Source: a virus. Taken from it: a stretch of 32,808 nucleotides of DNA. The DNA is taken from IMG/VR virus record IMGVR_UViG_3300037458_001154; one strand, 5' to 3'. The notes under the pieces are model-generated. The model was not told where the DNA came from. It was given only the letters and a program-made list of their open reading frames with translations, and searched no databases. Below, one piece after another: positions 1-32,808 of this stretch; within the stretch, counting starts at the first letter, position 1; each line of letters starts with the position of its first letter. Position numbers and translations under genes: made by a program.

Positions 1-7151: not shown

Positions 7152-7684
7152 AGGAACCTGAACCCGTACCAGGACGTCAGCCCGGCGGTGAAGGCGCGCG
7201 AGACGTAGCAGGTGTCGGCGCCCTCGGTGTAGTTGATCCACAGTTCCGCGGTGACGGGTCCGGTCGGGAGCGCGCCCTGGACCGCGTCGAACAGGACCGT
7301 CGTCGGGATGGTGATCGTCCCGTTCCCGTCGCTCGATGCGCCGACCGTCGTCCTCGCTCCGGTCGCCGAGCCGATCTTGACCCAGAGATCAGCGCCAGCC
7401 GCCCAGGCCCCGCCCGAGACGTAGCCGAACTGAACCGAGAAGTCGAGCGACAGGCGCATCCCGACGCCGTATCCGAGGTCGCCGTCCCAGGAGTCCGGGA
7501 AGCAGACCCCGACGTCGCCGACCTTCTCGTCGGACCCGCCGGTCGCCGTGAACGACGCCAGCGACCAGGAGAAGGGCGAGAAAAACTGCGCGAAGTCCCG
7601 TCCCATCAGCGACAGCGTCAGGTCGGGAGTCCACAGCTTCCCCGACGCGTATGACCCTGACGTGACGGGCGCCCACAGCGGCAT
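7148..7684 (-). CDS. Tail/baseplate-associated structural protein, hypothetical
   Basis: 178-aa ORF with beta-rich, Trp/Gly/Ser/Thr composition, located inside the tail-distal gene block and tightly coupled to its neighbours. Confidence 0.6.
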   Translation of the reverse strand: MPLWAPVTSGSYASGKLWTPDLTLSLMGRDFAQFFSPFSWSLASFTATGGSDEKVGDVGVCFPDSWDGDLGYGVGMRLSLDFSVQFGYVSGGAWAAGADLWVKIGSATGARTTVGASSDGNGTITIPTTVLFDAVQGALPTGPVTAELWINYTEGADTCYVSRAFTAGLTSWYGFRFL

Positions 7685-7687
7685 CGC

Positions 7688-8173
7688 CTAGTCTCCGAAC
7701 CGAAGGTTAGCGCACAGCTTCTCGGTCGACACCGTCAGCGTCCCGCCGGTGACGTTGTAACCCTGAACGGTGATCGTCCGGTAAGTCCCATACCAGCCAT
7801 CGGGAACCGTCAGCGCCGACGTACACAGGGTCAGCGTCGTCGAGTTCGTCGACGCGTCGGTCCCGAACGTCGACGACGCGACGTCAGCGATCCGGAAATG
7901 CGCAACCGACGTTCCGCCGACGCTGTTTTTCATCCAGAGCGTCAACCGGACCAGCTCCCCGGACCGGATGAAGTTCGGATACCGGATCCCGAACGTAAAC
8001 AGCGTCGCGCCCCATAGCGTCGTCGACGTCGTGGTCTTGTCCGGCGTGACGTACTGAGTCGACCCGGCCTGCTTGACGCATTGGTCCCGGTCCCACAGGT
8101 CACGCCCGAGGACCTTCGCGCCGTCCCCGGACAGCGTCCCGTCGACCGTCCGCGTCGGCCAGGTCGTCGCCAT
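7688..8173 (-). CDS. Small beta-rich tail accessory protein (161 aa), paralogue-like of 8173..8649
   Basis: The ATG at 8171-8173 overlaps the upstream stop (ATGA). N-terminus MATTWPTRT and C-terminal NVTGGTLTV motif are both shared with the neighbouring gene. Confidence 0.6.
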   Translation of the reverse strand: MATTWPTRTVDGTLSGDGAKVLGRDLWDRDQCVKQAGSTQYVTPDKTTTSTTLWGATLFTFGIRYPNFIRSGELVRLTLWMKNSVGGTSVAHFRIADVASSTFGTDASTNSTTLTLCTSALTVPDGWYGTYRTITVQGYNVTGGTLTVSTEKLCANLRFGD

Positions 8174-8649
8174 CAGTCCTCCAGCCAGCACCAGGAGTCA
8201 TACTGGCCGGCGACGTTCAACGTGCCGCCGGTGCAGGACCCCCAGATCTCAATGGTGACGGGTTCCGGAGCGCCTAGGGTGTTGACGAGCGCCGGGAAGA
8301 TCGACAGGTTCGGCGACGGCGGTCCGGACCGCGCGGCGCTGCCCGTGTTCGTGACGGTGACGTTCGACGACTGCGACCCGGAGATGATCGTGTACCAGGT
8401 CCCGGTCCCGGCCGAGACGTAGCAGGACAGGTTGATCGACAGCTTCTTCCCGACCGCGGCATCGTAGTTCATGACGACGACAGAGGCCATCTTCTTGAGG
8501 GTCGTCGCGGTCTGGTTGGCGAAGTAGATCACGAACGGCTGCTCGCGCAGGACCTCGTCCCGCGCGACCAGCGCCGCGACGCGGGACGTCCGCACGGCCT
8601 TGTTCGGGTCGAACTCAGCGCGCGTCGTGGTCGGCCAGGCTGTCGGCAC
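8173..8649 (-). CDS. Small beta-rich tail accessory protein (158 aa)
   Basis: The GTG at 8647-8649 lies 4 nt after AGGAGG. N-terminus VPTAWPTTT and C-terminal SCTGGTLNV motif. Confidence 0.6.
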   Translation of the reverse strand: MPTAWPTTTRAEFDPNKAVRTSRVAALVARDEVLREQPFVIYFANQTATTLKKMASVVVMNYDAAVGKKLSINLSCYVSAGTGTWYTIISGSQSSNVTVTNTGSAARSGPPSPNLSIFPALVNTLGAPEPVTIEIWGSCTGGTLNVAGQYDSWCWLED

Positions 8650-8657
8650 CGTTCCTC

Positions 8658-10451
8658 CTACCAGAACACATAACCCGTCTCGTTCGCCGAGCCGACCGTG
8701 TTCGTCGTGGCGTTCCCCCAATAACCTCCGGTGTCCTTCTCCGACTGCGACGCCGAGTCATAACTGTCCGTCGCACCGTCGCCCATGATCCGCAGGAACC
8801 GGCCCGAAACGTTCAGGTCGATCGCCCGGTACTTCACCGTCGACGGCGACGAGTCCTCGCGCTCGACGATAAAGAAGGATCGCGCCAGCGGGGACCCCGT
8901 AGCACCCAGGATGTGCCTGGTCGTGATCGACACCGTGTCCCCGATTGCCAGGGACCCGTTTTTCAAGTCGACCTCGAACTCGATCCAGCGGATCCCGTTG
9001 CCCTTCCGGGTCGTCATCCGGCGCGCGATGTTCAGCGCGCGCCCGATCGGGATGGCCGGGTCGAGCAGAGCGTCCGTGATGACCTCGGACCTCTTGTCGC
9101 CGTAGTTACTCGACTGCTCGAGCGACGCGTCGATCACGATGATCCCGCGGGAGTACCGTTCCGTCAGGGTGTTGTTCGCACCGCCGCCGTCCTCGTCGGG
9201 ATCGAACCAGAACGCGACCCGCGTGATCCGGGCGTCCATGTCCTCGACCACGGACACGGAACCCTCGACCAGGTTGTCGTCCGTCAGCGACGCAGTCGAC
9301 GTCGCAGGAGGTCCGATCACGCCGGCACAGAACTTCCCGGCGTCGTCCATGTAAACGATGATGTTCCGCGGCTCGCGCAACCGCGTGATGAGTTCCGTGA
9401 CCCGCATCGGCTTCCGGATGAAGGCCGCGATGTCTGGCGACGACCAGTACCCGTCCCGGACCGCGTCGAAGGTCGCCGTGTTGATGTCGGCCGCGGGGAC
9501 GGACGCCCATTCGAGCAGATCCAGCATCGCGTCCGTGGCCGTGCGCGGGACCGCGGACGTTCCCAGGGCCAGGACGTGTTGAACGGCCTTCCCGGCCTTG
9601 TGCGCCGCGGCCGACGTCCCGAGCTGTCCACGCGTGACAGTCATCGTGTTCGTCGATAACGTGGTCAGCTTCATGACCTCGGCTTCAACCTGGACGTATA
9701 CCGACGACCTGGTGATCGCGGTCGGGTTCGGGAACTGCGATCCGTCCTTCACGTCGAACGACGTCGCGGCCGCGTCGATGTCGGCCTTCAACACGTTGGA
9801 ACTCGAGATCGTCCAGGGCGCGGTCTGCTTCGACAGATCTGCCCAGGCGCTCGCACATTTCATCTGGACCCGCGTCCCGGAGACGGTGATCTGCTTGATC
9901 TTGTACGTCGGTCCGATCTGGACGAAGTCGGACAGGCCGAAGGACGACGTGAAGAAGCCACGCAGGATCCGGACGGGTCGGTTCGCGTAATTCCTGTTCC
10001 GCGCCAGGAGGTTGCGCCAGAACTCGCCCGACGTCCCGCTGTTGTAGCGGCTGGCCCCCTTGTCCGGGTCCGGTGGCAGGGGCCGGTAGTCGAGCAGGAA
10101 CTCGACCGTCACCGCGGCCGGGAAGATGGTCAGCTTGTCCGGGTCGACCGTCTGCGGGATCGGGACGATCCGCGCCAGGTACGGCAGCGCCGGGTTCGCG
10201 TTGTCCGGCCACGGGACATCGTTCAGGCAGAACCTCCAGGTCCGCGTCGTTTTCGTGTACGCGGACGGGTTCTGGCACGTCTGCCAGGTGTAGTAGCAGC
10301 GCGCCCCGTCCCCGAGGTCCGCCGCGACCCCGCAGCCGCCGCCGCCCGACGTCCCGTACAACAGCGAGCAGCGGTCGAGGTCGATCTCGACCAGCCATTG
10401 GACGCGGCGCCCGAACGCGTCGACCTGGGCTGTGTACGCGGCGGTCGGCAT
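8658..10451 (-). CDS. Tail tip / distal tail structural protein (597 aa) with an N-terminal four-Cys cluster
   Basis: It follows the Dit-like gene with an ATGA overlap. The N-terminus carries C28, C40, C52 and C59 (DRCSLLYGTSGGGGCGVAADLGDGARCYYTWQTCQ), reminiscent of lambda gpL / BR0599-type tail tip domains as I recall them. Its size and position fit a Tal/J-like protein. Confidence 0.6.
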   Translation of the reverse strand: MPTAAYTAQVDAFGRRVQWLVEIDLDRCSLLYGTSGGGGCGVAADLGDGARCYYTWQTCQNPSAYTKTTRTWRFCLNDVPWPDNANPALPYLARIVPIPQTVDPDKLTIFPAAVTVEFLLDYRPLPPDPDKGASRYNSGTSGEFWRNLLARNRNYANRPVRILRGFFTSSFGLSDFVQIGPTYKIKQITVSGTRVQMKCASAWADLSKQTAPWTISSSNVLKADIDAAATSFDVKDGSQFPNPTAITRSSVYVQVEAEVMKLTTLSTNTMTVTRGQLGTSAAAHKAGKAVQHVLALGTSAVPRTATDAMLDLLEWASVPAADINTATFDAVRDGYWSSPDIAAFIRKPMRVTELITRLREPRNIIVYMDDAGKFCAGVIGPPATSTASLTDDNLVEGSVSVVEDMDARITRVAFWFDPDEDGGGANNTLTERYSRGIIVIDASLEQSSNYGDKRSEVITDALLDPAIPIGRALNIARRMTTRKGNGIRWIEFEVDLKNGSLAIGDTVSITTRHILGATGSPLARSFFIVEREDSSPSTVKYRAIDLNVSGRFLRIMGDGATDSYDSASQSEKDTGGYWGNATTNTVGSANETGYVFW

Positions 10452-11227
10452 CAGATCGGTTCGTGGACGTCGGCCTCGAGGACCAGCGTCCGATAGGAAT
10501 GCGTGATCCCGAACGGTTGCGCCGCGGACCGCAGGAGGCAGAACAAGCCGACGTTGTCCACGGCCAGGTCATACCCGAACGCGAACGGGTTCTGTGCCGC
10601 GTGCGCGCGGAAGTCGACGTCGAAGTTCGGGAACGACTTCGTCCAGAACTCGGAGTTCGAGAACCCCGGTTCCGGCCATTCGAGCGACAGCCGGCGGCGC
10701 GACGACGTGAAGTTCGCGCCCAGCGGGAACCCCGTTTCCGAGAACGACTCCTCGCGCTCCGGGCGCCAGCCCTTGAGGTCGTGGCCCTGCTGGATCCCCA
10801 TCGGCATCTCGAGCGCCTTGCCCAGGACGACGACGCCGATCTGCGGGGCCGACGCGAACCCGCCCGACGCGGCCAGCGACAGGGTGAAGGTCGTCCCGGT
10901 CGCCGTCGAGAACCCGGCCATCCAGTACTTCGTCCCCCAGGTCGACGCGATCGTCCCGATCGACACGGAGGACGGTGACGTCAGCGAGACGGTGACGTCC
11001 TTCCCCTGCGAGCCGAGGTTGTGGCCGGCGATGAAGATCGTGTCGACGGACGTTGACGCCACGGTGACGGACAACGTCGCAGGGGACGTCGTGACATTCG
11101 CCTTCCAGGAGAAGGCCGCACCAGGACGCCAGTCCGTGATGTTCGAGGCCAGGTATCCGCTCGCGGTAGACGACGCAGTCACGGTGCCGAGAGCGTAGAC
11201 GTTGTGGAACAGCAGCCGCGGGTTCAT
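10451..11227 (-). CDS. Distal tail protein (Dit-like) / minor tail protein
   Basis: 258-aa beta-rich ORF immediately downstream of the tape measure gene (ATGA overlap). The call is positional. Confidence 0.55.
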   Translation of the reverse strand: MNPRLLFHNVYALGTVTASSTASGYLASNITDWRPGAAFSWKANVTTSPATLSVTVASTSVDTIFIAGHNLGSQGKDVTVSLTSPSSVSIGTIASTWGTKYWMAGFSTATGTTFTLSLAASGGFASAPQIGVVVLGKALEMPMGIQQGHDLKGWRPEREESFSETGFPLGANFTSSRRRLSLEWPEPGFSNSEFWTKSFPNFDVDFRAHAAQNPFAFGYDLAVDNVGLFCLLRSAAQPFGITHSYRTLVLEADVHEPI

Positions 11228-12840
11228 CGTCCGGCGCTCCGTAGTTCGCGGGTCATCTGTTCGGACAGTTCGCGCGCGAAGGCTTCCAGGTTCTGGATGT
11301 AACCCTGGCCCGTGATGACCACGTTAACGACCGTCTCGCGCTCCCCGCTGACTGTCGACGGGACGGCCGGCACGATCTCCTTCCCGCCAGGCCGGCCCTT
11401 CCCGCCGGCCCCGCTGCCTCCGGTTCCGCTCGAGAAGCCACCGGACACCGCCGCGATCACGCCCCAGGCCGCCGCCGCGATGGCGAACTTCGCAGCCGCC
11501 GCGTAGAACTGCGGGGCCGTGCCGCCCAGGATCGCGGTACCGACTCCGGTCGACGCCATGATCCCGAACGCGAGGTTCTGCAACGCGTATGCCAGGTTCA
11601 TCGTGACCATCTGCTTTGCGATGGTGTTCAGGGCCTTCTTCCACGACGTCTCGCCCGCGAGCGCGGCCATGATCTGCGCCGTGGCCAGACCAGCGAAGGC
11701 CTCCGCGTTCAGCTTGACGGCTTCGTGTGTTGCGATCTGCCCGAGCGTGAGTTCGTTCGTCGACTCCGTCAGCGGCGGGACGAGTCCCATCTGAACCGCA
11801 AGTTGCCGATTCATCTCGCCTAGACCTGAAACGAGGACGTTCAGGACGTCCGTCATCTCCGTCCAGCCCCGAACGATCGCCGCGATCCGGTCCTCCTGGA
11901 ACATCGTCCCGGCGCCCCATTCGCCACCAGAACCGACGTTGTTCCAGGCCTCGTCGCCCGACCCGAGTCCGAACCAACCCGTCCCGCCGTCCTCCTGCGA
12001 GGTGAACTTCGCGTTCGTCTGGTCGATCAGCTCGAACAGGCCTTGCAGCTTCCAGTATTCTTTCTCTGTGGCCTCGACCATCCGGTAGACGTGCGCGACC
12101 GACTCATCAAACTCCTTCTTCACCCGCTCGGACTCAGATGCCAACTTCTTCGACTCGGCGACGGACTTCTCGAGTCCTTTGAAGACGCGATCCCAGTACG
12201 CCGTGTCCTCATCCGGCTTTATGGCCCCGGCCGGTTGGTAGTTCTTGGCCTTTGGCGCCAGGCTCCCGAGCGCCGCCAAGAACTTCATCTGGTTCTCGCC
12301 GAACAACAGAGATCCGAGTGACCCGGGCCCCGTCACGTTCTCTTTCAGTAGGGTGGAAACGAGCTTGATCGTTCCAGCGTAGCCACGAACTGCCGTATCC
12401 AACTCGAACGTCTGAACGATGAAGTCCCCAAAGTCTTCCTTGGTCTCTCTGTAGGCGACCCCCAGGTCGCTCATCGCTGTCTTGAACTCCTCCGAGCTGC
12501 GAACGGCATCCGCGAGGAACGCGACCAGGCCAACGCCAACCAGGGCTGCAGCCGCCGCCGCAACCGTCCCGAGCGTCAGTCCGAGCGCCGCGACCCCCGT
12601 TGCTGCCTGGTCCGATCCCGCAGCCATGTTTCGCAGCGAGAGTTCGAGTTCCTCGGCTCTCTGACGAGTGTCGTGGATCGTGTCGAGGAACTCGTTCATC
12701 CGCTGCTGCGCCGGGCTCAGCCCGTCCGACGCCGCCGCGCCGGCCAGTGCCATACTCCCGCTGAATTCGCGCAGTTTGGTCTGAGCGGTCGCCGTGTCGA
12801 CTTCGACGACGACCTTCAGGCCTTCTACGGGTCCGAACAT
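11224..12840 (-). CDS. Tail tape measure protein
   Basis: 538 aa, helical and Ala/Gly/Leu-rich, with hydrophobic blocks (AALGLTLGTVAAAAAALVGVGLVAFL; FAIAAAAWGVIAAVSGG) and a Gly-rich tract. It lies directly downstream of the G/GT chaperone pair. Confidence 0.8.
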   Translation of the reverse strand: MFGPVEGLKVVVEVDTATAQTKLREFSGSMALAGAAASDGLSPAQQRMNEFLDTIHDTRQRAEELELSLRNMAAGSDQAATGVAALGLTLGTVAAAAAALVGVGLVAFLADAVRSSEEFKTAMSDLGVAYRETKEDFGDFIVQTFELDTAVRGYAGTIKLVSTLLKENVTGPGSLGSLLFGENQMKFLAALGSLAPKAKNYQPAGAIKPDEDTAYWDRVFKGLEKSVAESKKLASESERVKKEFDESVAHVYRMVEATEKEYWKLQGLFELIDQTNAKFTSQEDGGTGWFGLGSGDEAWNNVGSGGEWGAGTMFQEDRIAAIVRGWTEMTDVLNVLVSGLGEMNRQLAVQMGLVPPLTESTNELTLGQIATHEAVKLNAEAFAGLATAQIMAALAGETSWKKALNTIAKQMVTMNLAYALQNLAFGIMASTGVGTAILGGTAPQFYAAAAKFAIAAAAWGVIAAVSGGFSSGTGGSGAGGKGRPGGKEIVPAVPSTVSGERETVVNVVITGQGYIQNLEAFARELSEQMTRELRSAGR

Positions 12841-13585
12841 CGGAACTCCTCGAGCGCGACGGGCGCTAGGTCAGCCGGCGGGATCGAATGAACGGACCCG
12901 GCCCGTTCGCGGTTCTCGACGGCCTCGAACAGGTACCGCGCCTGGGACAGGACGTGTTGCTGCTCGCCCGGCGGGACACGCAGGACGTCGAGCATCGGGA
13001 TCCAGGCCTCGAGCCGCGGGGTCAGGTAGACGCCACCGCCCTCGAGTCCCATCGGGGACTGGTTGACGACCTGATCGCGAACCGCCTGGAAGTACTCGAT
13101 CACGAACCAGTCTCCCGACGTCAGGCGTTCTGCGGCCGAACACGCCAGGCAGGGCAGCGCCTTGCAGCCGGCGTGGTCGTCCGGTACGGCCCCAGGGTTC
13201 CGGATCAGCGGCACCGCCCATCTCAGGAGACGGAGCCGCTGCCTCCGTTTCCCTCGTCCAGCCACGCCGAGAAGTCCGCGATCCGACCTTGGACCCAGGC
13301 CATCAGTCCGGGGACCTGGTCGAGCAGCGCGACTCGGTTCTCGATCGTGTTCGGCAGCGGGTCGTCGTTCTGGTCGACGATCCCGCGGAAGTCCCGGAAC
13401 CAGTTCTCGCCGATGTACTTCGCCAACCCCTTCAGGTCGCGGTCGTCGTTCAGCACGCGGAACCGCGCCGCGACGCGGTTCATCTCCGAGGTCGTCGGAC
13501 AGAACAGTTCGACAGAGAACTCCGGGCGCCCGTAATGGAACCAGCGCCAGCGGGACTCGTCGTCGTTCAGAGCGACACGCAGCAT
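12825..13585 (-). CDS. Tail assembly chaperone frameshift product (gpGT-like, -1 PRF)
   Basis: ORF 12825..13265 is in the -1 frame relative to G and overlaps its end. After slippage at GGGAAAC the reading continues GKRRQRLRLLRWAVPLIRNPG. The end overlaps the tape measure start. Confidence 0.65.
13223..13585 (-). CDS. Tail assembly chaperone (gpG-like)
   Basis: The ATG at 13585 is preceded by GGAGGA. The 120-aa acidic protein sits between the tube and tape measure genes and ends 24 nt after the in-frame slippery heptamer G GGA AAC. Confidence 0.75.
   Translation of the reverse strand: MLRVALNDDESRWRWFHYGRPEFSVELFCPTTSEMNRVAARFRVLNDDRDLKGLAKYIGENWFRDFRGIVDQNDDPLPNTIENRVALLDQVPGLMAWVQGRIADFSAWLDEGNGGSGSVS
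13247..13253 (-). promoter_or_regulatory. -1 programmed ribosomal frameshift slippery heptamer G_GGA_AAC
   Basis: The minus strand reads GAG GGA AAC GGA in the G frame (X XXY YYZ phasing verified by coordinate arithmetic). This is the same class as the lambda G/GT site. Confidence 0.65.
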
Positions 13586-13595
13586 GGGTCCTCCG

Positions 13596-14576
13596 TTATG
13601 CCTGGCCGATCGTGAGGGTGAACTCGGCGCCCTCGGCCGCGCCGGACGCAGTCTTGACGTCGAACTCGATGTCCAGGATCCGGGCTCCACCGCGCTCGCC
13701 CATCGTCACGTTCTGGTACTGGATCAGCGACGAGGACAGCGACCATTTGTTCCCGGTGCCTGTGCCGATGTTCCCGGTCGACAGCGCGCCCGTGGTCCCG
13801 TTCCGGACCTGGGTCCAGTACGCGATGTCCAACAGGGTCGTGTCCTCGGGGTTCATCTTTCCCTTCGGCGCCCGGTTCATGATCCGGTAGCCGCGCAGCC
13901 CGGTCGGGGCGTTCGCCTCGACGTACTCCTGGATGTCGTTCCCCAGGTCGAGTTCCAGGGTTTCGAGGATCGGGGTTTCCGTCCCGATCGTCGACATCGT
14001 GGCGCCGACGAAGTTCGGCGGGACGTTCGTCGACACGCCGGACGTGGGAGCGATCGCGCCGTCCACCGTCTCCCAATGGCACCCCATCACGGTGAACTGG
14101 AGGACCGCCGGTTCCCCGGCCTTGGCGATCAGCTTCAGGTTCGCCTGGCAGCCGCTCATCTTGTAGATCTTCCCGTCCTCGTAGTACCAGACGGAGTACG
14201 AGCGGGCCGGGTAGATCGTCGCGCCCGTGAACGTCTCGGACGGTGCGATCGTGTTGCTCGAGCCGGGCGTGTTCGTGACAGACAGTCCGCACATCTTCAA
14301 CTGGTCGGCGTAGTAGAGCGCCGCGCCGGCCGTGCCGGACTGGCCGCGGAGGTAGATCGAATACGTCAGCTCGCCCTTGATGCGCGCGCCGGCCATGTTG
14401 GCGACCTTGCCCCACGTCTGGTTCAGCGTCCGGACCGAGATCAGGTCCGGTGTCGACTTGAAGCTGACGTCGAAGGCCGGGAACCTGTTCGTGTCCGCCA
14501 TCGTCGTTTCCGCGGTAAACGCGGTTGCTTCCGGCTTCACGGCGATGATGCCTTTCCACGGAGAGATGACAGCCAT
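13596..14576 (-). CDS. Major tail (tube) protein
   Basis: 326-aa beta-rich ORF with AAGGAGG before the ATG, located between the connector genes and the G/GT chaperones. No sheath gene is present. Confidence 0.7.
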   Translation of the reverse strand: MAVISPWKGIIAVKPEATAFTAETTMADTNRFPAFDVSFKSTPDLISVRTLNQTWGKVANMAGARIKGELTYSIYLRGQSGTAGAALYYADQLKMCGLSVTNTPGSSNTIAPSETFTGATIYPARSYSVWYYEDGKIYKMSGCQANLKLIAKAGEPAVLQFTVMGCHWETVDGAIAPTSGVSTNVPPNFVGATMSTIGTETPILETLELDLGNDIQEYVEANAPTGLRGYRIMNRAPKGKMNPEDTTLLDIAYWTQVRNGTTGALSTGNIGTGTGNKWSLSSSLIQYQNVTMGERGGARILDIEFDVKTASGAAEGAEFTLTIGQA

Positions 14577-14749
14577 CAGGCCTCCTTACCGTCGACGGCG
14601 ACGGCCTGGCCGTTCTCGACCAGGTAGTCCGCAACCTCGCGCGGGACGTCGAGAACGGTTCCGACTTCGTATCCGCCCTCGGCGAGGTTGACCCCGGCCT
14701 CGATCGAGGCCTGGGTCACGATGAAATGGGACCGCACGCGTATCTTCAT
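14576..14749 (-). CDS. Small hypothetical protein (57 aa), not in the ORF track
   Basis: ATG at 14747-14749; the stop shares a base with the ATG of the tube gene. Product: MKIRVRSHFIVTQASIEAGVNLAEGGYEVGTVLDVPREVADYLVENGQAVAVDGKEA. It is similar to the 42-aa ORF at 4065..4193. Confidence 0.55.
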   Translation of the reverse strand: MKIRVRSHFIVTQASIEAGVNLAEGGYEVGTVLDVPREVADYLVENGQAVAVDGKEA

Positions 14750-14750
14750 G

Positions 14751-15821
14751 CTACGTCTCCGAGACGGTGTGGGACGGCGGGACGCCCTGGCCGGCCTGGC
14801 CTTCGCCCGCGGATCCCTCGTTCATGTTGACGGTGATGCGGAACGTCAGGTTGTCGACGACGATTCGGCCGCCGTCGTCCACGATCGCGTCCGACGTCGC
14901 AGACCGGACCTCGTTCAGCCGCGCCCAGCGGATGTACCCGGTCGAATCCATGAGGGTCGGGTAGTTCCGGAAAACGCGCGCGATCGCGGCGGCGTACCGC
15001 TCGGTCCGCTTCCGCATCGCTCCAAGCGGGGCCATGTTCCGGTTCGCGTGGGTCAACCGAATCATGATGTCGACCTCGGACGGAAGGGCCTCGCGCACGC
15101 CAGCGACCCAGGCCGGGAGTCGCTTCTCCTGATCGACGAACCGGGTCGATTCTGCGAAAACCTCAACTGACACGACGTCCGAGGATAGCTCCGCGCGCGG
15201 GGACGTGTACCAGCGATCGGCGCTAGGTAGAGTGATCGAATCCCCGCGCTCCGAGGCGATCTTCGTGAGTTCCGACGGCAACCCGTTCGCGTTCTGAAGC
15301 GCGACTAGGACTTGGGCGACGGCCCGTTCAGCAAGCAGGACGGCCACGGGTCCTCCTTCGAGTCCGCACGTCAGGACGTCAAATAGAACGGTTCGGAGCG
15401 GATCGAAATTGGTCTGCGGGACGGCCAGGGTCAACCGACAGGACGTACCCAGGGCAACGAAGGCGCCGTCACGGGCGTCCCAGGCCGACTCCGCGAACGG
15501 GTAGGCGTCGATCACCGCCTGCTGGGTCCCGTCCGGCCACAGGATATCGAGCGTCCACGGGATCCCTGGGCTGGGCGGCTGCCAGTCCTTGGCGAACACG
15601 GAAACCCTGTACATCTTTCCGTACTCGAAGCCGGTCACGTCGACGTAGGACGAGCCGGTCGTGTAGACGTAGGGGATCAACTCGCCATCCCCGACCCGGC
15701 CCGTGGTCATCGCCAGGCAGCGCGACCCCTGGTACGACTCCAAATCGTAGTACCCGGCGCTTCCAACCATCATCCAGTCGGAGTCCGCCTCGAACGACGG
15801 GTTTGGGATCGTCGGCGGCAT
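14751..15821 (-). CDS. Neck/tail-terminator-like protein with an N-terminal carbohydrate-binding-module-like domain
   Basis: Start at MPPTIPNPSFEADSDW (ATG at 15819-15821 overlapping the upstream stop). The first ~150 aa look like a CBM4/9-type jelly roll (NPSFE start, aromatic-rich). The C-terminal ~200 aa sit in the position of a tail completion/terminator protein. Confidence 0.55.
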   Translation of the reverse strand: MPPTIPNPSFEADSDWMMVGSAGYYDLESYQGSRCLAMTTGRVGDGELIPYVYTTGSSYVDVTGFEYGKMYRVSVFAKDWQPPSPGIPWTLDILWPDGTQQAVIDAYPFAESAWDARDGAFVALGTSCRLTLAVPQTNFDPLRTVLFDVLTCGLEGGPVAVLLAERAVAQVLVALQNANGLPSELTKIASERGDSITLPSADRWYTSPRAELSSDVVSVEVFAESTRFVDQEKRLPAWVAGVREALPSEVDIMIRLTHANRNMAPLGAMRKRTERYAAAIARVFRNYPTLMDSTGYIRWARLNEVRSATSDAIVDDGGRIVVDNLTFRITVNMNEGSAGEGQAGQGVPPSHTVSET

Positions 15822-16468
15822 CAGGATGCCCTCGCCAGGAGCCGCACGCGCTGCGCAGCGATCCCGCGGATCGCGTCGAGCGCGACGCGGCCGAGTTCGA
15901 TGTCCTGGGCCCGCGTGCGCTGGATTGGGTTCCGGACCGGTAGACCCTCTCCGCTCCAATGGCGCTCTGCGTAGTCGACCCGGGTTCCAAGAACGATGTA
16001 GGCATTCGGCCCAACGTCCCCGGCCTCGAGGATGTGATCCGGGCCCTTCGAGGTCAGCGATAGCCGCAGCCGGCGGGTCAGCTGCAGGATCTTGAACTCG
16101 CCCAGGGTCAGCCGGAACAGCCCGGAGCGATACCGCGCCGGAAGCTCACGGACCTCCTGCAGGAGCCCGCGGCGACCGGCCTTGATGAAGCCCCACTTGG
16201 CCCGCTTCTGGATCAGGTACCCCGGGCTGAGCTCGCGCCACCGCTGCCCGCCGGACGCGCCCTCGCTCTCGTAGAGGCTCGACATCATCACTCGGAACCG
16301 CGTGTCGACCTGTTCGGCGATCAGCCGGAGATCGGCCGCCGTCATCTCCAGCATCTGCGGAAGCGCCGCCAGGGCCGGGTTCACGCGCGTCGTAACCCTG
16401 ATCCGCGCATTCGCTGCGCGGTCGGCGTACTCGGCTCGCTTTGCGGCAAGACGGGCTTCCGAAGCCAT
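15821..16468 (-). CDS. Virion morphogenesis / head-tail joining protein (Mu gpG-like, tentative)
   Basis: Real start at MASEARLAAKR (ATGA overlap at 16468). The 215-aa product contains GQRWRELSPGYLIQKRAKWG. The upstream 232 codons of ORF 15821..17164 are Arg/Pro/Gly shadow. Confidence 0.55.
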   Translation of the reverse strand: MASEARLAAKRAEYADRAANARIRVTTRVNPALAALPQMLEMTAADLRLIAEQVDTRFRVMMSSLYESEGASGGQRWRELSPGYLIQKRAKWGFIKAGRRGLLQEVRELPARYRSGLFRLTLGEFKILQLTRRLRLSLTSKGPDHILEAGDVGPNAYIVLGTRVDYAERHWSGEGLPVRNPIQRTRAQDIELGRVALDAIRGIAAQRVRLLARAS

Positions 16469-16947
16469 CAGAACTCCAGCGTGTCCAGCGTTGGGAGGTA
16501 GTCGTCGTCGGTCTCGTCCGTCGAGTCGGTCACGAAGCTCCGATCGACGTCCTGCCCGGTGGCGTCCGAGCGGCCAGCCGCGCGGATCGTCGCCACGATG
16601 TCGTCGGCGATCGCGAGGTACGCTTTCGCCTTCTCCGGGACGCTCACCGTGTCCCGGGTCTGGTTCATCAGGATGGCGTCGGCCGCAGCCAGGTAGGCGT
16701 TCGCCTGGCCGCAGAGCCGGTACAGCCGGGCGTCTGCCCCGGTCGCCAGCAGCGGAGCCGACCCGGTGGAGACGGTCTTCGCCACGCCGATCGAGGCCAG
16801 CACGACCTCGAGCGCCGCGGCCCGCCGCGCCATCGTGTCGATCACCTGCTGCTCGGTCGGAACGGTCGACACGCTGAAGGCCCCGCGGCCCACCAGCGCC
16901 TCGACGTCGTCGACCAGGCAGAAGCAGTCGTTCTCGGTCAGCGCCAC
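16468..16947 (-). CDS. Head-tail connector/adaptor protein (gp6-like, tentative)
   Basis: 159-aa acidic helical protein downstream of the capsid gene. The call is positional. Confidence 0.55.
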   Translation of the reverse strand: MALTENDCFCLVDDVEALVGRGAFSVSTVPTEQQVIDTMARRAAALEVVLASIGVAKTVSTGSAPLLATGADARLYRLCGQANAYLAAADAILMNQTRDTVSVPEKAKAYLAIADDIVATIRAAGRSDATGQDVDRSFVTDSTDETDDDYLPTLDTLEF

Positions 16948-17243
16948 TGCGAGTCCCTCCGGCGCCGCGTGGTCCGGGGCGGAGCGGGAGCCGACACGGG
17001 CTTGGTGGAAGGCGCCGGAGCCGAAGCCCCGGCGCTCTCCGCCTTCTTCCTGCTGGCCTTCCTCGCGCCGGCGTCGAAGACCTCGAGGTGGTCCAGGCCG
17101 ACGGAGGAGGCCTCGCGCTGCTCCGCTTTGCTCCAGGCTGGCAGGGAGATGGTGACCCGCTCACCGCGCGGGAAGACCCGGCCGAAGGCCTCGCAGGACT
17201 CAGCCGGCCCGTTGTAGATGAAGACGTGCCACCATCTCGCCAT
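16938..17243 (-). CDS. Hypothetical protein (101 aa) downstream of the major capsid gene
   Basis: ATG start. Globular N-terminal part (MARWWHVFIYNGPAESCEAFGRVFPRGERVTISLPAW) followed by an Ala/Pro/Ser/Arg-rich tail. Confidence 0.5.
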   Translation of the reverse strand: MARWWHVFIYNGPAESCEAFGRVFPRGERVTISLPAWSKAEQREASSVGLDHLEVFDAGARKASRKKAESAGASAPAPSTKPVSAPAPPRTTRRRRDSQWR

Positions 17244-17258
17244 GCTTCACCCCAGCGG

Positions 17259-18191
17259 CTAGGTGAACTTGTAGCCGCAGACGTAGCGCCAGTCGCCGTA
17301 CCCGACGTTGAAGTACCCGAAGGACGAGAAGTACGCGTCCTTCGTCATGAACTCGTAGTCGCCGCCCAGGTTGTCCTCGAGCGTGACGTCCTCGGCGACC
17401 TGGTAGATGAACGGCTTGCGGGCGCCCGAGGCGTTGAACATGTAGCAGCGTCCGTCCGACGTGGTCGGCGCCGTGAGCCACGGGTTGACCCGGACCTCGA
17501 ACGCGCCCTGGAGCACGTTCCCGACCGGGCCGGTGATCTGGGACTGGGTCGCGATCCGCTCTGCCACCGTCTTGTAGAGCGGCGGGACCATCAGGACGAG
17601 CTTCGCGCCCATCGCCGGCATGACCGGGTCGCCCTCGTTGTCCTTGAAGCCGTGGAGGGCGTCGATCATGGCCGCGCAGGCGGTGTACATCTCGGTGTCG
17701 GTCGGGAGCGCCGCCGTGGCTGCCGAGGTCAGGTAGTTGCTCTGGTTGGTCGTGTAGACCGCGCCCGGGTCGGTGTGGTCGGTGTCGAAGAAGTACTGGC
17801 TGTCGTAGCAGGTCGCCGTGGCGCCGTTGATAACCAGGTCGGACAGCAGCGACTGCTGGAAGTTGCGGGCCTTCTGGCCGAGGTTGCCGAGCACCGCCTG
17901 GACCGCGCCGAGCTTCCCGTACTTCCGGGTCTCGTAGTCGATCGCGACGGTGGCCTCCCACTTCTTGTTCTTGATCGTCCAGTCGAAGGACGGGATCGGC
18001 TTGGCGACCTTCGACCCGACCATCTCCCGCATCTTCGGGGCGTAGCCCAGCCAGGGGTAGTTCTCCTGGTCGGCGTTGGAGTCGACACGCTGGACCAGAC
18101 CGTCGAAGACGGACGGCCAGCTCTCGTAGCTCTGCCAGAACGCGGCCTTCGCGGTCGCGCGGATGAGGGCGTCGGAGTGAGTCAGCGGCAT
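17259..18191 (-). CDS. Major capsid protein (Mu gpT-like)
   Basis: 310 aa with AGGAGG 7 nt before the ATG. The N-terminal pattern ENYPWLGYAPKMREMVGSKVAKPIPSFDWTIKNKKWEATVAIDYETRKYGKLG resembles the Mu-like major head subunit family as I recall it. It follows the protease/scaffold and decoration-like genes. Confidence 0.8.
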   Translation of the reverse strand: MPLTHSDALIRATAKAAFWQSYESWPSVFDGLVQRVDSNADQENYPWLGYAPKMREMVGSKVAKPIPSFDWTIKNKKWEATVAIDYETRKYGKLGAVQAVLGNLGQKARNFQQSLLSDLVINGATATCYDSQYFFDTDHTDPGAVYTTNQSNYLTSAATAALPTDTEMYTACAAMIDALHGFKDNEGDPVMPAMGAKLVLMVPPLYKTVAERIATQSQITGPVGNVLQGAFEVRVNPWLTAPTTSDGRCYMFNASGARKPFIYQVAEDVTLEDNLGGDYEFMTKDAYFSSFGYFNVGYGDWRYVCGYKFT

Positions 18192-18203
18192 GGGTCAGTC
18201 CTC

Positions 18204-18692
18204 CTAGTATTCCCAGTCCGCAGACGTGGCGTTGTAGATCCACCCGGTGACGCCGGGCCCGAGTTCGACGTAGGCCGTCGAGTCGTAGTACGACACGATC
18301 TTGCCGAGCATGCAGTCATTCGCCGCCTCGGTCGCGTCGACGGTCGACACGCAGTCGGCCGGGTTGTCGGTGACGGCCGCGGAGACGTCCATGATCGCGA
18401 AGCCGCCGATGTCGGTGTTGTCGATGCTCGACATGCCCTTGATCGCGAAGATCCCGGAGGTGTAGATGTCGACGAGGTCGCCGGCGGCGGTCGTGGTGAC
18501 CTGACGGGCGCAGATCCCGAGGATCTTGTCGCCCGCGGCGGGAGTGACGGTGGCGGTCGCACCGGACGGTGTCGAGAAGTCCGCCCACACGATCGCGCCC
18601 TCGTAGAAGATGTCCGCCGCCGTGCAGGGCACCGAGATCTTGACCGGCGTCCCCATCACCGCGACGTTTGCGTTCTTTGCCAGAACGGCCAT
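18204..18692 (-). CDS. Head decoration/cement-like protein (tentative)
   Basis: 162-aa beta-rich ORF directly upstream of the major capsid gene. The call is positional and compositional only. Confidence 0.5.
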   Translation of the reverse strand: MAVLAKNANVAVMGTPVKISVPCTAADIFYEGAIVWADFSTPSGATATVTPAAGDKILGICARQVTTTAAGDLVDIYTSGIFAIKGMSSIDNTDIGGFAIMDVSAAVTDNPADCVSTVDATEAANDCMLGKIVSYYDSTAYVELGPGVTGWIYNATSADWEY

Positions 18693-18695
18693 GAA

Positions 18696-19835
18696 TTACC
18701 CCTTTTTGATGAGCTTGAGATCGGACTCGGACTCGACCGTCGCGAACGCCGGGTCGAGGCCGAGCCGGGCCAGGGTCTCCTTCGCGCCCGCCGGCAGGTC
18801 GTCGTCGTCGTGCGACTGACGGCCGGACGAGAGCGCCGCGCCCTTGCGCCCGCGGAGGTGGCTGACGTGGTCCTCGAAGGCCTCGAAGGACGCGAAGGTG
18901 GTCTTCATCCACCGCACCGGGTCCTTCTCGCTGCCCTCGAAGACGGCCGCGTCCACGCCGCGGTCGAGCGCCCGGCCGATGACCTTCTTGACGGCCTGGG
19001 AGAGGTTCTCGTTCTTCGCCGCGTTGAGCTGCTCGCGGGTCTTCTCGAGCTCCGAGGACAGGGAATCGACCGTCCCCTGCAGCTCGGACTTCGCGGCCCG
19101 CTCCGCCCGCACCTGCGCCTGGAGGGTGGCGATCTCGACGCCCGACTTCCCGGCGTCCACGCTGACCTTCTCGGCCGCCTGCTTGGCGGTTTCCAGCGCC
19201 AGGCGGGCCGACTTCAGCTCGGCCGCCAGCGCCTCCAGCTCCTTGTCCTTGACGTTCAGCTGCGCCTCGAGGGACGACAGCTTCTCTTCGCTCATGGGAT
19301 TCTCCTTGATGGAGTTGAGGACAGTCGCGGCGGATTCCGCGGCGATCTGTTCGTTCCGGAAGTGGACGTCGGCCGCCGGCCGGTTCGTGAAGACCCCGCC
19401 CCAGACGGCCCAGGTGGTGAAGCTCGCAGTCGGGAGCTCTATCCCCTTCGCGATGTCAACCGAGAACCCGCGCCACTGACCGGCCGCGACCTCCCGGAAC
19501 AGGTTGGAGGTCAAGAAGATCCGCGCGTACAGGTGGTCGTCGCGGACCTCCATGCCCTCGATGAACCCAGGCGCCGCTCCGGCCGTGTCCGCCCAGCTGC
19601 GGTGCGGCTGGACGTTGATCGGCACGGGTCCGGGCCAGGCGGAGAAGTTCGCCGCCATCTGCGCCAGATCCTCCGGCGTGATGGTGAGCTCCCCTTCCCC
19701 ACCGCCCGAGGTCAGCGCCCGGTTGATGGTGCCGGCCCGGAGAATCGGCATCTCGACGACGCCCGAACCATCGGGGTTCGTCCGCAGGATGCGGAGGCTC
19801 GCGGGAGCGGCAGCTGTGAACAGTCCGAGTTCCAT
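18696..19835 (-). CDS. Head maturation protease / scaffold (Mu gpI-like)
   Basis: Start at MELGLFTAAAPASLRIL (19835). The N-domain has EMPILRAGT...LTITPEDLAQMAANF...PINVQPH. A long coiled-coil scaffold-like C-terminal half follows (EEKLSSLEAQLNVKDKELEALAAELKSARLALE...). It lies between the portal and capsid genes. Confidence 0.7.
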   Translation of the reverse strand: MELGLFTAAAPASLRILRTNPDGSGVVEMPILRAGTINRALTSGGGEGELTITPEDLAQMAANFSAWPGPVPINVQPHRSWADTAGAAPGFIEGMEVRDDHLYARIFLTSNLFREVAAGQWRGFSVDIAKGIELPTASFTTWAVWGGVFTNRPAADVHFRNEQIAAESAATVLNSIKENPMSEEKLSSLEAQLNVKDKELEALAAELKSARLALETAKQAAEKVSVDAGKSGVEIATLQAQVRAERAAKSELQGTVDSLSSELEKTREQLNAAKNENLSQAVKKVIGRALDRGVDAAVFEGSEKDPVRWMKTTFASFEAFEDHVSHLRGRKGAALSSGRQSHDDDDLPAGAKETLARLGLDPAFATVESESDLKLIKKG

Positions 19836-19837
19836 GC

Positions 19838-22279
19838 TCACCTCTCGACGTCGATGAACGGGAACCGCTTCTCGATGTCCTCGGGCAGCCAGGTCTGGGT
19901 GCGCCAGTTCGCGTCCTGGGACAGGTCCTTGCTCACCCCGACGTAGATGCAGCGGCAACGCTCCTTGCCCAGGCACTTCGCCGGCGGCATCAGCGCGTAG
20001 TACTCGTCCGTCCCGATCTCGACGACGTGCGCGTCGACGTCCAGGCAGGGGTCGCAGATCACGCGGTCGAGGATCCCGGTCCGGATCGCGAAGGTCGCGG
20101 CGTCCACCGACCGGGCCGTCTCGAGCGCCATGTCCCGGCCCTGGTTGTAGGCCACGGACGACGCCTTCCGCGCCTGGTCGCTGACCGGTTTGTCCGAGAG
20201 CGAGTCGATGAACCGGTCCATCGCGGCGACCAGGGCTTCGCCTTCGAGACCCTCGCGCGTCAGCCGGACGTACTCGGCCAGCGTCTCGCGCATCACGCGG
20301 TCCCAGATCTCGCCAATCGACATCTCGGCGAACAGCCGGATCTCGTCGCCGAACACCTCGACCGACTCCCGGAGCAGGACCCGGCCGGCGACCACCTTCC
20401 GCGCCGGCTCGCCCTTCCTGGGGTCCGGGGCCGCCGAGGCCAGCCCGGCCTGGCGCCGGTGCTGCCGCTCGAGCTCGTCGGCGACGTGCTGGACGCCCTG
20501 CTCCCCGGTGGCGACCATCGGAGGCAGCAGCTCGGCCATCGCCCGCCCCATGCCACGGAACCGGGAGCGGCGCTGGGTGTCGATCGAGCGCCGGGAGATC
20601 TTCCCGTCGGCTACCCGCTTCTTGATCTCGTCCTTGACCATCCGGAGTGCGGACTTCAGGGCGATCTCGCAGTCCACCTGTCCGACCCGGAACGCCTCCT
20701 CGACCGCGCCCAGGTTGACGTACTCGGCCTCGAGGCGGGTCAGCGGGCGGCGCCGGCTGCCGGCTGACCCGACCGGGTCGAGCAGGCCCAGCGTCGCTGT
20801 GTCCGTGGTCGTCAGAGCGCCGCGGTCCTCCTGCGGGTCGTCTTCCGGATCCTCTTCCGGCTCGGGCTGCGGCTTGCCGTTCGGGCCGGGCGGCTGCAGC
20901 ATCTCGGCCGGCTCGATCTCGTAGGCCTCGTCCGGCAGGACGTAGCCGAGACGCTCGGTGACCTGTCGCCGCAGATCGGGGTGGTCCGGGATCAGCCCGG
21001 CTGTCTTGGCGGCGATGAGGCCATCGAGCGTCTCGAGCTGCTCACCCGGCGAGACGTTCGATACCGTCAGGCACGGGTATGCCTGGACGCCACGGAAGTT
21101 TCGGTCGACCAGTTCCTCGATGAGACCGGGCATGTTCCCGATCCCGTGCGTCTCCCACTCGCAGATGATCTCGCCGATCGCCCGCACCTGGAGCATCTCG
21201 AGCTTCTGCTGCGAGTCGGCGACCGCGCGAGCGCCGCGGGCGGTCTCCCCCAGGAGCATGTGCTTGGTCCCGCCGACGTGCGCGATCTCCTGGTTCTCCA
21301 TCTCGATGACCGAGCGGGAGCGGTCGATCTCGCCCGTCTCCGAACCGGCGTAGGACACGTCCGCAGCCTCGCCGTCCGAGCCCTTCGGGCCGACGAAGAA
21401 GGCATGGGACGGCGCCGTGCCGCGCAGCTCGCGGACGAACGTCTTGAACCGGGTGATCTCCTCGTCCGACCACGACTGCGGGTAGGCCCCGATCGGCGGC
21501 GGCGCCCCGACCTTCTGGGCCCAGATCGTCGCCATCCGCTGGACGAAGTCCTTCCGGTACCAGGGACCGTACATCGCCCGGATGAAGGGCGTCCCCTCGA
21601 ACCGGGCTCCCTTCATGTCCCAGACGTACAGCGCGAGGTCTTCCGCTTCGATCGGGTCCTGCAGCTGCGGCATCCCGCCCGGGCTGTTGTAGGTGCGGAA
21701 GACCCCGAGGAACTCGTCCGTCTTCTCGTCCACCCGCCAGCCGTGCGGGTCGACGCTGGACGGCTCGAGCCAGGTCAGGCGGTCGAGGACATGCTTGCCA
21801 CCGACCGGCCGCCACGACTTCGCGAACATCGCGAACCCGTACTCGAGCATCGACAGGATCTCGGGCAGCCGCTGGGCGGTCCAGCTGGTCTCAGTCCAGT
21901 ACTCCCGGCCGTACTTCTCGGTCGGCTTCCGCAGCAGCACGGCCGAGACGAAGTCCGCGATCTCGAGGTCGCGCTCGTCCTCGGAGGCCGGCTTTATCTC
22001 CCACTTCGCGTTGACCAGTGGCAGGGTGTTGACCCGGAGCGCCCCCTTGACGTGCGGATCGCTCGTCATCTTGGCGAGCGTCACCCACTTGTCCCTGCCG
22101 CGGAAGGCTTCGTTGAGCTCGTAATCGAACTCGCCCCAAGTGATCGGGACGCCGCTGGCCTCGCGCAGCGTGCGCTTCGCCGACTGCGCCTCGAGCTTGA
22201 GAGTCTGGACCCGGCGCTCGAGCGCCGTCAGCTCGGCGGTCAGTTCCGGCATCAGCCACCGACGGAGTGCGTTTCGCAT
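19838..22279 (-). CDS. Portal protein (DUF935/Mu gpH-like) fused to a MuF/SPP1 gp7-like head morphogenesis domain
   Basis: Start at MRNALRRW (ATGA overlap with the TerL stop at 22279). 813 aa: about 520 aa portal-like, then an acidic Pro-rich linker (PEPEEDPEDDPQED), then a C-terminal domain with AYNQGR and a Cys cluster (ICDPCLDVDAHVVEIG...CLGKERCRC) typical of MuF-type proteins. Confidence 0.75.
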   Translation of the reverse strand: MRNALRRWLMPELTAELTALERRVQTLKLEAQSAKRTLREASGVPITWGEFDYELNEAFRGRDKWVTLAKMTSDPHVKGALRVNTLPLVNAKWEIKPASEDERDLEIADFVSAVLLRKPTEKYGREYWTETSWTAQRLPEILSMLEYGFAMFAKSWRPVGGKHVLDRLTWLEPSSVDPHGWRVDEKTDEFLGVFRTYNSPGGMPQLQDPIEAEDLALYVWDMKGARFEGTPFIRAMYGPWYRKDFVQRMATIWAQKVGAPPPIGAYPQSWSDEEITRFKTFVRELRGTAPSHAFFVGPKGSDGEAADVSYAGSETGEIDRSRSVIEMENQEIAHVGGTKHMLLGETARGARAVADSQQKLEMLQVRAIGEIICEWETHGIGNMPGLIEELVDRNFRGVQAYPCLTVSNVSPGEQLETLDGLIAAKTAGLIPDHPDLRRQVTERLGYVLPDEAYEIEPAEMLQPPGPNGKPQPEPEEDPEDDPQEDRGALTTTDTATLGLLDPVGSAGSRRRPLTRLEAEYVNLGAVEEAFRVGQVDCEIALKSALRMVKDEIKKRVADGKISRRSIDTQRRSRFRGMGRAMAELLPPMVATGEQGVQHVADELERQHRRQAGLASAAPDPRKGEPARKVVAGRVLLRESVEVFGDEIRLFAEMSIGEIWDRVMRETLAEYVRLTREGLEGEALVAAMDRFIDSLSDKPVSDQARKASSVAYNQGRDMALETARSVDAATFAIRTGILDRVICDPCLDVDAHVVEIGTDEYYALMPPAKCLGKERCRCIYVGVSKDLSQDANWRTQTWLPEDIEKRFPFIDVER

Positions 22280-23577
22280 CAGAAGGCGGCCTCCAGGATC
22301 GGATCCGGGGCACGGAACGCCGGCTCGGGCAGTTCCGGCCGGGACGCGGCATGGGTCGGGGCGAGCTGCCACAGCGCGTAGCCCAGGGCGTCGCTGGCAT
22401 GTGTGCGCTGCAGGTCGGCGGCTTTGTCGATCTCGGTCGTTCCCGGGCGCCAGGCGACGCGCTCGAGGTCGAGGATCAGCTCCCGGCACTTCGGGTCGAT
22501 GTAGGTCTTCCGGCTGCGGCCGGCGAGGTGGTAGTTCACCAGTTGCACGCGCTCGTGAACGCGCGGGTTCGCTGCTGGCACATTGAACCGGACCGACGTG
22601 AAGTGCGGACGTAGCTCTTCGCCCAGCACGGCATAGTCAGTCGATCCGGAAGTCGACCGCGCCTGGCCGGCGGCGTCTCCGGTGACCGTCAGGTCGAAGC
22701 ACTGACCCTTGTAGCGGCGCACGAACTCGCGAGCGGCCTCTTGAGTCGACCCGCCCTGACCGAGCGCGATCTCGTCGATCACGCGGATCTCACCCGGTAG
22801 GAGTTGCAGTACTTCCCAGCGCATCGCGTCGACGTTGAAGTCGCAGGCCAGGACCATCGGCAGGCGGCGCTCGTGGATGAGCTCGCAGACGTGGGTCGCC
22901 CGGGAGAACTGGTTGTAAGCCCTGCCCTGGCGCAGCGGGACGAACGCGCCGCGGGCGTAGGTGTCGAACAGCGCCCGGTCGTAGCCGTAGGTCGCCTTGA
23001 GCTTCTCGGGGTAGTCCGCCAGGGAGGCGTGCCAGTGGCGGGCCCAGATCGTCCGCCGGCCGGACTGCGGGTCGGGGTCTCCGAACAGGTCGGCCAGCCA
23101 GTTGATCCCCTCGGGCGTGCCGGCGAGGGCCATCTGCTTGACGGCGGAGAGCGGATGCCGGATACGGGAGCAGGCGACGTCGTAGGCTTCGCGGCTGATT
23201 TGCCCGGGCTCGTCCACCATCGCGTCGCCGACGTTGACGCCCTTCATGCGGTCCGGCTCTTCGGCCGACATCAGCCAGGTGAAGGTGCCCCAGGGCCAGC
23301 GAAAGCATCCGCGCTGGTGTTGGACTTCGACCGGGAACCCGAGCGACTCCCAGATCGCCGGCCATTCGCGCTTGTGGATCCGCTCGGCCATGCCGTGGGT
23401 CGGGACGAGCAGGAGGCCGTCGCACTTGGCGTTGGCAAGCCGGAGCAGCAGCTGCTTGACGGCCAGCCCGTAGGTCTTCCCGCATCCGAGCGGTCCGATC
23501 ATCGCCAGCTCGCGCGACGTCTGATCGGCCCAGAACTGCTCCTGGTGCGGGAGGCCTCTGACCGACAGCTCAGTCAT
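22279..23577 (-). CDS. terL: Terminase large subunit
   Basis: 432 aa with Walker A GPLGCGKT and Walker B-like VGDAMVDEPG, plus a C-terminal nuclease-like half (ACDFNVD...THASDALGY). It lies immediately upstream of the portal gene. Confidence 0.85.
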   Translation of the reverse strand: MTELSVRGLPHQEQFWADQTSRELAMIGPLGCGKTYGLAVKQLLLRLANAKCDGLLLVPTHGMAERIHKREWPAIWESLGFPVEVQHQRGCFRWPWGTFTWLMSAEEPDRMKGVNVGDAMVDEPGQISREAYDVACSRIRHPLSAVKQMALAGTPEGINWLADLFGDPDPQSGRRTIWARHWHASLADYPEKLKATYGYDRALFDTYARGAFVPLRQGRAYNQFSRATHVCELIHERRLPMVLACDFNVDAMRWEVLQLLPGEIRVIDEIALGQGGSTQEAAREFVRRYKGQCFDLTVTGDAAGQARSTSGSTDYAVLGEELRPHFTSVRFNVPAANPRVHERVQLVNYHLAGRSRKTYIDPKCRELILDLERVAWRPGTTEIDKAADLQRTHASDALGYALWQLAPTHAASRPELPEPAFRAPDPILEAAF

Positions 23578-23857
23578 CCGAGCCGCCGATCGCGATCGCT
23601 TCGGCCTTCTGGATGACGATCTTCAGCGGTCCAGACGGAAGGTCGATCTTGGTGTGGACGTCGAGCGTCTGTCCGGGCCTCCCGTAGCCGTGCTCGAAGG
23701 TCTTCAGGAAGGCCTCAGTGTCCCCGGCGTCGAGCTTGGCGCGGAGGTTGGCCTCGTACTTTCGACGGAGTGATTCTTCGTCAACGAGACGACGGAACCA
23801 TTCACGCCCTTTCGGGTTGATCGGCTTGAGCCCGCTTCGTCCCTTGACGCCGGCCAT
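23570..23857 (-). CDS. Terminase small subunit (tentative)
   Basis: 95-aa basic protein starting MAGVKGRSGLKP, an N-terminus I recall as common in small terminases. It overlaps the terL start. Confidence 0.5.
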   Translation of the reverse strand: MAGVKGRSGLKPINPKGREWFRRLVDEESLRRKYEANLRAKLDAGDTEAFLKTFEHGYGRPGQTLDVHTKIDLPSGPLKIVIQKAEAIAIGGSDD

Positions 23858-23928
23858 TTTGCCCCGTGACCAAAAATGGACTCTGGCCCGGGTCGCTTAT
23901 CCCGCGGGATCGTGCCGAAGGCAACGGA

Positions 23929-24207
23929 TCAGTTCGGGTACTCCGACTTGGGTATGCGAATTCTTCGTTGCAGGGCGATTCGGACGTACTGGTGGACGGG
24001 AATGCGTCGCTTCTGGGCCTCACGCAGGACGTGGGCCTTGAGCTCCTTTCCCAGGTACAGGGACAGGTGGGCCGAGTGGAAGCGGTACCTGATCCAGGCC
24101 GGGTAGCAGCGCCGGCAGACGGCAGCGTTCTCGGCGTTGCGGGGTTCGTTCTGCCGGGGCTTGCCGCAGATCTTGCAGGGGCGCCGTGCTCCGATGTGTC
24201 CACTCAT
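23929..24207 (-). CDS. Zinc-ribbon + ribbon-helix-helix DNA-binding protein
   Basis: Start at MSGHIGARRP (24207). It has CKIC...CRRC followed by an RHH-like HLSLYLGKELKAHVLREAQKRRIPVHQYVRIALQ. The upstream part of ORF 23929..24318 is shadow. Confidence 0.6.
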   Translation of the reverse strand: MSGHIGARRPCKICGKPRQNEPRNAENAAVCRRCYPAWIRYRFHSAHLSLYLGKELKAHVLREAQKRRIPVHQYVRIALQRRIRIPKSEYPN

Positions 24208-24572
24208 CGGCGGGCCATGAATCCCGGGAGTTGGTCGTAGGGCACAAACCCGGCGGGAGGTTCGGGAGTCCAGCCGAGGGGAACTTTCTCCCCTTCGTGG
24301 GCTCCGCACAGGGGGCACGGATGTATCCCTTTCGCCCAGATGCAGTCATCTCCGTCGAGGTGCCTCTTCGCTCCGAGGGAACATTCGGTGCAGGGGACGA
24401 CGCCGAGTGCGATGCGTCCGTAGGACTCCCTGGAGACGTACAGCCGGCCCGTGTCCATGCAGGCGAGGCAGGTATACCTCCCCTCGTCAAAACGGCTCCT
24501 GGCGTCTCGTAGGCGCTCCAGCTCGGCTCGGGAGGTCTGGTCGGTGACGTGCTTCACCGTGGCGGCTCCCAT
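24204..24572 (-). CDS. Cysteine-rich zinc-finger protein (three CxxC-type motifs)
   Basis: 122 aa with CLACMDTG, CTECSLG and CPLCGAHEG. It follows the structured region at 24590-24722. Confidence 0.6.
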   Translation of the reverse strand: MGAATVKHVTDQTSRAELERLRDARSRFDEGRYTCLACMDTGRLYVSRESYGRIALGVVPCTECSLGAKRHLDGDDCIWAKGIHPCPLCGAHEGEKVPLGWTPEPPAGFVPYDQLPGFMARR

Positions 24573-25063
24573 TCCCGGAGAGAGCGAGCGGGCGCTCCCG
24601 CCCCGGCGGGAGAGCGCCCGCGCTCGCGCACGCGCGTGTTTTTTGTTCGTTCGTACGTACGTACGTCACTCGACTCACGGTCGACTGTAGGTCGACTCAG
24701 GGTCGACTCAGGGTCGACTCTTTGACGGTCTCGCCAGTCCCGGCGGCGGTTGCGCTGGTGGAACACATAGCCCTGGTACTCCATCCAGTCGTGGACCTTG
24801 TGTCCCGTTTCTGTGACGTCGAGGAGGCCGCAGGAGACCAGTGCCGCAATGAATGCGTCCGGGTCTCCCTCCCATCTGCAGCCGATCGCCAAGTCCTCCG
24901 GGTCCATCCCGCTCAGTTCTCCGGATTCCTTGACCTGGCCAACCCAGCAGAACAGCTCGACGACGAGGCCAAGTGCTTCGTGTCGGCTGACCTTCAGCCG
25001 CCGCGCGAGCTTGCACACCTTGGGGTGCCGGTTCAGCCCGGTGTTGATCCGGATCCAGTCCAC
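24554..25063 (-). CDS. Replisome-organiser-like / DNA-binding protein (tentative) whose 3' end contains the iteron array
   Basis: The GTG at 25061-25063 lies 2 nt after the upstream stop. The N-terminus VDWIRINTGLNRHPKVCKLARRLKVSRHEALGLVVELFCWVGQ resembles the phage replisome organiser N-terminal domain pattern as I recall it. The last ~55 codons have poor third-position G+C and coincide with the repeats. Confidence 0.5.
   Translation of the reverse strand: MDWIRINTGLNRHPKVCKLARRLKVSRHEALGLVVELFCWVGQVKESGELSGMDPEDLAIGCRWEGDPDAFIAALVSCGLLDVTETGHKVHDWMEYQGYVFHQRNRRRDWRDRQRVDPESTLSRPTVDRESSDVRTYERTKNTRVRERGRSPAGAGAPARSLREWEPPR
24590..24619. repeat. GC-rich imperfect inverted repeat / hairpin
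   Basis: GGGCGCTCCCGCC-CC-GGCGGGAGAGCGCCC: 13 bp with a 2-nt bulge, 17 nt upstream of the zinc-finger gene ATG on the minus strand. It is flanked by a 14-nt alternating pyrimidine-purine tract (24625-24638) and a T6 run (24639-24644). Confidence 0.7.
24645..24668. repeat. Tetranucleotide tract GTTC GTTC GTAC GTAC GTAC GTCA
   Basis: Read directly. It is the most AT-rich, alternating purine-pyrimidine segment of this locus and sits adjacent to the iterons. Confidence 0.8.
24668..24722. repeat. Five tandem 11-bp iterons (consensus GGTCGACTCAG); candidate ori or pac protein-binding array
   Basis: Copies start at 24668 (degenerate), 24679 (GGTCGACTGTA), 24690 and 24701 (GGTCGACTCAG) and 24712 (GGTCGACTCTT). 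The period is 11 bp, about one helical turn. Each copy contains the palindrome GTCGAC. Confidence 0.8.
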
Positions 25064-25065
25064 GG

Positions 25066-25290
25066 TCAGTCCAGGTCGTAGGCGTGGGCGTACTTGGCGC
25101 CGGGCCGGCGGCGGGAGGAAGGGACGAGGCGGGATGTGGGGGCGAAGCGCCAGTGGCGGTAGCGGCCGTTGCCGGCGACGCACAGGGCGTGGGTGACGCG
25201 GCCCTTGTGGGCGAGTTTGTAGATCAGGAAGCGCGGGACGCCGAGGATCTGAGCGAGCTCCGTGGCGGAGATTCCGGTCTTCTGGGTCAC
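25066..25290 (-). CDS. Excisionase-family helix-turn-helix DNA-binding protein
   Basis: The GTG at 25288-25290 overlaps the upstream stop (GTGA), with GAAGGAGGA upstream. The HTH is ISATELAQILGVPRFLIYKLAHKGRV. Confidence 0.6.
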   Translation of the reverse strand: MTQKTGISATELAQILGVPRFLIYKLAHKGRVTHALCVAGNGRYRHWRFAPTSRLVPSSRRRPGAKYAHAYDLD

Positions 25291-25643
25291 GGTGTTCCTC
25301 CTTCGATTTTCCCTTTCGTGATGCGGATCGTGGTCTTGATTGCGTGCGTTCCGGAGCCAGACGAGAGCAACGCCAGCAAGTCGTCGGCCCGGACCAGCAC
25401 CAGCCACGGCCCGCGGTCCTTGCGGACGAACACGCCGCGGACTTCGTCGGCGGTCTGCATCCAACTCGGAAGCGAGGCGCGGCGCTTGACTTCCCAGTTT
25501 CCGACCGTCGTCTCGACGTCGCCCTGGTCGCCGCCGTACTCGGGCTGTTCGTATCTCAGGGAGCCGTCGAAGCCGCGTTCTGTGAAGAGTGCGAGGACTT
25601 CGAGCTCGCCGCGTCGGCCCTTGTCGCGCTGGGACTTGCTCAC
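25287..25643 (-). CDS. PD-(D/E)XK nuclease, Hjc-like Holliday junction resolvase (tentative)
   Basis: 118 aa. KGRRGELEVLALFTERGF ... GDVETTVGNWEVKRR fits an E...D...E-x-K arrangement. Confidence 0.55.
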   Translation of the reverse strand: MSKSQRDKGRRGELEVLALFTERGFDGSLRYEQPEYGGDQGDVETTVGNWEVKRRASLPSWMQTADEVRGVFVRKDRGPWLVLVRADDLLALLSSGSGTHAIKTTIRITKGKIEGGTP

Positions 25644-25924
25644 CGCCCCTCCCGCGCGATCTGGATGAGAGCGCCTTCTGCCGCAACATGGTCGGCCTCA
25701 AGGTCGTAGTCCTGCGGGTTCGCGGCCGCCGCCTTGCCCGTCTCGTCCCACCGCACGATCACCGCCCGCAGCCGCTCGCACTCGTTTGCCCACTTCTGTG
25801 CTTCGGCTTCCTTGGCGAAGATCGTGGCGCGGTGTTCGTTCAGTTGCTCGCACAGCCGCTCGATCTCGGCCCCGACCTCGTCGGCGTTGTAGACCTTTGC
25901 GGAACCAAGCCAGTACGCCTTCAC
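25640..25924 (-). CDS. Small hypothetical protein (94 aa) ending in REGR
   Basis: The GTG at 25922-25924 lies in a GTGA junction. Product begins VKAYWLGSAKVYNADEVGAEIERLCEQLNEHRAT and ends IQIAREGR. Confidence 0.55.
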   Translation of the reverse strand: MKAYWLGSAKVYNADEVGAEIERLCEQLNEHRATIFAKEAEAQKWANECERLRAVIVRWDETGKAAAANPQDYDLEADHVAAEGALIQIAREGR

Positions 25925-26055
25925 CGCCCCTCCCGCGTCACACGAATCATCCGCTCCTGCTTGTTCGGCCAGCGCCCCACCGCCAGAGCCAACACCCACG
26001 GGACGAGCGGGCCGAGAGGGATGTTCCAGACGAGCCACATCACAAGTCGTCTCAC
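25921..26055 (-). CDS. Small membrane protein (44 aa) ending in REGR, not in the ORF track
   Basis: The GTG at 26053-26055 lies in a GTGA junction. Product: VRRLVMWLVWNIPLGPLVPWVLALAVGRWPNKQERMIRVTREGR, with one TM helix. Confidence 0.5.
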   Translation of the reverse strand: MRRLVMWLVWNIPLGPLVPWVLALAVGRWPNKQERMIRVTREGR

Positions 26056-26303
26056 CTCCCCTCCCGCGCGATCCGATCAGCCCAAGCCTTTGCCATTTCC
26101 TCTTCGATGAATCCAACAGACATTGTTCCGTGGCTTATCTCCGCGATTGTCTTGATGAGACTTCCCCTCTCGTAATGGAGCTTCTTGTTCTCCTCCCGGA
26201 GCCGCTCGATCTCGGCCTTCCCCTTCTTGCAGCAGTCGCATTGACACCCATCCGCGAACACCTGTGCCAAGAACCCGACCGGAAGATCGCTGCTACTGGT
26301 CAC
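26052..26303 (-). CDS. Small hypothetical protein (83 aa, CQCDCC motif) ending in REGR
   Basis: GTG start in a GTGA junction. It has a Cys cluster followed by a coiled-coil (KGKAEIERLREENKKL). Confidence 0.6.
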   Translation of the reverse strand: MTSSSDLPVGFLAQVFADGCQCDCCKKGKAEIERLREENKKLHYERGSLIKTIAEISHGTMSVGFIEEEMAKAWADRIAREGR

Positions 26304-26476
26304 CGCCCCTCCCGCTTCACGGCACTCTCCGCGATCTCCTCCGCGTCGAACTTGTCGAGCGGCTGGTAGTATTCAATGGCATCCTGAGCCGCGTCCCATG
26401 CGTCGTCATAGTTTCGTCCGCTGCGCCATGCATCGAAGGCGGCGTCAGCGACGGCCTTGCGTTCGTAGTCCCTCAC
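26300..26476 (-). CDS. Small acidic hypothetical protein (58 aa) ending in REGR
   Basis: The GTG at 26474-26476 lies in a GTGA junction. Product begins VRDYERKAVADAAFDAWRSGRNYDDAWDAAQDAIEYYQPL. The remainder of ORF 26300..26995 is shadow. Confidence 0.55.
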   Translation of the reverse strand: MRDYERKAVADAAFDAWRSGRNYDDAWDAAQDAIEYYQPLDKFDAEEIAESAVKREGR

Positions 26477-26853
26477 CGCCCCTCCCGCTTCTTGAACCAT
26501 GGGTCGATGCGAAGGGACTCGACCTCCTCGGACGCGATCTGCTTGAGCTTCTCCAGAGCGTCCGTGTTGCGGAGCTCCTCCCGACTCGTCTCCCCATAGA
26601 CCCGCTTCTTTTTCCGAAGTGCTGCGTGAGCGGATACGAACTCGCAGATCGCTTCTTTCATCCTGCTCGCCTCTGACGCCCAATAGCTCCGCTGTGAGAC
26701 AAGCTGGGCAATCTGTCGGTCGCGGTCGGCAATCAGCTCGTTCTTCTCGGCGCAGCACTGGGCCAGCTTCTTCGCGCAGTCCTGGGCCGAGTCGATCAGC
26801 TCGGCGGCGTCGGGGTTGATCGGGGTCAGGTCGCCGGTGCGGAAGGGCTTCAT
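26473..26853 (-). CDS. Hypothetical coiled-coil protein (126 aa) ending in REGR
   Basis: The ATG overlaps the upstream stop (ATGA). The composition is helical and Lys/Glu-rich. Confidence 0.65.
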   Translation of the reverse strand: MKPFRTGDLTPINPDAAELIDSAQDCAKKLAQCCAEKNELIADRDRQIAQLVSQRSYWASEASRMKEAICEFVSAHAALRKKKRVYGETSREELRNTDALEKLKQIASEEVESLRIDPWFKKREGR

Positions 26854-27488
26854 GCAGCCTCCGAGATGTCAGGGATGAGCAGGCGCACGTTTCCCGCCAT
26901 GAGTGCGCACCAAGGAACGACGATGAAGTAGGTCCCGTCGTGCGTTCGATCAACGTAGGGTCTGTCCATTCGGCGTTTCTGCTTTCGGCACTCAAAAGGG
27001 CCGAATCTCGCCGTGAAGTTGACTAGGTCGACCGTCCGGACGACAGCAACAGACAATAACTTCTCGTGCGTGCGGTCGACGTAGGCCTGGACGGTGAGAT
27101 GAGGGAATAGGTACCCAAGGTCAGGCCTGGTAACAGCCAGCTCTCTTTTCTCCCACTCCGTCGTGTTGCCGCTTTCTCGACGAAGGCGGAGCGTAAAGGT
27201 CTCCCAGGAGATCCCGTCGCATTGGACTCTGCTGGCGACCCCTCGGACGGCCATACCTTGGCGAACGACCTGGTAGGCGTCGATCCCGCAAAGCTCGTCC
27301 ATGCGAGCTAGGGCCGATGCAGCCTCCCTGACAATCCCAGGGGCGCACTGCCCAAGCGCCACCTTCAGCTCCTTGCTTTCAACCGACACGATCTCTCCGC
27401 CACCGATCAACGGCCCGACCACCGGCCAGACAAGCCGGTGAAAGTCGTCGCGCGAGGCGTCGAGGTCGCGCCGAACGTCAGCTTTCAA
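26850..27488 (-). CDS. Hypothetical protein (212 aa), lower-GC gene
   Basis: Long ORF with non-shadow composition. It has a TTG start (uncertain) overlapping the methyltransferase end. Local G+C is about 55 percent in sampled 26941-27060, versus clearly higher in flanking genes. Confidence 0.55.
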   Translation of the reverse strand: MKADVRRDLDASRDDFHRLVWPVVGPLIGGGEIVSVESKELKVALGQCAPGIVREAASALARMDELCGIDAYQVVRQGMAVRGVASRVQCDGISWETFTLRLRRESGNTTEWEKRELAVTRPDLGYLFPHLTVQAYVDRTHEKLLSVAVVRTVDLVNFTARFGPFECRKQKRRMDRPYVDRTHDGTYFIVVPWCALMAGNVRLLIPDISEAA

Positions 27489-28722
27489 TGGAGCATCCGC
27501 GCTTGGTAGCGATCTTCACCATCTCCTCATTGACCTCGAAACCGATCGCTTGGCGCCCAAGCTCGGCAGCCTTGAGGACGAACGTCCCCGTGCCGGCGAA
27601 CGGGTCGAGCACGAAGTCGCCAGGCTTGCTCGCGTGCCGCACGAAGCGGTCGGCGAGATCGTCCGGCTTCTGCCAGGCGTGGTATCGGCCACCGAGCCGG
27701 CCGTCGGGGGCGTTGATGTCGTGGACGCTGAACTGCTCAGTCATCACCGGGCAGTCGAGCGGCGGCGCGTCCTCTCCTCGGAGGTAGAGGATGGCCTGCC
27801 AATTTGTCTTATACTGGTCGCTTGGGGCCGGTCCAAGCGTGTTGCGGTAGGTCCAGACGAGGACCTGCGTCCGGTCGATCCAGCCCGCTCGACGCACCGT
27901 ATCGAGGTATGCCAACAGCTCGACCGGGTACGATCCGATGCAGACGTACCCCTGCCCTGTCGGCTTGAGTTTCTGGACCGCGCACTCCAGCCAGCGGGAG
28001 AACTCACCGATGTTCGGTACGTCCGTCGAGTAGGGCGGGTCCGTGAGCAGCAGGTCGACCGACTCATCCGCGACAGAGTCGAGCAGGTCCCAAACCGTGC
28101 CGCGCTTGATGACACCGCGATCCGGGTCCTGCTGGCGCTGCGCCTCGACCTTCTGCTGAGCCTCACGGCGCTTCATCTCGCGAAAGGCGCCGTCCACCTT
28201 GCCCGTCTCGTCCATCTGATCGACCAGATCTCCGAACAGATCGGGGTCTGTGTCGGCAGCCTTGATGACCTCACGCGCCTTCTCGATCGTCTTGAAGCTC
28301 TTGCCCGTGGCCTTCGCGGCCTTCGCGCGGGACTCGCCGGCATCCAGCTCCGAAAACTTTTCGGGGCTAGCGTGCGCCGCGATCATCCGCTCCCGGGCCA
28401 GCCGCTCCTCCTCCTCGCGCACGGCGTCGGCGATCTCCACCGCCTCCGTCGGCGCGAAGTCCTTGCGGCAGACGTTCTCGTCGCGTTCGCCCTTGGCGAT
28501 GGCCTCGATGTCGATGACGTTGACCGGAACGTGCGTTCGTCCGAGCTTGCGAAACGCCGCGATGCGGCGCTCTCCGGCGATCAGCGTGCCGTCCTTGTTG
28601 ACCACGACGGGGTGCAGCAAGCCGATCGCCTCGATGCTCGCTGCAAGATTGTCGATGTCGCCCAGCACCTTGCGATGCCGCTGTCCTGGCTTGATGCGGT
28701 CGATCGGCCATTCAGTTGCCAC
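27478..28722 (-). CDS. ParB-like nuclease domain fused to an N6-adenine/N4-cytosine DNA methyltransferase
   Basis: GTG start after AGGGAG. The N-terminal ParB box is GLLHPVVVNKDGTLIAGERR. The methyltransferase has motif IV DPPY (LLLTDPPYS) upstream of motif I FAGTGT (VLDPFAGTGT), which is the beta-class order. Confidence 0.85.
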   Translation of the reverse strand: MATEWPIDRIKPGQRHRKVLGDIDNLAASIEAIGLLHPVVVNKDGTLIAGERRIAAFRKLGRTHVPVNVIDIEAIAKGERDENVCRKDFAPTEAVEIADAVREEEERLARERMIAAHASPEKFSELDAGESRAKAAKATGKSFKTIEKAREVIKAADTDPDLFGDLVDQMDETGKVDGAFREMKRREAQQKVEAQRQQDPDRGVIKRGTVWDLLDSVADESVDLLLTDPPYSTDVPNIGEFSRWLECAVQKLKPTGQGYVCIGSYPVELLAYLDTVRRAGWIDRTQVLVWTYRNTLGPAPSDQYKTNWQAILYLRGEDAPPLDCPVMTEQFSVHDINAPDGRLGGRYHAWQKPDDLADRFVRHASKPGDFVLDPFAGTGTFVLKAAELGRQAIGFEVNEEMVKIATKRGCSIES

Positions 28723-28750
28723 GTCGGATCTCCCTGATTGACATGAGAAA

Positions 28751-28781
28751 CCCCGGCGCCAGCAGCGGGCAGGCGCCGGGG
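28751..28781 (-). terminator. Intrinsic-terminator-like hairpin between the micro-ORF block and the methyltransferase gene
   Basis: CCCCGGCGCC-(11 nt)-GGCGCCGGGG, a perfect 10-bp stem, followed on the minus strand by TTTCTCAT. The U-tract is short, so termination may be partial. Confidence 0.5.
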
Positions 28782-28788
28782 CCTGGTG

Positions 28789-28926
28789 CTACTTCTTCGG
28801 TGCGGTCTTCTCCTTGCCGAGCTTCGCGATCTGCTTGTCGAGCCGCTCGATGCCGTTGACCGCGTGGTCGCGGATCTTCACCAGCGTGGCCCGACTCAGC
28901 TTCAGCTCGTTCACCGTCACAGGCAT
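28789..28926 (-). CDS. Small hypothetical protein (45 aa), not in the ORF track
   Basis: The ATG lies 5 nt after AGGAGG. Product: MPVTVNELKLSRATLVKIRDHAVNGIERLDKQIAKLGKEKTAPKK. Confidence 0.6.
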   Translation of the reverse strand: MPVTVNELKLSRATLVKIRDHAVNGIERLDKQIAKLGKEKTAPKK

Positions 28927-28935
28927 CGTGTCCTC

Positions 28936-29049
28936 CTACGGCCACAGGTTCAGGAACTTCTCCTCGTCGGTGGCCGGCCAGGGCCCCGACGGGTCGTCGC
29001 CGCCGGAGGCCCACTCCTCCAGCCAGCGCAGGAAGTCGAACAGGCTCAC
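28936..29049 (-). CDS. Small acidic hypothetical protein (37 aa), not in the ORF track
   Basis: The GTG at 29047-29049 lies in a GTGA junction, 4 nt after AAAGGAGGA. Product: VSLFDFLRWLEEWASGGDDPSGPWPATDEEKFLNLWP. Confidence 0.55.
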   Translation of the reverse strand: MSLFDFLRWLEEWASGGDDPSGPWPATDEEKFLNLWP

Positions 29050-29282
29050 GTCGTCCTCCTTTCGGGAAACTGACGGCGGGCGGTCTCTCCACACTGGTCG
29101 TTTGCGTGGCCGCCCGCCGTCGACCGACGACAGACCACCAGCACCGGCCGATCCGGACTGGCGGCAAGGCGCAGCCGGGCCCTCACCCGGCGTCGCTTCA
29201 GGTAGGAGCGCAGGGCCCAGACCTCGGGCTCCTGCATCGCGGAACGGAGGCGCTCCCGCAGGAACTTCTCCCGCAGGCTCAC
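29046..29282 (-). CDS. Hypothetical basic protein (78 aa)
   Basis: GTG in a GTGA junction with GGGAGG upstream. The N-terminal half looks protein-like (SLREKFLRERLRSAMQEPEVWALRSYL). The codon-position signal in the C-terminal half is ambiguous. Confidence 0.45.
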   Translation of the reverse strand: MSLREKFLRERLRSAMQEPEVWALRSYLKRRRVRARLRLAASPDRPVLVVCRRSTAGGHANDQCGETARRQFPERRTT

Positions 29283-29398
29283 TTCCGCCTCCCGTTGAAC
29301 TTGTCCCAGACCATGTCGGTCAGGAAGACCGCCAGCGACAGCCCGACGAACAGCCCGGCGAGGATCCCGAGGCCGTCGAGGTACGGGCCCCAGTTCAC
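29279..29398 (-). CDS. Small membrane protein (39 aa), not resolved in the ORF track
   Basis: The GTG at 29396-29398 lies in a GTGA junction. Product: VNWGPYLDGLGILAGLFVGLSLAVFLTDMVWDKFNGRRK, with one TM helix. Confidence 0.5.
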   Translation of the reverse strand: MNWGPYLDGLGILAGLFVGLSLAVFLTDMVWDKFNGRRK

Positions 29399-29595
29399 GG
29401 GAGCACCGGGCGCCAGAAGACCCGCCACGCCTTCGCGAGCGCGAGCTCTTGGCGCAGGTAGGAGACGAGGTTCTGTTGCCGCCAGAATGGGCTGTTGCGG
29501 CGCTGCCTTGCGATCATGCAATTGTTCTGATGCCGCACCCGCCACTGGTGCGGGGAGGCCTTCCACTGCCAGACATGAATCTCGTAGGGCATCAT
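29395..29595 (-). CDS. Trp-rich basic hypothetical protein (66 aa)
   Basis: The ATG lies 6 nt after GGAGG. It has 7 Trp residues and many Arg/Gln. The composition is not shadow-like. Confidence 0.6.
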   Translation of the reverse strand: MMPYEIHVWQWKASPHQWRVRHQNNCMIARQRRNSPFWRQQNLVSYLRQELALAKAWRVFWRPVLP

Positions 29596-29609
29596 CGCGG
29601 CCTCCGCTT

Positions 29610-30038
29610 CTAGAAGGGGATCTCGTCTTCCGGCTGGACGGTGGGCTGGAACAGCGGCGCCGACTGCTCGACGTGCTTGGCCGCGCGGAGCTTCTTCTGG
29701 ATGTCGGAGATGGCCTTCTTGTCGACGGAGTCGAGGACGTACTTGGCCTGCAGGGTGACCTTGCCGTTGTACTCGTTCTCTTGGATGTCGACGAGGACGG
29801 TCCGGCCGGCAAGCAGGGTCGGATTCGTGTCGAGCAGAATCGTCTCCTGGGAGTCGGGGTCGAAGCCCATCAGCTTGAGCGTGGCGCGGGCCATGCCCAT
29901 CGCCTTGTCAGTGAACCAGACGGGACCGCCGATGAACTCGCCGGCCACGTCGAGGGTGACGTTGAGGTAGGGTGTCCCCTTGACGGTGGCGGAGAACTCA
30001 TGCCGAACGATCTTCGCGACCTGGCGCCCGGTCCTCAT
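29610..30038 (-). CDS. ssb: Single-stranded DNA-binding protein with an acidic EDEIPF C-terminal tip
   Basis: Start at MRTGRQVAKIV (ATGA overlap at 30036-30038). The 142-aa OB-like core ends ...PTVQPEDEIPF, matching the conserved SSB C-terminal D-D-D-I-P-F interaction motif. It lies downstream of the AAA_24-like ATPase. Confidence 0.7.
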   Translation of the reverse strand: MRTGRQVAKIVRHEFSATVKGTPYLNVTLDVAGEFIGGPVWFTDKAMGMARATLKLMGFDPDSQETILLDTNPTLLAGRTVLVDIQENEYNGKVTLQAKYVLDSVDKKAISDIQKKLRAAKHVEQSAPLFQPTVQPEDEIPF

Positions 30039-31120
30039 GCGACCTCCTCGGTCGCCACGGGGGCCGGCTTGATGTTGGCGGTCGCCTCGCGCAGCCGGGC
30101 CAGGCCATCGCGCAGGCGCTCGGCGTTCATGGACTCGACTTTGGTCCAGCTCCGGGTACCGAAGGCGTCCTCGAGGTACTCGAGCTTGGAGGCCTTCTCC
30201 TTGGCCGTCTGGCCAGGCCACAGGCGGACGAGCTCGCCCTGGATCTCCTCGCACAGGATGACGCGCTGCCGGCGCTCGCGGACGTAGGCGTCGGCGCCCT
30301 CCTCGTCGAGGCCCATGTCAGTCTTCACCTCGGTATCGACCGCGGCGTGCGAGCCGGGCTGCAGGGCTAGGACGTGCGGGGCGAAGAACTCAAAGGTCGG
30401 GTTCTCGCAGGACGCGCCGTCGATCAGGTTGAAGCGGTCGCCGATCACGGTGGCCCGGTGGACGATCCGCATCGCGGTGCCGTCGAGGACCTGGGCCCGC
30501 TCCATGTTGACAAGCAGGGACGGTTCGTAGCCGAACTCGCCTTCGACCTTCATCTTGATTCCGGTCTTGACGAGGTCCTTGCCGCTGCCGTCCTCACGCT
30601 CCTCGAAGTCGTACTCGTAGCCCGCGCGGCCGCAGACGATGATGTGCAGACGCGAGTTGAGGTAGAAGTCGGTCCACTGCGCCCAGTGGTCTTTGATCCG
30701 GGACCAGTGCTGGAACTCCAGGCGAACCAGCGGGGACATGCCCTTACGCTGGCGCTGCTCGTTGATCTGGCGCATGTAGGCGGCACAGAGCTCGCGCCAA
30801 ACGTGGGTGACGGAATCGACGATTAGGACCGACGCGCCGCCAGCCTCGCAGGCGCGGCCGACCGCGAGCATGTCGTCAAAGGAGCGGGAGCGCTTGCCGA
30901 CGGGCTTGCGGCCTGTGGCCTTCTCGATCATCTGGCTGATGTACGGGGAGCCGCCCTCAGTGTCGAAGAAGGCGATCGGGGCGTCGAGATTGAAGACCTT
31001 CCGGACTCCGCCGGCGAGCAGGGTGGCGGTGAATGTTTTCCCGGACTTTTGGAAACCGAGGAAACCTCCCTTGAGGTAGCCGGCGTCAGCGCCGAGTTCG
31101 TCGAGAATCTGTTCGTTCAT
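30035..31120 (-). CDS. RecA-like AAA ATPase (AAA_24 / Sak4-like recombination protein, tentative)
   Basis: 361 aa with Walker A GFQKSGKT and Walker B VLIVDSV. It is paired with the SSB gene. Confidence 0.65.
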   Translation of the reverse strand: MNEQILDELGADAGYLKGGFLGFQKSGKTFTATLLAGGVRKVFNLDAPIAFFDTEGGSPYISQMIEKATGRKPVGKRSRSFDDMLAVGRACEAGGASVLIVDSVTHVWRELCAAYMRQINEQRQRKGMSPLVRLEFQHWSRIKDHWAQWTDFYLNSRLHIIVCGRAGYEYDFEEREDGSGKDLVKTGIKMKVEGEFGYEPSLLVNMERAQVLDGTAMRIVHRATVIGDRFNLIDGASCENPTFEFFAPHVLALQPGSHAAVDTEVKTDMGLDEEGADAYVRERRQRVILCEEIQGELVRLWPGQTAKEKASKLEYLEDAFGTRSWTKVESMNAERLRDGLARLREATANIKPAPVATEEVA

Positions 31121-31497
31121 GGGGCCTCCTCTCGACAGGACTCCGTCCCATCGAATTCGAAAGCTGTGGTGAGTCGGGAGATAGCGGAGCCGACGCGATC
31201 GTTCTTCAAGTCCTCGATCGCGAGTGCGACGGCGTCCTGCATCGCAACTTCTCGATTGCGACGGAACTTGTCCCGCCGGCGGAGGGCCTCGCTCATGATG
31301 TTGTAGTCGATCCGCGCGGCGTCGCAGATCGGGCAGTAGACGCGCTCCATCCCGCGGTCCATTGCCTGCTGGGTTCGCTGCCGGATGAGTCCGAGGACGG
31401 CGTTGATGATCTGGTTGTTGCGCTGGACGAGGGTCCAGTTGCGTTCCCAGTCCGGGTCAACCATCTCGTCCCGAACCGTGCTACTCTTCCCCTGCAC
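31117..31497 (-). CDS. Hypothetical early protein (126 aa)
   Basis: The GTG lies 4 nt after GAAGGAGG. It contains CPIC and helical segments. The end overlaps the ATPase start. Confidence 0.6.
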   Translation of the reverse strand: MQGKSSTVRDEMVDPDWERNWTLVQRNNQIINAVLGLIRQRTQQAMDRGMERVYCPICDAARIDYNIMSEALRRRDKFRRNREVAMQDAVALAIEDLKNDRVGSAISRLTTAFEFDGTESCREEAP

Positions 31498-31526
31498 AGA
31501 ACCTCCTTCGGGCTCTCGCCCGTCTG

Positions 31527-31558
31527 CGCCCCGGTGCCAGCCGGGGCGTTTTCCTTTT
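31527..31558 (+). terminator. Plus-strand-oriented intrinsic-terminator-like hairpin inside the minus-strand early operon
   Basis: CGCCCCGG-TGCCAG-CCGGGGCG (8-bp stem) followed on the plus strand by TTTTCCTTTT. On the minus strand it is preceded by AAAAGGAAAA and has no U-tract after it. Confidence 0.45.
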
Positions 31559-31776
31559 CAGCGGGTCATGCGGACCACAACCGGCGGGACTTCCCCGCTG
31601 GCGACGAACTCCTCGAGGTCCGACACGCGGTACCAGACGATCCGGGACTCCGGGTGCGGCCGGGAATGACGGATCCGCTTCTCGTCCCGCCAGCGCCGGA
31701 GCTGCCGCGGAGACACCCCCAGGAACCGGGCGGCGTCGGCTTCGCGGAGGACGGTGGAGGGGGTCTCGTTGCTCAC
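31558..31776 (-). CDS. Excisionase-family HTH protein (Cro/Xis-like first gene of the early operon)
   Basis: The GTG at 31774-31776 lies 7 nt downstream of a TAGATT -10 box, so the mRNA is likely leaderless. The HTH is LREADAARFLGVSPRQLRRWRDEKRI, followed by WYRVSDLEEFV. I rejected the ORF-track TTG start at 31812 because it lies within the promoter. Confidence 0.65.
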   Translation of the reverse strand: MSNETPSTVLREADAARFLGVSPRQLRRWRDEKRIRHSRPHPESRIVWYRVSDLEEFVASGEVPPVVVRMTR

Positions 31777-31783
31777 AGAGGAG

Positions 31784-31812
31784 AATCTACGCGTTGACAT
31801 TGACAATGTCAA
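31784..31812 (-). promoter_or_regulatory. Early promoter candidate: TTGACA-N17-TAGATT
   Basis: The minus strand reads CCATTGACA TTGTCAATGTCAACGCG TAGATT CTCCTCT GTG. The -35 box is at 31807-31812 and the -10 box at 31784-31789. Confidence 0.6.
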
Positions 31813-31814
31813 TG
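31798..31814. promoter_or_regulatory. 17-bp perfect palindrome CATTGACA-A-TGTCAATG (operator candidate) overlapping tandem TTGACA hexamers
   Basis: Read directly. On the plus strand, TTGACATTGACA lies at 31794-31805. The palindrome overlaps the -35 box and spacer of the early promoter candidate. Confidence 0.7.
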
Positions 31815-31862
31815 GCCGCCACAGACTTTTTGTGGCCGCCCCTGCCCCGTAACGGTACGGTT

Positions 31863-31875
31863 TAGACTGGCGCTA
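31863..31875 (+). promoter_or_regulatory. -10-like TAGACT placed 6 nt before the ATG of the repressor gene (leaderless arrangement)
   Basis: TAGACT-GGCGCT-ATG, with no Shine-Dalgarno sequence upstream of the ATG. I found no convincing -35 hexamer. Confidence 0.4.
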
Positions 31876-32240
31876 TGCGCCGGCCCGAAGAGCCGAAGAA
31901 GGTTACCGTTTACGCCCGCATCGACGCGTCGTTAGACGACGAGCTCGGGCGCCATGCGCTGAAGCTGGGGATCGACAAGGGGGAGGTCCTGAGGCGGGCG
32001 ATTCGCCTGAAGGTCCACGGCCCGGAGGTCTCCGGAGCCGATCTCACCCTTGAAGAGGAGGCTGTCCTCTTCGCCTTTCGGACTCTTCGGATCTGTTCGC
32101 CCGAACTAGCTGATGCCTGTCGGCGAGTGCTTCAAGCTCTTCTGGACGCCCAGCCAGGGATGAGCCCACCGCATCCAGAAGGCGCCGGGCCAGGATTAGA
32201 CGCTCCGCGAGAGGGTGGACGGGGAGAGGGGAACCCATGA
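31875..32240 (+). CDS. Ribbon-helix-helix (CopG/Arc-like) repressor candidate
   Basis: 121 aa. KKVTVYARIDASLDDELGRHALKLGIDKGEVLRRAIRL fits a beta-strand/helix/helix RHH pattern. The gene is divergent from the early operon and first in the int-containing strand. Confidence 0.6.
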   Translation: MRRPEEPKKVTVYARIDASLDDELGRHALKLGIDKGEVLRRAIRLKVHGPEVSGADLTLEEEAVLFAFRTLRICSPELADACRRVLQALLDAQPGMSPPHPEGAGPGLDAPREGGRGEGNP

Positions 32241-32331
32241 TGCACCACGCGGGATTCCGGCCTTCCCTGGCCGTCTGCCGGCCCGCGTTCGGTCAGACTT
32301 CGGGGCGGCGTAGAATAGCATCGGAGGGCGC

Positions 32332-32499
32332 ATGCCGGAACCCGTTACCCCGGTCTGCCTGACCGAGATCAGGCTCCCGTTCTACCAGGTCCTGCGACTC
32401 GTCATGCAGGTCCTCGTTATCACCATCCCGATCGGCCTGGCGCTCGGCGCGATGCTGGGGTTCGTCATGCTGATCTTCGGGGCGCTACTGAGGGCGTGA
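32332..32499 (+). CDS. Small membrane protein (55 aa), not in the ORF track
   Basis: The ATG lies 4 nt after GGAGG, with TAGAAT 15 nt further upstream. Product begins MPEPVTPVCLTEIRLPFYQVLRLVMQVLVITIPIGLALGAMLGFVMLIFGALLRA. The stop overlaps the next GTG (GTGA). Confidence 0.55.
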   Translation: MPEPVTPVCLTEIRLPFYQVLRLVMQVLVITIPIGLALGAMLGFVMLIFGALLRA

Positions 32500-32738
32500 G
32501 CGTGGAGACGGTCCGCGGCTGCCCGTTCTGCCACAGGAGTCTCCGCGGGAGCGACCTGCACTGCCGGCAGTGCGAGGGCGACGTGGACCTCCGGCACGAG
32601 GACCACCGCTACCGGGAAGCCGAGGCCGACTTCCTCGTCGCCCAGCGCCGCGACGTGCGGCTCTGCGCGGAGCGCCACGGGCTGACGCTCGACGAGTTCC
32701 GACGGTTCCTGATCGACCGCGGGATCCTGACGCCGTGA
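32496..32738 (+). CDS. Zinc-ribbon protein (80 aa) upstream of int
   Basis: CPFC...CRQC followed by a helical C-terminal part (GLTLDEFRRFLIDRGIL). It is GTGA-coupled on both sides, to the membrane peptide and (across the circle junction) to int. Confidence 0.6.
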   Translation: MSVETVRGCPFCHRSLRGSDLHCRQCEGDVDLRHEDHRYREAEADFLVAQRRDVRLCAERHGLTLDEFRRFLIDRGILTP

Positions 32739-32808
32739 CCCGGGGCGACGGCAGCCTGACCCACGACGGCCGGACCTGGCGGGCCCAGGTCTGGGTCGGA
32801 GGGGACCG
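32682..32808. repeat. Terminal exact direct repeat, copy 2
   Basis: Identical to 1-127. Joining the ends gives GTGA coupling between the zinc-ribbon ORF stop and the int GTG start. Confidence 0.9.

Follow-up and report, generated by a model that had tools for sequence, protein, structure and literature searches.

The window analysed here, a stretch of 32,808 nt of viral DNA, carries on its minus strand a chain of six genes whose five boundaries are near-identical copies of a 15-nt sequence. This 15-mer is probably the 3' end that is conserved in a family of rapidly reshuffled early genes with small, helical products, working as a translational-coupling junction, and it is best read as a coupling junction that may double as a conserved microhomology patch for recombination. 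Junction anatomy, family membership, mosaicism among relatives and a hybrid junction in one of them can be read from the nucleotide sequences; we infer translational coupling, with recombination as the homogenising force.

The sequence CGGGAGGGG[C/A]GGTGA is present in five minus-strand copies, with start-to-start distances of 173, 248, 131 and 281 nt (Table 1). Each copy comprises the last four codons of the upstream open reading frame (ORF), CGG GAG GGG C/AGG (REGR), followed by its TGA, and at all five junctions the GTG of the next ORF overlaps that TGA to form GTGA. A Shine-Dalgarno (SD) sequence, GGGAGG(GG), lies inside the upstream ORF and ends 4 nt before the GTG, or 2 nt before it if the full G run is counted. 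The chained ORFs are of 126, 58, 83, 44 and 94 aa, followed by a resolvase of 118 aa, and all five array ORFs have coding-type GC periodicity (GC3 0.71-0.83, GC2 0.43-0.49), as in the rest of the genome. With up to two mismatches allowed, the 15-mer has six matches in the window against 0.61 expected from dinucleotide-preserving shuffles, and none of 100 shuffles reached six; the sixth match, with one mismatch at 6998-7012, lies within a gene and there is no junction there.

Table 1. Coordinates of the junctions, array genes and neighbouring features in the window.
Feature	Position	Strand	Description
J1	26473..26487	-	CGGGAGGGGCGGTGA; end of A126 (…FKKREGR, stop), GGGAGGGG SD, overlapping GTG start of A58
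J2	26300..26314	-	End of A58 (…AVKREGR, stop), GTG start of A83
J3	26052..26066	-	CGGGAGGGGAGGTGA, GGGGAGG variant with synonymous AGG Arg codon; end of A83 (…RIAREGR, stop), GTG start of A44
J4	25921..25935	-	End of A44 (…RVTREGR, stop), GTG start of A94
J5	25640..25654	-	End of A94 (…QIAREGR, stop), GTG start of resolvase gene
A126	26473..26853	-	Family member; family HMM E = 5e-8
A58	26300..26476	-	Carries linker (KREGR); not detected as family member; coding periodicity
A83	26052..26303	-	Family member; MTSSxDLPxGFL…GCQC N-terminal module, AEIERLRE, IAREGR
A44	25921..26055	-	44-aa predicted single-pass membrane peptide; C-terminus TREGR; not detected as family member
A94	25640..25924	-	Family member; homologues P0006-P0008
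AEIERL patch in A83	26200..26216	-	GCCGAGATCGAGCGGCT; with the junction, one of two microhomology patches conserved in the family
AEIERL patch in A94	25853..25870	-	Mid-gene microhomology patch
Holliday-junction resolvase-like gene	25287..25643	-	Sixth chain gene, starts at J5 GTG; PHROG 244, E = 1.6e-13
p212	26850..27488	-	Upstream of array; joined to A126 via a different junction, GGAGGCTGCATGA
Promoter-like site (TTGACA, 17 nt, TAGATT)	31784..31812	-	Head of minus-strand early block containing array

The similarity extends beyond the 15 nt, in that J1 and J2 have 19 nt in common (GAAGCGGGAGGGGCGGTGA) and J3 and J5 are alike over 22 of 23 nt (GATCGCGCGGGAGGGGMGGTGAG). The window's other junctions use GGAGG followed after 4-5 nt by ATG or GTG, often overlapping a TGA, but their spacer and flank bases differ, and the five copies therefore share about six or seven positions that the generic architecture leaves free. 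The junctions are thus much as the initial annotation had described them: five 15-nt copies on the minus strand, 131-281 nt apart, each at a gene boundary and encoding R-E-G-R, a TGA, the GGGAGGGG SD and an overlapping GTG, with two flank subtypes (KREGR twice and IAREGR twice, which correspond to the J1/J2 and J3/J5 identities) and with a sequence distinct from the generic junction of the genome, which has a like architecture in other bases. No inverted repeats were found at or around the junctions, RNA folding there is no more stable than that of shuffled sequence (z = 0.1 to 2.1) and has no common fold, and neither promoter-like nor minus-strand terminator-like sites are present at the junctions. 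A search of the window against Rfam gave zero matches.

The array lies in a minus-strand block with no minus-strand terminator-like site between the promoter-like site at its head and position 23500. A search of IMG/VR with p212, the gene immediately upstream, gave no match. Elsewhere the phage encodes an AAA_24 protein, a family that includes the Sak4-type single-strand annealing recombinases, and a tyrosine integrase is present at 54-1142; the phage group is one with Mu-like head genes and a high-GC host.

Homology places A126, A83 and A94 in a single undescribed family of phage proteins, small and helical, whose hallmarks are E(I/V)ARLREAI in mid-gene and (E)IAREG[R/K/E] at the C-terminus; it is seen solely in metagenomic phage contigs. 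The A126 homologues P0002 and P0003 have the same N-terminus as A126 but carry DAEIERL and end in KKREGR or EIAREGR, the homologues of A94 end in IAREG[RK], and in P0007 an A126 N-terminus is joined to the core of A94. About 20 further proteins, 49-96 aa long, were recovered by a profile search and carry both E[IV]ARLREAI and EIAREG[RK]. The family HMM matches A83 (5.5e-17) and A94 (1.1e-15), both of which are in the seed alignment, and the A126 score is partly circular because the seed includes P0002 and P0003, which share its N-terminus; single-sequence homologues of A126 and A94 were found independently of the HMM. No significant match to Pfam or PHROGs was obtained for the array genes or the family. 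A94 is predicted to form two long helices (residues 14-68 and 73-93, mean pLDDT 91.6), and Foldseek comparison of this model with viral structures gave helical matches only, all of them non-significant.

The two remaining genes, A58 and A44, gave no match to the family HMM at E <= 1e-3 and none by phmmer beyond near-identical copies, and have just the last four to five residues in common with the family. A single hydrophobic segment is present in A44 (Kyte-Doolittle maximum over 19 residues, 1.76), and the initial annotation had described one of the products as membrane-embedded. The intervening genes had been taken to encode unrelated small proteins of 44-126 aa, in what looked like a modular cassette array with a reusable linker. 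This interpretation is only partly right, because some of the array genes are related: A126, A83 and A94 form one mosaic family whose conserved C-terminus is the linker, which is thus mainly the homologous 3' end of paralogues and not a free-standing element; A58 and A44 alone carry it with no family membership detected. As they do so with an identical linker, paralogy alone is insufficient to account for all five copies.

Family genes occur in tandem arrays with the same junction core in at least seven related phages; in L165, L166/L167, L286, L287, L293 and L163 the tandem genes end in IAREGx and the core reads ATC GCG CGG GAG GGx xxR TGA. In 19 of 20 junctions Ala is encoded by GCG, and CGG is used for Arg equally often (19/20), whereas Ala in the mid-gene motif is mostly GCC. 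With genome codon frequencies of 0.32 for CGG, 0.80 for GAG and 0.26 for GGG, selection on the peptide alone would not be expected to give the same codons in all five REGR tails. This bears on an explanation at the protein level, in which (E)IAREGR is kept for a protein need, such as the end of a coiled-coil helix or a tail recognised by a partner or protease, and the SD and start overlap are incidental. The ending is indeed retained among homologues that are 25-55% identical, reaches past the SD on its upstream side (L-x-E-I-A) and closes a helix predicted with confidence, and L166 has some synonymous variants (ATT, AGG, GGA). The codons are nonetheless far more uniform than usage predicts, the last residue varies (R, K or E) while the purine that forms the next start codon is kept, A58, A44 and A126 retain only REGR, which is the SD-bearing part, and in other phages the 15-mer is found more often than background where unrelated genes meet. 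An explanation by protein need therefore seems rather unlikely.

The last codon and the start codon vary in the relatives (CGA-TGA, AAG-TGA, GAG-TGA and others), and perfect identity at the free positions in the window and in the relative L160 thus needs an extra cause, presumably recent exchange, conversion or lineage-specific selection. The junction and the AEI(A/E)RL patch are the sole stretches kept alike at the DNA level. Tandem duplication with simple divergence was rejected as the sole cause of the array, as the gene bodies are without DNA similarity beyond these two patches, while the junctions agree even where their bases are free to vary.

The initial annotation had asked whether the cassettes between conserved junctions differ among relatives, and they vary in number, identity and order, the gene order being different in the window, L165 and L287. 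The N- and C-terminal halves of the family are recombined around the mid motif, with the same N-terminal modules joined to different C-terminal halves and the reverse. The N-terminal module of A126 (MKPFRTGDLTPI.PDAAELIDSAQD…CCA), for which the DNA was also aligned, is combined in relatives with five or more other C-terminal halves, and the A83 module is found also in P0017, P0018 and L165 (909-1013). Other gene families of these arrays have conserved endings of their own, for example KEEK and ADALEGE.

A closer comparison is available with L160, which is 99% identical to the window from 29282 to 26739, where the identity breaks at an AEIERL patch. The AEIERL patch of A83 is 100% identical to L160 5005-5021, at the end of the homology between L160 and A126. 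L160 has a single junction, composed of the left 25 nt of J1 (TTCAAGAAGCGGGAGGGGCGGTGAG, 100% identical to L160 5143-5167) and the right 39 nt on the J5 side (window 25655-25617, 100% identical to L160 5151-5189), which overlap in GCGGGAGGGGCGGTGAG. Such a J1-left/J5-right hybrid is the product expected of a crossover inside the linker, and is consistent with the earlier proposal that the linker could mediate exchange. The L160 junction could be ancestral, with four genes gained in the window, or derived by deletion, and more than one event would be involved, since the middle of the L160 gene differs from A126. The L160 resolvase allele has identical ends and a diverged middle. One within-population variant was seen (L070), with a 101-nt deletion, at 2-4 nt of microhomology, that truncates A58 and is not a linker-to-linker event.

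These findings need to be weighed for a portable linker, the initial annotation's proposal in its strongest form, that is, an autonomous and reusable boundary element placed on unrelated genes and serving mainly for cassette exchange. Such an element would suit the identical linkers on A58 and A44, which lack family membership, as well as the hybrid J1/J5 junction in L160, the varying order and number of cassettes in relatives, and the conservation of synonymous sites in the junction. However, three of the five genes and nearly all motif-bearing relatives are mutually homologous; conservation is asymmetric, involving the upstream gene only and reaching into its coding C-terminal helix (L.EIAREG); inverted repeats and structure are lacking; and the other families in these arrays have their own endings. 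Nor was the linker found as a multi-copy element among the IMG/VR matches listed, and we consider a portable linker decidedly unlikely.

The exact 15-mer is present in 68 IMG/VR contigs, every one of them single-copy and unrelated, and 23 of the 68 matches are at ORF/ORF junctions of unrelated high-GC phages, against a background of 16.5% (p = 4e-4). Judged by these matches, the 15-mer is within the generic space of SD/stop/start solutions. The 14-mer ATCGCGCGGGAGGG gave mostly chance matches among those listed from IMG/VR, with one possible small array, in L202. BLASTN of the array region against GenBank phages returned no match, relatives found through the resolvase (28-41% identity) have no comparable arrays, and the closest of the large terminase relatives in IMG/VR, metagenomes and genomes is 54% identical and without linker or array homologues. 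Species-representative genomes yielded no relatives by terminase or family profile, and isolate genomes none either; the conserved N-terminal DNA pattern gave nothing in IMG/VR, and nothing relevant to the family's peptide motifs was found in the literature.

That the exact 15-mer arises at junctions of unrelated phages, and that the SD register accounts for R-E-G, raises the question of independent convergence, with each junction having separately reached the host's optimal reinitiation signal in the absence of shared ancestry or exchange. However, the 15-mer was not reached at the genome's remaining junctions, the flank identities (19 nt and 22 of 23 nt) exceed any SD requirement, family homology is demonstrated, and the chance of about 27 of 28 extra position-matches is negligible, so that convergence is highly improbable. 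A binding site for a phage or host regulatory factor, or a -1 slip on GAGGGG fusing neighbouring products, is suggested by the single orientation of the motif at gene ends and by GGG being identical in the 0 and -1 frames within GAGGGG, with -1 the frame of the next gene, but is likewise very hard to credit, as the copies are confined to 1.2 kb and not genome-wide, relatives often have GGA CGA, which interrupts the G run, and there is neither a stimulatory RNA structure nor an Rfam match.

We therefore favour a coupling junction that doubles as a recombination patch. The codons …ATC GCG CGG GAG GGG CGG set a strong SD, GGGAGGGG, four bases before the TGA-overlapping GTG, and a ribosome ending one small gene could then begin again on its neighbour along a single long early transcript. 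The GGGAGG register gives the frame xGG GAG Gxx, in which Glu is forced, the preceding residue is Arg, Gly or Trp and the following one Gly, Glu, Asp, Ala or Val; as the position of the SD fixes this frame, part of the 'REG' ending is an automatic by-product. At least three of the five genes are paralogues that inherit the REGR ending, which would give rise to near-identical copies. Because the junction and AEI(A/E)RL are the only stretches alike in DNA, recombination between paralogues and co-circulating phages would resolve there, reshuffling half-genes and whole genes and keeping the patches homogeneous within a lineage. We advance only tentatively the further idea that the junction patch (…ATCGCGCGGGAGGG…TGA) and the mid-gene AEI(A/E)RL patch might form a built-in combinatorial shuffling system, their DNA held constant as crossover points. 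Temperate phages of this group would then continually make new half-gene and whole-gene combinations, plausibly under arms-race selection, and unrelated micro-ORFs such as A44 and A58 could enter the array by acquiring the linker.

Like coupled AUGA/GUGA overlaps, the array has a TGA/GTG overlap with GGGAGGGG 4 nt upstream inside the last codons, and its genes all run the same way in a block that is free of internal terminator-like sites. It departs from the usual coupled overlaps in reusing the same 15 nt at five consecutive junctions, as part of a conserved protein C-terminus. The stoperators of L5-like phages are many asymmetric repressor-bound sites dispersed over the genome; here 1.2 kb encloses all five copies, and the one near-copy elsewhere (6998-7012) falls within a gene. 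The foldable imperfect inverted repeat found at the 3' end of cassettes in integron attC sites has no counterpart at the junctions, which have no inverted repeat and no stable fold.

Boundary or linker sequences of lambdoid phages are short conserved sequences at gene boundaries, with flanking genes that differ between phages. The array is alike in having a short boundary motif common to phages with different flanking genes, and mosaic joints that coincide with it, as seen in the small sample of L160, L165, L286, L287, L293 and L163. It is unlike them in belonging to another phage group, in having five tandem repeats in one genome, and in its link to a single family of proteins. The lambdoid boundaries are associated with homeologous recombination, carried out by phage recombinases. 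The HK620 and HK97 papers are cited in PMC2327257.

The PeSLs (promoter-early stem-loop cassettes) of T4-type phages are intergenic units of an early promoter and a stem-loop terminator (Arbiol et al. 2010, PMC2839356; PMC4122927). They flank small non-essential early ORFs in plastic regions, where ORFs are shuffled, inserted and lost through recombination between the motifs (PMC2839356; PMC4122927). The array shares with them short conserved motifs around small early ORFs and the shuffling of these ORFs. Its motif is instead coding sequence plus SD, inherited within a paralogous gene family, and the junctions contain no sigma-70-like early promoter, terminator stem-loop or stable structure.

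The Start-Associated Sequence (SAS) of Cluster K mycobacteriophages (GGGATAGGAGCCC) has a 13-bp consensus that precedes start codons by 3-7 bp (Pope et al. 2011, PMC3203893), and is present in 11-19 copies over half a genome, before genes of many phamilies (PMC3203893). The SAS and the junction motif are both asymmetric repeats of about 13-15 nt with an SD core, a few nt before the starts of non-structural genes and in one orientation, which sometimes include the upstream stop codon and are conserved beyond the needs of SD pairing. The array differs in having five copies in 1.2 kb, with the conservation in the coding end of the upstream gene. The SAS consensus itself is absent from the window, where a single two-mismatch match (24040-24052) equals the chance expectation.

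The initial annotation knew of no described element of this type, but lambdoid boundary sequences, T4-type PeSLs (PMC2839356) and the Cluster K SAS (PMC3203893) are precedents. The unannotated helical protein family, with its clear module shuffling, could lend itself to measurements of how microhomology patches recombine. In the array, mosaicism of small early genes is resolved at the level of sequence, one short stretch being protein C-terminus, ribosome-binding site and stop/start overlap and coinciding with the mosaic joints, and set beside these known systems the array is a tidy example of phage mosaicism and not a new class of genetic element.

Five minus-strand copies of CGGGAGGGG[C/A]GGTGA (J1 to J5) are present at the coordinates that the initial annotation had given, all of them at gene boundaries. 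Each copy supplies the upstream ORF with CGG GAG GGG (C/A)GG TGA, encoding REGR and the stop codon, and its GTG is the start of the next ORF. The junctions chain five small ORFs, named by length in amino acids, in the order A126, A58, A83, A44 and A94, followed by a 118-aa resolvase-like gene; in all five the GC periodicity is of coding type and agrees with the remainder of the genome. With up to two mismatches, six matches to the 15-mer are observed in the window versus 0.61 expected from shuffles, none of which reached six. The sixth match, CGGGCGGGGCGGTGA, has one mismatch; it falls within an ORF of the structural region, in register with no stop/start junction, and probably arose by chance. 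Alignment of the junctions with their flanks shows a conserved stretch of only 16-23 nt, reaching into the upstream gene only, and recovers the two flank subtypes noted originally (19 nt common to J1 and J2, 22/23 nt to J3 and J5). Elsewhere in the genome, junctions are built alike (GGAGG, then 4-5 nt and ATG or GTG, often overlapping TGA) but with different bases, as in GGAGGCTGCATGA between A126 and its upstream neighbor p212. The repeat is thus real, non-random, and, as had been proposed, not the generic junction of this genome. At the five junctions there is no sign of RNA structure, an Rfam family, a promoter or a terminator. The interior of p212 contains a direct and an inverted repeat of its own.

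The two ends of the window repeat the same 127 nt, an assembler overlap, and the window is therefore the closed circular assembly of a temperate phage genome (about 32.7 kb, 67% GC), of which related contigs are circular permutations. Three metagenome-assembled genomes in GenBank and a JGI metagenome contain near-identical copies (99.8-100%). In one near-identical assembly (L072) the ParB-methyltransferase gene is shorter by about 86 nt at its 5' end, and the 380-aa product called there is without the ParB_N domain.

Main features of the window
Feature	Coordinates	Strand	Remark
Exact direct repeat, 127 nt	1-127 and 32682-32808		identical
Integrase	54-1142	plus	
Sixth 15-mer match	6998-7012	minus	
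Resolvase-like gene	25287-25643		
Junctions J1-J5	25640-26487	minus	
Direct repeat in p212, 22 nt	26938-26959 / 27064-27085		86% identity
Inverted repeat in p212, 21 nt	27023-27043 / 27064-27084		81% complementary
ParB-methyltransferase fusion			
Segment missing in L072	28653-28738		
Early block		minus	headed by promoter-like site
Promoter-like site	31812-31784	minus	head of early block
HTH gene			
AAA_24 gene			
Replication initiator			
Terminase			
Mu-like portal			
Mu-like protease and capsid genes			

That the 15-mer might be a common junction of unrelated genes is borne out in part. A GGGAGG four bases ahead of the stop/start overlap sets the upstream frame to xGG GAG Gxx xxR TGA, which forces Glu, preceded by Arg, Gly or Trp and followed by Gly, Glu, Asp, Ala or Val; the same placement in frame accounts for the -EEAP, -EEVA and -EAA endings of other genes of the phage. 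The exact 15-mer is found in 68 unrelated IMG/VR contigs, one copy in each, and in 23 of these it joins two ORFs, each 40 codons or longer, in the REGR*/GTG register, compared to 16.5% for all RTGA tetramers of the same contigs (p = 4e-4). Given this enrichment, the 15-mer is among the good solutions that recur at high-GC junctions. Five identical consecutive copies are not accounted for in this way, since the roughly six or seven positions left free by the Shine-Dalgarno plan match in 27 of 28 comparisons, and codon usage (CGG 0.32, GAG 0.80, GGG 0.26) would not lead one to expect identical codons in all five.

The genes between the junctions had been considered unrelated, which does not hold for A126 (5e-8), A83 and A94, all of which match a single family HMM. 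A58 and A44 have no match to this HMM and no detectable homology, though both carry the linker; they may be decayed family members or unrelated to the family. Searched as a single sequence, A126 matched P0002 and P0003, which share with it the first ~35 residues, continue with DAEIERL, and end in FKKREGR and EIAREGR, respectively. The exhaustive A94 search yielded P0006-P0008, which end in IAREG[RK]; in P0007 an N-terminus of A126 type is followed by a core of A94 type. Profile searches with A126/A94 homologues added about 20 proteins of 49-96 aa, all metagenomic, with E[IV]ARLREAI mid-gene and L-x-E-I-A-R-E-G-[RK] at the C-terminus. The family has no counterpart in Pfam or PHROG; an AlphaFold2 model of A94 has two long helices (mean pLDDT 91.6), for which no informative structural neighbor was found. 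Many members (including P0015, P0018, P0021, P0022, P0023, P0026 and the L165 genes) have CxCxxC directly before IAREG together with an N-terminal CxxC or CxC pair, motifs that suggest a zinc-binding subtype; A83 has the N-terminal Cys cluster only.

In the contigs with family members (L165, L166/L167, L286, L287, L293 and L163), tandem arrays occupy the corresponding early location. The 21 junctions compared, from seven contigs, preserve the core ATC GCG CGG GAG GGx down to synonymous sites, with GCG for Ala and CGG for Arg in 19 of 20 each, unlike the mid-gene motif, where Ala is mostly GCC. The last codon and the next start co-vary, CGA-TGA giving ATG and AAG-TGA giving GTG, for example. 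Each lineage tends to have its own homogenised junction variant, as GGG CGG TGA is used throughout only in the window and L160, and L293 has CGGGAGGGACGATGA twice in succession. Other gene families of the related arrays, including those of L163, L286 and L287, have their own repeated Shine-Dalgarno-bearing endings, such as …KEEK* (AAGGAGGAGAAGTGA) and …ADALEGE* (CTGGAGGGGGAGTGA, shared by the orthologous 'VTDREA…' genes of three phages). L163 carries CGGGAGGAGAAGTGA (…REEK*) twice, at 8687-8701 and 8983-8997. In L074, a distant relative found via its resolvase, GCTGACAATGG occurs three times downstream of that gene (7876, 8144 and 8587) and may be another reused stop/start junction.

Within this small number of arrays, relatives are mosaic rather than collinear, as anticipated. 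The N-terminal module of A126 type occurs with at least six different C-terminal halves, and that of A83 type with three; one C-terminal half (…AWAELEYMD.AHDPDRWERYLRAGTRLVEIAREG.) is found on three N-terminal halves and another on two, and gene order differs among the window, L165 and L287. The most telling case, L160, derives from a phage whose head module differs. Its identity to window 29282-26739 is 99%, similarity ends at the AEIERL patch, and only one family gene precedes the resolvase. The junction of that gene matches the left 25 nt of J1 and the right 39 nt of J5 (both 100%), stretches that overlap in GCGGGAGGGGCGGTGAG. A crossover in the linker that deleted or inserted the four intervening genes would give this product. 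The resolvase-like alleles of the window and L160 (5163-5534) have identical 5' ends (first ~27 nt), 3' ends 92% identical over 64 nt and strongly diverged middles, the same pattern of conserved ends and replaced middle as in the array genes. Among the near-identical copies, the sole polymorphism touching the array is a deletion of 101 nt at a 2-4 nt microhomology, and it is not a linker-to-linker event. This deletion, in GCA_025490995.1 (L070 2331-2344; window ~26410-26510), takes out J1, leaving A126 fused out of frame and A58 truncated.

From these comparisons, the most likely reading of the 15-mer is a translational-coupling junction and, at once, the conserved C-terminus of a mosaic family of small early proteins that are paralogues; with the AEIxRL patch, it would mark the points at which exchange, both among paralogues and among phages, is resolved. 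In this it would work like the boundary sequences of lambdoid phages.

The likeness to T4-type PeSLs (PMC2839356, PMC4122927) is in the mode of working; the 15-mer is not a member of that family, its junctions being without promoter, terminator or RNA structure. Nor does it belong to the sequence-defined Start-Associated Sequences of Cluster K (PMC3203893), which it resembles in position.
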